64,000 bases of DNA from a virus. Every line of letters begins with the position of its first letter. The stretch's first letter is position 1. Under the pieces are notes generated by a model. The model did not search any database, was not told where the DNA came from, and saw nothing but the letters and a program-made list of their open reading frames with translations. The DNA lies in the IMG/VR virus record IMGVR_UViG_3300032236_001457, positions 37,835-101,834 of that record; one strand, given 5' to 3'. This document shows, in pieces, positions 1-64,000 of this stretch. A program made the position numbers and the translations under genes.

Positions 1-738
1 AATAGTAAACTCGCCAGGATTTCCAATATTAAAAGGACCTACTGTATCATCATCAGTGGCCATCAGTGCCATCATACCATCCAGTAAATCATCAACATAG
101 CAAAAACTACGAGTTTGGTGTCCGGAGCCATACATAGTGATATTCTGACCTTTTAATGCCTGAACAATAAAGTTACTGACCACTCGTCCATCTCCCTCGG
201 CCATTCTAGGTCCATAGGTGTTGAAGATACGCATGATTTTAGCTCTAACCAAATGAACACGATAGTAGTCCATAAACAGTGTTTCGGCAGCACGTTTACC
301 TTCGTCGTAGCAAGACCTAATACCAATTGGGTTAACATTACCCCAATATTCTTCAGGCTGTGGGTGAACGGAGGGATCACCATAGACCTCGCTAGTGCTG
401 GCTTGTAGGATTTTAGCACCAGTTCGTTTTGCCAGTCCGAGCAGGTTGTATGCTCCTAACACACTGGTCTTCATAGTTTGAATAGGGTCCCATTGATAAT
501 GGAATGGGCTGGCAGGACAAGCAAGATTATAAATCTCATCTACTTCCACATATAAAGGGAAGCATACATCTTGACGCATTACTTCAAAGTTTTTACGATC
601 TAACAGATGTTCAATATTCTTTTTGCTGCCTGTAAAGTAATTGTCGACACAGAGAACGTGATGTCCTTGGTTAACTAATCTGTCGCAGAGATGACTACCT
701 AAAAATCCGGCACCGCCGGTTACTAATATTTTCTTCAT
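1..738 (-). CDS. UDP-glucuronate decarboxylase (UDP-xylose synthase) family SDR, runs off left edge
   Basis: Manual translation from ATG at 738: [21 protein letters not shown]...YNLACPASP...[11 protein letters not shown]...[14 protein letters not shown]; not in ORF track because truncated. Confidence 0.85.
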
Positions 739-1560
739 TTATACCTTCAATAAATTTGTTATATCATACATTTTTTTCATGTATGGTGATGGGTTATTTA
801 AAACACTGACTTCTAAATCACCTGCTCTTCTGGGCAAAACTTCGATGTCAAAATAACAGTCATTAACTGTTTTAAAAATTTCAACAATTTCCTTTACGCT
901 GTATCCATGCCCGTGTCCGAGATTTTCAATATCGCCGCTGGACTGTTTCACAGCAGTAACTAGTGCTTGGCAGATTTCGTTAACATGAACATAGTCTCTT
1001 ATACAAGTTCCGTCGGATGTATTATAGTCATCGCCATAGAGATTAAATGTTCCTGTTTCCCCGGCACGAATTAAATTATACATTAATCCATCGGGATTGG
1101 TTGGGGCACGACATTCACTACCTAGCACATTATAGAACCTGAATATAGTATGATTTTTTGGTTGATGTATTTTGCAAAACTCTGCTGTTACCTGTTCAGC
1201 GGCTCGTTTGCTCATCCCATAAACATTTTGTGGATTGCTAGCAACCCCGGTACTGGCCAATATAAAATTATCAGTTGTTACACGATTGAGAACATTTAGT
1301 GTGCCTTGAATATTCGTTGAATAATATCGAATCGGGCGTGATTCGCCTTCTCCTACTCTGACCTGTGCTGCTAGATGTATTACAGCATCAAACTGTTGTG
1401 GTATATGGAAATTTCCAACTATATCTACAGGATAAAAATCATGAACAGGAATAACTGGATCGACAATATCTAGTCCGTGGATTTCGTATTGTCCAGCCAT
1501 CATGTGGCATAGATGAGAACCGATGTATCCTGATGATCCTGTGATTAATACTTTCTTCAT
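739..1560 (-). CDS. galE: NAD-dependent epimerase/dehydratase, UDP-glucose 4-epimerase-like
   Basis: TGSSGYIGSH Rossmann motif, YGMSK, DGTCIRDYVHV, RRAGD. Confidence 0.8.
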   Translation of the reverse strand: MKKVLITGSSGYIGSHLCHMMAGQYEIHGLDIVDPVIPVHDFYPVDIVGNFHIPQQFDAVIHLAAQVRVGEGESRPIRYYSTNIQGTLNVLNRVTTDNFILASTGVASNPQNVYGMSKRAAEQVTAEFCKIHQPKNHTIFRFYNVLGSECRAPTNPDGLMYNLIRAGETGTFNLYGDDYNTSDGTCIRDYVHVNEICQALVTAVKQSSGDIENLGHGHGYSVKEIVEIFKTVNDCYFDIEVLPRRAGDLEVSVLNNPSPYMKKMYDITNLLKV

Positions 1561-2735
1561 TGTTTCATTAACATTACTAACATTTTAGCAGTTAATGGGC
1601 TCAATGTCCAACCTAAATGGCCATGTCCAGTATGATAATATACCTTGGGATTTTTCTTGCTACGTTTAACAATGGGCATCATGTTTGGTGTCATAGGACG
1701 CAGACATGCCCAACTGGTATAGTCGCTCGTATCGATATTGGGGAAGTTTGCATGGACCCATTTCAGTAGAGGAACGATTCTATCCTGTCGAATATCATAA
1801 TTCTCTCCGGCTAATTCTGCCGTGCCGGCTACACGAAACCTATTACCCAGTGTGCTGGTTACAATTTTTGCCTGATCATCTAACAAACTAACAGTAGGCA
1901 AATATTTAGGATCAACGTCATTAATTGTGATACTGTATCCTTTTACAGGGTAGATGGGCAAATCATCGCCAATACTACGGGCAAGTTTTACACTGCCTAC
2001 ACCATTGGCCATAACAATCTGATCATAATGATCTATAGTTTTAATATTGTCTATACTGTTGCCATAGAAAAACTGCACACGATATTTCTTAATTAGAATT
2101 TTTTCTAATTCGGCACAGAATTTATGTATGTCGCCTGTAAAGTCCGATGGTGTCCAAGCGCCACCTACGATGCCTTGAATATTTCCTAATGCTGGATCTA
2201 GAGACATTACTTGTTTTGTTTCTAACAAATTCCACTCACACCCATTTGATTCGTAAATGTCTTTGGACTTTATGGCGCTGTTCCAATAGGATTTATTTTT
2301 GTAGAAATGTAGAATTCCGCTGTTGCTCTGATCAAAATCTATACCTTCTTCCTTCATGATCTCACGATATAGATCTCTAGACTCTAGCCCCATTAAGATG
2401 GTTAATTCGGTATTACGACGATAACTGTTTGTAGCAGTATAGAATAAAAATCTAGCCAACCACTTGATTTTATCGGGATCTGATATTAAGCTATCTCGGC
2501 GAATTAGTAGGGGTGCATCTTTTTTACCCAGCCATTTGATACCTTTTAAAACATTACTCCAAGTAGTCCATACTTCGCTATTGCTTACTGAGATTTGTCC
2601 ACCATTTGCGAAACTGGTTTTACGAGCAGGCCCAGATTCTTCTTCATAAACGAATACGCTGTGTCCTGCTCGTGCGAGATAATAAGCAGCAGTAATACCA
2701 GCAATTCCAGCACCAATGACTGCTATTCTTTTCAT
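1557..2735 (-). CDS. dadA: FAD-dependent D-amino acid dehydrogenase (DadA-like)
   Basis: GAGIAG, TSFANGGQ, YPVKGYSIT, LRPMTP, GHGHLGWT motifs. Confidence 0.8.
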   Translation of the reverse strand: MKRIAVIGAGIAGITAAYYLARAGHSVFVYEEESGPARKTSFANGGQISVSNSEVWTTWSNVLKGIKWLGKKDAPLLIRRDSLISDPDKIKWLARFLFYTATNSYRRNTELTILMGLESRDLYREIMKEEGIDFDQSNSGILHFYKNKSYWNSAIKSKDIYESNGCEWNLLETKQVMSLDPALGNIQGIVGGAWTPSDFTGDIHKFCAELEKILIKKYRVQFFYGNSIDNIKTIDHYDQIVMANGVGSVKLARSIGDDLPIYPVKGYSITINDVDPKYLPTVSLLDDQAKIVTSTLGNRFRVAGTAELAGENYDIRQDRIVPLLKWVHANFPNIDTSDYTSWACLRPMTPNMMPIVKRSKKNPKVYYHTGHGHLGWTLSPLTAKMLVMLMKQ

Positions 2736-3400
2736 GATTTTTTATAATTCCCGCTGGCCAATACAATTTTACAAATATGTTCAAGGCGTTCAATATGCTC
2801 ATATGCTCGCCAGGGACTGCTATCGATTGCCACAACTCCGTGTCCTTTAATACCTACAATGTCGTATTTGATATGACCACTATAGGGATCAAGTTCTAAT
2901 TTTTCATGACATTGATCGGCCAGTTCTTGGCTAATAGGAGGGACATCACCTACATTAGGTGCTACTTTGGTATATCTACTTAGTTCGGGGAAATCAGTTG
3001 TAAGTTCATTTAGTTGAATACCGGCATGCATTGCTGCAACACAATAAGTAGGATGCAAGTGAACAACCACTCGCACATCATTGTTGTGTTGTCCTAAATT
3101 CTTCTGTAACCCAAAGTGTAAAGGAATTTCACCACTGGGTTTTAGACTAGAGCTGATGGCAGTATATTCCATTTCGCTCCAACTATATCCAAACTTATCA
3201 GACCCTACCGACTCCATTCCCCATTTATGAATTTTAATCTTTTTAAATTGGTCAGGCTGTAGAGTTTGTTTTCTTACGCCAGTAGGAGTAATATAAAAAT
3301 GATCTCTGTCATAATAACGAATACTGACATTAGAATCCCTACTGGTGCTCCAATTACGTTTATATCCTTCAATTAATACATCACAAATTGTTTCTAGCAT
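2732..3400 (-). CDS. class II aldolase/adducin family protein
   Basis: ITPTG, KPSGEIPLH, VVHLHP, GHGVV zinc-aldolase motifs. Confidence 0.8.
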   Translation of the reverse strand: MLETICDVLIEGYKRNWSTSRDSNVSIRYYDRDHFYITPTGVRKQTLQPDQFKKIKIHKWGMESVGSDKFGYSWSEMEYTAISSSLKPSGEIPLHFGLQKNLGQHNNDVRVVVHLHPTYCVAAMHAGIQLNELTTDFPELSRYTKVAPNVGDVPPISQELADQCHEKLELDPYSGHIKYDIVGIKGHGVVAIDSSPWRAYEHIERLEHICKIVLASGNYKKS

Positions 3401-3402
3401 AA

Positions 3403-3948
3403 TTAACCCTCGTAGATTGCAGAATTAGCACCGTGTTCAAATACCTCGGCGCTCTTAACCCTTACATTAGGATTAATAGGATATCGCATATTTCCGCTGG
3501 CCAACAATTCAGCCATCTTATCATAGCACATTTTAGCAAACATTTCGCATCCAACGCCTTCTACAATACGTAGATCGCATAGAGAGCCTCTTTGGTATGG
3601 CTCGAAATTATTTCTATCAACTTGCATTTCATCTGGGCCGGTTTCGGGCAAAGTCCAGTTTGTGTCAATTAATGCCATTTGTTTAAAAAATTCTAAATGA
3701 GGATCGTCATGGGCGATAACCAATGTGTGATCAAACATGTAGTCGGCCCAAGCCTTAAATGATTTTAGCCCGCCAAAATCCATACACCAGTTTTTGTCAT
3801 CCAGTGTTTCACATTCAAATACTAGCTTGATTCCGATACTGTATCCATGTAGTGTAGAACAGTGGCTATGACTAGCTCGCCACTGTCTAAAACAGCAGCT
3901 TAGTCCTCGATCATTCCCATAAGTCTTAACACTATAATATTTACTCAT
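3403..3948 (-). CDS. queD: 6-carboxytetrahydropterin synthase (QueD/PTPS family)
   Basis: SHCSTLHGY, MDFGGLK, FDH, EHGANSA. Confidence 0.85.
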   Translation of the reverse strand: MSKYYSVKTYGNDRGLSCCFRQWRASHSHCSTLHGYSIGIKLVFECETLDDKNWCMDFGGLKSFKAWADYMFDHTLVIAHDDPHLEFFKQMALIDTNWTLPETGPDEMQVDRNNFEPYQRGSLCDLRIVEGVGCEMFAKMCYDKMAELLASGNMRYPINPNVRVKSAEVFEHGANSAIYEG

Positions 3949-4573
3949 ATTTAAACCCTTCTTTTCCTTTAATAATCCAATTTTTTATTGTATCCCATCT
4001 GACATTGTATGCAATGCCTGCTTCTTTAAGTGTAGTATATTTTCCTTGAGGGGTACTAACCGATATTGCCCTGCCATTATTTCCACCTAATACTTTCTTA
4101 CTTTGGTCTGGGCGCTTTTTTCCAGACCAAAATTTATTAAATCCTGTTTCAAAATTTCTTATTGATGCGTCCTGCCTTGTATAGGTTTTGGTAGATTTTG
4201 TTGATATCACAGAATCTCTAATTTGAATTTTAGATTTATTAGAATGAGAATGGCCTTTAAATGGTGGAGATTTTGGTATAAAGTTTTCAACTGTAAAGTG
4301 TTGGTTCATAAATGACTTATGAGTCACAACATTCATTCGTCGTAACACTTTTGCTTCCCAACTATTCATCGCACCTTGTGTTCTAAAGATGCGTCGAATT
4401 TCCCATACAAATGAATGTACCCCATAATTTTTAATTTCTCGTTTAACTACTTTCGAACTTGTAAAATAATGAGTCCAAAAATCCTCTAACGGAGGTTTTT
4501 TACTAGTTCTTTTTCCATAATACACTTTTTCAGTTGTTAAACATTTTAATAGATATGTGTAGAAATACATCAA
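3941..4573 (-). CDS. GIY-YIG (Seg-like) homing endonuclease
   Basis: YFYTY...YYGKR, YFTSSK, NUMOD3-like FKGHSHS; TAAATA and GGAG upstream. Confidence 0.75.
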   Translation of the reverse strand: MMYFYTYLLKCLTTEKVYYGKRTSKKPPLEDFWTHYFTSSKVVKREIKNYGVHSFVWEIRRIFRTQGAMNSWEAKVLRRMNVVTHKSFMNQHFTVENFIPKSPPFKGHSHSNKSKIQIRDSVISTKSTKTYTRQDASIRNFETGFNKFWSGKKRPDQSKKVLGGNNGRAISVSTPQGKYTTLKEAGIAYNVRWDTIKNWIIKGKEGFKYE

Positions 4574-4611
4574 TATTCTCCTTTGATGTATTTACCACGA
4601 TCGTTCCGTTG

Positions 4612-4803
4612 CTATTTAAGTTCTTTAACTTCTTCTTTAACTATTTTCAATTCTTGTTTAATTTCATTGATCATTTGTAATTCTTGATCACTATACTTAA
4701 AAATATGATATATCACAATACCTAACCCTATCCAACTGCCTATACACCCTAATATTAAAATTAATATAATATGATTATTTTCCATAAAATTCTCCATAAG
4801 CAA
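4612..4803 (-). CDS. small membrane protein
   Basis: One hydrophobic helix plus coiled tail. Confidence 0.4.
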   Translation of the reverse strand: MLMENFMENNHIILILILGCIGSWIGLGIVIYHIFKYSDQELQMINEIKQELKIVKEEVKELK

Positions 4804-4841
4804 TTTATTTACTTGCTGTATGGAGAAAATTTTATCCAGAG

Positions 4842-5429
4842 TTATCGGTTAGCTACAATCTTATCACACAGACCGTATGCCAGTGCTGCTTCAGCTGACA
4901 TAAATGTATCTCGGTCCATATCGCGTTCAAAATCCTCAAAGGTTTTACCTGCTGTATTGTGTTTAACATACAGTTCGGTTAGTCGCTTTTTCCAGAACAT
5001 GATCTCGTTATAGGAGATTTCGATATCACTGGCCATGCCACGAGCACCTCCCGACGGCTGATGTATCATATGGCGACTATTGGGCAGCATGAATCTTTTG
5101 CCTGCTGTTCCGGCTTGTGCTAGAAAACTACCCATACTACAGGCCTGGCCCATAACATAAGTTGCTACATCGGGTTTAACGAACTGCATAACATCATAGA
5201 TACCCATACCGGCGGTAATTACACCACCGGGGCTATTGATATAAAAATGAATGTCCTTTTCGCTGTCAGAACTTTCTAAGTGTAGAATCTGTGCGATAAC
5301 CAAGTTGGCACTGTGATCATCTACAGGTCCATTTAGAAACACGATTCTTTCCGATAATAATCTAGAAAAAATATCAAACGCTCTCTCTCCGCTTCCTGTT
5401 TTTTCAATAACAATAGGAACTAAACTCAT
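4842..5429 (-). CDS. clpP: ATP-dependent Clp protease proteolytic subunit
   Basis: Start MSLVPIVIE at 5429; DIFSRLL, YINSPGG, ACSMG (Ser), MIHQP (His), MDRD (Asp). Confidence 0.95.
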
Positions 5430-5494
5430 TGTGTTGCTGCCTTCTAAAAGAGTGTGTTGTAAAACATAAATAAGTATAACAAGGAAAACTGTAA

Positions 5495-6286
5495 ATGTCA
5501 ACTACTTCTGGAGTATATAAAATAACATTAAAAAATGATGGTAGAATTTATATTGGTAGTTCGGCAGGAATAGAGGACAGATGGAACTGGCACATTCGCA
5601 GACAGATCCAACTTATAGGTAAAATGATTGAAAAATATGGAAAAGAATCTTTTACCTTTGAAATTATTGAAGAAGTTGAACCTGTTAAAGAAAAATTAAT
5701 CGAACGAGAACAATTCTATCTTGATACATTACAGCCATTTCCTTGGGTTAATAACAACGGTTTTAATTTGGCGCCAACTGCCTATTCACCACTTGGAATT
5801 AAACGATCTGAAGAAACTAAAAAGAAAATGAGCAGTTCATGGCATAAATCAAGAAATACTGTTGAATATAAACAACAGGCAAGCGATAGAATTAAAGGTG
5901 ATAAAAATCCAGCAAAGCGCCCTGATGTAGCCGCTAAAATATCTAAATCTAGGCTTGGACAAACTTGGGCCAACGATGCTGATAGAGTTGAGAAGCATCG
6001 ACAGGCAAGACTAGGTAAAACTCATTCTATAGAAACTATAGAAAAAATGCGAATTTCTCAACAAAAAAACAAGACAAGATCTGATGCTGCTAAAGAAAAA
6101 TTCTATCTCTCGCAAAGAACATTATACGAAATAACCAAGCCCGATCAATCTACATTTCAAATTTATAGCCGAGAATTAAAAGAGTATTGTAAAAATAATA
6201 AACTACAATATTCTAATTTAATTACAACGGCCAAAACAGACAAAGTGTATAAGAAAGGTTGGAAGGCTCGAATATTAGTAGACTAA
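5495..6286 (+). CDS. GIY-YIG homing endonuclease with NUMOD3-type repeats
   Basis: SGVYKI...IYIGSS..R, EREQ, GFN; [14 protein letters not shown] and [14 protein letters not shown]. Confidence 0.85.
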
Positions 6287-6726
6287 TCTACTTTTTGATA
6301 AGTTTGTGCGAAGATATCTTTCTTTACTACGCCATAATCATTAGGGCCATGACGAACAATAACATCTTTGCCTGGATTATAGTGTAGCTTTTCTCCCCAG
6401 CTTGTGTCAACAGTTCCAACGTGATCTGCCAGTTTAGCTACTTTGATAATCTTTTTTGGAGTGCAGATACCATATCCATGATCATCTTTGAGTTCTTTGA
6501 ATTTTTCTGGACTAATTGGATATTTTTCTCCCTTTGGACCAGTCATAATGTAGTAACCCGCAGGATATTTTACAGGACCTTCTAGGGTATCAATAGTTCC
6601 TGGTTCAGTGGCAATGTTATAGTGTTCTTTGGCTGGCTTTTTATAAGTTTCGAATCCACCGTGTTTAAACCAATCATCGGTGATATTATCCAATGATTCC
6701 ACAATATTAATAAATTCTCTAATCAT
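6283..6726 (-). CDS. hypothetical protein with duplicated PGDYG-like module
   Basis: Two similar halves (TIDTLEG...GEKYPI / TVDTSWG...DYGVVKKDIF). Confidence 0.5.
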   Translation of the reverse strand: MIREFINIVESLDNITDDWFKHGGFETYKKPAKEHYNIATEPGTIDTLEGPVKYPAGYYIMTGPKGEKYPISPEKFKELKDDHGYGICTPKKIIKVAKLADHVGTVDTSWGEKLHYNPGKDVIVRHGPNDYGVVKKDIFAQTYQKVD

Positions 6727-7121
6727 TTTACTACCTTTAAGTTAGATAATCCCGCAATCATTTTAAATTGTTCCCAAGCCGTGCGGGCAGCTGGGTTCTC
6801 ATCCAATTCCTCATCCACTAGCACAACTTCCCGCCAATGATAGTAGGGCGATCTTGGTTGAGCACCAAACTTACGAGGTTGATGTATTTTACCATCATGC
6901 CATAGTTGGCAGATTACTGCGCGAACTTCATCCTCACGCCCTCGCAATCCGGCCCATGGTCCTTGATGTTCGTAAGCATAACCGAGCCAAATGTTATCCC
7001 ATTGATCGTCCAGTGTAGGATCAAAGTGAGTTCTGGTGATTAAGACCTGAACATCTTCGGGGTCTACACGACCTTCTACAATGTCCTTTACGCAACGACT
7101 CAGGGAATAACCAATTTTCAT
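6723..7121 (-). CDS. hypothetical protein
   Basis: Coupled ORF in operon. Confidence 0.6.
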   Translation of the reverse strand: MKIGYSLSRCVKDIVEGRVDPEDVQVLITRTHFDPTLDDQWDNIWLGYAYEHQGPWAGLRGREDEVRAVICQLWHDGKIHQPRKFGAQPRSPYYHWREVVLVDEELDENPAARTAWEQFKMIAGLSNLKVVK

Positions 7122-7597
7122 TAGACTACCTGATGTTTATCTACAACCTGTTGAATAACTTTCGCTACCAATTGATTAAGTGTGATGTCCTGTTCGTGAG
7201 CCAAGCTCATTAGACGGAACATTTCGACTTCACCCAGTTCTAGTGGAATACTAACACGAGTATCATAGTCTCGACCTGCCACAATGGCTTCAGCCTTTTC
7301 TAACCAATCTGCTTCATCTTCCAAATCTGTCCATTCAACATCATCCCAGGCTTGTTTATCAAGATCCTTACGATGATCTGGGTGGGTATACCGGTAAGCA
7401 CGACTGTTTTTATAGTCGCAGGCTTGGACACAATAGACTGTTTGATCTTGTGTATTGAAGATCACACAGAGGCTATGGCCATCTTGATCGCCGTTCCAAC
7501 TGTCCAGACTGTAGGCACCGGGCTCAAATCCATACCAATCACTACCTTCTGAAATACGATAGTTAACAGTTTCCATGAATTGTTTCAGTGTAATCAT
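7121..7597 (-). CDS. hypothetical protein with C-terminal ribbon-helix-helix-like segment
   Basis: LAHEQDITLNQLV resembles HicB-like RHH tail. Confidence 0.5.
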   Translation of the reverse strand: MITLKQFMETVNYRISEGSDWYGFEPGAYSLDSWNGDQDGHSLCVIFNTQDQTVYCVQACDYKNSRAYRYTHPDHRKDLDKQAWDDVEWTDLEDEADWLEKAEAIVAGRDYDTRVSIPLELGEVEMFRLMSLAHEQDITLNQLVAKVIQQVVDKHQVV

Positions 7598-7806
7598 TTC
7601 CGGTCCTCTTCGTTAATTGTTTCACTATTATAAATGACGGTGCCGTCTGTGTCAAGAACTTCGTATACCAGAGGTTCTGGGCCCAATGCGGATCTCAAGG
7701 AGGAGATGGCCTGTTCGGCTACGATTCTTCCTTGGGATCCAGGTTTGAATGCCACAATGAGCCATTCAAGAGCCTCCAGGGCTTCTCGCATGGCCTCTGT
7801 GCTCAT
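7594..7806 (-). CDS. hypothetical protein
   Basis: ATGA-coupled ORF. Confidence 0.5.
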   Translation of the reverse strand: MSTEAMREALEALEWLIVAFKPGSQGRIVAEQAISSLRSALGPEPLVYEVLDTDGTVIYNSETINEEDRK

Positions 7807-7973
7807 AGATCGAATTCGGAATCGTTTGGACCTTTTTTAATCTTAGCAGGTGGTTTTTGTTCACTGGCAATAATAGCATTGATCATAGCTCGTTTATAAT
7901 CGGCACGACGATCAGCGGGCATTAGGGCCATTACAGTTTTATATTGTTTAGGGAATTTTACTACTCGTTTCAT
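7803..7973 (-). CDS. small hypothetical protein (56 aa, MKRVVKFPKQY...)
   Basis: Manual translation; fills gap, coupled to neighbours. Confidence 0.5.
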   Translation of the reverse strand: MKRVVKFPKQYKTVMALMPADRRADYKRAMINAIIASEQKPPAKIKKGPNDSEFDL

Positions 7974-8144
7974 TTTATTTTACTCCAAAATGTTTTTTAA
8001 TTAGATCGGTGGCGTGGTATGGTTCGGCGGTTTCGGCTATGCGAGCGCATTCTGCTACGGCAAGTTCGATTAGTCGTTCCAATCTATCTTGTTCGTATGT
8101 TGAACTAAATCCTGCCAGTTTGATTAGTTGTTGAATATTTGTGT

Positions 8145-8879
8145 TCATTTTTTGTTGTTTATAAAAATTCCTCTCCAAGAGAGATCTAAAAACTTTGATA
8201 AATTAACATTGGATTCTTTTTCTGTGTGAAAAGGTTCTACATTTTCCTCAGAAAAATAATTCTTTAAATCTCGTAAATTGTCGGTTTTAGGATGAGCCCA
8301 CAAGTGTTTTTTAAAATCTACAGTTTCTTCTGTTATGCCGTCAGGTAGTTCAACATCTACAAGAAATTCGTCGGTTGTATTTTGAGATGGATCCACAGGC
8401 ACAATTGGCCAAGATTTCATCTTTGCATCAAACACACAAAATTTACTATTGAATTTTAATTTTTTTCGTATATTTTTAATAATTGTTTTGGTATCTATGG
8501 TATGTTGCAATGCCCAGACGGCAATACCTACAGTGAAATAATTATCAGGAAGCCGAGAGAATTCCGCATTATTGATGGCTGTGAAATTTGAATGATTAAC
8601 ATATTTGGTTGCATATTCCAACATTTTAGATTGAAAGTCTACACCTATTACTTTACAATTAAATTCTTCAATAATAGGTTTTGCTAACCTTCCTATGCCA
8701 CACCCCCAATCTAGCACAACACTGTCTTCGTTAAAGAGATTGGTCTCGCGAAAATATTTCATTGTCCATTTGGTTTCTGTTTCCCATTGATCGGGAATAG
8801 AATCATCCGTTAGTATTATTTTTTTAGCATGTTCAATATCAGTTGGCTCAAAAAAATCGTAATTGTATTTTACTAACAT
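8145..8879 (-). CDS. class I SAM-dependent methyltransferase
   Basis: VLDWGCGIGRL, GVD, WALQH. Confidence 0.8.
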   Translation of the reverse strand: MLVKYNYDFFEPTDIEHAKKIILTDDSIPDQWETETKWTMKYFRETNLFNEDSVVLDWGCGIGRLAKPIIEEFNCKVIGVDFQSKMLEYATKYVNHSNFTAINNAEFSRLPDNYFTVGIAVWALQHTIDTKTIIKNIRKKLKFNSKFCVFDAKMKSWPIVPVDPSQNTTDEFLVDVELPDGITEETVDFKKHLWAHPKTDNLRDLKNYFSEENVEPFHTEKESNVNLSKFLDLSWRGIFINNKK

Positions 8880-9120
8880 AAAACTCCAAAATGTTTAGAT
8901 ATGCGACTCATAGCCTGTTTCAATGCTCTGTTATGTGCCCGGTATAATCCTTCTATGGATTCATCATGAGGATCAGGTTCAATCAGGTCATCAACGCAGT
9001 TAATACATTCCTTTACTAATAATTCGGCAAACTTTTCCAAACTGAACTGACGAGTATGTAAACCAGTTTGCCCGGGTATATGTATCATTGCTTCTTCTGC
9101 CAATCTTTCAAATTGTTCGT

Positions 9121-9462
9121 TCATCGGCAGACCTCTATAGTAGCATCGGGTTCATTCCAGCAGGCATTACGGTATTCATAAACAAACCGCCAAAGATTAT
9201 CGTAATTACCCCAACCATTCTCTGGATTATGTTGTTTGAAACGATCGGGCTCACTCAGTAGTATGTTCCAACCTTCGTCCAGCAATTCCGCAATATCTTT
9301 AGCATAAACCAATTCATGTTCATCGGGTCGCCATAACACATCGTATAGTGTTAGTCCATTAGACAATTTAACTTCGGAAGCCATCTTACACAAGTTATGA
9401 GTAATGTTGTTGTCATAGACTCTTACAGGTTTGGTCACATTTAAGGATACGGTTAAACTCAT
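9121..9462 (-). CDS. hypothetical phage protein
   Basis: NITHNL, NPENGWG; coupled on both sides. Confidence 0.6.
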   Translation of the reverse strand: MSLTVSLNVTKPVRVYDNNITHNLCKMASEVKLSNGLTLYDVLWRPDEHELVYAKDIAELLDEGWNILLSEPDRFKQHNPENGWGNYDNLWRFVYEYRNACWNEPDATIEVCR

Positions 9463-9566
9463 TCTTCAATTCCTACTGATTTACATTTGTGGAATGGCAT
9501 AATTCGACCAAGCCATCCAATCAGTTCACCGCAATTTTGGCAACAGTATGATGGGTATTTCTTCAT
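9459..9566 (-). CDS. 35-aa Cys-rich mini-protein
   Basis: MKKYPSYCCQNCGELIGWLGRIMPFHKCKSVGIEE, ATGA overlaps at both ends. Confidence 0.55.
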   Translation of the reverse strand: MKKYPSYCCQNCGELIGWLGRIMPFHKCKSVGIEE

Positions 9567-9747
9567 TCTTCAACACCAAAATGTTCTTTGAGATAATCTA
9601 CATTGTCGCCGCGGTGAAACGCAACATCGATACATTCTCTCACCATCAACTCGGCGAACTTTTTACACTCGGGCATATCCCAATGACCAAATCCAAACAT
9701 ATCCGCTTTATATCCAGCCTGTTCGGCAAGTTGTTCAATTCGTTCGT

Positions 9748-10059
9748 TCATTCGTCAACTCCATACTTCTTGTTTAGTTTTTTAATCTCTGCTCGGAGAT
9801 TTCGTTTCTCATATTCAGCCCAACCAAGTTGCTCCTGCATATCCCGCATTTGTTGAGCAAAGTCACGATCAGCAGGTGAGAGTTCTTCTTCTGCTCGTAG
9901 AATAAACTTACCATTTTCCCAATCAAATCCATTCTGAGCACTTTTAACAGCGACCATAGGAATCGCACCAACTGTAGAGTAGGGCAGTTTAATGGCAATC
10001 ATTACTTCATTCTCATCGCGGACATGTTCCAGTATGCGTTTGAGTTCGCTAACTTTCAT
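9748..10059 (-). CDS. hypothetical protein (MKVSEL...), ends KYGVDE
   Basis: Coupled ORF sharing the family C-terminus. Confidence 0.6.
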   Translation of the reverse strand: MKVSELKRILEHVRDENEVMIAIKLPYSTVGAIPMVAVKSAQNGFDWENGKFILRAEEELSPADRDFAQQMRDMQEQLGWAEYEKRNLRAEIKKLNKKYGVDE

Positions 10060-10267
10060 TCTTCAACTCCAAAATGTTCTAGAATCTGTAGGCTACAATG
10101 TTGTCTGCTTCTAACATCATCACCGGGGCTGGGACGACTTTCACATATTAGAGCACATTCCCGCACAATCAACTCGGCGAACTTCTCAGCAAACTTTCCA
10201 TAAGTTGAAAACTGGTCGTTGACAATGACCATTCCAGCCTGTTCGGCAAGTTCTTTAATTCGTTCGT

Positions 10268-10381
10268 TCATGGTTTACCCCATATTGCTTCTAATACTGT
10301 ATTAAGAGATACATTCAATATCCTTGAGATTACTTCTATTTGGAATCCTTCTTTATACATCTCTCTGATTTCATCCTTCAT
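10268..10381 (-). CDS. 37-aa helix-turn-helix-like mini-protein
   Basis: MKDEIREMYKEGFQIEVISRILNVSLNTVLEAIWGKP, ATGA-coupled. Confidence 0.5.
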   Translation of the reverse strand: MKDEIREMYKEGFQIEVISRILNVSLNTVLEAIWGKP

Positions 10382-10595
10382 TCTTCAACTCCGAAATGTT
10401 CTAGTTTCTCGTTTAAGAGATTCCAACTGACGCTACCAACTATGAACATATCACGGCAAATCTCAATCTGTTCTTTCGCAATCAACTCGGCGAACTTTTC
10501 TAATTCATCGTAGCCTACAGTAGTGGCAGGTTTACTGCCAAACCAAAAACACTCTTCTGCTCTAGCCTGCTCTAAAAGTTGTTCAATTCGTTCGT

Positions 10596-10952
10596 TCATT
10601 TCATATTCCTTCCAATTTCAGCCGCGGCCCTGACGATGGCACGGCGGGTGGCGGCGTAGGGGTCGGTGCCGTACATGATTTTTCCAGTGCCTATGTAGCC
10701 TCCGTCAAACCAGCCGACCACGTAGTCGTCGTAATGCTTTATGTCGATCTTCAACTTCACCGCCATCCTGAAGGCATCTCCATCGTCGGTCAGGGGTAGC
10801 CAAGCAAACGGTCGCCGGCTAGGCGTTGATGGGTCGCTGACATAAAGACAATTGTCCATCATGTCGTCCCAGCCAGAGATTCCATACCCCGCCGCCTTGG
10901 CAGCGTACTGGAGCAATTCATGGTCCAATTCTTGTATTCGTTCATTCATCAT
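10596..10952 (-). CDS. hypothetical protein of temperate-phage type (DPYAATRRAIVRAAAEIG), GC-rich
   Basis: WLPLTDDGDAFRMA and DPYAATRRAIVRAAAEIG motifs; visibly higher GC than flanks. Confidence 0.7.
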   Translation of the reverse strand: MMNERIQELDHELLQYAAKAAGYGISGWDDMMDNCLYVSDPSTPSRRPFAWLPLTDDGDAFRMAVKLKIDIKHYDDYVVGWFDGGYIGTGKIMYGTDPYAATRRAIVRAAAEIGRNMK

Positions 10953-11215
10953 TTTCTTTCCCTAGTTTTTAACAACATCACTTGTTCTTCGGTGGCAAAT
11001 TCACTAATAAAGACACTGCTGTATTCTTTGCCTAACACTTTGTTTAGTAGGCCTGGCCCTAGTCCGATAAATTCATATCTATAGTTATCCAGTTCGACTA
11101 TCATGTTTTTAGTATCAACACGAAGATTTTGATTGGTAGTAAGGGTATCTTTACATTGATTAAATTTATGTTTGGCTTGTTCGTGCGTATCACAAACAAA
11201 TAGTGTGCTATTCAT
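10949..11215 (-). CDS. hypothetical protein
   Basis: Coupled ORF. Confidence 0.5.
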   Translation of the reverse strand: MNSTLFVCDTHEQAKHKFNQCKDTLTTNQNLRVDTKNMIVELDNYRYEFIGLGPGLLNKVLGKEYSSVFISEFATEEQVMLLKTRERK

Positions 11216-11682
11216 CCGTCAACTCCGAAATGTTCTTTAATCGCATCAATCATCTTCTCGCAAGCACGGTTATATCCAATAACAAAGTGTGTATCAGTTT
11301 TCGGTTCTCCTCTAACCTCTGAGGCAATGTCTAAAAATTCCCGAACAATTAACTGGGCGAACTTGAAATCATCATAGTGTGCTGAGCCATATACTTGTTC
11401 AGCAAGTTCTTTAATTCGTTCATTCATTGTTTGCCACACTATATCGTTCTGCCAGTCGGCGAATAGTGTCAATCCTTGGGCTTCCTAATGAATCATCATT
11501 GGTCAATTCGCTTAGAACATCGTAGACAATACACTTGTAGAATTTGGTCAGTTCTTCACGATTGAAAGTAAAAGATGCTGGAGGTTTGGGAAAGTCCCAT
11601 TCTTTTTGACCGGCACAATCAATAGCAAGTTGTTCAAATAGTTCGTTCACGATTCAATTCCGTTTTTACACTGTATGAATAC

Positions 11683-11711
11683 ATTATACAGACATTGCAG
11701 GGAATCGTCAA
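11683..11711 (-). promoter_or_regulatory. sigma70-type early promoter
   Basis: TTGACG-17 bp-TATAAT upstream of the mini-gene array. Confidence 0.75.
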
Positions 11712-11734
11712 TCCGTTGTGGTTATACAACAATT

Positions 11735-12577
11735 TTAGGACCACCTCAACATAAACCACATAAATTTCTTTTCATCAACAATGCGGTAGTCTTCAATACT
11801 GTGGAGTTTGTGATTCAAATCAAGTTCTATGCCGTATTCAACTAGTATACGATGTATTTGAGCGTCAAGTCTTGCATTGCCCGTGACAAGTCGTGCTTCT
11901 GGTGTAAGAGTGACTGGAACATGACGCCCAAATTCACTGTATTCTCGACTTAATATTGTTTGTAATTCGCAAGGCTTCATGACCACCTCAATATGAACCA
12001 AGCATAATCACGATCATTGTCAAAATGAAACAGCATCTCTTGAGCCATAATACGAAATCCCCATCTAAACTGGTCGCCTACACTGTATAGGTCAGGAGCC
12101 ATTTGTCCAAATTGTTGATCGCACCAATCCAGCATTTTACTCACTACATACGGATTCATACACTGAAATTTAGCTTCAATCACGACCACCTCAAAGAAAA
12201 CATTAACGCATCTTTTTCGTCGCTAAAATGATAATCAACCTTAGTATGATCATATGTATTGTATCCATCCATGTGCATATCGTTAGTAATATAACTTGAA
12301 CAATATTTTTTAGCCCAATGCAATGGTTCCCAAAATGGATCGTAAGGTATGGTAACTGTCATGACCACCTCAATATAAACCACGCACAGTCAGGTTCATT
12401 GCGAAATTTGAAAACACCCTCGCCATCATAATGCCAGCTAGAGTCCAGGGTGTAACCAAACTGTTTCTCGCACCATTCTATACAGGGTGTCCAACCTTCA
12501 TACATTTCTCCTCTTGGAGGAACCGTTGTAATCGGTGCCGGCACACTGGCCACATACCATCCATCGTAGGTCTGCAT
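11735..12577 (-). repeat. four tandem mini-genes ending F-x-L-R-W-S
   Basis: ORFs 11735-11980, 11977-12183, 12180-12362, 12359-12577, all ending TTGAGGTGGTCN-stop. Confidence 0.85.
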
Positions 12578-12961
12578 TTTAACAAAGACCGAATGTAGAG
12601 TGGGTGATTAAGTAATGGGCACTGATGATCATCACAATGATGCCAAACAGTTGGATGATTCGATCCATGTGATTATTTTTCATTACTGGGCAATCCAAAA
12701 TGTTGTCGAATTTCTCTTGCGGTGCCTCCGCCGGTCATTTTGCTTTCGGCAATTTTGACACATTCAATAGCAATCGACTCAGCGAATTCTCGCATCTGCT
12801 CAAAAGTGTATCCGTGGAGATCGCCTCGTTCTGGATCATACCCTAGCCATTCTTGAGCGGGTAGTTTAATTCTTTCGTTCACTCAATACCCCCAAGATAG
12901 TATACCACCACACCCGCTCCAATAGTAATTGTCGCAACCAATTAATTGAATAGGATAAAAT

Positions 12962-13168
12962 TCAATCACCTTTACCAACCCACATATGAGCTACTTCTTC
13001 AAAGTCAAAGATTTCTCCTGCTTGTCGATAACGATCTTCACATGGTCCGCAGACAGTTTGATACACGATGGCTCGCTCGCCATAACGATCTGTGCCTTTG
13101 GTCATAATATGATAAGCGTGTGGAAAGTCAAATACCTCATGACCGCAACTCAGTATAATTCTGCTCAT
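12962..13168 (-). CDS. small Cys/His protein
   Basis: SCGH...CGPC. Confidence 0.5.
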   Translation of the reverse strand: MSRIILSCGHEVFDFPHAYHIMTKGTDRYGERAIVYQTVCGPCEDRYRQAGEIFDFEEVAHMWVGKGD

Positions 13169-13483
13169 TACCGATCCTTGGTATCCTTTGTTTCTTCAAC
13201 TTGCGTTTCAAACCTAGGTTCGATATATCGATCCCAAACCTTTTGGCCACTGTTCCAACCAAATACTGAGAAAAACCCAAATAGTATAGCACCCCAGATC
13301 ATAGTGGTCTCGTATAAAAGTCTTTGATTTCCTGTGCCACTTGGCGGCCATTGCCATCTGACAGTAGTGCAATTCCTATGCAATCTTCAATGATCAACCG
13401 AGCAAAGCGTGTTAATTCTTTTTCGTAAGCCATTATTGGTTTACCGTGTTCAAATCCAGCAGATGCGAATCCTGATTCAAACG

Positions 13484-13840
13484 CTAGTTCTTTAATTCTT
13501 TCGTGCATGATTCCTCTCCTTTAAGAATACTCATTATTTGACGATTGCGTTCATCTTGTTCTTTACGCTCACGAGTCTTGTCGTGTTTAACGCCAAACAC
13601 CATACGATCGTATTGTCGAGCCCATTGAATACCCCTAAGCCATAGTTCGAGTTGGTCAATGGTGCCTAAAAATAATTCAGCATCGCGACTGTATACAGGG
13701 AGACTATTTTGATCTTTTGGTTTAAGGGCAAGAACATCTTGTCCGTAACTACCAAATTTACTGTGACAGAACATGAGACCCAATTCATCACATTCTCGCT
13801 CAAGACGACGAATTTTAAGAACTGCTTCGTATCCGCTCAT
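13484..13840 (-). CDS. hypothetical protein
   Basis: Coupled ORF. Confidence 0.6.
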   Translation of the reverse strand: MSGYEAVLKIRRLERECDELGLMFCHSKFGSYGQDVLALKPKDQNSLPVYSRDAELFLGTIDQLELWLRGIQWARQYDRMVFGVKHDKTRERKEQDERNRQIMSILKGEESCTKELKN

Positions 13841-14256
13841 TTTACAACCTTAGCAATTTGTTTATAACCTGCCCAACTGGGGTGAATACCATCACTTTCT
13901 GCACGGGCAATTGGGATTACCGTATCACCGTGTAGTGCAGCAATTACCTTAATTATACGCTGAACCTCTTCAACGGGCAAGCCTCCCTTAGGATTGTTGC
14001 CCTTTGGCAACACCCAGAACACACGACTGGCCTGAACCTTTTCCCGCAACCGTTCTAATTCTGCTTGAGTTTGAATACCTTTATGATCATTGCTGCCCAA
14101 ACTGATAATCACAGTGCCGGCAGTGAGGTCGTATTTGAGATAATCTCGATTCCATTGTGCTGTATTCCAGCCGGTCTTGCTGAGGGATTCACAGGGAGCC
14201 ACATGATGGTATAGGCCTACAGCAATGCTATCGCCTAACAATAAACATTCAAACAT
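13837..14256 (-). CDS. SGNH/GDSL hydrolase
   Basis: GDSIA, LGSND, DGIHP blocks. Confidence 0.85.
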   Translation of the reverse strand: MFECLLLGDSIAVGLYHHVAPCESLSKTGWNTAQWNRDYLKYDLTAGTVIISLGSNDHKGIQTQAELERLREKVQASRVFWVLPKGNNPKGGLPVEEVQRIIKVIAALHGDTVIPIARAESDGIHPSWAGYKQIAKVVK

Positions 14257-14263
14257 TTTATTT

Positions 14264-14860
14264 CTATACTACTGGATCAGTTATGACTAGGGAATCGCCG
14301 CGTTTCATAATATTACTTAGATTCAAATCATCGTCGCCGTTGTAACTACTTAGATCTAGAATGGTTTCAAAAGCGGCCAAAAGATCAGGCCAATGTTCTT
14401 TTAAAAAGTCCTCATTCTCTGGCCAAAATATTTCTTCCCAACTCCTGCTGTTTAATTCAGGATCTATATATTTGGCAAAAACAGGATCTGTTTTTGAGTT
14501 AAATGGCGTTAATCTTTCCATTCTAACTGCATAGGCTGTGGGACTTATACGCCACATCTTACCATATACTCTAGGCAAAAATGGATTTTTTTGATTGGCC
14601 ACAACATACTTGAGCCAATCTACACCCCCGGTGTGTTCAGTAAATACTTTAAGAACATACTCATATTTTGGATTAGAGTATACTAGAGAGAACATACCAC
14701 TACCCAACAGCGTCCAACCAAGTTTTTCTAAATGAGTTGATAAATTCTCTTGTTCCTTTTTTCCATAGAATTTATCATTTAATCCAGGATCGCTGCCAAG
14801 TTGTTGTGCAGCCTGAAAAGCAGGATGTTGTTTATAGCCAGTTAGTTCATTTATTCTCAT
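14264..14860 (-). CDS. Ser/Thr protein kinase, T7 gp0.7-like
   Basis: LGSGMFSLVY, VLKV, DDLNLSNIM, LVITDPV. Confidence 0.7.
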   Translation of the reverse strand: MRINELTGYKQHPAFQAAQQLGSDPGLNDKFYGKKEQENLSTHLEKLGWTLLGSGMFSLVYSNPKYEYVLKVFTEHTGGVDWLKYVVANQKNPFLPRVYGKMWRISPTAYAVRMERLTPFNSKTDPVFAKYIDPELNSRSWEEIFWPENEDFLKEHWPDLLAAFETILDLSSYNGDDDLNLSNIMKRGDSLVITDPVV

Positions 14861-14883
14861 GTAATTATTTATTTCGATAAGAT

Positions 14884-15525
14884 CTATTGTTCCATTAGAT
14901 CATTGACAAAATTCAATAATAACTCATGATGCCGAAACTCATGCCAATGTTCTTTCATGTAAGGTTGGCGATACCATGATAGCGATGATTCCGGATGACA
15001 CCCAATTAGACCAATACGGTTTTGAATGATTGCCATTGGATCACCGTTGGCATAGGTGGCAATGGTTTTTTGTTTATGTGGTTTACTGACAAAAGCACAC
15101 CCATCGTAGAAATACATGGTCTCTGGATTGCCATTCCAGGTCACTTCGGCTACAGTAGCATAACTGCGTTTGATTTCGGTGTTGGGTCGTTTGATATACT
15201 GAACTGCTTTAACGCCATCTAATAGATCAAAGTAGTAATGACCTGCCCAGTATGCTCCCATACAGATACCGAGGTATCTGCCACCTCCTGCGAGATATTC
15301 TTTAACTGTATCAACACGATCTTCGAGCAGTTCTTCAAATGATCCACTATTGCCTATACCGCCCGGGAAGGCAATAATGTCGGCTTTTTTAAGAGTTTTT
15401 TTATTAAGGTCGTGGCGAGTAAAAATACGAATATCATAGACTTCAGACAGCGCCTCATACATACCAGCACAGCAGATAACTGAGCATTCTGGATCGTTGA
15501 GGAATATTGCTATCTTAGGTTTCAT
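14884..15525 (-). CDS. class I glutamine amidotransferase-like (BPL-N) protein
   Basis: FPGG, YLGICMGAY, HPE. Confidence 0.75.
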   Translation of the reverse strand: MKPKIAIFLNDPECSVICCAGMYEALSEVYDIRIFTRHDLNKKTLKKADIIAFPGGIGNSGSFEELLEDRVDTVKEYLAGGGRYLGICMGAYWAGHYYFDLLDGVKAVQYIKRPNTEIKRSYATVAEVTWNGNPETMYFYDGCAFVSKPHKQKTIATYANGDPMAIIQNRIGLIGCHPESSLSWYRQPYMKEHWHEFRHHELLLNFVNDLMEQ

Positions 15526-15730
15526 TCTTGTTTTTTAGTCTATTAATTTCTAATTTAAGTCTTTCGCAATCATGTTTATAGCTTTCGCTAAGATTACGAT
15601 ATAGTTCTAAATCTTTTCTAACCTGTTGATCAACTTCATAAAATGTTTTATTGTATTGATCAGCAAGTCGTTGGGTTCTCATGGTAACTCCAACTAAGAT
15701 ACCTGCTATAAAAAATATAAGTTCTAACAT
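15515..15730 (-). CDS. small membrane-anchored coiled-coil protein
   Basis: N-terminal TM. Confidence 0.5.
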   Translation of the reverse strand: MLELIFFIAGILVGVTMRTQRLADQYNKTFYEVDQQVRKDLELYRNLSESYKHDCERLKLEINRLKNKNET

Positions 15731-15972
15731 TCTTTATCTTGATCGTATTGTTTAACCCATCTATACAGCGGTTCCATTTCTTTTTGGAAAACACGTGGAG
15801 CCAAGTTAGCGGTCTCCTGCATTTCCCATTCGGAAGGAAAATGTCTAAGACAGCGTCTTGCCTCTAATCTTAGGACCGCCGGCACTCTTGGCGTTTGCTT
15901 TGGATCCATCAATTTAGTTAGCAAATGACGGGCCATTGTGATGGAAAGGTATCGTTCATCTGGTAATGTCAT
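15724..15972 (-). CDS. hypothetical protein (MTLPDERY..., BPSL0761-like)
   Basis: TPRVP...ARRCLRHFP. Confidence 0.5.
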   Translation of the reverse strand: MTLPDERYLSITMARHLLTKLMDPKQTPRVPAVLRLEARRCLRHFPSEWEMQETANLAPRVFQKEMEPLYRWVKQYDQDKEC

Positions 15973-15998
15973 GATCTGTCTCTTTCTATTTAAACTGG

Positions 15999-17180
15999 TC
16001 ACTTGAACACTTTGAGAATAACTACATCCTCGTTAAGACGGCCAGTTAGCACAGTCTCAGTAGTTTTAATACGACTAAACCAAGTCTCTACTCGTTTCTG
16101 TGTATTCTGTTCTTTAAACTCTTTAAGCTCTACTAATGGCTTACGCAGAGTCTTCTGGAAACTCTTTTCTGTAAAGTTGGTAATAGTAGTGCCTTTAATC
16201 CCAAAGCCTTCGGAATTTGTAGCATAATACAGTCCCAACTTGCGAGTTTTGCTGTTAAACACAATAGCTGACTGCGCTCGAATCAATTGTGCAGGTGGCA
16301 CACTGGTAATGCCCAGTTTGTCATCGCTGACTTTGAATTTAACACGCTTAACCAACTCCTCCGCAGGCTTGACCTTACGAGCACGAGGCTTCTTAATAAC
16401 TTTGGCCTCTGCGGCAATTTGGTCACAAGCGGTAAGCACAGACTGATAAAACTCAATCAATTTGCGTACATTCTTACGGGTATGACGGCTATAGGCCTCG
16501 CGCAGTTGTTCGTCAGCATTACCACTGGCCAGTTCCGTCAGTTCATCATGCCCACGCTGGAAGAAACTTTTAATATAGCGGGCCTGTTGGGCCTTACAGC
16601 CTTTACCTCTCAGCATATTAAGCACTTTGTATGCTTTGGGATCAAATGCTTCGCTATCCACAATCCAACTGTCAATAGTGTAGTCAATATCCTCACTGAT
16701 CTTCACGGCCTGGTCTCGGATCTTTTCTTGGATAGTGGGTTCTGGTGCTGCCACCTTTTTAACTTCAGCAACCGGCACTTCATCCTCCTGCCCTGCAGAG
16801 ACCACATCGGCAATAGCATTGCGGAGCCACTCTGCGGTATTGCGACCACCGTTAAAGTCCGGGCGGGATTCTGGCATACCACGAAGCAGGCAAGCGGCAA
16901 TAGCCCCCATTACTACACTACACCGCCAATCTTTAGTGTCCTTAAATGCTCGAATTTGGTCACGGTCATAGTCGTTACGACCCATCCAATCGATCACCTT
17001 GCTTTTAAGTTCTCGCCCACTATGCTCCAGATTGTAATAACTCATCGCTTCGCGATAGCGGCGACCAAACTCAGCGCCGGTCCATTCTTCCGCACCTTCC
17101 CACTTAGGGCTACGGTCGCGTTTGGCTGCGGCACTGGCAGATTCTTTTGCGGCAATTTTACGAGTTTTAACTTCAGTCAT
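15999..17180 (-). CDS. 393-aa hypothetical early protein
   Basis: Long ORF directly behind a consensus promoter. Confidence 0.7.
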   Translation of the reverse strand: MTEVKTRKIAAKESASAAAKRDRSPKWEGAEEWTGAEFGRRYREAMSYYNLEHSGRELKSKVIDWMGRNDYDRDQIRAFKDTKDWRCSVVMGAIAACLLRGMPESRPDFNGGRNTAEWLRNAIADVVSAGQEDEVPVAEVKKVAAPEPTIQEKIRDQAVKISEDIDYTIDSWIVDSEAFDPKAYKVLNMLRGKGCKAQQARYIKSFFQRGHDELTELASGNADEQLREAYSRHTRKNVRKLIEFYQSVLTACDQIAAEAKVIKKPRARKVKPAEELVKRVKFKVSDDKLGITSVPPAQLIRAQSAIVFNSKTRKLGLYYATNSEGFGIKGTTITNFTEKSFQKTLRKPLVELKEFKEQNTQKRVETWFSRIKTTETVLTGRLNEDVVILKVFK

Positions 17181-17211
17181 TTTGGGTCTCTGTTATTTAA
17201 ACAATACATAC

Positions 17212-17240
17212 ATTATACGGCCAGATCTCGGCTGTGTCAA
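17212..17240 (-). promoter_or_regulatory. perfect sigma70 promoter
   Basis: TTGACA-17 bp-TATAAT. Confidence 0.85.
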
Positions 17241-17260
17241 TGGGTGTGGCATTTTTGCGA

Positions 17261-17842
17261 TCAGCTGTCGCAGTCGTCGTAATCGACTAGTATCCAGCCA
17301 AGCCGTTTTAGGTCTGCTCGAATCTCTTCAGTAACACAACTTTCTCCGACAAACTGATTAGTAATGGCCAATCGTTGTTGCATCTCTTCAGTTATTTCTA
17401 CTTCAGTGGTATCATACATCTCGCCTTTAATTCCACTGCAATACCAATCAATATAATCACCAGATTGCCGCATGTCAGCAACGATGCCGCCGGCATAACG
17501 CCAACTGCATGACCATTTATCATTTCGAAGAATAGGCATGACTTCTAATTTTTGGAACTCGTTATTACACATGGCAGCATATAAATGCTGGGCATATACT
17601 TCACTTGCACGAACTTTGTTGAGAATCCAATCGGTGCTACGCAGATCGTATTCCATATTATCTTTTTTCCAGGCAGGATCTTGTTCTCTTTGTTCTGTCA
17701 TGATCTTCACATTTTTATAGTATTGAATCATTTCCTGAGTATGAGTATCAGTATCTACATCAAGGCCTTTTTCTTTGGCTCGACGAATAATACCGTTTAT
17801 ACCAAAAGTTCCGCGATCTGGGCTGTTAGATAAGATCGACAT
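17261..17842 (-). CDS. hypothetical phage protein
   Basis: YAQHLYAAMCNN, WSCSWR, DYIDWYCSG. Confidence 0.65.
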   Translation of the reverse strand: MSILSNSPDRGTFGINGIIRRAKEKGLDVDTDTHTQEMIQYYKNVKIMTEQREQDPAWKKDNMEYDLRSTDWILNKVRASEVYAQHLYAAMCNNEFQKLEVMPILRNDKWSCSWRYAGGIVADMRQSGDYIDWYCSGIKGEMYDTTEVEITEEMQQRLAITNQFVGESCVTEEIRADLKRLGWILVDYDDCDS

Positions 17843-17845
17843 AAT

Positions 17846-18589
17846 TTAATCCCACAACCCTTGATAATATTTTCCAAAAAGTTTTAGTCCGTTGTTAATA
17901 CGATCTTGATGTGCCTTTAATCCTTCTTGATCGATTTTAACAGTATGATTAGGCCCATCTTTCATTTCATACATTGTAGGCTTGCCGTCCTCACCCCATG
18001 CAGTGGGAACGCTACGCAAGTCATACTCTCCTGTGTAGTATTGTTTTTCCCAATCACATTCAGGTTGTAATTGCTCAAATGTCCAAATTAATTCGTCCAT
18101 GATCCAATCCCACCGAGCAAAATGGTTGCCATCGACATCGTATTCATTTTCTCTTGGTGGTGCTGCAGTGCTACGCAGGTGTTCTGGAACATCGTCATCA
18201 TCGACCAGTGGAGCACCGTGTTTGGTAGCATGTAGTTGTTTCAGCATGGGCAGAATGATCATGCTCAGTGTAGAGTCCATGCCCCAAGTATCGTATCGAT
18301 CAATACGGATTTTGACTTTGCGTTTGCGTTTGGATTCAATCCACAGTAAAAACCGATACAGTAGTGTATTGGGGCGATCCCGATCACGATTGAGAATGTC
18401 GATGCCTGTATGGAAATCTGGCTCAGGTTCTACGCTACCATGAGCCAGCCATTCTCCAAAGTTATGGACCCAGTCTGGTTTGCTTTCAATACCATATTTG
18501 TCCTTTACAGGCTTAGCCCAAAAGCATAGCTTTTCGGCAATTTGATATGGCCCAACCCAGGACTTATGAGGTCCAATATAAACTTTCAC
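17846..18589 (-). CDS. hypothetical T4-like phage protein
   Basis: IDRYDTWGMDSTL...GLKLFGKYYQGLWD. Confidence 0.65.
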   Translation of the reverse strand: MKVYIGPHKSWVGPYQIAEKLCFWAKPVKDKYGIESKPDWVHNFGEWLAHGSVEPEPDFHTGIDILNRDRDRPNTLLYRFLLWIESKRKRKVKIRIDRYDTWGMDSTLSMIILPMLKQLHATKHGAPLVDDDDVPEHLRSTAAPPRENEYDVDGNHFARWDWIMDELIWTFEQLQPECDWEKQYYTGEYDLRSVPTAWGEDGKPTMYEMKDGPNHTVKIDQEGLKAHQDRINNGLKLFGKYYQGLWD

Positions 18590-19272
18590 TCTTTTCTTCC
18601 GCCAAATAGTTGTAACAAACTTAGGAACAGGTTGATAAAATCCATATACAGTGTCAATGCACCCATGATTTCCACACGATGATCATCATCATACATTAGC
18701 ATTTCGCGAATCTTTTGGGTATCGTAAGCAGTCAACCCGGTAAAGATCACAATAGCCAGTGCGCTAACCACCTGTGCCAGTGGGCCACTTTGCAAGAACA
18801 TGTTAATTATACTGGCAATACAGATAGCAACCAACCCCACAAACATCCATTTTCCAATGCTGTCCAAACTGCGTTTAGTGAAGTATCCATAAAAACTCAT
18901 CACACCGAACAGCACAGCAGCACTCATAAATGCACCGGCAATACTGCCCATTTGGTAGACAGCAAAAATTACAGAAAAACTCAGTCCCATAGCTGCCGCA
19001 AATACATGTAGCAGTAATGGTGCCATGGTCTTGCCAGCATTACTCAGTGCCCAAGGCACAACAAATGCCAGAACCAATGGAAGAAACATCACAATCCATT
19101 TCATTACGCCGGTAAAGAAAAAGGCGAGTAGTGATGGACTGGTTCCTACAAAGTAACTGACAATCATACTGGTCACTACTGCCAATCCCATGTGGCCATA
19201 CACACGAGCCATAGCGGTATTGATTGCTTCGGCTCCTCTATAACTACTTCCGTAATAACTGGTTCCGTACAT
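18586..19272 (-). CDS. Bax inhibitor-1/YccA family membrane protein
   Basis: 7 TM helices, LTAYDTQKI, ALTLYMDFINLF. Confidence 0.9.
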   Translation of the reverse strand: MYGTSYYGSSYRGAEAINTAMARVYGHMGLAVVTSMIVSYFVGTSPSLLAFFFTGVMKWIVMFLPLVLAFVVPWALSNAGKTMAPLLLHVFAAAMGLSFSVIFAVYQMGSIAGAFMSAAVLFGVMSFYGYFTKRSLDSIGKWMFVGLVAICIASIINMFLQSGPLAQVVSALAIVIFTGLTAYDTQKIREMLMYDDDHRVEIMGALTLYMDFINLFLSLLQLFGGRKE

Positions 19273-19276
19273 GGTA

Positions 19277-19648
19277 TTACTCCTTTGTTAAAAATGGTTT
19301 AAGGTCAGGAGGTGAGTAAGTGATGGGTTTAAGAACTTTTCCATCTTCACGCTTTCTAACCATTCCGGTTTCTTTATCAATCTTACTGAGATTTGAGCGC
19401 ATAACTTCCTTCCACGCTCCTTCGGCATCTACGCCGAGACTATGCAATGCTCCAACGGTGACCACTAGGATATCAATCAGTGCGTCTAGTTCTTCAAGAC
19501 GGTCGTTGCGAGCAAATGCTGTAGAGTGCTCTTCCATTTCTTCTCTAATAAGTTTTAGATAAAGTTTATACTGATCGTCGTCATATTTACCAACGATTTG
19601 ATCGCAAGCCCGCATAAACTTTTCTTGATCGCGAAACACATTAGGCAT
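19277..19648 (-). CDS. MazG-like/PRA-PH nucleoside triphosphate pyrophosphohydrolase
   Basis: LIREEMEE, DALIDI, EVMRSNLSK, REDGKVLKP. Confidence 0.85.
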   Translation of the reverse strand: MPNVFRDQEKFMRACDQIVGKYDDDQYKLYLKLIREEMEEHSTAFARNDRLEELDALIDILVVTVGALHSLGVDAEGAWKEVMRSNLSKIDKETGMVRKREDGKVLKPITYSPPDLKPFLTKE

Positions 19649-19832
19649 CTTTCTTCTCCACTAGCCGTAGAATTTTTTCACTGTAAACATGTAGCACACC
19701 ACGATCGTCTTCCACAACCAAACGAATTGCTCCACTCAGTTTGGCAAATACGCAAACAACGTGTCCTACAAATTGATAATCCCCGCCGACCTTTTCCACA
19801 AGGTCACCTACTTTAAATTGTGCGTTTTCCAT
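19641..19832 (-). CDS. small hypothetical protein
   Basis: FKVGDLVEKVGGDYQF. Confidence 0.55.
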   Translation of the reverse strand: MENAQFKVGDLVEKVGGDYQFVGHVVCVFAKLSGAIRLVVEDDRGVLHVYSEKILRLVEKKDA

Positions 19833-20122
19833 TATGTTCCCCATTTTAAATAATATTCTGTTACTCTTGGTCCCGGCAGTTCTGCCATTATTGCGTATCT
19901 ATATCCAAAGCTGTTATGGTCTATATCTCTATGCCAGGTCGGTGGTTCTACGGCATGTTCCATTACCCATTGACCTTTTAGTGATCGTTCCCACACCCAA
20001 AGTGGTTGTGCGGCGTAAATGTCTGGATCCGCAACATCACTTACTCTAAAAATGTGTACCACAATTTTATGTATTTCCTCAATGGAACCATCTTCTCTAA
20101 TACGTTTTCTTACTCTGCCCAT
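19832..20122 (-). CDS. hypothetical protein ending YLKWG
   Basis: DPDIYAAQPL; LKW tail like the LRWS family. Confidence 0.55.
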   Translation of the reverse strand: MGRVRKRIREDGSIEEIHKIVVHIFRVSDVADPDIYAAQPLWVWERSLKGQWVMEHAVEPPTWHRDIDHNSFGYRYAIMAELPGPRVTEYYLKWGT

Positions 20123-20439
20123 TTTAGATTGTATAAGGTGATGAATTTTTCAGCATCTCGTTTATGTTTGAAATGCCACATGTCCCACGCTTGCCTACTG
20201 ACATTTTCCCAAGTATCCAGTTGATGAGCGGCCCAAATCACTCGTGCGTCAAGGCTAGGTGTGCCCCACGGATTGCCGTAGTCATCAAACATGCCCCAGT
20301 CTATTTTAATTCGTAGAACCCAAGTTCGTTTAACCAATTCTAGCATTGGTTTAATTTGCGGCCCTTTATCCATGAATTCTTTTAACTCATCATAATTGGG
20401 TTGTAGCATACGAAGGGTATGACCCCAAGGTTGAGTCAT
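20110..20439 (-). CDS. hypothetical protein ending LKWAE
   Basis: WHFKHKRDAEKFITLYNLKW. Confidence 0.55.
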   Translation of the reverse strand: MTQPWGHTLRMLQPNYDELKEFMDKGPQIKPMLELVKRTWVLRIKIDWGMFDDYGNPWGTPSLDARVIWAAHQLDTWENVSRQAWDMWHFKHKRDAEKFITLYNLKWAE

Positions 20440-20903
20440 GGCTTGCGTGGTTTTTTATTATAACGTCGAGGTTTATTGGACTTGGAATCTTTAAGAACCA
20501 GCGGTGGAAGAACCGCGGTTTGTTGAGATCTTTCCATAGCAGCATGAATTTCTTCCGGAGTAGGATCATCTGATTCTTCATCTCCGTCAAAAAAGTCAGC
20601 AGTCCTGCCGAGATCAAACCCAGTCTTTGCCAATACCTTTCTATCTGCAGTGTCATCAAGTCCACGCAAACCACCAACCGGACCCTGATCGTCTTGACTA
20701 ATAGTTTCCCAGGTTCGCACTTCAATTAAGGGTTCAATGTGACTGTCCACAGCGATAACATAATGTTCTACGGTAGGATCAAACCCTTCAAATTTGAGAT
20801 TGAACCGATGAATGATTCGTCCCTGGCATGGAACATCGTTACGAACATAGATGCCATAAATCCAAACTGTTTCGCCGATGCTATATCGTTTTCGAATAGT
20901 CAT
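20436..20903 (-). CDS. hypothetical protein
   Basis: Coupled ORF. Confidence 0.55.
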   Translation of the reverse strand: MTIRKRYSIGETVWIYGIYVRNDVPCQGRIIHRFNLKFEGFDPTVEHYVIAVDSHIEPLIEVRTWETISQDDQGPVGGLRGLDDTADRKVLAKTGFDLGRTADFFDGDEESDDPTPEEIHAAMERSQQTAVLPPLVLKDSKSNKPRRYNKKPRKP

Positions 20904-21064
20904 GCTTCGGCCTGTTCGCGGGTCTTGGTCTCCAGCAGATCCTTGACAAATTTAACTGCCTTCCGATCCGTGTCGTAGACGTATTCTTCATCTTCGTCCT
21001 CATCGGTTCGCAAGGTCACAATGACCCCATTCTTAACCTTGCGAATTTCAATACTTTCGAACAT
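20900..21064 (-). CDS. 54-aa hypothetical protein (MFESIEIRKVKNG...)
   Basis: Manual translation, AAAGGT SD upstream, ATGA overlap. Confidence 0.55.
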   Translation of the reverse strand: MFESIEIRKVKNGVIVTLRTDEDEDEEYVYDTDRKAVKFVKDLLETKTREQAEA

Positions 21065-21079
21065 CATAAGTAAACCTTT

Positions 21080-21814
21080 TTATTTTGGTACGCTAAGGTT
21101 ATAGTTGAAATGAAAGATACCAATATGTGATGTTTCACGACTGAGTTCCTGATCACACCAAATCTCATAACCTGCTTTTTGTGCCTGTTGACAGAAGAAA
21201 ATATCCTCACCAATCTCAAGATTAAGACTAGGAACATATTCTTGCAAGTAGTGTGGGTGAGGAATCTTCTCGTAAACTTCACGTTTAACCATAACCAATC
21301 CGTGTGGCAGAACGTCAATCAATTCCATAGCCGGGCTGTTATCAGTTGTTTGAAACTCAGTAAATTGTCCGCTTTTACCCATCATACCAGTAAAGTTTGG
21401 ATTAGGGAAGCGCCGACGACGATAGTTAGCACCAACAATGTCTTTGTTACGTTGAAGCAGTCTTACTGGAGCGTCAATTGGAAACTTCATATCACTGTCA
21501 ACCCAAAAGATATAATCAAAGTCTGACTTCAAAAAGATATCAACCAAGTTGCGACGAGCAATAGTAATCACCGAACCGATGTTAAAGGCACAGTTGATTT
21601 TGATATTGTGTGCTACCATGTTGGCAGCAGCCATAGCTAGGTGTTGAGCAAATTCAGCATTAACCATTTCCATAGCAGGAACTGCAATCATTACGCTAGG
21701 GGGACGGCCTTTTGGGGCAGCACCAGGAGCATTGATAGCACCCTGAGTAGGTGGTGGCATAGTCTTCGGTTGTGCCGAGCGACTGGGAATATTCAATTTA
21801 CCTTTATTTTTCAT
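21080..21814 (-). CDS. GT-A fold glycosyltransferase-like protein
   Basis: ARRNLV, FWVDSD (DxD), GEDIFFC, HIG. Confidence 0.7.
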   Translation of the reverse strand: MKNKGKLNIPSRSAQPKTMPPPTQGAINAPGAAPKGRPPSVMIAVPAMEMVNAEFAQHLAMAAANMVAHNIKINCAFNIGSVITIARRNLVDIFLKSDFDYIFWVDSDMKFPIDAPVRLLQRNKDIVGANYRRRRFPNPNFTGMMGKSGQFTEFQTTDNSPAMELIDVLPHGLVMVKREVYEKIPHPHYLQEYVPSLNLEIGEDIFFCQQAQKAGYEIWCDQELSRETSHIGIFHFNYNLSVPK

Positions 21815-21882
21815 TTCATTCCTTAGATGTTGTAATTGTATGAGGTTATTGTGTCAAGAGCAATGACTAATTTGCTCAAAGT

Positions 21883-22569
21883 TTAACCATGTCCTTTCAT
21901 GCTGAGACAGATGTCGTAGAACTCTTTCTTTAGGGCAGGGTCGGTTCCGAATGCCCCTAGCATGATAGCAGTGGTCATGTCCGATTCATGTTCACGAACA
22001 CCACGCATTGTCATGCAATGATGCTCGGCTTTGACCACAACAGCAATATTTTCTGTCTTAGCATATTGTCGCAGTGCTTCGGCAATCTGTGTGGTCATTT
22101 CTTCCTGGATCTGTGGTCGTTCGCAAATATGGTGGACTAGTCTGTTAAACTTACTTAGTCCAATGACCTCCTGCTCTGGCACAATTCCGACCCAGCATTT
22201 GCCTACGATATTCTGAAAATGATGGGCACAGGTGCTGCGAACACTGATTGGCCCTGTGGTATATAGACTTTTGTATCCCATATTAGGAAATGCTGTTACC
22301 TTAGGAATGTTCCTATAACGACCGCTAAATGTTTCACGCACAAACATTTTGGCTACACGACGAGCAGTATCTTGTGTGTTGTGATCATTGTCTGTGTCAA
22401 TGATGAGACTAGAGAGAACACCTTGGAATCGTTCTGCTACTTCGTCTACCAGTTGATCAATTTCTTCTTCGTCTTCAATGAATTCTGCAATGTTGTCGTT
22501 ACAGTGAAACCGGGCATTTGCTGCCTTGATGCGGGCGCGAATTACTTCGCTGATGTATTTGTCACTCAT
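21883..22569 (-). CDS. folE: GTP cyclohydrolase I
   Basis: STCAHHF, GLSKF, RPQIQE, HHCMTMRG. Confidence 0.95.
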   Translation of the reverse strand: MSDKYISEVIRARIKAANARFHCNDNIAEFIEDEEEIDQLVDEVAERFQGVLSSLIIDTDNDHNTQDTARRVAKMFVRETFSGRYRNIPKVTAFPNMGYKSLYTTGPISVRSTCAHHFQNIVGKCWVGIVPEQEVIGLSKFNRLVHHICERPQIQEEMTTQIAEALRQYAKTENIAVVVKAEHHCMTMRGVREHESDMTTAIMLGAFGTDPALKKEFYDICLSMKGHG

Positions 22570-22611
22570 TTATTATTCTCCGATGTTAAGGCAGAGGATT
22601 GCCAATTGTTT

Positions 22612-22640
22612 ATTTTAAACGATTATTTAGGCTGTGTCAA
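22612..22640 (-). promoter_or_regulatory. sigma70-type promoter of folE
   Basis: TTGACA-17 bp-TAAAAT. Confidence 0.7.
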
Positions 22641-22649
22641 CCATAGAAC

Positions 22650-22702
22650 AACAAAAAGAAAGTGCCATTGTTTACAGGATTCGTTTCTGTAAACAATGGC
22701 AC
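22650..22702 (-). terminator. intrinsic terminator after rubredoxin
   Basis: 16-bp perfect inverted repeat (22662-22677/22687-22702) followed by TTTCTTTTTG on minus strand. Confidence 0.8.
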
Positions 22703-22723
22703 AGCGATTAATAAAAAGTTAAG

Positions 22724-22864
22724 TTAGACTAACTCAAAGTCTTGTTTTCCAACTCCGCATTCTGGGCAGGCATAGTCTTCTGGTAAATCTTCCCAAGGCC
22801 CGTGATTTTCTTCAGAATGAATATAACCGCAGACAATGCAAACGTGTTCTTGTTGTTCAGTCAT
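22724..22864 (-). CDS. rubredoxin (46 aa)
   Basis: Manual translation MTEQQEHVCIVCGYIH...WEDLPEDYACPECGVGKQDF; missed by ORF track. Confidence 0.9.
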   Translation of the reverse strand: MTEQQEHVCIVCGYIHSEENHGPWEDLPEDYACPECGVGKQDFELV

Positions 22865-23318
22865 GATGTAGTAATACCTCCAATTGTTGTTGATAAGCAG
22901 CAGCGTGTCTCTGTTCCACGCTCTTCAATGCAGCAAATCTTTTCTCTGCTTTAGCCAGCACAGCCTTAAATTCTTCAGCATGTTCCTGACTTTCGGCGAT
23001 TTGATCAACCATTTCTTTTTCGGCCAACTCATTGCCTTCGTAAACAGCGTCATCTCTAAAATTTGGATACATTGTGGTGAACTCGTAAGTTTCACCTGCA
23101 ATGGCTTTTTCCAAACATTCTTTAGTCGATGGGCGACCAACCAGCAGTTCCAAGTGACCCCACGCATGTTTGAGTTCTTGATCTGCGGTGTGTTCAAAGT
23201 GTTGAGCAATATCTTCGTGACCTTCTTCACGAGCAATACGGGCAAAGTAGCGATATTTGACATGTGCCATAGATTCGCCTGCCAGTGCGCTTTCTAAATT
23301 CTTTAATGTAGCTGACAT
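22857..23318 (-). CDS. rubrerythrin family ferritin-like protein
   Basis: AGESMA, EEG, QELKHA, GETYE, EQRH diiron motifs. Confidence 0.9.
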   Translation of the reverse strand: MSATLKNLESALAGESMAHVKYRYFARIAREEGHEDIAQHFEHTADQELKHAWGHLELLVGRPSTKECLEKAIAGETYEFTTMYPNFRDDAVYEGNELAEKEMVDQIAESQEHAEEFKAVLAKAEKRFAALKSVEQRHAAAYQQQLEVLLHHD

Positions 23319-23451
23319 ACAAGTGATCTCCTTAAAGTGTGTGTTGTCTTACATATATTATATATGCTTTTAATACCGGAGATCAAGTGGATTTTCACTA
23401 GTTTTGTTAAGGATAATTTCTATAACTATTATAGGAAAAGTCAATAACGAT

Positions 23452-24093
23452 TTAAATTGTTCCAGGGTCAATTCGCCCCAGTTGATCAAATCCCCATTGC
23501 CGTTCATTGCAACCGTTGCAGGATCCGCACTTACCGGGCATGTTACAACTGTGGGTAAGTTCAAATAATTTTTCTTGATTGAAATGGTAAATCAAATCTA
23601 CTATGTGGCTTTTGTTTAGATCTTTAAATGGATATTTACGAGTTTCTGTTTCTGTCCATTTTATTGGGTCTCTCCAACCTATAGTATGTATAGCCAGTTC
23701 TTCGATTAATCCTAAGTATAAAATATTTGATTTTTCTAGCACATCGGCGCACCCAGATTCTACCTGTAAGGATTCTGGTAAGGCAGGGTCTCCTGCAATC
23801 TCGGTCGATAGGTGAGGTAAATTGAATTGATCGTGAACATAGTCAATTACGGATTGAGCGAATTGACAAGATCCGTCTTTTCTAAGAATAGTATAAGGAG
23901 TAATCTTATGTGTAAGACCTTGTTCTATGTTTAGTTTCACTAACAAATAATAAAGTAAGGCACTATCCATTCCTCCACTTATCAATATGCCAACCCGTCT
24001 TCTTAATGGGTTTAGGTAAATTTTTAAGATTTTTCGGTTGATGGAGGGACCGCATTCGACTACAATTTTGTTTTTAATATTAAGAGGAAACAT
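23452..24093 (-). CDS. QueC-like PP-loop ATPase
   Basis: ISGGMDS, KSHIV, THSC...CGSCNGCNER. Confidence 0.7.
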   Translation of the reverse strand: MFPLNIKNKIVVECGPSINRKILKIYLNPLRRRVGILISGGMDSALLYYLLVKLNIEQGLTHKITPYTILRKDGSCQFAQSVIDYVHDQFNLPHLSTEIAGDPALPESLQVESGCADVLEKSNILYLGLIEELAIHTIGWRDPIKWTETETRKYPFKDLNKSHIVDLIYHFNQEKLFELTHSCNMPGKCGSCNGCNERQWGFDQLGRIDPGTI

Positions 24094-24106
24094 TTAATAT
24101 GTAGAG

Positions 24107-24961
24107 TTATATTTTATTTGTTATTATTTTTAACATAGGTGATTGCAGTTTTTTTTCGTAAGGATGTCTTAGTAATAGATCAAAAACTCTACGACTAATA
24201 TTCCTAGAAATCATTAATTTATGTTTCGGAGTTATCAAGTTCATGTAATGCTGATCATAGTAATCTTTAACTTTTTCAAATCCTGTATACTTTTGATCTT
24301 GGGGAATAACAGGATATCCGCCTAGATGATAACATTTCGTGTCGTGTATATATCCATCTGTTGTCGATGACAATTGTTGAACTATTTTTTCAAAAGAATA
24401 TGCCAGCTCGGGTGTTGCTAAAAAGAAAAATGGAACTATCGATGTATTGGAAATTTCAGAATATCTTTTTATTCCTAACTGGGTATAATCTATCGGGACC
24501 ATGGAATTAACAATGTAATTACCACTAAAAATTCTGGTTCCTGAATCTACTAAGCTAGCAATCTTCATATGTACACAAATCTGAGGGCTGCTACAATGAT
24601 ATTCAGTTGCCCAATTATCATATTCGTTGTCTAAAAAGCCAAATAGATCAAAATTTATAAATGTTATAGGTATATGATAAAGAGAGGAAAATTCTTCAAT
24701 GTTTTTTAAATCATAATCATTTAAATTATGATTGTATCTAGCAGATAATGTATTAAATTTATGTCCAGACATGTGCCAGGCCCATAGCATAGCCTGGCTA
24801 TCGATGCCACCACTTAACATTAGTGTATATGGTGGGGGATAGTTTTCTACAATATAATTGACCGTGTATATTCCGGCATCGACCGGAAACATGTCATTAA
24901 CGTTTGCTGTAAAGTCTAATGTTATTTGATTATTAGTATTCTCAAATCGAACCCAATTCAT
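24107..24961 (-). CDS. adenine-nucleotide alpha-hydrolase (PP-loop) family protein
   Basis: LMLSGGIDSQ; likely start MNWVRF at 24961. Confidence 0.6.
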   Translation of the reverse strand: MNWVRFENTNNQITLDFTANVNDMFPVDAGIYTVNYIVENYPPPYTLMLSGGIDSQAMLWAWHMSGHKFNTLSARYNHNLNDYDLKNIEEFSSLYHIPITFINFDLFGFLDNEYDNWATEYHCSSPQICVHMKIASLVDSGTRIFSGNYIVNSMVPIDYTQLGIKRYSEISNTSIVPFFFLATPELAYSFEKIVQQLSSTTDGYIHDTKCYHLGGYPVIPQDQKYTGFEKVKDYYDQHYMNLITPKHKLMISRNISRRVFDLLLRHPYEKKLQSPMLKIITNKI

Positions 24962-24965
24962 TTCA

Positions 24966-26612
24966 TTAGCAGGTGCAATTTTTCCTTGTTGCCGGTGTTT
25001 TACAAGTGCTACTATTACAAGGGGTTGAGGTACAATCATTAGTGCAACTAATACCGGTTAAAATTCCAGTAGGACACGCAGAATTGTTAGAGCAATTAGC
25101 GGCATCTAAGTTAATTTGTAAAATAGGATCACCAGCAGGAACTTGAGTTTTATCAAACTCGGGACTTAATATTGCTATAACCAAAGTAGTATCTCTTACT
25201 ACATCGTTGGTATCGGTAATTCTTACCAACGAATTAAAAATCTGATAACTACTACTAATTGAGTCGGCAATACCTCCAATTTGGCCACTAGTCATGATAT
25301 AAAAGCCAGGGGGTAATGGATTGATAATTTCTACATGTTTGGTAATTTGAGGGTTGTAAATTTGTCCTATTATTTTGTTAGAACCAACGTAGGTATGAAA
25401 CTCGTAGTAATCTAGGTCAATACTCTCATGTAGTAGTTTATTAATTAATGTAGAAATACGATTTGTAGAATTGGCATATTTAGGATCTGATAAATCCATC
25501 AGACCTCGACGAAGCATACTAATTTCTGACAACTGAAAAATGGATCCGGGTTGAAACACTCCTGGCTTTGTATTTCCACCAAGAAGTATATCTGATGTAT
25601 TATACGCCAATACACAGCTATGAATTGCTGCCGATATACTAGTTCCTGAACAATATCCATAACTTCCATCTAATGCTGCTACCCAAATTTGCTCTCCCGG
25701 AGCCCATCCATTTAGCTGACCGCTGTTAACTGTATTGGCAGTATTACTAATCACCGATGAATTAGAATAGTTTGAAAAATCGCTAGGTTCAAAATTGAGA
25801 CCATATGACCCAATGGTCAATACTTCGGGCATGGATGCTGGAGTTACTGTTTCAATAGGCACTCCGCTATTGCCAGCTGATGCTACAACAGAAATTCCCT
25901 GACTAATTAATTTTAGAAACTTGCTTTCGATATAGCTATTTTTAGCAATGTGCCAGCTACAATTTAATATAGCAGCCTGGTTATTATTATTTGAAAAATC
26001 CCCTAAAATAGAATCTAGAGCATTCAACATATCACTTTGTTTTGTTGGTTGATTTTTATCAAATATTTTTACAATTTTCAAAGTAGCATTACTTAGTCCA
26101 CAGGTTTTTCCTGAAATAATACTAGCGATAGCAGTGCCGTGGCCACTTGTATCAGTATAATTATCTGTGATTGAAAATAAATTTACAATGGTAGAATCTG
26201 AAAATTCTGTATGTGTTTCTTCTATACCGCTATCCATAATATAAACTGATACTCCGTTTCCTTTTCGGCTTACATTTACAGTTGGATTATCAAAATCGGG
26301 ATCTAATAACACATAATTTTTCCACCAATCTTTTTCATCTGTAGTTGATATAGTAGAGGATGGGTAGTTAGGGTTAGGCAAGTGATAGTATTGATTAACA
26401 GAAACAATTTCTCCGAGTGGGGATATTGTAATGTCATCGTCATTTATAATAGATTCAACAATGCCGGTAGTTGGAGGTGTGGATTCACTATTGACCAGAT
26501 ATACTCTTAAAAAACTATTGTATATTTTAATAATCTCGCATTTATTTTCTGCAAAATAATCAGTAATATCGCTATCATTTGCTACAGCAGCAAAGTCTAT
26601 AATAAATTTCAT
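24966..26612 (-). CDS. subtilisin-like S8 peptidase with Cys-rich C-terminal tail
   Basis: MDSG, GHGT, SAGN, SGTS catalytic motifs; 8 Cys in last ~42 aa. Confidence 0.85.
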   Translation of the reverse strand: MKFIIDFAAVANDSDITDYFAENKCEIIKIYNSFLRVYLVNSESTPPTTGIVESIINDDDITISPLGEIVSVNQYYHLPNPNYPSSTISTTDEKDWWKNYVLLDPDFDNPTVNVSRKGNGVSVYIMDSGIEETHTEFSDSTIVNLFSITDNYTDTSGHGTAIASIISGKTCGLSNATLKIVKIFDKNQPTKQSDMLNALDSILGDFSNNNNQAAILNCSWHIAKNSYIESKFLKLISQGISVVASAGNSGVPIETVTPASMPEVLTIGSYGLNFEPSDFSNYSNSSVISNTANTVNSGQLNGWAPGEQIWVAALDGSYGYCSGTSISAAIHSCVLAYNTSDILLGGNTKPGVFQPGSIFQLSEISMLRRGLMDLSDPKYANSTNRISTLINKLLHESIDLDYYEFHTYVGSNKIIGQIYNPQITKHVEIINPLPPGFYIMTSGQIGGIADSISSSYQIFNSLVRITDTNDVVRDTTLVIAILSPEFDKTQVPAGDPILQINLDAANCSNNSACPTGILTGISCTNDCTSTPCNSSTCKTPATRKNCTC

Positions 26613-26893
26613 ATCGATTCTTCCTGTGATTTATCAACAATAGGTATACTTTTCCACTTACCGATCGGGCAAGATTGAGAGGGCATATAAGTTTTAACAG
26701 CCATAAAGCATCCGCATTTTTTACAATTGTTCGTTGGAGTAAATAGCCACTCGCATTTTTTACAGATATCATATCTGGAATTTCTTTCGTCTTCTGATAA
26801 CTTTATCTTTTCCCACTCTATTTCTGCAGCGAAGGCGGCCTCTTCGGCTTTTTCTGCAAGTTGAGTTATTTTATTTTTTAATGCGTTTAACAC
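26609..26893 (-). CDS. small Cys-rich metal-binding protein (DUF6171-like)
   Basis: CKKC...CKKCGCF...CPIGKW; TATAAATA at 26913-26920. Confidence 0.65.
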   Translation of the reverse strand: MLNALKNKITQLAEKAEEAAFAAEIEWEKIKLSEDERNSRYDICKKCEWLFTPTNNCKKCGCFMAVKTYMPSQSCPIGKWKSIPIVDKSQEESI

Positions 26894-26939
26894 TATACTT
26901 TCCTTGTATACGTATTTATATCGGATACCGAGATGTTTT

Positions 26940-27596
26940 TTAGTTTTTAAAATACTGTTTTACTGTCACAGGATGTAAAGTTATATCGGTTGTTAGGCTC
27001 TCCTTGTTTTCTTTTTGATATATAGTTCCAGAAAAAAATGTGTTAAATGCTACAGTATATCTAGCATATGAATCAAGATTAGGGCGAGTTCCGTGTATCA
27101 ATGAACTAGGAAATAATATTAGTTTTCCCTTTTCTGGTCTAACCTTTCCGGTTAGTGTAGTAGGATGATCCGCTAGATCTTTTTCTATATCTTTGCTAGC
27201 ACGAAGAAGATCTGTTTTACCTATTTCGAAAAATGGATTTTTGTAATAAAACATCGTCTCTGCTTTTTCATGCGTAGTAAGATAGAATATACCGCTTATT
27301 ACCGCATTAGAGTGCAAATGTATATGATGTTTTTCTAGTTTAGAGGATTTATTTACCCAACAAGATACGATTGGCAATGATATTTCATCTTTATAGTAAA
27401 TCTTACTGACCTGATCTACACACTGGTCAAACCATTCGAACAATTTTTCATGGTAAAACCGATCTCGATCTGCTATTTTATTATCGGTGTTTTTTACAAA
27501 AACGGATGATACAGCATGATTGTAAATTTCTTCAGTCAGTAACTCATCGCAATAAAATTCGTAAATCGGTATTGATAATAGATTAACAATGTTCAT
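26940..27596 (-). CDS. putative 2OG-Fe(II) oxygenase
   Basis: WVN, HLHSN, SGIFY, LILFPSSLIH, R..VAFN. Confidence 0.8.
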   Translation of the reverse strand: MNIVNLLSIPIYEFYCDELLTEEIYNHAVSSVFVKNTDNKIADRDRFYHEKLFEWFDQCVDQVSKIYYKDEISLPIVSCWVNKSSKLEKHHIHLHSNAVISGIFYLTTHEKAETMFYYKNPFFEIGKTDLLRASKDIEKDLADHPTTLTGKVRPEKGKLILFPSSLIHGTRPNLDSYARYTVAFNTFFSGTIYQKENKESLTTDITLHPVTVKQYFKN

Positions 27597-27637
27597 AAAT
27601 TTTAAAACTCATATATAATCAAAAAGTAAATATCTGT

Positions 27638-28096
27638 ATGGTAATAAAGATTACATGGAAAGAAATATACAATATATGGCACGACTATCTTTGGCCAAAT
27701 AGATTCAGCCCTATCGAACCTGTTAGCGCCATGTGCTACCCTAACGGATACAATATAATCAATATGCAATCAATTCCCACTTTCTATGGTTATATTATAA
27801 ATGATAAAATTATAGCTGTCAATAGCGGTCATTCTTGCCCTAATCAAAATAATTACAGGTCTAGAGGGTTATGGGTCGATCCTGATTATAGGGGAAAAGG
27901 TATAGCTCAACAACTATTAACAGCTACGATTGAACAAGGACAACAAGAAGGATATACACAAATATGGAGTTATCCTAGACAGTCTAGTTGGCCTACGTAT
28001 AGAGCAGTAGGGTTCGAATTGACCAGTGCATGGGAAACTAGTGAGACCAGTGAAGCCAACGCTTATTGTGTATATTCGTCACCGTTACGGCTATGA
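27638..28096 (+). CDS. GNAT acetyltransferase
   Basis: LWVDPDYRGKGIAQQLL, YRAVGF. Confidence 0.85.
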   Translation: MVIKITWKEIYNIWHDYLWPNRFSPIEPVSAMCYPNGYNIINMQSIPTFYGYIINDKIIAVNSGHSCPNQNNYRSRGLWVDPDYRGKGIAQQLLTATIEQGQQEGYTQIWSYPRQSSWPTYRAVGFELTSAWETSETSEANAYCVYSSPLRL

Positions 28097-28854
28097 TATT
28101 TTTTCTCCGGATCGAATCTTTCAAACTGCTCATAGCTGGGCTCACCGGGCAACACTCTTTTACCCACAAAATATTCGCCAATATGATTAATGTAATTCTT
28201 ACCTTGACTATTTTTAATCAACGCACCTACCAATCCAAGGCCCTCATGCAGTGCTTTACCGGTCATACCTTCATTGTAATTAACCGAACCCATGTTTAAT
28301 TCTGGATAACGAGTTTCGTAAAATGCATGATAGTCATAACGAGAACGGTCTATAGGATATAGACTGGCCATAGGACTGAATAACACACTACCTTTTTCAT
28401 ATCTGTAATTACCAAACGTCCAGTCTGTGGGTAATGCTGCTGATTCATTTTCACCATAATACCATGCCTGCCTCTTGAGAACAACCTGGCTTAGATCTTT
28501 ATCTAACTGTAGTAGGGTTATGAGATCCTTAACCTTAACTGGTTCTAATATTTCTACATCGTCTTCTTGATGCCAAACATAGTCATAATCCCGATCTCTA
28601 ATCAATTTCCAAAATTCACTCCAGGTAGAGCTAAGACCTTGGTTGACTTCGTGTAGATAGATTTCATTGTAACCGAAACATTTTACCAATTCGGTAATCA
28701 TTACATTGTTTCGATCTTTTGGAAAATCATCAAAAAATATTTTGTCTACTTGACAATCACCAAAATCTAAATGACGTTGAGCAGCCAGCGTTCTAGTTAG
28801 GTATTCTATTCTGTTGGTAGAAAAGATTACTTGACAGATTTTATATGACATCAA
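28063..28854 (-). CDS. GT-A glycosyltransferase-like protein
   Basis: FFDD, WHQEDD, HIG. Confidence 0.65.
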   Translation of the reverse strand: MMSYKICQVIFSTNRIEYLTRTLAAQRHLDFGDCQVDKIFFDDFPKDRNNVMITELVKCFGYNEIYLHEVNQGLSSTWSEFWKLIRDRDYDYVWHQEDDVEILEPVKVKDLITLLQLDKDLSQVVLKRQAWYYGENESAALPTDWTFGNYRYEKGSVLFSPMASLYPIDRSRYDYHAFYETRYPELNMGSVNYNEGMTGKALHEGLGLVGALIKNSQGKNYINHIGEYFVGKRVLPGEPSYEQFERFDPEKKYHSRNGDEYTQ

Positions 28855-29399
28855 CGTCTCTCAGTATCAAAGAAAAAAGTCTGAAATAACCGACAGTTTT
28901 CGGGTTGATCACCGAAATAGTCTAAGCTAGCGTGAAATAAGTCTCCACGATACAGGATCAATCGATTATATCTATTACCAATTCTGTCAAACAGGTCCCA
29001 TTTGGTATAATCGTATCCTTCCCAATCGGTTGTTTCTCTGCGGTGTTGACCTGTGGCCTTATGCCTAAATAATCCCGTTCCTCCTGTATGCGGAGCATCC
29101 GGAGTTAGATAGCATACACCTGCCCACATGTTATATGGATCGCTATGCACCCAAGTTCTATCCTGTGCTGTAGTTAGTTGAAATGCTCCTGTATATCCTG
29201 AGCTTTCATAGGTATTAGTAATCTTTCCAGCAAATTGCATGTGGTGTTCAATAGCCGATCGAACATCGTCGGTAAAAAACGGCACGGTTCTTGAACCTGG
29301 AAAATTCCCCCGCACTTTAAATTCTTGGGATAGTGCAAATGATCTTACACCGTCGGGATTAGAATAAAAGTTGTCAACAACAATAAGTGTTACTTCCAT
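28851..29399 (-). CDS. 2OG-Fe(II) oxygenase-like (DUF6445-like)
   Basis: VVDNFY, WVHSD, GGTGLF, NRLILY..FH, RLFQTFF. Confidence 0.7.
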   Translation of the reverse strand: MEVTLIVVDNFYSNPDGVRSFALSQEFKVRGNFPGSRTVPFFTDDVRSAIEHHMQFAGKITNTYESSGYTGAFQLTTAQDRTWVHSDPYNMWAGVCYLTPDAPHTGGTGLFRHKATGQHRRETTDWEGYDYTKWDLFDRIGNRYNRLILYRGDLFHASLDYFGDQPENCRLFQTFFFDTERR

Positions 29400-29402
29400 A
29401 AT

Positions 29403-30164
29403 TTAATATCTCATAAATTGGCCACCGGCACCTAACCACCCGGTTATTTGCCAATCAGTTTCGATGACATCATTGACCCAAGGGCGGGTTAAATGATAAG
29501 TCAGTGTTTCAATATCCAGTGTTCTCATTCGTTCGCTATCTAACATATATGGGACAGCAGTCAGTAGGTCCAACATTCTATTGTGATATCCACTGCCCCA
29601 TCCGTAGAATATGGTGCAATATTGTCTCAGCTCGTTATCGCCCTGTTCAGCTCGCCGATCTACGATACCATATCTCCAATTGTCATCCCAAGGCCATCTC
29701 AGTGGATGTTTAAAAAACAACCGATTGACATTGTGTTCATTGAGCAATGAGTCATTGAAACTGCGGTTTAAGAAATATCTACCACTGACTTTGAAAAAAT
29801 AATCAAACTCTTTTAGTTCTCGTTGATATGCTCGTATGAACGTGGCCATTAACAGTGTTTCACAGAAACTTTTATTTTTGTGTGTTGTAATGGATTCGTG
29901 TATTTCTGGGAATTCTTTTTTAATACTAACATATTTGACATTGGGTTGCCAACTAAAAAAGTTTTCGTAGAGATGATAATTTTCGCTGGTGTCTACGATA
30001 TAGATCTGTGTATCTGTTGGACTGACAGTATCTATGCTGGACACTGTCATTACTGTTTGTCTTAATCGTTCTTCTGTAGAAAAATAACTTCTGGTCTGAC
30101 TATAACTCAATGGATAGTTGTTGTCAACTTCGATACTGCTGGTAACTATAAATGCTTTTTTCAT
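29403..30164 (-). CDS. hypothetical glycan-associated protein
   Basis: ERLRQT, FKVSGRY; context among GTs. Confidence 0.5.
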   Translation of the reverse strand: MKKAFIVTSSIEVDNNYPLSYSQTRSYFSTEERLRQTVMTVSSIDTVSPTDTQIYIVDTSENYHLYENFFSWQPNVKYVSIKKEFPEIHESITTHKNKSFCETLLMATFIRAYQRELKEFDYFFKVSGRYFLNRSFNDSLLNEHNVNRLFFKHPLRWPWDDNWRYGIVDRRAEQGDNELRQYCTIFYGWGSGYHNRMLDLLTAVPYMLDSERMRTLDIETLTYHLTRPWVNDVIETDWQITGWLGAGGQFMRY

Positions 30165-31183
30165 TATCTGTAAAAGTTCTTTTCTTGTATTTTTTTAAAG
30201 TATCGGTCGAATTGATCATGCACGATACCTGCTTCGTATTTGGACATTGCCCACTCTCTGCAACGATGCGGATCAATTTGATCAATACGATTTAATGCGT
30301 CAACAAATTCTCTCATTTCTCTACAGCGAAAACCGGTCTCACCGTGTATCACAGTTTCGGTAAATCCACCCCAGTCTGAAGTAATGGCAGGAGTTCCACT
30401 AAAGTATCCCTCAGCAACCATATTGCCAAACGGTTCAACATAGTAGGTTGGTCCAATTATGGCACAGGCATTGCTCATTAATTCACGTCGTTGATCAGCA
30501 TCGCAAAGACCTACCGCAGTAACATGATCAGGAATTTGATTATATCCTAAATGTGCAAGGTCACCTGGCCCTGCTACAATCAATTTATATCCAGTTCTCT
30601 CAGTTGCCTGAATAGCAATATGAACACCTTTCTCTGCAATCACTCGTCCAAAATACAAAACATAGTCGCTTTTTTTATCATTGAATGTAAACTCATCGGG
30701 ACTAAAGGCATTGGGAATAACAGCATCAAACCACGAAGGGCTCATCAACATATCATTCTGCCCATAATACATGTGCATTTGAGCATAACTGGTAAAGGCT
30801 CTGTAAGGAGCCCACACTGCTCTTGTATCATAACCGATACTGGGTTCTACTGCCAATAGGTCATTATTGGCTTGGGCTGCTTCTCGATTCTCCCACCCAT
30901 GAAAACACATGATAAGATCACCGGGTTGTTTTCTTTCGGCAATGGCTCGCCCTGCCTGGCGATTGTATTCCGCAATTTTAAAATTATTATCATTGCCGGA
31001 ATCGTTGAGACACACAACAGTTTCGCATGGAGCATTGCAGCCTGCTATACCATAATGAATACACCGCCAGCCACGCTGGGTCATATGCTCAATAAACTTA
31101 ATTGCTGCTATACTGAAAGGATCGATTCTGTTGAGAATATTAACAGGACTTTTAGGACTGGTCAATATGTGTAATGTGTTCAT
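30164..31183 (-). CDS. GT4 family glycosyltransferase
   Basis: FGRVIAEKG, EPFGNMVAE, GTPAI. Confidence 0.85.
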   Translation of the reverse strand: MNTLHILTSPKSPVNILNRIDPFSIAAIKFIEHMTQRGWRCIHYGIAGCNAPCETVVCLNDSGNDNNFKIAEYNRQAGRAIAERKQPGDLIMCFHGWENREAAQANNDLLAVEPSIGYDTRAVWAPYRAFTSYAQMHMYYGQNDMLMSPSWFDAVIPNAFSPDEFTFNDKKSDYVLYFGRVIAEKGVHIAIQATERTGYKLIVAGPGDLAHLGYNQIPDHVTAVGLCDADQRRELMSNACAIIGPTYYVEPFGNMVAEGYFSGTPAITSDWGGFTETVIHGETGFRCREMREFVDALNRIDQIDPHRCREWAMSKYEAGIVHDQFDRYFKKIQEKNFYR

Positions 31184-31318
31184 GCTGTTAATTATCTCTT
31201 GAGACGTCAGCAATCAACGATTACGATTTTTTGTAAGAATATGGATTAAAGTTAGCGCAATTGGAATCATCATTGCAATATAAATCATTAATAGTGTGTC
31301 AATTGAATCTTCCATGTT

Positions 31319-31915
31319 TTAATCCACAACGGGTCCATTGCCATTACGAAATCCCACAGTGCCACCTTCTGATTCAATACGCTTGATTACATCTTCAAAC
31401 AGTATTGGTGCAAAGTCGGTCTGTTCTACACAAACACTGTGATACCGCACATCAATCTGTTCATCAACGTATTCGGTATTACCGTAACGAGTTTTTACCA
31501 TAACACGGTTAGAGTGGAGATGACCGTGTATATTGACACCAAACCTGCCCAGACTTTCTGGATGGATGGGAATGTGAGTCAGTATCATGCCATTCAGCAC
31601 ATGACAGCCCCTAATGGCTCTAAAATATTGTCGATATTCGTCATCGGTGAAAATATCGTGATTACCACGAATCAGCACCTTGTCCCCATTCAGCCTGGCC
31701 AGAGTGGGAAATGCTTTACGATTAATTATCACATCCCCTAAAAAATAACACTTATCTTTGGTGCGAACTCTTTCATTGAACCGTTTAATGAGTTCTTCGT
31801 CCATTTCCTCGGGAGTGTTCCAAGGTCTTAATTTAGTAACACCGTCGTTTCGCATAAATCGGCAAACACCGGCATGTCCAAAATGAGGATCGGAATATAA
31901 AAAGGTAGCAGACAT
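31319..31915 (-). CDS. calcineurin-like metallophosphoesterase
   Basis: SDPHFGH, LGD, GNHD, HGHLH. Confidence 0.9.
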   Translation of the reverse strand: MSATFLYSDPHFGHAGVCRFMRNDGVTKLRPWNTPEEMDEELIKRFNERVRTKDKCYFLGDVIINRKAFPTLARLNGDKVLIRGNHDIFTDDEYRQYFRAIRGCHVLNGMILTHIPIHPESLGRFGVNIHGHLHSNRVMVKTRYGNTEYVDEQIDVRYHSVCVEQTDFAPILFEDVIKRIESEGGTVGFRNGNGPVVD

Positions 31916-31983
31916 AACAACATCTCCGTTGTGATAAAATGATAAATAATTATAACATAAAACAAGTTAGGAGTCAACCAAAA

Positions 31984-32721
31984 ATGGCCTATGTTTATAA
32001 AGTAATTTTTTTACCTACAACCCAATACTATATTGGATATCGGGGCAGTAAAAAAGCAACACCAGATGACTTATTTACAACATATTTTACATCAAGTAAA
32101 GTAATAGCAAATCTAATTAAAGAGCACGGCGTAGATAAATTTTCTAAAGAAATATTGGCAGAGTTTGAAACTGGTATCGAAGCATATGAATATGAACAAC
32201 AGTTGCTTCGAGAACACAATGTAGAGGCAAATACACAGATGTTAAACAAACGCCTTACCTCCTGTGCATTAGATTCTTTTAAAAAACATACAGAAAAATC
32301 TAAAACACAAATGAGCAATAGCAGAAAATCTCTTTGGGAAGATCCTGATTACAGATCAAAAGTATCTAATTCTATTAGACAGTCTTGGGAAGATCCTGAT
32401 AGAATCAAAAGTTTGCAAACCGATGAGTTTCGACTACTAAAAAGCCAACAATCAAAAAAGTTATGGAAAGATCCTGCCTATTTAGAAAATTATAATCAGG
32501 CACACGCCAAAGCGGTAGACGATCCGGACTATCGAGTATGGCACAGTAATCACAAAACTGAATTATGGAAAGATCCTATTTATAAACAGCAACAAAATGA
32601 ATCTCGCAAAAAACGATGGGCGGATCCGGAATATAAAAAAATGATGAGTGATCGTCGTAAGGCCAAGTGGGCCGATCCTGAATACAAGGCCATGATGCTA
32701 GCCTCAAGAAAGAAAAGTTAA
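31984..32721 (+). CDS. GIY-YIG homing endonuclease with W-x-D-P-x-Y repeats
   Basis: AYVY...YYIGYR, YFTSSK; ~7 WxDPxY repeats; GATAAATA and GGAG upstream of ATG 31984. Confidence 0.75.
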   Translation: MAYVYKVIFLPTTQYYIGYRGSKKATPDDLFTTYFTSSKVIANLIKEHGVDKFSKEILAEFETGIEAYEYEQQLLREHNVEANTQMLNKRLTSCALDSFKKHTEKSKTQMSNSRKSLWEDPDYRSKVSNSIRQSWEDPDRIKSLQTDEFRLLKSQQSKKLWKDPAYLENYNQAHAKAVDDPDYRVWHSNHKTELWKDPIYKQQQNESRKKRWADPEYKKMMSDRRKAKWADPEYKAMMLASRKKS

Positions 32722-32728
32722 AAATATA

Positions 32729-32802
32729 TGGTAGCCCCTGACGGTAACGCTCCGCCGTATCCCACGTGTAAGGAGGGTGTTCTGCTTTTAAACTAAGGGG
32801 CC
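32729..32802 (-). tRNA. tRNA-Val(TAC), atypical T-loop
   Basis: GGCCCCT/AGGGGCT-ACCA acceptor, CTTACAC loop, T-loop AGCGTTA. Confidence 0.75.
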
Positions 32803-32826
32803 CTCTACCAACTGAGTTAAGGTCCT
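32803..32826 (-). pseudogene. 5' fragment of a tRNA gene
   Basis: AGGACCTTAACTCAGTTGGTAGAG = acceptor strand plus D-arm only, abutting tRNA-Val. Confidence 0.55.
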
Positions 32827-32832
32827 GGATTA

Positions 32833-32906
32833 TGGAGCGGGATGCGAGAATCGAACTCGCGACTTCAGCTTGGAAGGCTGAGGTAATACCATTTTACGAA
32901 TCCCGC
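32833..32906 (-). tRNA. tRNA-Gly(TCC)
   Basis: Canonical cloverleaf, CTTCCAA loop, CCA. Confidence 0.95.
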
Positions 32907-32914
32907 AATAAATT

Positions 32915-32989
32915 TGGTGCCCCATGACAGAATCGAACTGCCGAATTCGGATTACAAAACCGACGTTTTACCACTAGAACTAATAGGGC
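32915..32989 (-). tRNA. tRNA-Thr(TGT)
   Basis: Cloverleaf, TTTGTAA loop, CCA. Confidence 0.9.
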
Positions 32990-32999
32990 ATATGAACAT

Positions 33000-33242
33000 T
33001 TACTTAGTCTTTGTTAGGGGTGTTCGAACTTTTTTTAGGTATTCACGTCCGACCAATCCTGCTTCAATTTCTTGAAGTGCGCTAACGATTGGACCGTTGT
33101 TGGTATTTACTCGCTTGGCATCGCCGCGTTTAAGTTCTCGAGCACGAGCAGCAGCAATCAACACCATGTCAAATTTATTACCAACTTGGTGGGCAGCACG
33201 AATAACATCTACACTATTGGTCAACGCTTTAACTTTATTCAC
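33000..33242 (-). CDS. rpoZ: RNA polymerase omega subunit
   Basis: VGNKFDMVLIAAARAREL...PIVSALQEIEAG matches the omega signature; AAGGA SD before GTG. Confidence 0.85.
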   Translation of the reverse strand: MNKVKALTNSVDVIRAAHQVGNKFDMVLIAAARARELKRGDAKRVNTNNGPIVSALQEIEAGLVGREYLKKVRTPLTKTK

Positions 33243-33286
33243 ACTATTTCCTTTAAATTAAAAATATACACACAAAACAAAACTAC

Positions 33287-33360
33287 TGGCTCCGGTGGAT
33301 GGAATCGAACCACCACTAGTGGTTTTGGAGACCACCGCACTGCCATTATACTACACCGGA
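33287..33360 (-). tRNA. tRNA-Trp(CCA)
   Basis: Cloverleaf, CTCCAAA loop, CCA. Confidence 0.9.
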
Positions 33361-33367
33361 ATAAAAT

Positions 33368-33455
33368 TGGCGGAAGTGGTGAGATTCGAACTCACGGAGC
33401 CTTTCGACTCTTCAATTTTCAAGACTGACGGATTAAACCACTCTCCCACACTTCC
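33368..33455 (-). tRNA. tRNA-Ser(TGA)
   Basis: Class II cloverleaf, CTTGAAA loop, GCCA end. Confidence 0.95.
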
Positions 33456-33461
33456 TAAAAC

Positions 33462-33544
33462 TGGCTCCGCGGCTAGGGCTCGAACCTAGCTAGTCTCTCG
33501 ACACAGATTAACAGTCTGCTGCCACACCCGGCGGCTCCCGCGGA
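33462..33544 (-). tRNA. tRNA-Asn(GTT) with extended variable arm
   Basis: CTGTTAA loop, GTC-GAGA-GAC extra hairpin, GCCA end. Confidence 0.85.
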
Positions 33545-33553
33545 ATAAAACTT

Positions 33554-33645
33554 TGGAGGACAGTGCGAGATTCGAACTCGCGGTCCATATTACTACAGAC
33601 GAGGGTTTAGCAAACCCTTGATTTAAGCCACTCATCCAACTGTCC
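33554..33645 (-). tRNA. tRNA-Ser(GCT)
   Basis: Class II cloverleaf, TTGCTAA loop. Confidence 0.9.
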
Positions 33646-33651
33646 AAACTC

Positions 33652-33737
33652 TGGTGGGTAGCCAGGGAATCGAACCCCGTATGTCTAAAGACGCCGGATT
33701 TACAATCCAGTGCAGTCACCAATGCTGCTCGCTACCC
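33652..33737 (-). tRNA. tRNA-Tyr(GTA)
   Basis: Class II cloverleaf, TTGTAAA loop. Confidence 0.9.
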
Positions 33738-34058
33738 ATATTGAAACACACTGCGGAAGGGCTTGCACCTTCACTTTGGCTTTCCTTTCGGATACCCCAT
33801 CAAAGACCTGTTGCGGACAATGTGTTTCCATATGGTGTCAGTGTTGCTGACTCGGGAATCCCGACGCCCAGTGCTAAGAGAACACCTATTCGTCACCCTA
33901 CTCTTACCATATGGAAACACACTATGCCACGCTCTGAACCTGGACTCTTAGTAATGTGTTTCAATATGGTGTCACTCTCCTGACCACTTTTAACGGAGGG
34001 GGTAGAGCCTTGAGTGACGTGTCTTAGACAGGCTTTATTCCTGGTTACGTAACCATTT
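33736..34058 (-). ncRNA. unidentified structured RNA cassette inside tRNA array
   Basis: Four copies of a 15-16 nt element in alternating orientation, internal hairpins, two stems ending in ACCA. Confidence 0.6.
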
Positions 34059-34143
34059 TGGTGGGAATGGTGAGACTCGAACTCACACGTCTTTCAACGC
34101 CAGAACCTAAATCTGGTGCGGCTGCCAATTACGCCACATTCCC
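34059..34143 (-). tRNA. tRNA-Leu(TAG)
   Basis: Class II cloverleaf, TTTAGGT loop, ACCA. Confidence 0.95.
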
Positions 34144-34155
34144 AATAATCTTTTT

Positions 34156-34447
34156 TGGTGCCCAGGGCGGGACTCGAACCCGCATGCCATTACAGCGAGA
34201 GATTTTCTTACCACTATAGTTTTCACTACCCTTTCAGTTTGTGGTCTGGACTATACCTTGACCGTTGCTTTCGCTTTAGGTCCTCGCCGTCTAGTCTCTA
34301 CACGTTCCTAACATTTCTATTAGGCTTCGCTCGGTATTAGCATTTTACAGCCTTCACCGAATTTGACGAGTTCTACTCCTGCCGTTTCCTGCAGGGCACT
34401 CAAATTTCTTTCAAGTCTCTTATGTCTACCGATTTCATCACCCGGGC
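34156..34447 (-). tRNA. tRNA-Leu(TAA), split by intron (exons 34413-34447 and 34156-34206)
   Basis: Joined exons give AGAGA-CTTAAAA-TCTCT anticodon arm and GCCCGGG/CCTGGGC-ACCA acceptor. Confidence 0.9.
34207..34412 (-). mobile_element. self-splicing group I intron (trnL-UAA type, 206 nt)
   Basis: 5' exon ends in U and intron ends in G; P/Q/R/S-like elements AAATTCGGTGAA, AATACCGAGC, GTGTAGAGACTAGACG, AAGGTATAGTCC; IGS GAGT pairs exon ACTT. Confidence 0.9.
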
Positions 34448-35056
34448 GGTTAATCGTTTTAATCTTTCGTAGTTTCCACCTTTAGCAGCAAGACCCACTT
34501 CTATTAACGCTTGTCTAATGTTACTACATCTTTCATATGCTGTCAATAGTTCTTGGTCAGTTACTTTAGGTTTTCCACTATTTTTATTTCTACCTTTGTA
34601 AGTATCAGTTTGGCTATGACAATTAGGGCAGAGGTATCTTAAATTTGTTAATCTGTTATCACGATTATTACCGTTGATATGATCAAGATCTAAAACAATA
34701 GTTTCTCCACACCATTCATTAATACCGCACTTGATACATTTATATTCTAACAAATTATCTTTTACGATCCTTTGCTTAACCATTTCGTTTGAATACAAAC
34801 TATTTTCTGTAAAGACCAATTCATTTGGGATTAAATTTTTACCTTTTGCCCAATTCATTTTATCTTTAGTTTCCTGCGGTAACCTGTTATAAACAGTTGT
34901 CGACGCAGGTCTTTTATTAGCAGTATAAGACAATTTGGTTTTTTCAGAATTGATTTTTTTCAAAACTTCACAACCAGATGGTCTTTTACTACAACAATTT
35001 TTACCATTTTTAAGAGTAAAATTTGCGGCTCTACTACATCCATAATCACATAACAT
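34400..35056 (-). CDS. HNH endonuclease overlapping tRNA-Leu 5' exon
   Basis: CIKCG...LDHINGNNRDNRLTNLRYLCPNCHS; N-terminal CDYGC. Confidence 0.9.
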   Translation of the reverse strand: MLCDYGCSRAANFTLKNGKNCCSKRPSGCEVLKKINSEKTKLSYTANKRPASTTVYNRLPQETKDKMNWAKGKNLIPNELVFTENSLYSNEMVKQRIVKDNLLEYKCIKCGINEWCGETIVLDLDHINGNNRDNRLTNLRYLCPNCHSQTDTYKGRNKNSGKPKVTDQELLTAYERCSNIRQALIEVGLAAKGGNYERLKRLTARVMKSVDIRDLKEI

Positions 35057-35150
35057 GATAATCTCCTGTTATGATTATTTATCTGGTAAAGACAAATTTT
35101 AACTTAAAACACAACTAATTTTTAAAGAACAATTAACTAACTAAGTATCT

Positions 35151-35179
35151 ATTGTATGACAACTATCTCACGCTGTCAA
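35151..35179 (-). promoter_or_regulatory. sigma70-type promoter for HNH/tRNA array
   Basis: TTGACA-17 bp-TACAAT. Confidence 0.7.
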
Positions 35180-35189
35180 CACACTGTGG

Positions 35190-35369
35190 CTATTTTCCTA
35201 CAGTTTTGGCAACTTTCCTCAAACTGTCTCGTCTAACTAAACATTCTCTACGATTGCTTTCACGCAGAACACGCAAGTATTCAATACCGTCGATCAGCCT
35301 GATATCGGTGGGATCTGGGCAGACAAATCGTTCTTTGTTTACAATGTTTTCAAAATGTGTAGATTTCAT
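35190..35369 (-). CDS. 59-aa hypothetical protein (MKSTHFENIVNKERF...)
   Basis: Manual translation, GGAG SD in upstream gene end. Confidence 0.5.
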   Translation of the reverse strand: MKSTHFENIVNKERFVCPDPTDIRLIDGIEYLRVLRESNRRECLVRRDSLRKVAKTVGK

Positions 35370-35370
35370 T

Positions 35371-35811
35371 TCATGCTCCCATGTATTCGTAGTTTACAGT
35401 TTCTGCGTTTTCCCTAAAAACTCGGGCACCGTTTTTCAAGTGGAACCTACGAGCCATTTCGGTCTGTGGGCTCAGCGTAACAAAACGGTTGATACTGGGT
35501 TTGTTGGTTCGAATATAGTTTACAGCATTTAGTATCAAATCTCTACCTGCTCCGGGTTTATAACTCCAGATAGTGTAGAATACAGCAACTTCCGGTTCTT
35601 GCTTAACATCAAATAGTTCGTTCTCTGTGGTAGGAACGCTGTCCTGATAACTGACACAAGTAATAGCAGTAGGGTCATCCTTGTCGTTTTTAAGGACAAA
35701 AATATCTCGGTTATTGCCAATTCTTTTATTATGGTCAATACTAGGGCGTACCGGATCTTCCTTGAGTTTAGGAAAGTATTGGTCTTGATCTGATGTGATG
35801 AGGTATAGCAT
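35371..35811 (-). CDS. phage hypothetical protein, GNAT-like
   Basis: EDPVRP, FYTIWSY.PGAGR, TLSP, RFHLKNGA; TATAAATA at 35832-35839. Confidence 0.6.
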   Translation of the reverse strand: MLYLITSDQDQYFPKLKEDPVRPSIDHNKRIGNNRDIFVLKNDKDDPTAITCVSYQDSVPTTENELFDVKQEPEVAVFYTIWSYKPGAGRDLILNAVNYIRTNKPSINRFVTLSPQTEMARRFHLKNGARVFRENAETVNYEYMGA

Positions 35812-35863
35812 GATAGGGGAGTTATTAACGCTATTTATAATGATTAAAAAGGATTGGATAGAA

Positions 35864-35956
35864 TACGACCGGTAGGTTTCGAACCTACAAAGGCTGTGTC
35901 TAAGACTGCGCCCCATCCTGCTTTAGCAGAGGTCTGCCAATTCCACTCACGGTCGT
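35864..35956 (-). ncRNA. tRNA-like RNA with aberrant anticodon arm
   Basis: ACGACCG/CGGTCGT acceptor, Leu-type D-loop GGAATTGGCAGAC, GTAGG-TTCGAAA-CCTAC T-arm; own TTGACA-18-TATAAT promoter at 35963-35992. Confidence 0.65.
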
Positions 35957-35997
35957 CTAGTAATTATACATTAAGTATAGGATCTGTGTCAACACTT

Positions 35998-36843
35998 TTA
36001 ATAGGTTGAAAGCACCATAGGTATATCTCCGGGAACATGTTCTAACACGGATTTTTCACCATCGGGTAATATATAATTTTTAAACTTATCTTTATTATCA
36101 ATAATATATTTTGGAAAATAGTTATCAAATTTAACTGGACAAAAAACAAAGCCTGGTCTTGCCATAATATCTTTACCTTTTTCGATTGCTTTCGCAACAT
36201 TAAAACGACTGGTAATATGTGGAAGATTCCATTCAGAATGGGAAAAGCTACGCAATTTATTTCTACAATATTCTTCGTCCCCTAAGTAGCTAAAATGCCA
36301 TCCTGAGTGATGAAGATCAACGTGTCTTCCGTCTGGAACGCTATGTACATTTCTCATTCCGTCCATACCTTCTATAAAGTATCCACGGAATGCTTTAACT
36401 GACGGCCATGGGTTATGCGGACTTAAATTTAAATAATTAAATTTCAAATTAAAGAAAGGCATCCCTAATCTATAAAAATCATAGTCAGTTTCTTTAATAA
36501 AGTCAAATGCTTCAGGGCGTAGTATTTCATCTAAATCTGTAATCAGAACAACGTCATCTTGTGTTAAATTGTTCCATTGTGTTTGAAAATGATTACGCAT
36601 CCAGTGTTCGGAACGCCATGGATTATTATATGGTGGTTTACCTGGTTGCACTAGTTTAACTTTATCCCACCATTGAGCATAGCGGTCTTTTTGTTTGATT
36701 AAATTAAATCCTTTATGTATACCAGTAAATGTATGGTCACATTCTACAATAGTAAATTGATCTACATGATCATAATGTGTGCCTAATCGAATTTCTAAAA
36801 GATCAAATTCATTATGAAATAAGAAATTATCGATAATTTTCAT
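35998..36843 (-). CDS. GT17 (beta-1,4-GlcNAc transferase-like) glycosyltransferase
   Basis: FHNEFDLLEIRL, TDLDEI, GWHFSY, KLRSFSH. Confidence 0.85.
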   Translation of the reverse strand: MKIIDNFLFHNEFDLLEIRLGTHYDHVDQFTIVECDHTFTGIHKGFNLIKQKDRYAQWWDKVKLVQPGKPPYNNPWRSEHWMRNHFQTQWNNLTQDDVVLITDLDEILRPEAFDFIKETDYDFYRLGMPFFNLKFNYLNLSPHNPWPSVKAFRGYFIEGMDGMRNVHSVPDGRHVDLHHSGWHFSYLGDEEYCRNKLRSFSHSEWNLPHITSRFNVAKAIEKGKDIMARPGFVFCPVKFDNYFPKYIIDNKDKFKNYILPDGEKSVLEHVPGDIPMVLSTY

Positions 36844-36850
36844 ATGCTGT

Positions 36851-37480
36851 TTATTTTTTTACGGCATACCAGATCTTATCATTATCGTGACCGCTTCTAT
36901 TGTCATGATGGCAAGTAACGAACATATCAAACTCTAAATCATTTTTTTCAATTAGGTGATCAAAGCGATCTTCAGGATCATTTCTGTAAATATCTTCGAT
37001 AATTAATATCCCTCCACTCTTTAAGAATTTTGGAGCGGTCCTAATAATATTAAGTTGGTGGGGATAGTGATGAGATGAATCGTCGATGATAATATCAAAA
37101 GTAACGCCTGTATCTAAAAAGGTTTGATTTAATATTTGTTTATCATCAACATTGGTTTCGAGGAATGTTGTTTTGGTTGTTAATTTTTTAGATTTTTCAA
37201 TTTTATCAGGATCCAATTCAAACGCAAATAAATTTGCCCGGGTAAAATAATTTTCCCACATTTGGATAGATCCGCCGTCTTCAATTCCAATTTCACAAAA
37301 ATTAATTGCTTGATTTCTCAAACCGGCAAATATCATTGAATAGAATGGAGTGAAACCTTTTCGTGCCTTAAGAGTGTCTCCACCGGGATTGAATGGAGAC
37401 TTATCTGTTTTAAATTTTTCACCTAACAGACATAAATCTGTTACACAATTGGTGCCATCTAAAAAGATTGTTTTAGACAT
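36851..37480 (-). CDS. class I SAM methyltransferase (sugar O-methyltransferase-like)
   Basis: EIGIEDGGS, FDIIIDDSSH, GGILIIED. Confidence 0.8.
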   Translation of the reverse strand: MSKTIFLDGTNCVTDLCLLGEKFKTDKSPFNPGGDTLKARKGFTPFYSMIFAGLRNQAINFCEIGIEDGGSIQMWENYFTRANLFAFELDPDKIEKSKKLTTKTTFLETNVDDKQILNQTFLDTGVTFDIIIDDSSHHYPHQLNIIRTAPKFLKSGGILIIEDIYRNDPEDRFDHLIEKNDLEFDMFVTCHHDNRSGHDNDKIWYAVKK

Positions 37481-38166
37481 TACTTTACTGCGGCTTCAAT
37501 TAAGTATTTTTTGATACAGACTAAATCGCTTTCACCATGCGGATGGTCAATTACTGCTTGGAGATCGATTACTTCGGTGTCAAAGTTTTGTTGATGTAGC
37601 CATTCTTCTAGTTCGTTCTTTAGAATATGTCCTTTGTAGTAGGGCCTCAGTGCTGCTTCGGCATGGATCATTTTGATATGGTCGATGTAAGTGCCCATAC
37701 CTTTTAGTGCTTTAAGTTCAACTCCTTGGACATCCATCCAAACAAGATCTACCTTTTCCACACCCAACTCACACAATACATTATCAATTCTTCTAGCACG
37801 AATCCCGGAGATTTTATCCCATGTGCAAGACCTGTATCCATACTGCCAACCGGCGTTGATTTCAATGGGTTCCAGCATAGAGGAAGCGCCTTGATTTTCG
37901 TTCACGATCCAAAAGTCTACAATAGATTCTTCGTCGCTACAAGCATATTCATGCACTTCGATATTGGGATAGTTTTTGCTTAATTCATAGCAATATTGAA
38001 ATTGTTTAGGATTGGGTTCGAAAGCAATTATTCTTGAGCTAGGAAATGCCTGGCTAAGCTGGATGCTTTCTTCAAGATCTCTAGTCCCAACATCTAGTAT
38101 TACTTCTGGGGAATAATTACCCAATATCTTTTTTACTGACTTTATAAAATTTCCAGCAACCGGCAT
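37480..38166 (-). CDS. FkbM family methyltransferase
   Basis: ILDVG, FEPNP, WMDVQGVE. Confidence 0.85.
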   Translation of the reverse strand: MPVAGNFIKSVKKILGNYSPEVILDVGTRDLEESIQLSQAFPSSRIIAFEPNPKQFQYCYELSKNYPNIEVHEYACSDEESIVDFWIVNENQGASSMLEPIEINAGWQYGYRSCTWDKISGIRARRIDNVLCELGVEKVDLVWMDVQGVELKALKGMGTYIDHIKMIHAEAALRPYYKGHILKNELEEWLHQQNFDTEVIDLQAVIDHPHGESDLVCIKKYLIEAAVK

Positions 38167-38240
38167 TTGTTTTATCCTTTAAATTACACTTACTTATATA
38201 ACATTATGTCTTCGATAGAGAGAATCGAATCACTGCTATA

Positions 38241-38789
38241 CTACATAGGACCTGTTTCATTAATTTTTTCTCCGTTTTGACTAAAATTAAAAGCGATTAC
38301 AGTTTTTCTTTTTTGTGAAATATTAGGCGGAGATCGATGTTCTAACCACCCTGGAAATATCAGCACATCACCTTCCTTAATACTAGGGAAAATTGGAGTA
38401 TTTGAAACATAATTTTTGAATTGAGTACCCGGAGATTTTTTATCAAGTTCTACATAGTAGATTCCAGACCATTGGTTATTATGAATATGAAATGAATGGT
38501 GATCCAATTTAATATATTGTTGATACCAAATATGGTTATCATGATCGATAAAACTACAATTAATTGGTAAGTCTTTTAATATTTCAGTTATAAACGGAGA
38601 TAGTATATTAAAATATTCTCTATTTTCTTTTTTTAAAAAATAGTCAGTTTTGTAAATAGTTTGATCAAAATCTGTTCTTCGTTGTCCTTCGTCCTTTTCT
38701 ATTATTTCTAATAGTTTTTCCTTAATTTCTAAATGTTCTTTTATAGGAACTATAAAATATGGAATTTCAAAGGTGCCGGTAAACAACAT
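38241..38789 (-). CDS. putative 2OG-Fe(II) oxygenase
   Basis: WYQQY, HSFHIH, SGIYY, IFPGWLEH, KTVIAFN. Confidence 0.8.
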   Translation of the reverse strand: MLFTGTFEIPYFIVPIKEHLEIKEKLLEIIEKDEGQRRTDFDQTIYKTDYFLKKENREYFNILSPFITEILKDLPINCSFIDHDNHIWYQQYIKLDHHSFHIHNNQWSGIYYVELDKKSPGTQFKNYVSNTPIFPSIKEGDVLIFPGWLEHRSPPNISQKRKTVIAFNFSQNGEKINETGPM

Positions 38790-38801
38790 AAATTATTTTG
38801 T

Positions 38802-38896
38802 TGGTAGTAGACCAGGGTTACGATCCCTGCCGTTCCAGCCCATCTGACCAGTCTCCGGGAATTATAAGGCCCCGCCGCACACCAGTGCTGTCTACC
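38802..38896 (-). tRNA. atypical class II tRNA with TAT anticodon (nominally Ile)
   Basis: GGTAGAC/GTCTACT-ACCA; D-arm GCAC-TGGT-GTGC; CTTATAA loop; long variable arm; T-arm CAGGG-ATCGTAA-CCCTG. Confidence 0.7.
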
Positions 38897-38899
38897 ATT

Positions 38900-39211
38900 T
38901 TACGATCTTCTTCGTCTAAATCTATATTCCATATCTTCCATTGCGCTGCGATTTTCGTATCTCACACGATCCCGTCTATTTTCGCTAGCAGTGCCCCAAT
39001 ATAGATGTTTTGGATTGCTACACTTACCGTTGTTACAAGCATGGCACACATGAATCATGTGTCCGCTAGGTATTGTTGTTTCCAACAAGTGAGCAAGCAA
39101 TCCTTTACAATATGTGCTACCACCGCCTCTTTCGATACAAGGATCGTCAAGATCCAAATGTTCTTGTCGCTGAACTTTTGGAAGTTCTATGTATTCGTAG
39201 ATGTTTCGCAT
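38900..39211 (-). CDS. His-Me finger (HNH/His-Cys box-like) endonuclease
   Basis: VCHACNNGKCSNPKHLYWGTASEN. Confidence 0.8.
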   Translation of the reverse strand: MRNIYEYIELPKVQRQEHLDLDDPCIERGGGSTYCKGLLAHLLETTIPSGHMIHVCHACNNGKCSNPKHLYWGTASENRRDRVRYENRSAMEDMEYRFRRRRS

Positions 39212-39231
39212 CCACTATTTACAGTGTATAT

Positions 39232-39260
39232 ATTATATGGTAGAAATTTGTGATTGTCAA
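39232..39260 (-). promoter_or_regulatory. perfect sigma70 promoter
   Basis: TTGACA-17 bp-TATAAT upstream of the HNH + tRNA(TAT) unit. Confidence 0.85.
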
Positions 39261-39267
39261 CGGCTAA

Positions 39268-39678
39268 TTAAATCAAAGCATCCAAATCTTCATGAGTTGT
39301 TGCAGCATCAACTGCTGCTTCTTTGGTCAGCATGGTTTGACGGGCTGTCTCTACTACAGATACATCGAGTTGTTGATTAGAATCAGCAGATAGTTGTTGT
39401 TCAAGTTGATCGTTTACAACCTTACGAAAATCTTGCTTTAATTTATTTTTCATTGAAATCTTACGTTCATCAACAGTAATGTCGGATGCATCCCAAATAA
39501 TCTGTACCGGATCGGTGTTCAAATCGAACCTGTGTGAATTGTATCTTTGACGATTTGGTGTAAGAGTAGGACGTATTTCAACGGCATTCCTCCATCCATT
39601 ATGCCCAACTCCTTCTGCAGGGGCTGTGTCCCAAACATCCTTAACTTCACCGTTTACTACTCTAACAAAATGTGTCAT
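39268..39678 (-). CDS. hypothetical protein, possibly tail-fibre assembly-like
   Basis: C-terminal VDAATTHEDLDAL; follows RCC1 protein. Confidence 0.4.
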   Translation of the reverse strand: MTHFVRVVNGEVKDVWDTAPAEGVGHNGWRNAVEIRPTLTPNRQRYNSHRFDLNTDPVQIIWDASDITVDERKISMKNKLKQDFRKVVNDQLEQQLSADSNQQLDVSVVETARQTMLTKEAAVDAATTHEDLDALI

Positions 39679-39704
39679 TTAAATCTCCTTTGTAAATGTT
39701 TTGT

Positions 39705-41471
39705 TTATGCTATTTTTCTCAATTTCGAACCTTTAAGCAACTGTTTGACTCGCTTGAACGGATGTGTCCAATCTCCAAAAACTTCTTGCCTAATTAAACG
39801 CATTGAGTCGTAATACGGTGTTCGATCGCCATCCATAGCATATAGGAAATACGGCATCACTGGAACAATGACCCAGGTCTCTACACCCATCGCTGCTGCC
39901 AAATGACTTACACTAGTGCAGGAAGAAATAATTAAATCGCATGATGCTATGGCCTGTTGAGTATCCCTCCATGTGTCTAAAGGCACTTGTTTAACCCAAT
40001 CAGGACATGCATCAGCTCCTTCATCGCGTTGCAGACTGACAAACTCGGCATCAACATTCTCAACAGCATCGAACATTAGATCATAAGGAAATTTCTTATG
40101 ATGCTCGTGCTCAAATCGAGATTGGCCCTGCCATCTTAATCCTATGCGTTTTTTACGTCCCTTAATAGCGATTGGTTTTTCAATATATTGTTTACCGGAT
40201 AAGTCTTTCAGTGATAATCCTAATGGAACCACGGCCGACATTCCGGCGACCCAATAGTCATGATAAATGCCAAAGGCAGCTTCATGCTGCACTACTGCAC
40301 TGACTCCTTCGACTCCTACAAACAAACCAACTAAAGAACCACTAGCAGCAACCACAACATGGCATCCGCGTTCGGCGATATTTTTAGCATAGCGTATTTG
40401 ATGTATTTGATCACCTAGCCCGCCTTCCAAATATAACAACACAATTCCACGTTCTCTACCTGTCCATTGCGGGGTAGGAACGTTAGGCCGTTGATTGCCA
40501 AATACCCCAACTATTCGTCCCCGATCCATTAGTTCATAGCCTTTTTGAATTTGACCCTGGCGTAGATAATACCATCCTCGATTGTATGCGGCACGATGGT
40601 TATTAGGTTGTTCTAATTCAATCTTCTGTGCTAATCTCCACCCTTCGGCAAAGTTACCTATAGTGGATGCTGTTAATTGTAGATCAAGGTCCTGCACTTC
40701 AAGAACAGTGCGGGGGCTGTCCAACCAAAATTCAGGTTGGCAAAAATCTGGATAATAGTGTTTTAAAACATCGCGAGGATCTTGATTGTGCTGTCGAGCT
40801 AGCACTGGTTTGATGTCATGCATGCCTGCATACCCATGTAGGTTTTCATCATCCTCCTTGACCGTGGATCCATCTATATTTTTAAAATCATATTCGAATG
40901 GATCTAATTCTAAAAATTCGTGTATGCGATCTAACTCAGTTTTAGGATCTTTGATTAGATCTTCATATTCAACGAATAGAAAGTTTTCCGGAGACTGCTG
41001 ATATCCGTCCTGCAGACTAATATAGGCCGCACGAAGATGATCCATTAATCCGCCATTGGCCATGAAATGATCAAGATTGTCAGGATTAGCTATACGCACA
41101 AATGAAGCAGCACAGTCCGGAATAGATCGCACAGTGGCAATGATTCTTGGAGGACGCTCTATTACCTGCGACATAGCACTCATGATTTCAGCAATAGGCC
41201 AACCACGACTTTTATCAATGACAACAGGCTTGGCAGTATCTTGATAAAAAGCGTCAATTAACCCACGCATGGTCTGAGCAAGTTTCTTTCGTTCAGGATC
41301 ATTTTCGCCCAACAATTCTGCAGAATGCCAAGTAGTTGCCAGTCCATTCAATGCAGCAACTAGTCCTGAGGTAGTAGAAACATGCACCGCAGGATTTTGG
41401 TTCAATATGGCCGCAAGAACAGTAGATCCGCTACGTGGAATACCGGATAAAAAATGTAGTGTTTTATTCAT
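39705..41471 (-). CDS. sulfotransferase fused to TPR/GT9-like domain
   Basis: PRSGST PAPS-binding motif, VEYEDL; GGLGDQI, DLIISSCTSVSHLAAAMG. Confidence 0.8.
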   Translation of the reverse strand: MNKTLHFLSGIPRSGSTVLAAILNQNPAVHVSTTSGLVAALNGLATTWHSAELLGENDPERKKLAQTMRGLIDAFYQDTAKPVVIDKSRGWPIAEIMSAMSQVIERPPRIIATVRSIPDCAASFVRIANPDNLDHFMANGGLMDHLRAAYISLQDGYQQSPENFLFVEYEDLIKDPKTELDRIHEFLELDPFEYDFKNIDGSTVKEDDENLHGYAGMHDIKPVLARQHNQDPRDVLKHYYPDFCQPEFWLDSPRTVLEVQDLDLQLTASTIGNFAEGWRLAQKIELEQPNNHRAAYNRGWYYLRQGQIQKGYELMDRGRIVGVFGNQRPNVPTPQWTGRERGIVLLYLEGGLGDQIHQIRYAKNIAERGCHVVVAASGSLVGLFVGVEGVSAVVQHEAAFGIYHDYWVAGMSAVVPLGLSLKDLSGKQYIEKPIAIKGRKKRIGLRWQGQSRFEHEHHKKFPYDLMFDAVENVDAEFVSLQRDEGADACPDWVKQVPLDTWRDTQQAIASCDLIISSCTSVSHLAAAMGVETWVIVPVMPYFLYAMDGDRTPYYDSMRLIRQEVFGDWTHPFKRVKQLLKGSKLRKIA

Positions 41472-41479
41472 GCGTATAC

Positions 41480-42670
41480 TTATGTCGAGATCGCTGCCGA
41501 GACACTAGTTCCCATATTTGATTCAGGCAACTTGATCCACGTGGTCAACGCACCAACCTGCACTGGAGAATTATAATCGGTAGAACCGCCAAGACCCAAC
41601 TGACCATAATATCCACGGCCCCATGCCCATAATGTACCGTTAGTTTTGAGAGCAAGCGTATGATCATACCCGGTAGCAACACTGAGCCAATTGGTCAATG
41701 CACCAACTTGAGTGGGAGAAGATCGACCTAACGCATCACCTACTCCTAGTGGGGTACCATCACCCCACGCCCATAGTGTACCATCTGTTTTTACCGCAAG
41801 TGTGTGATAACGAGATGCAGTGACACTTAACCAATTAGTTAACGCTCCGACCTGTACTGGCGATTGATAATAAGTTAGATTACCTAATCCTAATTCACCG
41901 CTGGAATTTTTACCCCATGTCCATAATGTCCCATCAGACTTGACAGCAGCCATATGATAGGTTCCACAGGCAACATCTGTCCATGTAGTCAACGCTCCTA
42001 CTTGGTTTGGGGAAGATTTCACAGTATATGAACCAATCCCTAGCTGCCCACTGCTGTTCTGTCCCCACGTCCACAATGTCCCATTGGTCTTAATGGCAGC
42101 AGTGTTGAGCTTGCCTTTGACAATCTTCGACCAATTGGTTAACGCACCGACTTGTTTGGGTGAACTATAGGCTGTTGTATTGCCTAAACCGAGATTTCCA
42201 GTATTTCCCGATCCCCATGACCATAAAGTACCATCAGTCTTGACAGCAGCCATACTGATCAATGAAGTACTGCCCTTACTGACAGAAATCTTACTCCAAT
42301 TAGTTAGTGCGCCAACCTGCTTAGGAGAACTGTAACCAGTTATGTTACCTAATCCAAGGTTTCCAGATCCTCCACTACCCCATGTCCATAATGTGCCATC
42401 GGTTTTAACGGCACCCATACTGTATCCACCGGTGGCAATGGCTGTCCAAGTGGTTAATGCGCCAACTTGGTTTGGAGAATATTTTATTACCTTGTTGTTA
42501 AGACCTAGTTGACCACTGCTATTAGTACCCCATGTATACAATTTTCCATTGGTGGCACCGCCTCCGCCGCCACCTCCGCCACCTGCTACAGGTCTCGGTG
42601 TGGCTGTCATTTTATGAGCTCTTGTAGGACCTCCGGTTCCAAATGTACCTTTTCTCCAGATCGTTGCCAT
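41480..42670 (-). CDS. RCC1-repeat beta-propeller protein
   Basis: Seven ~50-aa repeats KTDGTLWxWG...GxLG...SSPxQVGALTxW; poly-Gly linker. Confidence 0.9.
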   Translation of the reverse strand: MATIWRKGTFGTGGPTRAHKMTATPRPVAGGGGGGGGGATNGKLYTWGTNSSGQLGLNNKVIKYSPNQVGALTTWTAIATGGYSMGAVKTDGTLWTWGSGGSGNLGLGNITGYSSPKQVGALTNWSKISVSKGSTSLISMAAVKTDGTLWSWGSGNTGNLGLGNTTAYSSPKQVGALTNWSKIVKGKLNTAAIKTNGTLWTWGQNSSGQLGIGSYTVKSSPNQVGALTTWTDVACGTYHMAAVKSDGTLWTWGKNSSGELGLGNLTYYQSPVQVGALTNWLSVTASRYHTLAVKTDGTLWAWGDGTPLGVGDALGRSSPTQVGALTNWLSVATGYDHTLALKTNGTLWAWGRGYYGQLGLGGSTDYNSPVQVGALTTWIKLPESNMGTSVSAAIST

Positions 42671-42755
42671 CGATGTCTCCTTAATATTGAGTATTTAGTG
42701 TTTTTTCAATATCAAATTCGTTGACTCTTAGCGGTAAGTGTGTTTAAATAGCAGG

Positions 42756-43544
42756 ATGAAAAGAAATCTTTTAGTTGTACTAAGAACTTGTACAATAATA
42801 AATTCCGCTAGTAAAAGCGACAGATATATCCCAGTTAGCAAACACGAGTTAGTTAAGGTCTGTATCAGTAGTCTAGTTAACAGTATTAACCAAGTTGCGG
42901 ACCACGATGTTAAACTTATAGTGTTAGATGATCACAGCAGCCCAGAGGCTGTAGCAGATATCACTAATATTATTTCACACTGCCGGTTTCCAGTTGAGTT
43001 CATTCCTGTAACGGATGGAACAGGCAATGGACACACTATGGGCCGTGTTTACGAACAGGTAGAAAAACATTGCACAGATCTTTGGTATCATATCGAAGAC
43101 GATTATCTACACGTTCCGGAAGCCATTAACGACATGATTGAGTCGGTGGATCAATTTGAAGGTAATACTGGAAAATTGGTAGCTATCAATCCGCATGATG
43201 ATATTTGGCGATATACCAAACAGATTTACGAAAGTTTCCTGTTGTTAGGACCATATCGTCACTATAGAACAGTTAGACATACTACCTACACCTGCTTGGC
43301 CAGTCGTGCTTTGTTTGATCGATACAGGGAAGTATTTCGTGCCCTAGTTGATTTGACTATACAGGATGCCGGTTGGGTCGAAGATCGATCCATCAATCAA
43401 ATTTGGAATCAACCGGATGTCATGTTGTTCAGTCCTATTCCCGGATTAGGATTTCACATTATGGATGAAAGCGGACGTGATCCTTATATTGATATTATGG
43501 CTATATGGAATAGTGTGCCAAAATTATGGTTGGAGACCAAATGA
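42756..43544 (+). CDS. GT2-like glycosyltransferase
   Basis: VLDDHS, YHIEDDYLH; TTAAATA directly upstream of ATG 42756. Confidence 0.7.
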   Translation: MKRNLLVVLRTCTIINSASKSDRYIPVSKHELVKVCISSLVNSINQVADHDVKLIVLDDHSSPEAVADITNIISHCRFPVEFIPVTDGTGNGHTMGRVYEQVEKHCTDLWYHIEDDYLHVPEAINDMIESVDQFEGNTGKLVAINPHDDIWRYTKQIYESFLLLGPYRHYRTVRHTTYTCLASRALFDRYREVFRALVDLTIQDAGWVEDRSINQIWNQPDVMLFSPIPGLGFHIMDESGRDPYIDIMAIWNSVPKLWLETK

Positions 43545-44386
43545 AAATTTACGATTGTTTTACTTTTTTTAATGAATTAGATCTGCTAGAAATCAGGCTA
43601 CAAGAGCTGTATGATACTGTAGATTATTTTGTAATTGCCGAAGCCAATATGAGTCACAGTGGTAAGCCCAAGGGATATACACTTTTAGAAAATTGGGAGA
43701 GATTTGCGCCATGGCATGATAAAATCCGTCGTATCGCAGTAGATGACATGCCTGTTACCAATAACAGTTGGGTTAGAGAAAAGTTTCAGCGTGATGCGTT
43801 GTCAAGAGGATTGACTGATCTCGAATCAGATGATCTCATTATAGTCAGCGACTTGGATGAAATTCCACGAGCAGAAATCATTGCAATGATTCGTGAGGAC
43901 GAGAATCGGTATGAACGTTATGTATTGCGTGTTCCCTTATTCCGTTACAAGTTTAATTTCCTAAAATGGCATCAACCTGTGATCAATAATCAAATGATTG
44001 TTACCAGGGCCCATGTGTTTACTCATCCCGAAAAAGAGCGTGATTATACTCATGCTTGGTTACCACCTGCTCCAGATTTTGTCTATGTTGATCATGCCGG
44101 ATGGCATTTTAGTTATTTGGGCGATGATCGCAACGCAGTCCATAAATTACAGAACTTTGCTCATACCGAACAGAACATTCCAGAGATTGTAGATGTGTTT
44201 AGCATTGATCGTATGATCGCAGAAAAGTGCGGGCCTAATCCCAACGATCCGGAAAAGTTTGAGCATGTGGTCATGGATGATTATTTTCCTGCTTGTATTG
44301 TGAATAACATGGAAAAATACAGTCATTTGATTATACCCAATGCAACTGCAAATGTTACTGATTTTTATCCAATGGGTGAAGAATGA
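43541..44386 (+). CDS. GT17-like glycosyltransferase
   Basis: FFNELDLLEIRL, SDLDEIP, GWHFSY. Confidence 0.85.
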   Translation: MKIYDCFTFFNELDLLEIRLQELYDTVDYFVIAEANMSHSGKPKGYTLLENWERFAPWHDKIRRIAVDDMPVTNNSWVREKFQRDALSRGLTDLESDDLIIVSDLDEIPRAEIIAMIREDENRYERYVLRVPLFRYKFNFLKWHQPVINNQMIVTRAHVFTHPEKERDYTHAWLPPAPDFVYVDHAGWHFSYLGDDRNAVHKLQNFAHTEQNIPEIVDVFSIDRMIAEKCGPNPNDPEKFEHVVMDDYFPACIVNNMEKYSHLIIPNATANVTDFYPMGEE

Positions 44387-45267
44387 AAGTTTATGACGTA
44401 TTCTCTTTCTATAATGAATTTGACATTTTAGAAATACGACTAAAAGAGTTATGGGATACTGTTGACCATTTTGTGTTGCTCGAAGCCAGCACAACCTTTG
44501 TTGGGAATCCAAAAGAATATCTTTTTGAAAAAAATAAAGAACGTTTTGCTCCATACATGAGTAAAATTAGGCATATCAAATTAGATGATTCTATTGAAAT
44601 GCAGAAACAGGTTTTTCCAAGAGAGATTGACGATACCTGGGTTCGTGAAAAGTATCAGAGATACGCTGCTCGTACAGCGTTACATGATATCGGTCCTGAT
44701 GATATTATTGTTATCAGTGATTGCGATGAAATACCTCGTGCCGATATGATCGAATTGATCAAAGAAGATGAAAACGATTATGATCGATATATTTTGTATG
44801 TTGCTCAGTTCAACTACAAAATTAACTATATGAAAATTCAAAATCCCAGTAGGCATCCAGCAATCATAGCAACCAGAGGAAGAGTATTCACTAACCCTCA
44901 ACAAGAAAGAGAATATTCGTTCTATTGGAATCAGAAGCCAGAAAACACCATCGGAGTAGATCACGGCGGGTGGCATTTTACATATTTCGGTGATGAAAGG
45001 CATTGTGTCAACAAGATTCAAAACTTTGCTCACACTGAACAAAATAATCCTAACATAATTGACGAATTTAGTATTGAGTGGATGATTCGTAACAAGTATG
45101 GGCATGAAGGCATAGATAGCAAAGACAATGAAAGATTTGAATATGTAATTATTGATGAATACTTTCCTAAATGTATCACCGACAATATCAACGATTGGGC
45201 AGATATGATCATTCCCGATGCTGTATTTCGAGTAGAAGATTTATATCGAACCAACGAGAACAATTAA
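44383..45267 (+). CDS. GT17-like glycosyltransferase (tandem paralog)
   Basis: FYNEFDILEIRL, SDCDEIP, GWHFTY. Confidence 0.85.
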   Translation: MKVYDVFSFYNEFDILEIRLKELWDTVDHFVLLEASTTFVGNPKEYLFEKNKERFAPYMSKIRHIKLDDSIEMQKQVFPREIDDTWVREKYQRYAARTALHDIGPDDIIVISDCDEIPRADMIELIKEDENDYDRYILYVAQFNYKINYMKIQNPSRHPAIIATRGRVFTNPQQEREYSFYWNQKPENTIGVDHGGWHFTYFGDERHCVNKIQNFAHTEQNNPNIIDEFSIEWMIRNKYGHEGIDSKDNERFEYVIIDEYFPKCITDNINDWADMIIPDAVFRVEDLYRTNENN

Positions 45268-45268
45268 A

Positions 45269-46006
45269 ATGAAAATACCCCCGAAGAATGTTCCGCATAG
45301 CCCAACCCCTGATCAAGAAACATCTATAGTGTTTGCCGGAGAGTGGGATTCTGAATTATCTGCTAAAATGCAAAATGCGTGGTTTAGTTCTATTGCTATG
45401 GAATTTAAACTGCCAGATTGGATAAGATACATGGAAGGTGCTAGTGGCAAAAAATACAGATACTTTATCAATAATTTTATCGAATCTATAGATGATGCTA
45501 GGTATTTAGAAATAGGCACTTGGGCAGGGTCAACAGCTTGCTCTGCTTTATATGGGAATAAAGTTAAAACTATTTGCATAGATAATTGGGCAGAATTTGG
45601 CGGACCAAAAGATCGATTCTTTTCCAATATTGAAAAGGTGCGATCGCCTGATATAGATTTTTCATTCATTGAAAGTGATTTTAATTTAGTCGATTATACA
45701 GATATTGGAAAATTTAATATCTATATGTATGACGGAGATCATTCTGAAGAATGTCAATATAAAGGAATTGCACATGTTCTTCCTGCACTTGACGACGATT
45801 TTGTGTTAATCGTCGATGATTGGAATTGGGAAAGAGTTAGAGTGGGCACATTAAATGCTATCAAAGACAACAATTTAGAAATAATCTCTAGTATAGAAAT
45901 ACGAACCATGCAAGAAGAAGTTTGGTGGGCACCCGATGTGTTAGGAGCAAATAGCGATTGGCATAATGGATATTTTATAGCAGTAATTAAAAAAGGTAAT
46001 CAATGA
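45269..46006 (+). CDS. class I SAM methyltransferase
   Basis: YLEIGTWAGST, YDGDH, IVDDWNW. Confidence 0.8.
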   Translation: MKIPPKNVPHSPTPDQETSIVFAGEWDSELSAKMQNAWFSSIAMEFKLPDWIRYMEGASGKKYRYFINNFIESIDDARYLEIGTWAGSTACSALYGNKVKTICIDNWAEFGGPKDRFFSNIEKVRSPDIDFSFIESDFNLVDYTDIGKFNIYMYDGDHSEECQYKGIAHVLPALDDDFVLIVDDWNWERVRVGTLNAIKDNNLEIISSIEIRTMQEEVWWAPDVLGANSDWHNGYFIAVIKKGNQ

Positions 46007-46779
46007 CAACTTTTTCACATTCTGGCACAACTGGAGACACTTTCTGTGCCTTGGTCATTCCAAAGATTTTCGGAGAGGGCGAAGTATACCTCAAGTTGAA
46101 TAATATTCAAAATGTAGTTACCAGTAAACTAGGTTGGGGTGATGTCGGCCGACATCGTGGTCGAATGACCGCAGAAGATTACGACCTCATGCGTGAACTA
46201 ATTTTACATCAAAAATACGTTACTGATTTTAAAATCTGGAACGGTGAAACTATTGACTATGAGTTAGAAGATGCTTATGATCATTTAGAAACAGGCTTCT
46301 TCCCTAGAAATTTCAGTAACCAGTATGCTCTAGCAGTTGGGCTTGATCCTAAAAAACACTATAAAGAATTACAGATGCTGCCTTGGATGGAGTGTCGAGA
46401 AGAAAGAAAGTTTCCAGGTCGCCCGGTTGTCATACATCGTAGTCCTAATTATCAAGAAGGCAATCCAGTAGATAGTCCAAAATGGAAAGGATTTATCCAA
46501 CGTGGACTGATTGAACAGGCAGTGTTTGTTGGTGGCGAAAGCGATCATGCGTATTTTGAAGAGACTTTCAAAGTTCGTGTCCCTCATTATAGAACACCAG
46601 ACTGGATGGAATTAGCCCGTGTTATTCAAGGCAGTGAATTGATGATTACCAGTATGGGTGGTCCTAGTGCATTATGTCTATGCTTGGGCAAGACTATGAT
46701 GTTAGAAAGTCGTAAGAATGAAACCCATGAAAGACTGGAAATTAATTATCCTTCAAGGATCAACATTCAGTATTTTTAA
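46003..46779 (+). CDS. GT9-like glycosyltransferase
   Basis: HSGTTGD, ELARVIQGSELMI. Confidence 0.55.
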   Translation: MTTFSHSGTTGDTFCALVIPKIFGEGEVYLKLNNIQNVVTSKLGWGDVGRHRGRMTAEDYDLMRELILHQKYVTDFKIWNGETIDYELEDAYDHLETGFFPRNFSNQYALAVGLDPKKHYKELQMLPWMECREERKFPGRPVVIHRSPNYQEGNPVDSPKWKGFIQRGLIEQAVFVGGESDHAYFEETFKVRVPHYRTPDWMELARVIQGSELMITSMGGPSALCLCLGKTMMLESRKNETHERLEINYPSRINIQYF

Positions 46780-47498
46780 TTGCTATCGCCTCTGAGAGAT
46801 ACGATAAAATCACCGTGAGTTAGTGGAACACGATTTACCAATAGATACAATGCCAATGCACTTTCAGTATGCCATTGCCGTCTGTTCTGTGTGAAAAAGT
46901 TTTGTTGAGCGGTTTGAATCATTCCACTATAGATATTCATATGTTCGGCTGAAGCAATTGCAAACAAGTCACACATTTCTGGACTATTGATACTAAAATG
47001 AAAGTGCCCAGCAACTTTATTTTTAGGTGTAACGATAGCCATTTTTAACAGATCAAGATTTATACCACGCAGATCCAACACATTGACTAGCCCAGTATCA
47101 GGTCTTGTTCTTATAACCATGTCGTAGGTAACATTGTTTTGCTGTTCATACTTTAATCGAAGTTGGTTAACCTGAAACATGTTATACCACATTTTATAAG
47201 CAGGAGTTGGCACACCGTTGGGTTCTGTCGGGAGATCAATATAATCACTATCAGACAGTTCGAATGATTTTACATAATTATTTTTTGGTAGTATCGATTC
47301 TAAATAGTCTGATGTTTTTTTAGTATCGGTTATTTCTCTCCAAATGTTTGATGGTAATTTTTCAGGAGGAAGATGACGATTGTCCCCGGTGAAGTAACAA
47401 AACCAATCTGCTTGATCGTAACCTGTTAGATTGTTTAGAAAGTTAGTGAAATCGGAAGTAAAGCGTGGTTGTCCACAAATTTGTATAGCAATTCTCAT
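46776..47498 (-). CDS. glycosyltransferase-like protein (GQPRF...IRxRxD family)
   Basis: Start MRIAIQICGQPRF at 47498; YDMVIRTRPD. Confidence 0.6.
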   Translation of the reverse strand: MRIAIQICGQPRFTSDFTNFLNNLTGYDQADWFCYFTGDNRHLPPEKLPSNIWREITDTKKTSDYLESILPKNNYVKSFELSDSDYIDLPTEPNGVPTPAYKMWYNMFQVNQLRLKYEQQNNVTYDMVIRTRPDTGLVNVLDLRGINLDLLKMAIVTPKNKVAGHFHFSINSPEMCDLFAIASAEHMNIYSGMIQTAQQNFFTQNRRQWHTESALALYLLVNRVPLTHGDFIVSLRGDSN

Positions 47499-47562
47499 AT
47501 CATTATTTAAACGCATTAAAACATAGAAAAATAAATATTGAGTCCTATTATAAAGCATAAAA

Positions 47563-49212
47563 ATGAAAATAGCATTAATAGCTAGCGGATTACCTAGGTT
47601 CATGCCAGACTTTATTGACCTAATGAGCAAACTCAAAGGGTTTGAATGCGCTGACATATATATGTGTCTTTGGAAAACAGATTGGGCAACAACTGCCGAA
47701 GAAGCTAGAAACAAAATTGAAAAAATACTAGCACCTGAATTTCGTTTGGCAAAAATAAAAGTTGTTGATGAGCCGCCATATCAATTACCTGATCATACTT
47801 TTCCCTTGGCTCCTCCGGCTCCTGAAAACACAACTTGGTGGTATAAAAGGATATTTGCTCAGTTCACAGGCCTTACTATGGCATTCGATCTTATTGATCA
47901 AGAATACGATGCTGTTATTAAGTTTAGAGTCGATGGATCATTAGAAAAAGAATTAGATGTAAGAACACTAGATCTCAAAACACATCCTTTATTATTTCCC
48001 TGTAATAATGGGGCAGGATTTGACTATTGTCGAGTAAGTGATTTGTTTTTTGTCGGAACACAGGAAGCAATGAGATTTACCTGTAACCTCAGTAAAGAAT
48101 TTCGCGAGTTGGTTCCTGCTGCTGATCCTACGTGGGGAGACTCGGATATTGTCGATGGCACCTGGAATTGGGGCACTGAACACTTAATCGGGTTCTATAT
48201 GAGGAAATATAACTTTCCTGTAGCTTATGGCGATTTTCGTGCTACACTAAATTCGTTCGGCAGGTCAAAATATACCGATAGGCATTACCATCACAGGATA
48301 GTTCCCGACCCCACTGAAACAAATCCTAAGGTTTTGTTGTTAGGTGATTCCCATACAGATGTATTCTTAGGCAGCCCAAATGTAAATAGATTCGATATGA
48401 GATTGTGCAGTCAACGGGCATTTACAATCCATAGATTTACAGATTTTAATGAAACAGATCTTTGGGCTCCTTTGATCAATTGGTTTGAGCAGAACACTAT
48501 CAATTCTCAAGACCCTTGCAGAACGTTAGTTATTACCGGAGGTGAAATTGATGTTCGTGCTCATTTCTGGAGACACATCCCTCGGCATTATCAAGGAAAG
48601 GACAGTATCTTAAATTATGTTCAATCTGTTGCTGTAAAATTTTATCAGGCGTTGGCAGCAGTTTGCAATCATTATGATATAAGACGAGTAGTAGTTTGGG
48701 GATCACCAGTTGCAGGAGAACGTGCTCATTACAATAGCGAGCATCCGTTTGTCGGTCCATCACAAACAAGAAACCGGTTAATTCACATTTGGAACCGAGA
48801 ATTTGTTAGAGCGATTGAAAATGATCAAAGAATTTCATTAGCAACTGCGTATTACAACTTTATCGATCCTACAAACTATTCTACCGTAGATCCTTCTCCG
48901 TCGCATGACGGAGTGCATTGGCATGATAGTTATGGTCCTGTATTTTGGGAAAAGCTCATTCAGCCTTGTATAGATGGTAATAAAATTGCAGTAGGAATGA
49001 ATTGGAATAACATGTATAATGATCAATTTGACATTGTTGAATCAATTTCTCAAGGTACTCAACAATATGATACTTGGGCAAGGACAGATCAAATTTCAAA
49101 TCTAGATGGAATTGATCGTCATGTTGTAATAAATGGTCAATCATATTCATGGGTTCGAGCAGAGCATCGTAGTTTATTGCCATCGCAATATAACGAAATA
49201 GTAATACAATAA
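47563..49212 (+). CDS. GQPRF-family GT-like domain fused to SGNH-like domain
   Basis: SGLPRF...IKFRVD; then LGDSH, GEIDVRAH, DGVH. Confidence 0.6.
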   Translation: MKIALIASGLPRFMPDFIDLMSKLKGFECADIYMCLWKTDWATTAEEARNKIEKILAPEFRLAKIKVVDEPPYQLPDHTFPLAPPAPENTTWWYKRIFAQFTGLTMAFDLIDQEYDAVIKFRVDGSLEKELDVRTLDLKTHPLLFPCNNGAGFDYCRVSDLFFVGTQEAMRFTCNLSKEFRELVPAADPTWGDSDIVDGTWNWGTEHLIGFYMRKYNFPVAYGDFRATLNSFGRSKYTDRHYHHRIVPDPTETNPKVLLLGDSHTDVFLGSPNVNRFDMRLCSQRAFTIHRFTDFNETDLWAPLINWFEQNTINSQDPCRTLVITGGEIDVRAHFWRHIPRHYQGKDSILNYVQSVAVKFYQALAAVCNHYDIRRVVVWGSPVAGERAHYNSEHPFVGPSQTRNRLIHIWNREFVRAIENDQRISLATAYYNFIDPTNYSTVDPSPSHDGVHWHDSYGPVFWEKLIQPCIDGNKIAVGMNWNNMYNDQFDIVESISQGTQQYDTWARTDQISNLDGIDRHVVINGQSYSWVRAEHRSLLPSQYNEIVIQ

Positions 49213-49234
49213 ATAACACTTTAAAGGAAAACGC

Positions 49235-49849
49235 ATGAAATGGGAAGGTGATTTAGTTCGAGATATTAGAACATATACGGAGTTTGATAACGAAGATGGT
49301 AATCAATTAGGAAGAGTTATCAGAGACGTGCCCGGTAGTGGAACGCATCGAGAATTTAGTGATTGTAATCGCGCTGAACTAACTGAAAAATTTCTAAAAG
49401 TTAAAGATCAAGCAAAAGCCGTTTTAGAAATAGGAGTTTGTAGGAATGGGGAGGAAAGTTCTACATTTTGTTTTCTCAATAATAAACTCGACGAAACAGC
49501 ATATGTTGGCATAGATCTTGAAAATAAATCTTTTTTAGATAATCAAGAAAAAAGAATTTATACTATTTGTGGAAACAGTAGTGATGTTGACCATAATATC
49601 GAAATCATGAAATCGTGGGGAATCACTGAGTTAGATTTTATTTTTATCGACGGATGGCACAGTATCAATCAAGTTCTCGTTGATTGGGAGTATACTAAAA
49701 TCTTATCACCTGGAGGTATTGTAGCATTTCATGATGTTAGTGAGCACCCCGGACCACATATGTTTATAAGAAATCTAAATACAGACATATGGAATGTAGA
49801 AATTCTTTGCCCCACCGATTGGGGTATTGGATTTGCCTGGCGCAAATGA
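49235..49849 (+). CDS. class I SAM methyltransferase
   Basis: VLEIGV, FIFIDGWHS, GGIVAFHD. Confidence 0.8.
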   Translation: MKWEGDLVRDIRTYTEFDNEDGNQLGRVIRDVPGSGTHREFSDCNRAELTEKFLKVKDQAKAVLEIGVCRNGEESSTFCFLNNKLDETAYVGIDLENKSFLDNQEKRIYTICGNSSDVDHNIEIMKSWGITELDFIFIDGWHSINQVLVDWEYTKILSPGGIVAFHDVSEHPGPHMFIRNLNTDIWNVEILCPTDWGIGFAWRK

Positions 49850-50346
49850 AATTAATAGCGCATCGTGGGCTAATCAACGGTCCGGATAAAACTATAGAAA
49901 ATCATCCGGATCAGATTGAATTTGCAATCGAGCAAGGATTTGATTGCGAAATTGATTTATGGTTCGAAGATGCTAGATTTTGTCTTGGGCATGATAATCC
50001 ACAATATCCTATAGATAAAGATTTTCTTATTAAACATAAGAAACGGCTATGGATTCATGCCAAGAATTTAAAAGCATTACATTGGTTATCTACCACCAAT
50101 GGGTTTTTTAATTATTTTTGGCATCAAAACGATGACTGTGTTATTACCAGTCAGGGGTATATTTGGACCTACCCCGAAAAGCCATTAACTGATCGTAGTG
50201 TTAGATTAATGCCAGAATGGGCAGATCCCGAATTTAAAACTATTTTAAAAAATCACTGCTATGCTGTATGCAGTGATTATGTTGTTAGAATTAAAGCAAT
50301 TATTTCCAACGACCATAATCTACAAAATCAGGATGTGACAAGCTAA
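49846..50346 (+). CDS. glycerophosphodiester phosphodiesterase-like protein
   Basis: IAHRG, EN, CEIDLW, LGHD, WIHAKN. Confidence 0.75.
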   Translation: MKLIAHRGLINGPDKTIENHPDQIEFAIEQGFDCEIDLWFEDARFCLGHDNPQYPIDKDFLIKHKKRLWIHAKNLKALHWLSTTNGFFNYFWHQNDDCVITSQGYIWTYPEKPLTDRSVRLMPEWADPEFKTILKNHCYAVCSDYVVRIKAIISNDHNLQNQDVTS

Positions 50347-51037
50347 CTGGGGTTTGATATTCGTTCTTAACCTGTTCAATTCCAGTTAGTGGATAAACAA
50401 TTCCGTTTACTTTTAAGTGCTGTCCTAATAAAGTTTCAGCATGATAATGCAGTCCTTGTCTATGATATTGCTCAAAGTAATCTATAGCATTACAATAGAC
50501 CGACATTGCAGCACTAGTTCCAAATGCAATCATATCATTTAAAGCGAATCCGATACCATTTCGAAGATTATCAGGTGTAATTATAACATTAGGATTTGCC
50601 TGTATAAACTGATTTACCAGTCTAAGATTCAGTTTAGATCGTATCCCAACATCACCCCTTGACCTAATTACCATATCATAGGGGTTGTGTTTTTCTCTTA
50701 GTATATTGACCTGTTTTAGTGCTGAATAATTATTCCACACATGAATAGGATTGGTCCATGGATTGCGCTGTAGCCAATCTGGTATGGTATATTCGGGAGG
50801 GTTAGTCACTACTAATTCTACCAGATTGGACTTAGGTGGGAGATTTTTAATTATCCTTGATTTTACATCTTCCTCAGCGATTGGCCAAGTCCTGGGTATT
50901 AGCATACTTTCTTCATGCTTGGCTATCCATATATAGAAGAAAAAATCTAGTTGATCATAATCTTCTAAATTATCAAGGAAATCATCGAATTCACGAGTGA
51001 ATCTGGGCTGTCCTGTGATAAGAACAGCAGCCTTCAT
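50300..51037 (-). CDS. GQPRF-family GT-like protein
   Basis: ITGQPRF, YDMVIRSRGD. Confidence 0.6.
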   Translation of the reverse strand: MKAAVLITGQPRFTREFDDFLDNLEDYDQLDFFFYIWIAKHEESMLIPRTWPIAEEDVKSRIIKNLPPKSNLVELVVTNPPEYTIPDWLQRNPWTNPIHVWNNYSALKQVNILREKHNPYDMVIRSRGDVGIRSKLNLRLVNQFIQANPNVIITPDNLRNGIGFALNDMIAFGTSAAMSVYCNAIDYFEQYHRQGLHYHAETLLGQHLKVNGIVYPLTGIEQVKNEYQTPVSLSHPDFVDYGRWK

Positions 51038-52227
51038 CAGCAATATCCCCATTTAGCAATGGCAACACGATATTCTTCGCCTGGTGTTTTGTCCACGGCT
51101 TGACGCATGGCACGAGCACCCGCTACAGTTCCCCCGGGGTGTCCGTGAACAGCACCGCCCACATTGGCCATATAATCTACGCCAACCTGTCCTGTAACAT
51201 AATCAATTAGCCCCGCATGCATTCCGCAACTGAGAACAGGAGTAGTATTGCCATCTCTTAGTACTCGCATACTTTCCATTAGCTCTTCAGGATCGTCATT
51301 ACTATATCCACCAATCATTCCGGTTTGAATAGTGTCTACTCCCATTAGAGTGGCTAGTTGACAAATCACAGGCCATGCAATGCTAAATCTATGACTGGCA
51401 TCTGTAAAGACTTTATCTCCGCTTTTCTGGAAATGTAGGAATAATGGCAAGTCTAATTTACGAATACTGTTATAAACACCTAGTCCACTGAATACATTAA
51501 TGTGAACACCGTTGCCGCCTAGTTCATGCACTCGGTTAACACGATCAACAATAACATGTGGATCAGCATTGATAGTATGACAGATTACAACTTTACGACT
51601 TTGTTTAGCCATATAGTTGGCAATCAAGTCAACCCTACGTTCTAACGGAGCACAGGCAGGGTTACTCATGATTTCATCCTCTTTGATAAAATCAACACCG
51701 CCGTCGACCATTTGTTTTACCATTTCTAGCAATACTTCTGGAGTGATACCAATCTTAGGTTTAACAATACTACCAAATAGCGGTTTACCGTATTGTCCTG
51801 TAAACTGTCTAAATCCACTTAATCCAAATTTAGGTCCTAGAAAATGTTTAGTAACGGTCTCAGGTAGTTCTAATTTAATCAATCTACAGCGTGTGATAAT
51901 ATCAATATCAACATGCCCGCCCATTAATTGGCATAGCAAGTGACTGATACCATCGGTTTCCCAATCTGTATTAGCTACAGGAAAGGCAATGGATACCTCT
52001 CCGTGTTTTGCAACTTCTAAGTTATGTTCGTTTCCAAGAATAATACAACTGTGATTTTCAAATAGGTCATCAGTTTCCCATTCGTTACGCACATTGGGAT
52101 TACCTACACTTTGACCGATGGCTAGGTTCCATGCGGCTTCTTTAAGATTTTTACTACTTGCCATGTCGTAGGTAGCAATGTAGTAATCGTTTTTGTTGAT
52201 CTCATTAATGGTTTTAAAGAACTTCAT
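51037..52227 (-). CDS. RuBisCO-like protein (form IV-type large subunit)
   Basis: SIVKPKIG, GGVDFIKEDE, GGAVHGHPGG..AGARAMRQA; start MKFFK at 52227. Confidence 0.9.
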   Translation of the reverse strand: MKFFKTINEINKNDYYIATYDMASSKNLKEAAWNLAIGQSVGNPNVRNEWETDDLFENHSCIILGNEHNLEVAKHGEVSIAFPVANTDWETDGISHLLCQLMGGHVDIDIITRCRLIKLELPETVTKHFLGPKFGLSGFRQFTGQYGKPLFGSIVKPKIGITPEVLLEMVKQMVDGGVDFIKEDEIMSNPACAPLERRVDLIANYMAKQSRKVVICHTINADPHVIVDRVNRVHELGGNGVHINVFSGLGVYNSIRKLDLPLFLHFQKSGDKVFTDASHRFSIAWPVICQLATLMGVDTIQTGMIGGYSNDDPEELMESMRVLRDGNTTPVLSCGMHAGLIDYVTGQVGVDYMANVGGAVHGHPGGTVAGARAMRQAVDKTPGEEYRVAIAKWGYC

Positions 52228-52537
52228 ATTTGTCTCCGGGTAAGCTAGGTGTTTTAACACAGACCAATTGGCAATCCTCTAAAAATTCAGGTTCGGCAAC
52301 TTCTCCGGGTTCGATAACAAATACATCTCCTGCTACCATTTCTACTCCATTTATTTTCATATGTCCTTTAATTAATACATTATATTCAGTAGCGACAGCA
52401 TGATAATGTTTAGCCCACTGTTCGCCTTTGGTATGATTCAGTAGACTAACTTCAAATTGATCAGTTTTAAGTAGGGTGGGTTCAAAATTGCCAATAAACC
52501 AACCACGATAGAATTCACTAATATTACGCTTTATCAT
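52214..52537 (-). CDS. cupin domain protein
   Basis: GWFIGNF, HYH...EYN, GDVFVIEPGE. Confidence 0.8.
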   Translation of the reverse strand: MIKRNISEFYRGWFIGNFEPTLLKTDQFEVSLLNHTKGEQWAKHYHAVATEYNVLIKGHMKINGVEMVAGDVFVIEPGEVAEPEFLEDCQLVCVKTPSLPGDKYEVL

Positions 52538-53237
52538 GTTTCAGGAATCTCTCTAAATCTACAGGAACTCCTACAGCATGGTGCTGCTCATTAGGTATAT
52601 GATATATACCTACACTTAGTCCTTCTTTGATCATATAGTTATAGCTAGGACCGATATAGAACTCTCCGTTAGGAGCTCGATCATCGGCAGCAATCATAGC
52701 TTCGGCACTGCGAACAAAATGTCGACCTTGTCGCCAATAATGAATGCCGTTTAAACTAACATTGCTGATAACTTCTTTCTCGCGGATTTCTTTGACAAAA
52801 CCCTTGCGATCGAGCCGGGCATAACTGTTTTTATCAGTGTCACTGTAGTAGGTAACCACAGCACCATCATATAGCCTAACATTATGAAAAAATGCCGAGC
52901 TATTCCATTCCATGATTTGATCACAGTTGGCTGTAATTAATTCATCGTCATTGTTGATTTTGTCTTTAAACAACAGAACAGATGATGCTGGTCCACGTGT
53001 AGTTTGTGTAACTTCAACGAACCTAGGATTATCTACAGTCCTACTGATAATTTCTTCGATGATTGGAGTATATTCGTTGCGTCTAATAACAAAATGATAC
53101 TGTCCATCAATGTTCAAACTTTCTATAGCGCGAACTATCATGGGCTTGCCATTTACGTCGATTAAGGGTTTGGGCAGATATTGATCTTTGGGAAACCGGG
53201 TGCCCTCTCCGGCCATTGGGATTACGATATTAACCAT
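52524..53237 (-). CDS. sugar nucleotidyltransferase
   Basis: IPMAGEGTRF, PKPLI, ANCDQ, NGEFYI. Confidence 0.85.
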   Translation of the reverse strand: MVNIVIPMAGEGTRFPKDQYLPKPLIDVNGKPMIVRAIESLNIDGQYHFVIRRNEYTPIIEEIISRTVDNPRFVEVTQTTRGPASSVLLFKDKINNDDELITANCDQIMEWNSSAFFHNVRLYDGAVVTYYSDTDKNSYARLDRKGFVKEIREKEVISNVSLNGIHYWRQGRHFVRSAEAMIAADDRAPNGEFYIGPSYNYMIKEGLSVGIYHIPNEQHHAVGVPVDLERFLKHDKA

Positions 53238-53318
53238 GCTGATATTTATTAAGGGGTTTTAACTGCATATATTTTATTGATAATATACTAAGTAAATACG
53301 GTGTAGGAGGATACGCCA

Positions 53319-53600
53319 ATGGATTCTGATTTTTTTAAATTAATCGCCGAGTTAGGTTTTCCTATCGCAGCCGCATGTGCATCGGGATATTTTGTATTCC
53401 TCACTATCAAGTTTATTTTAGCAGGTGTTACTAGCAGTGTCAATAGTATGAATAATATTGTTCGTGGGTTAGATGACAGAATTGACACCATGACAGACGA
53501 ATTACAAAGACTTGATATTAAAATTAGTCAAACACTAGGGCTTGACCCTGATTATGATCGCATTGCTAGAGCAGAGCGTATAGATCACCGGAGAGACTAA
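53319..53600 (+). CDS. single-TM coiled-coil protein (holin-like?)
   Basis: LIAELGFPIAA; late-type TAAATA and GGAGG upstream. Confidence 0.5.
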   Translation: MDSDFFKLIAELGFPIAAACASGYFVFLTIKFILAGVTSSVNSMNNIVRGLDDRIDTMTDELQRLDIKISQTLGLDPDYDRIARAERIDHRRD

Positions 53601-53601
53601 A

Positions 53602-53898
53602 ATGGAAAATCTAGCAGACTTGATCAATAGATTCGGGTTTCCTGTAGTAGCTGCTGTAGGTCTCAGCGGAATGACTTACTATGTATGGTCTTGGGCTACT
53701 AAAGAAATTAAGCCTGTACTCAGCCAAGCAAACACAACACTGGTAGCATTAATTGATCGTATTCGAGTGCTGGATAACGATCTCATACGACTGGATCAAA
53801 AGGTACAAACAGTAATTCAACTACGCAGAATAGTTTTAGAAATAGAAAAAAAAGATGCTTATGAAAAAATTAATCAACAAGATGAGGAATTAAAATGA
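53602..53898 (+). CDS. single-TM coiled-coil protein, paralog of previous
   Basis: LINRFGFPVVA. Confidence 0.5.
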   Translation: MENLADLINRFGFPVVAAVGLSGMTYYVWSWATKEIKPVLSQANTTLVALIDRIRVLDNDLIRLDQKVQTVIQLRRIVLEIEKKDAYEKINQQDEELK

Positions 53899-54260
53899 AG
53901 AAATTTATTCTCGCTGCTGTGTTAATGTCATTAACAGGATGTGCCAGCACAGTCGATACCGTGCGTAAATATTGGCCCAGAGATCACGATCCGGTAGCAT
54001 TTCATCAATTGGTGCTGATCAATATTGCTGTCGAACGTATTGATTGTGATGAACCAAATTGGGTACCGGTTGTAGACATGTCACACGCATTGGCAAAAAA
54101 TACAGAATGGCGTCGTGATCCGCAAGCAGAAAACATCACAGGGTTATACAAGCATACACTAAAGATGTTTAGCAGTAGCAATAAAACCTTTTGCGAATTT
54201 GGCAAAAGAACAGCACTAGAAAGAATTAACGCTGTTAAATCAGCATGGGCAGGGAGATAA
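53895..54260 (+). CDS. lipoprotein
   Basis: MKK + hydrophobic core + LTGC lipobox. Confidence 0.7.
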   Translation: MKKFILAAVLMSLTGCASTVDTVRKYWPRDHDPVAFHQLVLINIAVERIDCDEPNWVPVVDMSHALAKNTEWRRDPQAENITGLYKHTLKMFSSSNKTFCEFGKRTALERINAVKSAWAGR

Positions 54261-54262
54261 CA

Positions 54263-54451
54263 ATGCATCCATTAGAACAAGAAATCCAAAATATTGAAGC
54301 TGCTTATCGTGCGGGACAACTAAGTCTCGACGAGCGTAATTATCTATTACAAGAAATTAGAGATGTTCGTGCTGCCCAAGACTGTGCCGACAACGAAGAA
54401 ATGTTTAGATATATTGTCCAAGCCTGCAATTTAGCAGCGTCAGTTGCCTGA
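54263..54451 (+). CDS. small hypothetical protein
   Basis: GGAG SD before MHPLEQ. Confidence 0.5.
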   Translation: MHPLEQEIQNIEAAYRAGQLSLDERNYLLQEIRDVRAAQDCADNEEMFRYIVQACNLAASVA

Positions 54452-54478
54452 CATATAAATATTACAAAAGGTGTATAC

Positions 54479-55105
54479 ATGAGCGAAATTGCTGTTACTT
54501 CGATACGTGAAACATTGAGAATTCAACGTTGGGACGACCACAGATACTATCATCACAGTAGAATTAATCAATTTTTACATTTGATTTCGGCTACCAGCTT
54601 TCTAGTTGCTTATGTGTATTTGTTCATTAATCCTGTAATTAGTGCTTACATTGCTTGGTTCATTGCCATGACTACTAGACAAATTGGTCATTTCTTTTTT
54701 GAGCCCGATGGATATGATGAATACAATAAAGCCACTTTTGAATATAAAGAAAAAATCAAAGTTGGGTTCAACTTAAAACGAAAAAGAGTATTGTTAACCT
54801 GTTGGGCATTAGTTCCTGTATTAGCCTTTTTTGATGCTGCTAACTTTAACTTAATCATGCCGGATACTAGTCCGGATACATTGTTTAACCGCATCGGTTG
54901 GGGATGGTTATGGTTGGGTGTAGCAGGAGTGGTATTTAGAATGATTCAACTTACTGCGATTGAAAGCCGTCGCACTGCTATCACTTGGTGTATTAAGATC
55001 GTTACAGATCCATTCCACGATGTAATAATTTATCGTAACAGTTGGTTATACTTATTACGGGGCCAACTAATTGACCCCGATCTACGCCAAGATTACGAAG
55101 ATTAA
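54479..55105 (+). CDS. Mpo1/DUF962-like membrane protein
   Basis: HHSRINQFLH and RQIGHFFFE His motifs, 4 TM; TATAAATA upstream. Confidence 0.6.
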   Translation: MSEIAVTSIRETLRIQRWDDHRYYHHSRINQFLHLISATSFLVAYVYLFINPVISAYIAWFIAMTTRQIGHFFFEPDGYDEYNKATFEYKEKIKVGFNLKRKRVLLTCWALVPVLAFFDAANFNLIMPDTSPDTLFNRIGWGWLWLGVAGVVFRMIQLTAIESRRTAITWCIKIVTDPFHDVIIYRNSWLYLLRGQLIDPDLRQDYED

Positions 55106-55106
55106 A

Positions 55107-55727
55107 TTACTTTCCGGCTAATGGATTGTCCATAGCCTTTTGAATCTTTTGATCAACTTCCCGCTTTAGTGTTTCTACTTCGCGATTAATTTCTCTACGT
55201 GCAGTGGTAAACTCTGAATTAATCTCTTTGCGAGTCTGTTCCATGTCTTTGCGAATAGTAGCAGCTTCACTACGAGCTCTTTCCAAATCTTCACGCACTG
55301 CTTTACGCATATCACGCATTTCACTTTCAGTTTCACGTTGTGCCTGTTTAACACTGCGTTCTACCTGTTCAGTAACAGTTTCATTACGTCGTATGTCATT
55401 CTTTAAATCGTTCTTAATATCGCGTGTATAATCGCTGGTTTTGCCTGAATTTTCTTCAATAACCGCCAATCTTTTGTCAAAACCTGACAGATCTGGGGCA
55501 GAATATTCAGAGATCTTTTTCTTCATTGAAATATAGTCTTTGTATACCTCAAAGCAGCCGTATAGTCCACCCAGCAGCGAACTGGCCAGTGTAAATGCTA
55601 CCATCAGTTTAGCAGGGGTGAATTCGTATCCACCAATACTGATCACTGTGTCCTTGCTGGCATACTTTTTTACTGCGGCTTCTGCTTCGTCAATTGTGGC
55701 ATTGACGTCTTTAATTTCTTCGGTCAT
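55107..55727 (-). CDS. membrane-anchored coiled-coil protein
   Basis: One TM, long heptad region, ends AMDNPL. Confidence 0.6.
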   Translation of the reverse strand: MTEEIKDVNATIDEAEAAVKKYASKDTVISIGGYEFTPAKLMVAFTLASSLLGGLYGCFEVYKDYISMKKKISEYSAPDLSGFDKRLAVIEENSGKTSDYTRDIKNDLKNDIRRNETVTEQVERSVKQAQRETESEMRDMRKAVREDLERARSEAATIRKDMEQTRKEINSEFTTARREINREVETLKREVDQKIQKAMDNPLAGK

Positions 55728-55728
55728 A

Positions 55729-57651
55729 TCATCTCCTATACTGTTGCTCTATCATCTGTTGATGTAGGCGATCTGTTGATAACTGCCTTAATGCCCTAGC
55801 ATTATCAACTGGTGTTTGATTTTTATAAATCTCCTTTGGTTCATACATTTTTCCATCTTGTAGCATTAAACTGGTATAACTGCCATATCCAACTGGGGTT
55901 GTGGCTAATTTACTGATATCCACTCCACCTGCTAGTTCGTTATCCGATACTGAGGTTTTAATTGGTTGAGCAGATTCTGTAGTATTGGTAGTGGTTACTG
56001 CGGTCTTTGATTCAACAACTTCGTTCAGTGGATCTGTGCGATTGGTCATAAAACCTGCTGTGTTACTGACCTGTTCTATTTCTGCTTGTCTAGCGAAACT
56101 CACCTGCTGTGCTGTGGCCTGTTGCTGTTGTTCAACCGGTGCTGCTGCCATAGCATAGAACATGGTGTTCTGTGGTTGAGTATAAGCCGAAATCATTGTG
56201 GACTGTTGGGAGTCTGTGTTGGCCTGTGAGAATGTTGGAGTGTTAGTTGTTGTTACGGTTATAGGAACAACTGTTACCAAAGGTGCAGTAGTGGCAGATT
56301 TATTAGGCTGCGGTGGCAGTGTAGGTATGCTGGGTGCATCCTGAACTGTCTGTGTTGATGTAGGCTGTGTCCTAGAAAAATAAGACTGTAGTGTGGGTAT
56401 GCTGAACTGTTGTGTGTCTACATTAGAAACGCTTGAAACTACGGTTGCATTGGTAGTAACAGGAGTTGATGTCCTCGGTGCTGGCATTTGAAAAGTAGGC
56501 GATACTGAAACAGATTTATTTTCATTGTTGGAATTAGCAGTGTTAGGAGTAGGTGGTGCTAATGTTGTTTGGCTTGTGGTAGGGCTAGCAACAGGAGTAG
56601 TTGATTGCCGTTGTGTTTGAATTGTTGCATTAGACAGTGCTTGACTCATTGCGGCCGAACTAGCAGCAACGGCTACAGCCTGTTGTTGTGCTGCGGTAGC
56701 TGATGCGGCTGCTTCTGCTACGGCTGCTTGTGATACACTGGTTTGTAATGCCTGTGTTTGTTGTTGATTCCTAGCAATTAAATTCAGTGCTGTGGCCACG
56801 GTTTTAGACGGTGGTTTAATGGCAGCAGTATCCGTTTGTGATTTATTAGTTGTGCTAACAGTTACAGCAGGTGCGGTAGTAATGGCAACTGTTTCTACTG
56901 CGGGGGCCGCGGTTACTGCCATACTAGGAATAACTGTTGGGTTTTTAGCGCTCATTGCTGCGGCATAGCCTGGACATGCTGGGCTACTAGTAGGATCTGT
57001 AGCACAAGGATCAACACGATATTTTAGATTGAAACTGACATTGGTGATTTCTGGACCATAATTGCCTGCCCAATAGTTGTTGTCTCTGCCAATGAATCCA
57101 TACTGTGCCGCTCTATAACTTGTTGCTAGACTGGGATTGGCAAATGTTTCACTAAAATTAAAATTGGTCCAATCATATTGTCTATTAGTATATTGACCAT
57201 AACCATATAGGGCAGCCACACCACCGTCGGGTCTGTAAAATTGCACATAGGCATTCAAATAGTCTTGTCTACCGTCATCCCACCCATTGCCATTTTTAGC
57301 CATAAAGCCAAAATTAAATCCAGTAACTTGTAGATTATTACCTGCTGCTTTTAACGCTGCATTTATGTTGACTACTTGATATAGATTAACTCCTCCATAA
57401 CTAAAGTTAATATTACCAGATTGATTAACACTTGGATAAGGTCCGCAGTTACCTGGATCACCAGCATGAAAGCATATTGTATTGGTATAAACGCCATTGA
57501 CCCAGTTACCGGTTGTGGCCGTAGGTGTACCGGTAAAATTAACTAGATTACCGGTGGTAGGGTCCGGAGTTAATGCGTTAGTGGAAGCCGAATAGCTTGA
57601 AAGCAAACATGCCCAATAAACTACCCAAACCAATTTTCTTAAGGCTGTCAT
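55729..57651 (-). CDS. exported protein with Ser/Thr/Gln/Ala-rich stalk
   Basis: Beta-rich N-domain, DPC...SPACPGY, long low-complexity region. Confidence 0.65.
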   Translation of the reverse strand: MTALRKLVWVVYWACLLSSYSASTNALTPDPTTGNLVNFTGTPTATTGNWVNGVYTNTICFHAGDPGNCGPYPSVNQSGNINFSYGGVNLYQVVNINAALKAAGNNLQVTGFNFGFMAKNGNGWDDGRQDYLNAYVQFYRPDGGVAALYGYGQYTNRQYDWTNFNFSETFANPSLATSYRAAQYGFIGRDNNYWAGNYGPEITNVSFNLKYRVDPCATDPTSSPACPGYAAAMSAKNPTVIPSMAVTAAPAVETVAITTAPAVTVSTTNKSQTDTAAIKPPSKTVATALNLIARNQQQTQALQTSVSQAAVAEAAASATAAQQQAVAVAASSAAMSQALSNATIQTQRQSTTPVASPTTSQTTLAPPTPNTANSNNENKSVSVSPTFQMPAPRTSTPVTTNATVVSSVSNVDTQQFSIPTLQSYFSRTQPTSTQTVQDAPSIPTLPPQPNKSATTAPLVTVVPITVTTTNTPTFSQANTDSQQSTMISAYTQPQNTMFYAMAAAPVEQQQQATAQQVSFARQAEIEQVSNTAGFMTNRTDPLNEVVESKTAVTTTNTTESAQPIKTSVSDNELAGGVDISKLATTPVGYGSYTSLMLQDGKMYEPKEIYKNQTPVDNARALRQLSTDRLHQQMIEQQYRR

Positions 57652-59134
57652 CTTCTTTTACCTCTATTGCTACTGGCATTTTTTCAGGATTAGCTTCCCA
57701 TGCCGCTCTTGCTGCATCACCAATCTTGCCTTCATATGGGCAAGGAGTACCTGCTGACCACATAGCATCAAATACACGGCGATCTTGACACATAGTAGCT
57801 ACAGCAGCCACTTTCATTCCCATGTCATATAATGTTTTGGCTAGTTTCAATCTTTCACAATTGACATCTCTAATAGTGGATCCGCTGCTTACACCAAAGA
57901 TTTGTGTTTGAACAGCACCACTTACGCCGGTGGTACATAGGTCAGCATTACCGCCACTCATCATTGTTGGGGCAATTGCTGTGGGCGGTGGTTGTATGAC
58001 TCGCTGTGTGATCTCCGATGAGTTGATATTGCGGTTTGTCATGTCACCAGTTTGTACATTTTGATTAACATTGTTGCTGTTATTGACATTATTACTAGTG
58101 CTTGCGCTGACACTGGTATTCACATTATTGTTATTATTGGTCATTGTGCCAGTGTTAATGTTGTTATTGGTATTAACATTGCTATTTGAACTGGTGCTGG
58201 TATTAATATTCCTATTAGTCATGCTGCCACTAGTAATGTTATTATTAGTATTAACATTGGTACTAGTGCTTGTGCTAGCATTGTTATTGTTATAAGTCAT
58301 TGTACCAGTATTAACATTGATATTTTTATTTGTATTGCTACTGGTGCTGTTACTTGTATTAATGTTATTATTAGTCATTGTACCATAATTGTAATTAGTG
58401 CTTGTACTGGTGTTAATGTTTTTATTCACATTATTGCTAGTACTGCTATTGAGATTAACATTTTTATTAACCGAGCTACTAACATTATTGTTATTATATG
58501 TCATCGTACCACTGTTAATGTTATTATTGGTATTGACATTTGTGCTTGTGCTACTACTGGTGCTAGCATTATTGTTATTATATGTCATCGTGCCACTGTT
58601 AATGTTGTTATTAGTATTGACACTGGTACTTGTGCTGGTATTAATATTGCGATTAGTCATATCGCCGGTATTCACATTATTGTTATTGTTTGTTATTGTG
58701 CCACTTTGAATGTTATTGTTAGTATTAACCGATGTACTAGAATTAGTATTGTTATTATTGTTTGTTACAGTTCCGCTTTGAATGTTATTGTTATTGTAGG
58801 TAACGGTTCCGCTATTAACGTTGTTATTGTTATTGTTGTAGGTAACGGTGCCACTATTAACGTTGTTGTTTGTTACAGTGCCACTTTGAATATTATTATT
58901 TGTATTAACACTGGTGTTGAGGTTAGTGCTGTTACTGTTTACCGTGGACTGGCTAGTGCTTGTGCTATTGCTTGTGCTGTTATTTGTGGTGTTAACAATG
59001 CTGGTGCTGTTACTGGTACTATTGGTATCTACCAGTGTCTTTGAATCGTAGCCACCTTGATTGATTAATGTTTGAGCATTGGTGGCAGTAATGGCAAAAA
59101 TCATACCAATACTTACTACTATTTTTTTGAACAT
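57578..59134 (-). CDS. exported Asn/Thr/Ser-repeat protein with Cys-rich C-terminal domain and TM anchor
   Basis: Signal peptide; repeated NTNNNIxSGTMTYNNNN; QPPPTAIAP...CERLKLAK...CQD...GTPCP. Confidence 0.75.
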   Translation of the reverse strand: MFKKIVVSIGMIFAITATNAQTLINQGGYDSKTLVDTNSTSNSTSIVNTTNNSTSNSTSTSQSTVNSNSTNLNTSVNTNNNIQSGTVTNNNVNSGTVTYNNNNNNVNSGTVTYNNNNIQSGTVTNNNNNTNSSTSVNTNNNIQSGTITNNNNNVNTGDMTNRNINTSTSTSVNTNNNINSGTMTYNNNNASTSSSTSTNVNTNNNINSGTMTYNNNNVSSSVNKNVNLNSSTSNNVNKNINTSTSTNYNYGTMTNNNINTSNSTSSNTNKNINVNTGTMTYNNNNASTSTSTNVNTNNNITSGSMTNRNINTSTSSNSNVNTNNNINTGTMTNNNNNVNTSVSASTSNNVNNSNNVNQNVQTGDMTNRNINSSEITQRVIQPPPTAIAPTMMSGGNADLCTTGVSGAVQTQIFGVSSGSTIRDVNCERLKLAKTLYDMGMKVAAVATMCQDRRVFDAMWSAGTPCPYEGKIGDAARAAWEANPEKMPVAIEVKEDDSLKKIGLGSLLGMFAFKLFGFH

Positions 59135-59189
59135 GGCGATTATTTCCTTATGTTGGCATCTCCGCTTATTATTTAAAGATTAATAACAA

Positions 59190-60188
59190 TCATTTATCTA
59201 CCAAGTTATCTCTGAATATACGCCAGCACTCTTCCCAACTCCAACGTAGACTAGCTTCTTCTACTCTAACACGATCTAGTCTCAAACATTGGTCTATAGC
59301 AACTTTTAGATCCTCATCCATATAACCTGTTATTCCCTGATCAATAACATCTTTAGGACCGGTCACTGGATATGCTGCTACTGGGGTGCCGCAGGCCATG
59401 GCTTCGATCATTACTATACCAAATGTATCCCACCGACTGGGGAATACAAATACATCAGCATCGGCGTAATGTTTAGCTAACTCTGCCCCGCGTTTTACTC
59501 CAACGAACTGTACATCGGGGTATTCACGCTCCATACGACGACGGCATGGACCATCACCTACTACTATTTTAGTAGCACCGGGATAATATAGTCTACAAAA
59601 GTCATCTAAATTCTTTTCTTTGCTTACACGGCCTACACTTAACAATATAGGTTGTGACTGTTCTGTGGCAGTTCTACTACTGCTACCAAATACTTTACGA
59701 TCGACACCGCGAGTCCATGGTTTAATATCAGTTCTAAACCCACGACTGACCAAATCATCTACCATGCTTTGTGTAGTGGTTAGCACACGGCCGCTGTGTT
59801 TATGAAACCAGCGTAGGTATCGATAACTCCAATCTGTGGGTATGCCTGCAATTTTTTCTATGGCTTCAGGAAAACGGGTATGATAACTGGTATTATATCG
59901 CCAGCCCCAATAGTCCATCCAGCAACGAGCAGCAAATCCTACTGGGCCTTCTGTGGCAATATGTATGTAGTCAGGATTTACTCGTTCGATGATTTTGCCA
60001 ATGCCCCACGTCCAGCTAAGTTTAATCTCACTATAGCCAGGACAGGGAATATTAGCAAACTGCCGGGGATCAAGATAAACAAAATCATAGCCATCACGCT
60101 CAGCAAGGATTTCCAAGTTGTGAAATGTTGTAACAACGCCGTTAACTTGTGCAGGTTCATTATCTGTTATAATTAAAACTTTTTTCAT
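59190..60188 (-). CDS. GT4 diacylglycerol glycosyltransferase (Agt-like)
   Basis: QVNGVVTT, HIATEGP, SYHTRFPE, VGRVSKEKN, DTFGIVMIEAMACG. Confidence 0.8.
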   Translation of the reverse strand: MKKVLIITDNEPAQVNGVVTTFHNLEILAERDGYDFVYLDPRQFANIPCPGYSEIKLSWTWGIGKIIERVNPDYIHIATEGPVGFAARCWMDYWGWRYNTSYHTRFPEAIEKIAGIPTDWSYRYLRWFHKHSGRVLTTTQSMVDDLVSRGFRTDIKPWTRGVDRKVFGSSSRTATEQSQPILLSVGRVSKEKNLDDFCRLYYPGATKIVVGDGPCRRRMEREYPDVQFVGVKRGAELAKHYADADVFVFPSRWDTFGIVMIEAMACGTPVAAYPVTGPKDVIDQGITGYMDEDLKVAIDQCLRLDRVRVEEASLRWSWEECWRIFRDNLVDK

Positions 60189-61075
60189 TGTATTTTAAAT
60201 TTTATGTAGTCTGTTATTATATCTGCAACATTGACTCCACAATATTTTTCAAATCCTGAAAATCCCGGATTGCTATTTGCTTCGCATACTCTAAATCCAC
60301 GACTATCAAATAATAAATCAATGCCCGCGATATCTAAGTTTAATGCTCTAGCCGTTTCTCTAGCTATATATTCTATTTCATCTGTAACAGGAAAACTTTC
60401 TCCTGTGCCACCACCGGTAATATTAGCACGGAAATCACCTTCGGGTGCTGTGCGTTTCATGGCACCTATTACTTTTCCGCCAACTACCAGAACACGAAGA
60501 TCTTCCCCCACTCGTTCGCCTAGATATTCCTGTACGATCATTGTTTTCTTGTTACCTAAGTTATCGATAAATTCCATTAATTTTTTATAATCTCTTTGTT
60601 TTTCACAAAGGTAAACTCCTTCACCGTAACTACCTGTAACAACTTTTACTACACAAGGGAATCCTATATTATCTTTTACTAAGTTATCATCGATGGGCAT
60701 ACGCACCATCATAGTGTTAGGGATTGGTATACTATATCTACTTAATATTTGACTTGTTCTTAATTTATCTTTAACTGTTTCAATAGCAACACTACCATTG
60801 ACACAATGAACTCCGGCCTGTTCTAAATGACGAATAACGGCCAATTGAAAAGGAAGTATACCAGCACCTAGTCGTACAAGTACTAAACTAGGCAGATCCA
60901 TATCCTTACCATTATATTTTAATCCTTTGTGTATGTCACGATCAACAATGATATCAAAATCATCTGGATGTGCCATAGTTATTGGAATACCTTTGGCTTC
61001 AAAACTTTCGACCAGTTTGTTAGATTCATATTCGTTACGATCTAACTTTGTTATCATTAAGACTTTTTTATACAT
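60185..61075 (-). CDS. rimK: RimK family ATP-grasp ligase
   Basis: DKL, GSYGEGV, VQEY, DLRV, DFRAN, GIDLL, EANSNPG. Confidence 0.85.
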   Translation of the reverse strand: MYKKVLMITKLDRNEYESNKLVESFEAKGIPITMAHPDDFDIIVDRDIHKGLKYNGKDMDLPSLVLVRLGAGILPFQLAVIRHLEQAGVHCVNGSVAIETVKDKLRTSQILSRYSIPIPNTMMVRMPIDDNLVKDNIGFPCVVKVVTGSYGEGVYLCEKQRDYKKLMEFIDNLGNKKTMIVQEYLGERVGEDLRVLVVGGKVIGAMKRTAPEGDFRANITGGGTGESFPVTDEIEYIARETARALNLDIAGIDLLFDSRGFRVCEANSNPGFSGFEKYCGVNVADIITDYIKFKIQ

Positions 61076-61236
61076 CGACCTTCTACCTTGAAACTGTCAA
61101 ACTTGAGCCAATAATCAATACTATTTAAACTGCGTTCGCAGGCCGCTTGGCTATCAAACTCCAGTGTTACTCGCCCGGGAATATCGTTAGAATTAGTTTT
61201 GTGTACTGCTAACAGTATTAATAGCCATGTTGTCAT
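61057..61236 (-). CDS. 59-aa exported mini-protein
   Basis: MTTWLLILLAV...EFDSQAACE...RCIKKS by manual translation. Confidence 0.5.
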   Translation of the reverse strand: MTTWLLILLAVHKTNSNDIPGRVTLEFDSQAACERSLNSIDYWLKFDSFKVEGRCIKKS

Positions 61237-61990
61237 CTTTACGCACCTCTGCCCACGTTACGATTTCCCAACGACCATCCCAATGTTCAACCAGTGCTGT
61301 ACAACTTTCGCACCAATCGCCATCATTCATGTAGGTTATGCCGTTAATATCTTTAATTTCGGCCTTGTGAATATGACCGCAGATTACACCATCGTAGCCT
61401 TTCTTTTTACAATAATTGGCTAGATTTAGTTCAAACTGGAACATAAAGTCTACCGCTTTTTTGACACGGTGCTTAAGGAACAGGCTAAGGCTCCAGTAGC
61501 CAAAACCCATACGATGACGAATCCAATTGAATTTAGTATTAATGTTGAGTACGCAGTCATATGCTTTGTCTCCTAACATGCTGAGCCATGGTGCTAATCT
61601 TGTAATACCGTCAAACATATCGCCATGCACTACAAGATATCTCTTGCCATCTAATCCGATATGTTCTGCTTGGTTACAAATTTTAATTCGACCAAAACTT
61701 ACACCATATGGTATAAGCGGGCGTAAAAATTCATCATGGTTACCTGCTATGTAAATTACTTGGGTTCCATGTTTGGCATGGCCCAATACACGGCGAATCA
61801 CATTGGTATGGCTTTGATGCCACTTCAGTGTGTTTTGTTTCATTTTCCATGCATCTATTATATCGCCTACTAGATATAATGTTTCACATGTATTATTTTT
61901 GAGAAAATTATTTAGAAAGTCTGCTTTACAGGCTTTGGTACCAAGGTGTACATCGCTGATAGAGATTGTACGGTAAGTTTTCTTCGGCAT
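61193..61990 (-). CDS. plcP: PlcP-like phospholipase C (LpxH-superfamily metallophosphoesterase)
   Basis: SDVHLG, VGDIID, GNHD, HGD, CGHIH, NDGDWCESCTALVE; linked to Agt-like GT. Confidence 0.75.
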   Translation of the reverse strand: MPKKTYRTISISDVHLGTKACKADFLNNFLKNNTCETLYLVGDIIDAWKMKQNTLKWHQSHTNVIRRVLGHAKHGTQVIYIAGNHDEFLRPLIPYGVSFGRIKICNQAEHIGLDGKRYLVVHGDMFDGITRLAPWLSMLGDKAYDCVLNINTKFNWIRHRMGFGYWSLSLFLKHRVKKAVDFMFQFELNLANYCKKKGYDGVICGHIHKAEIKDINGITYMNDGDWCESCTALVEHWDGRWEIVTWAEVRKDDNMAINTVSSTQN

Positions 61991-62012
61991 AATATTATTT
62001 AACTTTAGCAAT

Positions 62013-62030
62013 ATTACAATCCTATTACAG
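62013..62030 (-). promoter_or_regulatory. Pho box (PhoB-binding site)
   Basis: CTGTAAT-AGGA-TTGTAAT, 11-bp-spaced direct repeat matching CTGTCAT-N4-CTGTCAT, 22 bp upstream of the plcP ATG. Confidence 0.7.
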
Positions 62031-62033
62031 CCA

Positions 62034-62058
62034 TAAAAAAAGAGCCTTTCGGCTCTTT
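62034..62058 (-). terminator. intrinsic terminator
   Basis: AAAGAGCC-GAAA-GGCTCTTTTTTT. Confidence 0.85.
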
Positions 62059-62104
62059 AGTGCTGGTTACGAGCATCCAGCGATCCCTCTATCATGGGCC
62101 CGAT

Positions 62105-62323
62105 TTACAATTGCCCTCCACAATGTGGGCATTTATGCTCTGAACTTTTACGGAGTTGCTTGAGGGTAGAGTTCCAACTTTTGATTTCCTTAATAACAGA
62201 TTTCAAAGTTCGCCGATTTCGTTCCTTTTTATCTTTAGCTAATTCATCTTTAAGACGCTTGCGCAAAAGACCTACTCGTTGTTCGAATACCGCTATAAAC
62301 CCACCACCAGCATCTCCGCTCAT
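62105..62323 (-). CDS. small basic protein with C-terminal CPHCG
   Basis: GGAG SD; coiled coil plus Zn knuckle. Confidence 0.55.
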   Translation of the reverse strand: MSGDAGGGFIAVFEQRVGLLRKRLKDELAKDKKERNRRTLKSVIKEIKSWNSTLKQLRKSSEHKCPHCGGQL

Positions 62324-62389
62324 TTGCTCTCTCCTGTTGTGTTTCTAACATTATACAATACTTTTGGTAACTTAGCAACAGTATTTGGC

Positions 62390-63649
62390 TTAAGGTTTGA
62401 CCATTCTCGTCCATTTAAATGGGCCAAATGCGTCAACACCATGAGCAGCATTTACGCTAGGATCAATAGTCAACTTCAAATACTCTAGTGGCAATGTGCT
62501 ACCGTGATAAGTGATTCTGTGAAAGTTAGGAACATTGTATCCGCCTGGCTGATTCAGATAAGCATCAGTGCCATATACACTGAGCCCGGCAGTATCAGCA
62601 CAGGTATTAGCAGTAACACCCGAAGTAACACCGACTCCCCCAGTATTGACCACTAGGTCTTTTACACAACTAAATCCCGAAACAAACGGGTTATCACTGC
62701 GATAAGCATGAGAGTCACCATTCAGCAACAGCACAGGATTACCAAATGACTTGGCAGCAGTGGCTAGTGCATCAACTAATGGTTTGTGCTGTGTCAAGTG
62801 GGCACGACCTGCTACAAAGTCAGTGGTGTCTGGGTCCCACATGTCGCCCTGTACAGTGATTACAACACCAGCAACCTTATTGGTAGTGGCCTGCGTGAAT
62901 GCTGTATTGAGCCAACGAATATTGGCAGCAGTACGATTAGCAATTTCTGCTGTTTGGGCAGCAGTCATAGTAGGGGTACCATACCAAATGTCATTGTCGT
63001 TGTTGGACCCACCGGGCACATTTAAGGTAACAAACAGCACATTGTTCTTAATGAACCAAACATTCTCTACATAGTCTTTATCAGTGGGGAATTTGGTATC
63101 ATATTCAACCGCTTGACTATGCACAGCCATTGCTCCACCAATAGTCTTACCTGCTGTAGGAAAGAAAATTTGGCGAACTAATGCTAGGTTAGCGATAGGA
63201 TCACCACCGGCATAACTAACTGGTTTGCCATCAGTGCCTAATACATAGTTAATAGCGTTGGTTGTAGCACTATACGATCCACCGCCCTGTTTGACTTTAT
63301 GACAATCAGTCCACTCATTATCACCTGGTGTATAAACAATAGGCAATGTGATTGCTGTAGTAAGTTGGCTGTAGATACTACGGTCATATGCTTCTGTGCA
63401 GTATTCTTTACCGCTGTGAATATCACCACCGTGGATAACAAAACTAAGGTCCTTGTCATCATTAATGGTTTTCAAAAAAGCAGGTTGTAATAGGAACTGA
63501 GCTGTATCTGTTGGAGTAAGACCATATGGTGTATCACCAATTACACCTACGCTGAATTTTTGTGATACTGGTGCTGCTGCGTTATCGCTGCCACATGCCG
63601 CAAGACATACTACTAGTCCTGCAGCAAGCACTGAGAGTTTTAATTTCAT
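62390..63649 (-). CDS. lipoprotein metallophosphoesterase (secreted phosphatase-like)
   Basis: LAAC lipobox; GDTPY, HGGDI, PGDNEW, GDSH. Confidence 0.8.
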   Translation of the reverse strand: MKLKLSVLAAGLVVCLAACGSDNAAAPVSQKFSVGVIGDTPYGLTPTDTAQFLLQPAFLKTINDDKDLSFVIHGGDIHSGKEYCTEAYDRSIYSQLTTAITLPIVYTPGDNEWTDCHKVKQGGGSYSATTNAINYVLGTDGKPVSYAGGDPIANLALVRQIFFPTAGKTIGGAMAVHSQAVEYDTKFPTDKDYVENVWFIKNNVLFVTLNVPGGSNNDNDIWYGTPTMTAAQTAEIANRTAANIRWLNTAFTQATTNKVAGVVITVQGDMWDPDTTDFVAGRAHLTQHKPLVDALATAAKSFGNPVLLLNGDSHAYRSDNPFVSGFSCVKDLVVNTGGVGVTSGVTANTCADTAGLSVYGTDAYLNQPGGYNVPNFHRITYHGSTLPLEYLKLTIDPSVNAAHGVDAFGPFKWTRMVKP

Positions 63650-63669
63650 CGAATTTTCCTTTTGTTAGT

Positions 63670-64000
63670 TTATTTTACGAGTTTTGCCCAATCGGCACGG
63701 ACTTGATCCTTAACCTTTTGGGGTAGTGGAACATAGTCTAAATCAGTTGCTTCTTTGTCGCCCTTGTTATACACCCAATCAAAGAACTTAATGACTTGTT
63801 TTGTTTTCTCTCCAGTAGGATAGATTAGAATAAATGTAGCGGCTGTGATGGGCCATCCATCTAGATCATTTAGATTGACTGCCATGTTAGGCACTGACCA
63901 ATCTGCTGTTTTAGCACTTTCAGCAAATGTTAAGTCATCCGGTTGAACAACAACACCTTTGCGATTTCGCATAGCCACATGAGTTAGTTTGCTCTGTTTA
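63670..64000 (-). CDS. pstS: phosphate ABC transporter binding protein, C-terminal part (truncated at window edge)
   Basis: WPITAATFIL, KFFDW...G...LDYVPLP. Confidence 0.85.
   Translation of the reverse strand, partial: KQSKLTHVAMRNRKGVVVQPDDLTFAESAKTADWSVPNMAVNLNDLDGWPITAATFILIYPTGEKTKQVIKFFDWVYNKGDKEATDLDYVPLPQKVKDQVRADWAKLVK

What the first reader, a model, noticed from the sequence alone, without database searches (positions are those of the whole stretch)
59190..64000. Phage-borne, Pho-box-controlled membrane lipid remodelling and phosphate scavenging system
Seen: pstS, a lipoprotein phosphoesterase, a terminator, then a Pho box (CTGTAAT-AGGA-TTGTAAT, 62013-62030) overlapping the promoter region of a GNHD-type PlcP-like gene. 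An Agt-like GT4 lies downstream on the same strand, and galE/UDP-sugar genes are elsewhere in the window. Known: under P starvation, PhoB-induced PlcP cleaves phospholipids to DAG and Agt converts DAG to glucosyl/glucuronosyl lipids; LpxH has GNRD rather than GNHD. Inference: the phage senses host P status and mines membrane phospholipid phosphorus for its own DNA while back-filling with glycolipid. This goes well beyond the familiar pstS/phoH auxiliary genes.
Basis: partly seen in the sequence, partly recalled or inferred. Interest (0 to 1): 0.8.

Follow-up and report, generated by a model that had tools for sequence, protein, structure and literature searches.

The report
Phage phosphate-starvation lipid-swap gene cassette
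A giant T4-like lake phage carries, behind a phosphate-starvation control site, its own copies of the two bacterial enzymes that cut the phosphate head off membrane lipids and put a sugar in its place, next to phosphate-uptake genes; it therefore probably draws phosphorus for its DNA from the host membrane, which is untested and absent from the papers I could search.

Summary
All genes lie on the minus strand. In order they are pstS (cut by the contig end), a lipoprotein metallophosphoesterase, a 72-aa ORF, a conserved two-hairpin element, an intrinsic terminator, a Pho box (62013-62030), a -10 element 10 nt further on, plcP-like, a 59-aa ORF, a RimK-type ligase and an Agt-type GT4.

- **plcP-like gene:** it is not LpxH. 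It fails both LpxH models, has GNHD, and sits in a clade split from LpxH with 100% support.
- **Bacterial operon match:** its bacterial relatives lie directly upstream of GT4 genes. These are 40-48% identical to the phage GT4 and carry the published Agt motifs.
- **Spread in phages:** at least 217 IMG/VR phage loci hold the gene, and 50 of 62 have a glycosyltransferase right behind it.
- **Control site:** the same site (7-4-7 repeat, 10-11 nt, TAAATA) precedes phage pstS and plcP and almost nothing else. It is enriched 219-fold, and all five composite hits in 1.25 Mb of related phage DNA are at these genes.
- **Regulator:** no phage PhoB-type gene was found.

Enzyme activity, PhoB binding and expression are untested. 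No searched paper describes this in a virus. GenBank phages label the gene lpxH. This scan has already noted the cassette in at least 35 other genomes. The linked sugar-supply claim is unsupported.

The parts
63670..64000 (-). pstS, 3' part only (C-terminal 109 aa); the gene runs off the contig end
   Evidence: NCBIfam PstS equivalogs NF008171 (E 1.2e-24) and TIGR00975 over the part present. The contig ends here.
62390..63649 (-). Lipoprotein metallophosphoesterase (419 aa), probably co-transcribed with pstS (20-nt gap with AAGGAAAA)
   Evidence: Lipobox LAAC with invariant Cys19. Invariant D39, D76, N111, H284 and H314 in 30 homologues. AlphaFold pLDDT 82. Best PDB folds are purple acid phosphatase/phytase, PhoD and acid sphingomyelinase, E about 1e-6. 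No Pfam hit for this copy. Homologues lie in Betaproteobacteria MAGs, some with PF00149.
62105..62323 (-). 72-aa ORF of unknown function (C-terminal CPHCGG), with a sigma-70-like promoter at 62378-62350
   Evidence: ORF list. Promoter scan TTGCTA-17-TATAAT. Homologues stand before the two-hairpin element in L172 and L176. No family hit.
62059..62106 (-). Conserved two-hairpin intergenic element (about 42 nt)
   Evidence: 29 aligned copies; 5 of 10 pairs show compensatory changes. No Rfam match. One copy in this contig. At least 119 IMG/VR loci hold it, mostly just after pstS or agt, or just before plcP.
62031..62058 (-). Intrinsic terminator (stem 62058-62039, then a T run)
   Evidence: Terminator scan: 8 pairs, GAAA loop, tail TTTTATGGCT.
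62013..62030 (-). Pho box: CTGTAAT-AGGA-TTGTAAT
   Evidence: Matches 11 of 14 half-site bases of CTGTCAT-N4-CTGTCAT. This is the only strict copy in 101.8 kb. The same motif at the same place is found in 20 of 64 related phage loci and upstream of phage pstS.
61996..62002 (-). -10-like element TTAAAT/TAAATA, 10-11 nt after the Pho box and 5-6 nt before the ATG; there is no -35
   Evidence: Read from the sequence. Phage pstS promoters have the same spacing and element. All composite-pattern hits are at pstS or plcP. The scan found no sigma-70 -35/-10 pair here.
61193..61990 (-). plcP-like metallophosphoesterase (265 aa): predicted phospholipase C of the lipid-renovation pathway
   Evidence: Pfam Metallophos. 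LpxH models far below cut-off. GNHD motif. Tree. LpxH-like fold with a helical lid. Bacterial orthologues are followed by agt.
61057..61236 (-). 59-aa ORF with a hydrophobic N-terminus and two Cys; overlaps the end of plcP and the start of rimK
   Evidence: Conserved at 44-89% identity right after plcP in 38 of 62 phage loci. No family hit. Not found in the bacterial plcP-agt loci.
60185..61075 (-). RimK-family ATP-grasp ligase (296 aa) inserted between plcP and agt
   Evidence: TIGR00768 232.5 bits (cut-off 143.4). The S6-glutamate ligase equivalog is below its cut-off (162.7 against 331). Pfam RimK. The same insertion occurs in only a few relatives: L040, L169, and L041 and L127 nearby.
59190..60188 (-). 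Agt-type GT4 glycosyltransferase (332 aa): predicted diacylglycerol glucosyl/glucuronosyl transferase
   Evidence: Pfam GT4 domains. It is 40-48% identical over its full length to the GT4 genes next to bacterial plcP. It carries GRVSKEKN, FPSRWDTFG, H103, T159-R160, D254 and W318, matching the published GTcp/Agt residues.

Best explanation
The region is a phage-borne phosphate-stress module in two transcription units.

Unit 1 (pstS, lipoprotein metallophosphoesterase, 72-aa ORF) ends at a two-hairpin element and a terminator. It would act in the periplasm: the esterase frees phosphate from organic esters and PstS captures it for the host PstCAB transporter.

Unit 2 starts at a promoter with no -35 and with a Pho box 10 bp upstream of the -10. 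It would therefore fire only when the host's phosphorylated PhoB is present. It encodes a PlcP-type phospholipase C and an Agt-type glycosyltransferase, plus a 59-aa protein and a RimK-type ligase of unknown role. PlcP would cut phospholipids to diacylglycerol plus a phosphorylated head group. Agt would turn the diacylglycerol into glucosyl- or glucuronosyl-diacylglycerol.

The net effect would be to move membrane phosphorus into the nucleotide pool for a genome of about 335-370 kb, while the membrane stays intact until lysis.

Shown here: gene identities at family, clade and motif level, operon anatomy, conservation of the cassette and of the control site in hundreds of related phage contigs, and specificity of the site for pstS and plcP.

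Inferred: enzyme activities, PhoB binding, phosphate-dependent expression and benefit to the phage.
For: **PlcP, not LpxH**
- The LpxH equivalogs score 46.8 and 39.8 bits against cut-offs of 134 and 190.
- Solved LpxH structures match only the N-terminal half at E about 1e-5 and have GNRD where the phage protein has GNHD.
- Genomes hold both a close relative (47-53% identity) and a true LpxH: SAR86 genomes and G069, whose LpxH scores 271 bits.
- The tree splits LpxH from the PlcP-like clade with 100% SH-aLRT. The phage sequences form one clade (99%) nested among the bacterial ones.
- The model's best 25 PDB hits are all LpxH, with a helical lid insertion at residues 123-197. This fits a lipid substrate.
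- 124 of 401 sampled Pseudomonadota genomes have a homologue at 36-59% identity. Characterised PlcPs are 46-51% identical to each other (PMC8528852, PMC9239053).

**Agt**
- 10 of the 14 best bacterial homologues have a GT4 directly downstream that is 40-48% identical to the phage GT4.
- Those bacterial GT4s carry GR[VIL]AxEKN and FPSxTDTFG exactly as published for GTcp/Agt (PMC8231724).
- The phage protein keeps these motifs with one change each. It also keeps the catalytic His, the signature Asp, Thr-Arg and Trp.

**Cassette**
- 217 IMG/VR loci hold the plcP-like gene.
- 50 of 62 non-redundant loci have a GT4 (30) or a GT2 (20) right after plcP.
- pstS is often adjacent, also in the isolate Pelagibacter phage Mosig.

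**Control site**
- The architecture is identical upstream of phage pstS genes.
- Its density is 2.6 per kb in the 120 nt before plcP against 0.012 per kb elsewhere, p = 2.5e-36. Of the 19 other hits, 11 lie before pstS.
- The composite pattern gives 5 hits in 1.25 Mb of related phage genomes, all at pstS or plcP, and none for the reversed control.
- No OmpR/PhoB-type regulator is found in these phages, including genomes 95% and 100% complete.
- Host PhoBR control of cyanophage pstS is established (cited in PMC10976474). Pho boxes precede bacterial plcP-agt (PMC4796936, PMC8528852).
Against: - No enzyme assay, lipid analysis, PhoB binding test or transcript data exist. No RNA sequencing run holding this DNA was listed.
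- I could not align the phage protein directly with an experimentally characterised PlcP, because no such sequence was available through the tools. The link rests on clade, operon context and published identity ranges.
- The authors of PMC10976474 warn that predicted Pho boxes in phage genomes often fail experimentally.
- The ATG lies only 5-6 nt after the -10 element. The mRNA would be leaderless or the start site is elsewhere, and TAAATA also resembles the last six bases of the T4 late promoter TATAAATA.
- The host is unknown, so its PhoB site preference is unknown.
- PlcP releases a phosphorylated head group, not free phosphate. The phosphatase that would finish the job in the cytoplasm is not identified.
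- The roles of RimK and the 59-aa protein are unexplained.
- In 23 of 34 related phage GT4s the signature Asp is Glu, a change that cut GTcp activity by more than 90% (PMC8231724). This window's copy keeps Asp.
Confidence: 0.7

Rival explanations
1. The metallophosphoesterase is a lipid A enzyme (LpxH, as GenBank and IMG annotate it) and the GT4 acts on LPS or another envelope glycan. On this view the phage alters the outer membrane rather than phospholipids.
For: IMG names the homologues LpxH. GenBank names those of phages Mosig and S-SRM01 UDP-2,3-diacylglucosamine hydrolase. LpxH is the nearest solved fold. The window holds many other glycan genes.
Against: The LpxH family cut-offs are missed by a wide margin. 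The motif is GNHD, not GNRD. The clade is separate, with 100% support, and coexists with true LpxH in the same genomes. Homologues occur in genomes where no LpxH was found. The partner GT4 carries the DAG-glycosyltransferase (Agt) motifs, not those of LPS transferases. A Pho-type site and the pstS linkage have no place in lipid A synthesis.
Confidence: 0.04
2. The enzymes do remodel membrane lipids, but the pay-off is not phosphorus supply. Glycolipid-rich membranes might block superinfection by other phages, resist host or grazer attack, or stabilise the envelope of a cell that must support a very long jumbo-phage infection.
For: Lipid renovation changes phage attachment, antibiotic resistance and grazing in bacteria (PMC9938194, PMC8528852 and PMC9457565, listed). 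The window is rich in surface-glycan genes. Secreted Asn/Ser/Thr-rich proteins follow agt here and in L026.
Against: The cassette is tied to pstS and, in relatives, to phosphate porins. It shares the pstS-type control site. That points to phosphate economy as the selected function. The two benefits are not exclusive.
Confidence: 0.12
3. The direct repeat is not read by host PhoB. It could be the site of an unidentified phage or host factor, or part of a phage promoter class, so that the operon follows the infection programme regardless of phosphate.
For: The box matches the consensus at 11 of 14 bases. The -10-like TAAATA resembles the T4 late element. The ATG follows almost at once. Predicted phage Pho boxes have failed tests before (PMC10976474).
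Against: In 1.25 Mb of related phage genomes the composite motif stands only before pstS and plcP. Variants in relatives approach the consensus (GTGTCAC-AGAA-TTGTCAT, TTGTCAC-AGTA-TTGTCAT). The spacing to the -10 equals that of classical Pho promoters, and no -35 is present. No PhoB-type gene is found in the phages.
Confidence: 0.12

Closest known systems
Bacterial PlcP-Agt lipid-renovation operon (Sinorhizobium meliloti, Phaeobacter sp. MED193, SAR11 HTCC7211, P. aeruginosa PA3219/PA3218, Methylosinus trichosporium OB3b)
   Same: The same two enzyme clades occur in the same order on one strand behind a Pho box. The phage PlcP is 36-59% identical to the bacterial homologues found in the sampled genomes. 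The phage Agt is 40-48% identical to the plcP-adjacent GT4s, which carry the published Agt motifs (PMC4796936, PMC8528852, PMC8231724, PMC9239053).
   Different: It is carried by a lytic-type T4-like jumbo phage. A phage-specific 59-aa gene lies between the two enzyme genes, and here a RimK-type ligase as well. It is joined to pstS and a lipoprotein phosphoesterase. In a third of relatives the GT4 is replaced by a GT2. Activity is untested.
Cyanophage phosphate genes (pstS, phoA) under host PhoBR control (P-SSM2; S-PM2d)
   Same: A T4-like phage carries host-derived phosphate-stress genes behind host-type Pho boxes, so that the host's sensor sets their expression (PMC10976474).
   Different: The cyanophage sets hold uptake and phosphatase genes only. 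The cyanobacterial box is PyTTAAPyPy(T/A), whereas here it is the proteobacterial CTGTCAT type. Lipid renovation genes are not part of the cyanophage sets described there.
LpxH (UDP-2,3-diacylglucosamine diphosphatase)
   Same: The same metallophosphoesterase fold with a helical lid. LpxH is the best structural match, and this is the name given by automatic annotation.
   Different: The phage protein fails both NCBIfam LpxH models, has GNHD instead of GNRD, lies in a separate clade, and coexists with real LpxH in the same genomes.
Pelagibacter phage Mosig EXVC030M gene Mosig_00120 ('putative UDP-2,3-diacylglucosamine hydrolase')
   Same: It is 47% identical, sits in a cultured T4-like phage and lies next to pstS.
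   Different: It is transcribed divergently from pstS and has no glycosyltransferase next to it. It branches apart from the freshwater phage clade, with bacterial sequences, which suggests a separate acquisition.

Membership tests
PlcP (phosphate-starvation phospholipase C) | Calcineurin-like metallophosphoesterase with an LpxH-like fold and a helical lid | tested here: met
   Pfam Metallophos. Motifs DVH, GD, GNHD, H122 and GHIH. The model's best 25 PDB hits are all LpxH, and helices 123-197 are inserted where the LpxH lid sits.
PlcP (phosphate-starvation phospholipase C) | A clade distinct from LpxH, present beside or without LpxH | tested here: met
   Tree split with 100% support. SAR86 genomes and G069 hold both paralogues. 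LpxH models score 40-47 bits against cut-offs of 134-190.
PlcP (phosphate-starvation phospholipase C) | Encoded directly upstream of an Agt-type glycosyltransferase | tested here: met
   10 of the 14 best bacterial homologues. 30 of 62 phage loci have a GT4 and 20 a GT2. In this window the pair is in one operon but separated by two inserted genes.
PlcP (phosphate-starvation phospholipase C) | Sequence identity to an experimentally characterised PlcP | not tested
Only published ranges (46-51% among characterised PlcPs) could be compared with the 36-59% seen here.
PlcP (phosphate-starvation phospholipase C) | Hydrolyses PE, PG or PC to diacylglycerol plus a phospho-head group | not testable with these tools
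   Needs an enzyme assay or lipidomics.
Agt / GTcp clade of GT4 (diacylglycerol glucosyl/glucuronosyl transferase) | UDP-sugar motifs GRVAxEKN and FPSxTDTFG, with Asp in place of the usual GT4 Glu | tested here: met
   The phage has GRVSKEKN (186-193) and FPSRWDTFG (249-257) with D254. The bacterial plcP-adjacent GT4s match the published motifs exactly.
Agt / GTcp clade of GT4 (diacylglycerol glucosyl/glucuronosyl transferase) | Catalytic His104 and DAG-contact residues Thr162, Arg163 and Trp320 of GTcp | tested here: met
   H103, T159, R160 and W318 are invariant in 34 phage copies. The residue roles are taken from PMC8231724.
Agt / GTcp clade of GT4 (diacylglycerol glucosyl/glucuronosyl transferase) | Uses diacylglycerol as acceptor with UDP-Glc or UDP-GlcA as donor | not testable with these tools
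   Needs expression and lipid analysis. NCBIfam DAG-glucosyltransferase equivalogs are only weakly hit, and none of them models the Agt clade.
LpxH | Reaches the curated score of NF003743 or TIGR01854 | tested here: not met
   46.8 against 134 bits and 39.8 against 190.35 bits. Bacterial relatives score 31-41 bits, while a true LpxH in G069 scores 271.
LpxH | GNRD in the third metallophosphoesterase motif | tested here: not met
   GNHD at residues 83-86. In the alignment to K. pneumoniae LpxH the phage GNHD lines up with GNRD.
PhoB-dependent (Pho regulon) promoter | Two 7-bp direct repeats like CTGTCAT, 4-bp spacer, 11-bp period | tested here: met
   CTGTAAT-AGGA-TTGTAAT matches 11 of 14 bases. 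Relatives have TTGTCAC and TTGTCAT variants. The consensus is as cited in PMC8528852.
PhoB-dependent (Pho regulon) promoter | Box replaces the -35 and lies about 10 bp upstream of the -10 | tested here: met
   10 nt to TTAAAT, and no -35/-10 pair was found by the scan. Phage pstS genes have the same spacing. The reference spacing comes from my own knowledge of E. coli phoA and pstS.
PhoB-dependent (Pho regulon) promoter | Bound by phosphorylated PhoB and induced at low phosphate | not testable with these tools
   No RNA run was listed. Needs a gel shift and a reporter.
RimK family (alpha-L-glutamate ligases) | Reaches the TIGR00768 cut-off; S6-specific equivalog | tested here: inconclusive
   The subfamily model is met (232.5 against 143.4). 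The S6-glutamate ligase equivalog is not met (162.7 against 331). The substrate is unknown.

The most novel reading that the evidence does not exclude
Giant freshwater T4-like phages run a small Pho regulon of their own, read by the host's PhoB. It turns the host's phospholipid membrane into a phosphorus store for phage DNA and rebuilds the membrane from sugar lipids. The phage-specific 59-aa protein, and here a RimK-type ligase, adapt the bacterial pathway to infection, for example by tethering the enzymes or by modifying the glucuronosyl lipid. This would be the first virus-encoded lipid-renovation pathway. It would also add a term to lake phosphorus budgets that virus surveys currently file under lipid A synthesis.
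Probability: 0.5. Interest if true: 0.8.

Novelty: new variant of a known kind. Interest (0 to 1): 0.62.

Why it matters
- **New class of phage phosphate gene:** known phage phosphate genes (pstS, phoA, phoH) act on uptake or are of unclear role. A phage-borne PlcP-Agt pair would show that viruses also tap an internal pool. Membrane lipids hold a large share of cell phosphorus, and a 335-370-kb genome needs about 0.7 million phosphate groups per copy (my own arithmetic).
- **Mislabelled in surveys:** the cassette is in hundreds of uncultured phage contigs and is labelled lpxH, so surveys of viral metabolic genes misread it.
- **A testable host-to-phage signal:** the shared control site gives a clean test of host-to-phage signalling outside cyanobacteria.
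- **Not new to this scan:** the scan has met the same cassette in at least 35 other genomes. What is new in this window is the variant: the RimK insertion, and a lipoprotein metallophosphoesterase that I did not find in IMG/VR.

Tried and rejected
- **Genome-contig scan:** exact peptide patterns reached only SAR86 genomes at 46% identity.
- **RNA evidence:** no RNA holder was listed for this stretch, and I did not lay reads.
- **Rfam:** it gave nothing for the two-hairpin element.
- **Second Pho-box-like match** (53490-53507, minus strand): it lies antisense inside a small plus-strand ORF and has no TAAATA after it. I take it as chance.
- **Lipoprotein esterase:** no relative was found in IMG/VR with the protein or its alignment. 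None was found in 401 sampled Pseudomonadota genomes at E 1e-30. The 524-aa lipoprotein in the same slot of L026 is unrelated.
- **Sugar supply:** Pfam on ten neighbouring ORFs at 39.7-49.8 kb found sulfotransferase, RCC1, GT17 and methyltransferase genes but no UDP-sugar enzyme. No UDP-glucose dehydrogenase is on the contig. I dropped the idea that the window supplies Agt's donor.
- **Bacterial plcP upstream regions:** they show only half-site-like TGTCAT/TGTCAC words under my strict pattern, so I claim no new evidence there.
- **Literature:** searches for a phage plcP or agt found none. The library lacks most subscription journals.

Full report
**Where the window lies.** The window is the last 64 kb of a 101,834-base virus record, and the contig ends inside pstS. 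CheckV rates the record 27% complete. Four related IMG/VR records carry the same cassette. They include one of 335 kb (95% complete) and one of 367 kb (100% complete). All four encode a T4 gp23-type capsid protein at E about 1e-98. The carrier is therefore a T4-like jumbo phage. Earlier notes on this genome say the same.

**Anatomy.** All genes are on the minus strand, in this order:
- pstS (63670-63999, C-terminal 109 aa).
- A 20-nt gap containing AAGGAAAA.
- A 419-aa lipoprotein gene (62390-63649).
- A sigma-70-like promoter (62378-62350) and a 72-aa ORF (62105-62323).
- A conserved two-hairpin element (62059-62106).
- An intrinsic terminator (62058-62039, then a T run).
- The repeat CTGTAAT-AGGA-TTGTAAT (62030-62013).
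- Ten bases, then TTAAAT/TAAATA (62002-61996).
- The ATG of the plcP-like gene (61990; the gene ends at 61193).
- A 59-aa ORF (61057-61236) overlapping both neighbours.
- A RimK-family gene (60185-61075).
- A GT4 gene (59190-60188) that starts in an ATGA overlap.

**The phosphoesterase is PlcP-like, not LpxH.**
- Pfam sees only the general Metallophos domain.
- The two NCBIfam LpxH equivalogs score 46.8 and 39.8 bits against cut-offs of 134 and 190.
- Solved LpxH chains match only residues 8-126 at E about 1e-5. In that alignment the phage GNHD lines up with GNRD of LpxH.
- SAR86 genomes hold one relative at 47% identity and a second at 27%.
- Genome G069 has a true LpxH (271 bits) as well as a 53%-identical relative of the phage protein. 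The relatives themselves score 31-41 bits on the LpxH model.
- In a tree of 53 sequences, LpxH and the PlcP-like proteins are split with 100% SH-aLRT. The 35 IMG/VR phage sequences form one clade (99%) nested among bacterial ones. The gene of Pelagibacter phage Mosig branches elsewhere.
- 124 of 401 sampled Pseudomonadota genomes have a homologue at 36-59% identity. Characterised PlcPs are 46-51% identical to each other (PMC8528852; PMC9239053).
- The predicted structure (pLDDT 79) has LpxH as its 25 best PDB matches. It carries two long helices (134-161 and 168-197) where LpxH has its lipid-binding lid. This fits a lipid substrate.
- I could not align the phage protein with a named, characterised PlcP, because none was available through the tools.

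**The GT4 is Agt-like.**
- In 10 of the 14 best bacterial loci, a GT4 that is 40-48% identical to the phage protein over its full length lies directly downstream of the plcP homologue.
- The biochemical study of SAR11 GTcp defines the clade as follows (PMC8231724):
  - the motifs GRVAxEKN and FPSxTDTFG;
  - a His104-Asp256 dyad in which Asp replaces the usual GT4 Glu;
  - the DAG-contact residues Thr162, Arg163 and Trp320.
- The nine bacterial plcP-adjacent GT4s match those motifs exactly.
- The phage protein has GRVSKEKN, FPSRWDTFG, H103, D254, T159-R160 and W318.
- In 23 of 34 related phage copies the Asp is Glu. That change cut GTcp activity by more than 90% in the cited study. This window keeps Asp.

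**The cassette in other phages.**
- 217 IMG/VR stretches encode a relative, most at 72-91% identity.
- Of 62 non-redundant loci with enough downstream sequence, 30 have the GT4 and 20 have a 236-aa GT2 directly after plcP. That GT2 hits Pfam GT2 and, weakly, GT21. The 59-aa ORF is present in 38 of the 62.
- pstS lies just upstream in several loci. Some relatives also carry a phosphate-selective porin.
- The RimK insertion is rare: this window, L040 and L169, with L041 and L127 nearby.
- Among 50,697 GenBank phage records only three distinct records have a relative of the esterase: Mosig, Synechococcus phage S-SRM01 and one gut contig. None has the Agt-like protein.
- In Mosig the gene is annotated as a UDP-2,3-diacylglucosamine hydrolase and lies back to back with pstS.

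**The control site.**
- The strict repeat occurs once in the 101.8-kb contig. The relaxed pattern occurs twice in the window against 0.12 expected. The second copy lies antisense within a small plus-strand ORF and has no -10 element.
- Many related loci have the same kind of repeat upstream of plcP. In them it is followed by (G/T)TAAATA after 11 or 22 nt and then by the start codon. One example is GTGTCAC-AGAA-TTGTCAT in L030.
- Upstream of phage pstS genes the architecture is identical. Examples are TTGTCAC-AGTA-TTGTCAT, 11 nt, TAAATA, and CTTGTAAT-ATTC-CTGTAAC, 11 nt, TAAATA.
- In 64 non-redundant loci the core pattern occurs 20 times in the 120 nt before plcP. It occurs 19 times in the remaining 1.58 Mb counting both strands. 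That is a 219-fold difference, p = 2.5e-36. Eleven of those 19 lie directly before pstS, and two lie before small ORFs that precede plcP.
- The composite pattern (box, 11 nt, TAAATA) was scanned over five phage records totalling 1.25 Mb. It gave five hits, all before pstS or plcP. The reversed control gave none.
- No OmpR/PhoB-type DNA-binding domain is encoded in these records. The reader of the site is therefore most likely a host protein.
- The layout is that of classical Pho promoters: two 7-bp repeats like CTGTCAT with a 4-bp spacer, about 10 bp from the -10, and no -35. The consensus is cited in PMC8528852. The spacing in E. coli phoA and pstS is from my own knowledge.
- Host PhoBR control of a cyanophage pstS is established. 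The same paper warns that predicted phage Pho boxes often fail when tested (PMC10976474).
- The short distance from the -10 element to the ATG implies a leaderless or very short leader. This is unverified.

**The lipoprotein.**
- It has a lipobox with invariant Cys19 and invariant Asp, Asn and His residues in 30 homologues.
- The model (pLDDT 82) resembles purple acid phosphatases and phytases, PhoD and acid sphingomyelinase at E about 1e-6. TM-scores are only 0.36-0.45. The enzyme class is supported but the substrate is not.
- Homologues at 55-60% identity come from Betaproteobacteria MAGs. This hints at the host group.
- I found no relative in IMG/VR or in 401 sampled Pseudomonadota genomes.
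- In L026 a different, unrelated lipoprotein fills the same slot.

**How it most likely works.** When the host is phosphate-starved, phosphorylated PhoB would activate the phage pstS operon and the plcP operon.
- Periplasmic arm: the esterase frees phosphate from organic esters, and PstS feeds it to the host transporter.
- Membrane arm: PlcP cuts phospholipids to diacylglycerol and a phosphorylated head group, and Agt converts the diacylglycerol into glucosyl- or glucuronosyl-diacylglycerol.
- Shown here: identities, order, conservation and site specificity.
- Inferred: the activities, PhoB binding, regulation and benefit to the phage.
- Not identified: the step from phospho-head group to free phosphate.

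**Rivals.**
- An LpxH or LPS role is contradicted by the family, motif, tree and partner-gene evidence.
- An envelope-protection role is possible and not exclusive. The pstS linkage and the shared control site point to phosphate economy.
- A reader other than PhoB for the site cannot be excluded without experiments.

**Novelty.** The pathway and the principle of Pho-controlled phage genes are both known. Their combination in a virus was not found in any paper I could search. This scan has reported the same cassette in at least 35 other genomes. This window is therefore a further member, with two local peculiarities: the RimK insertion and the lipoprotein esterase.

**Side observation: the two-hairpin element.** It has five base pairs with compensatory changes and no Rfam match. 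It recurs in at least 119 phage loci. There it is always in the sense of its neighbours, typically 22 nt after agt, 36-51 nt after pstS, or 4-100 nt before plcP. It also occurs after porin genes and other genes and before hsp20-like genes. It looks like a boundary element of accessory gene cassettes rather than a phosphate-specific signal.

Noticed in passing
window 62059-62106 (minus strand); also L025-L187: A conserved two-hairpin element of about 42 nt. The first stem is variable and covarying, with loop AAGATAGAG. The second hairpin is CTGG-AAYYCGTAA-CCAG. There is no Rfam match and only one copy in this contig. At least 119 IMG/VR loci hold it, mostly just after pstS or agt stop codons or just before plcP. 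It also occurs after phosphate-porin genes and other genes and before hsp20-like genes. It may be a cassette-boundary, RNA-processing or recombination element.
   Followed up: partly
window 61057-61236 (minus strand): A 59-aa ORF with a hydrophobic N-terminus and two Cys, overlapping the plcP stop and the next start. It is conserved (44-89% identity) after plcP in 38 of 62 phage loci. It was not found in the bacterial plcP-agt loci. It has no family hit.
   Followed up: partly
window 60185-61075 (minus strand): A RimK-family ATP-grasp ligase sits inside the plcP-agt operon. It passes the subfamily model but not the S6-glutamate ligase equivalog. The same insertion is seen in only a few relatives (L040, L169). 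Its substrate and any link to lipid remodelling are unknown.
   Followed up: partly
L043:8913-9620, L109, L110 and 20 of 62 related loci: In a third of related phages the Agt-type GT4 is replaced by a 236-aa GT2 (Pfam GT2, weak GT21). A homologous gene lies just upstream of plcP in SAR86 genomes (L007).
   Followed up: partly
L133:5846-7246, L098, L110, L163 and others: Related phages encode phosphate-selective porins (Pfam Porin_O_P, E 1e-42), usually directly after a pstS gene. The phage phosphate gene set is therefore wider than in this window.
   Followed up: partly
L001 6700-6851 (Pelagibacter phage Mosig, MT647606): The 150-nt region between the divergent plcP-like and pstS genes holds TTTAACAA-AAA-CTTAACAT. 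This is an 11-bp-period repeat of the PyTTAAPyPy(T/A) type described for cyanobacterial Pho boxes.
   Followed up: no
window 57578-59134 and 55729-57651 (minus strand): Two large secreted proteins rich in Asn, Ser and Thr follow agt with no terminator between them. A homologue of the first also follows agt in L026. They may belong to the same transcript. Their function is unknown (PHROG 20531 only).
   Followed up: no
alignment of 34 phage GT4 copies, position 254 of the window protein: 23 of 34 related phage Agt-like proteins have Glu where Agt/GTcp has its signature Asp. The D256E change cut GTcp activity by more than 90% in PMC8231724. This window and its closest relatives keep Asp.
   Followed up: partly
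L026:4874-6445: In the closest large relative, the slot after pstS holds an unrelated 524-aa lipoprotein with no Pfam hit. The gene after phage pstS is therefore a variable lipoprotein position.
   Followed up: partly
window 54479-55105 (plus strand): A 208-aa ORF with a weak Mpo1-like hit (2-hydroxy-palmitic acid dioxygenase family; 22.6 bits against a cut-off of 24). It lies 4 kb from the cassette. Other notes of this scan mention Mpo1-like and desaturase genes beside the cassette in other phages.
   Followed up: no
window 53490-53507 (minus strand): A second exact match to the relaxed Pho-box pattern (TTGTAATTCGTCTGTCAT). It lies antisense inside a small plus-strand ORF and has no -10-like element after it, so it is probably chance.
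   Followed up: yes
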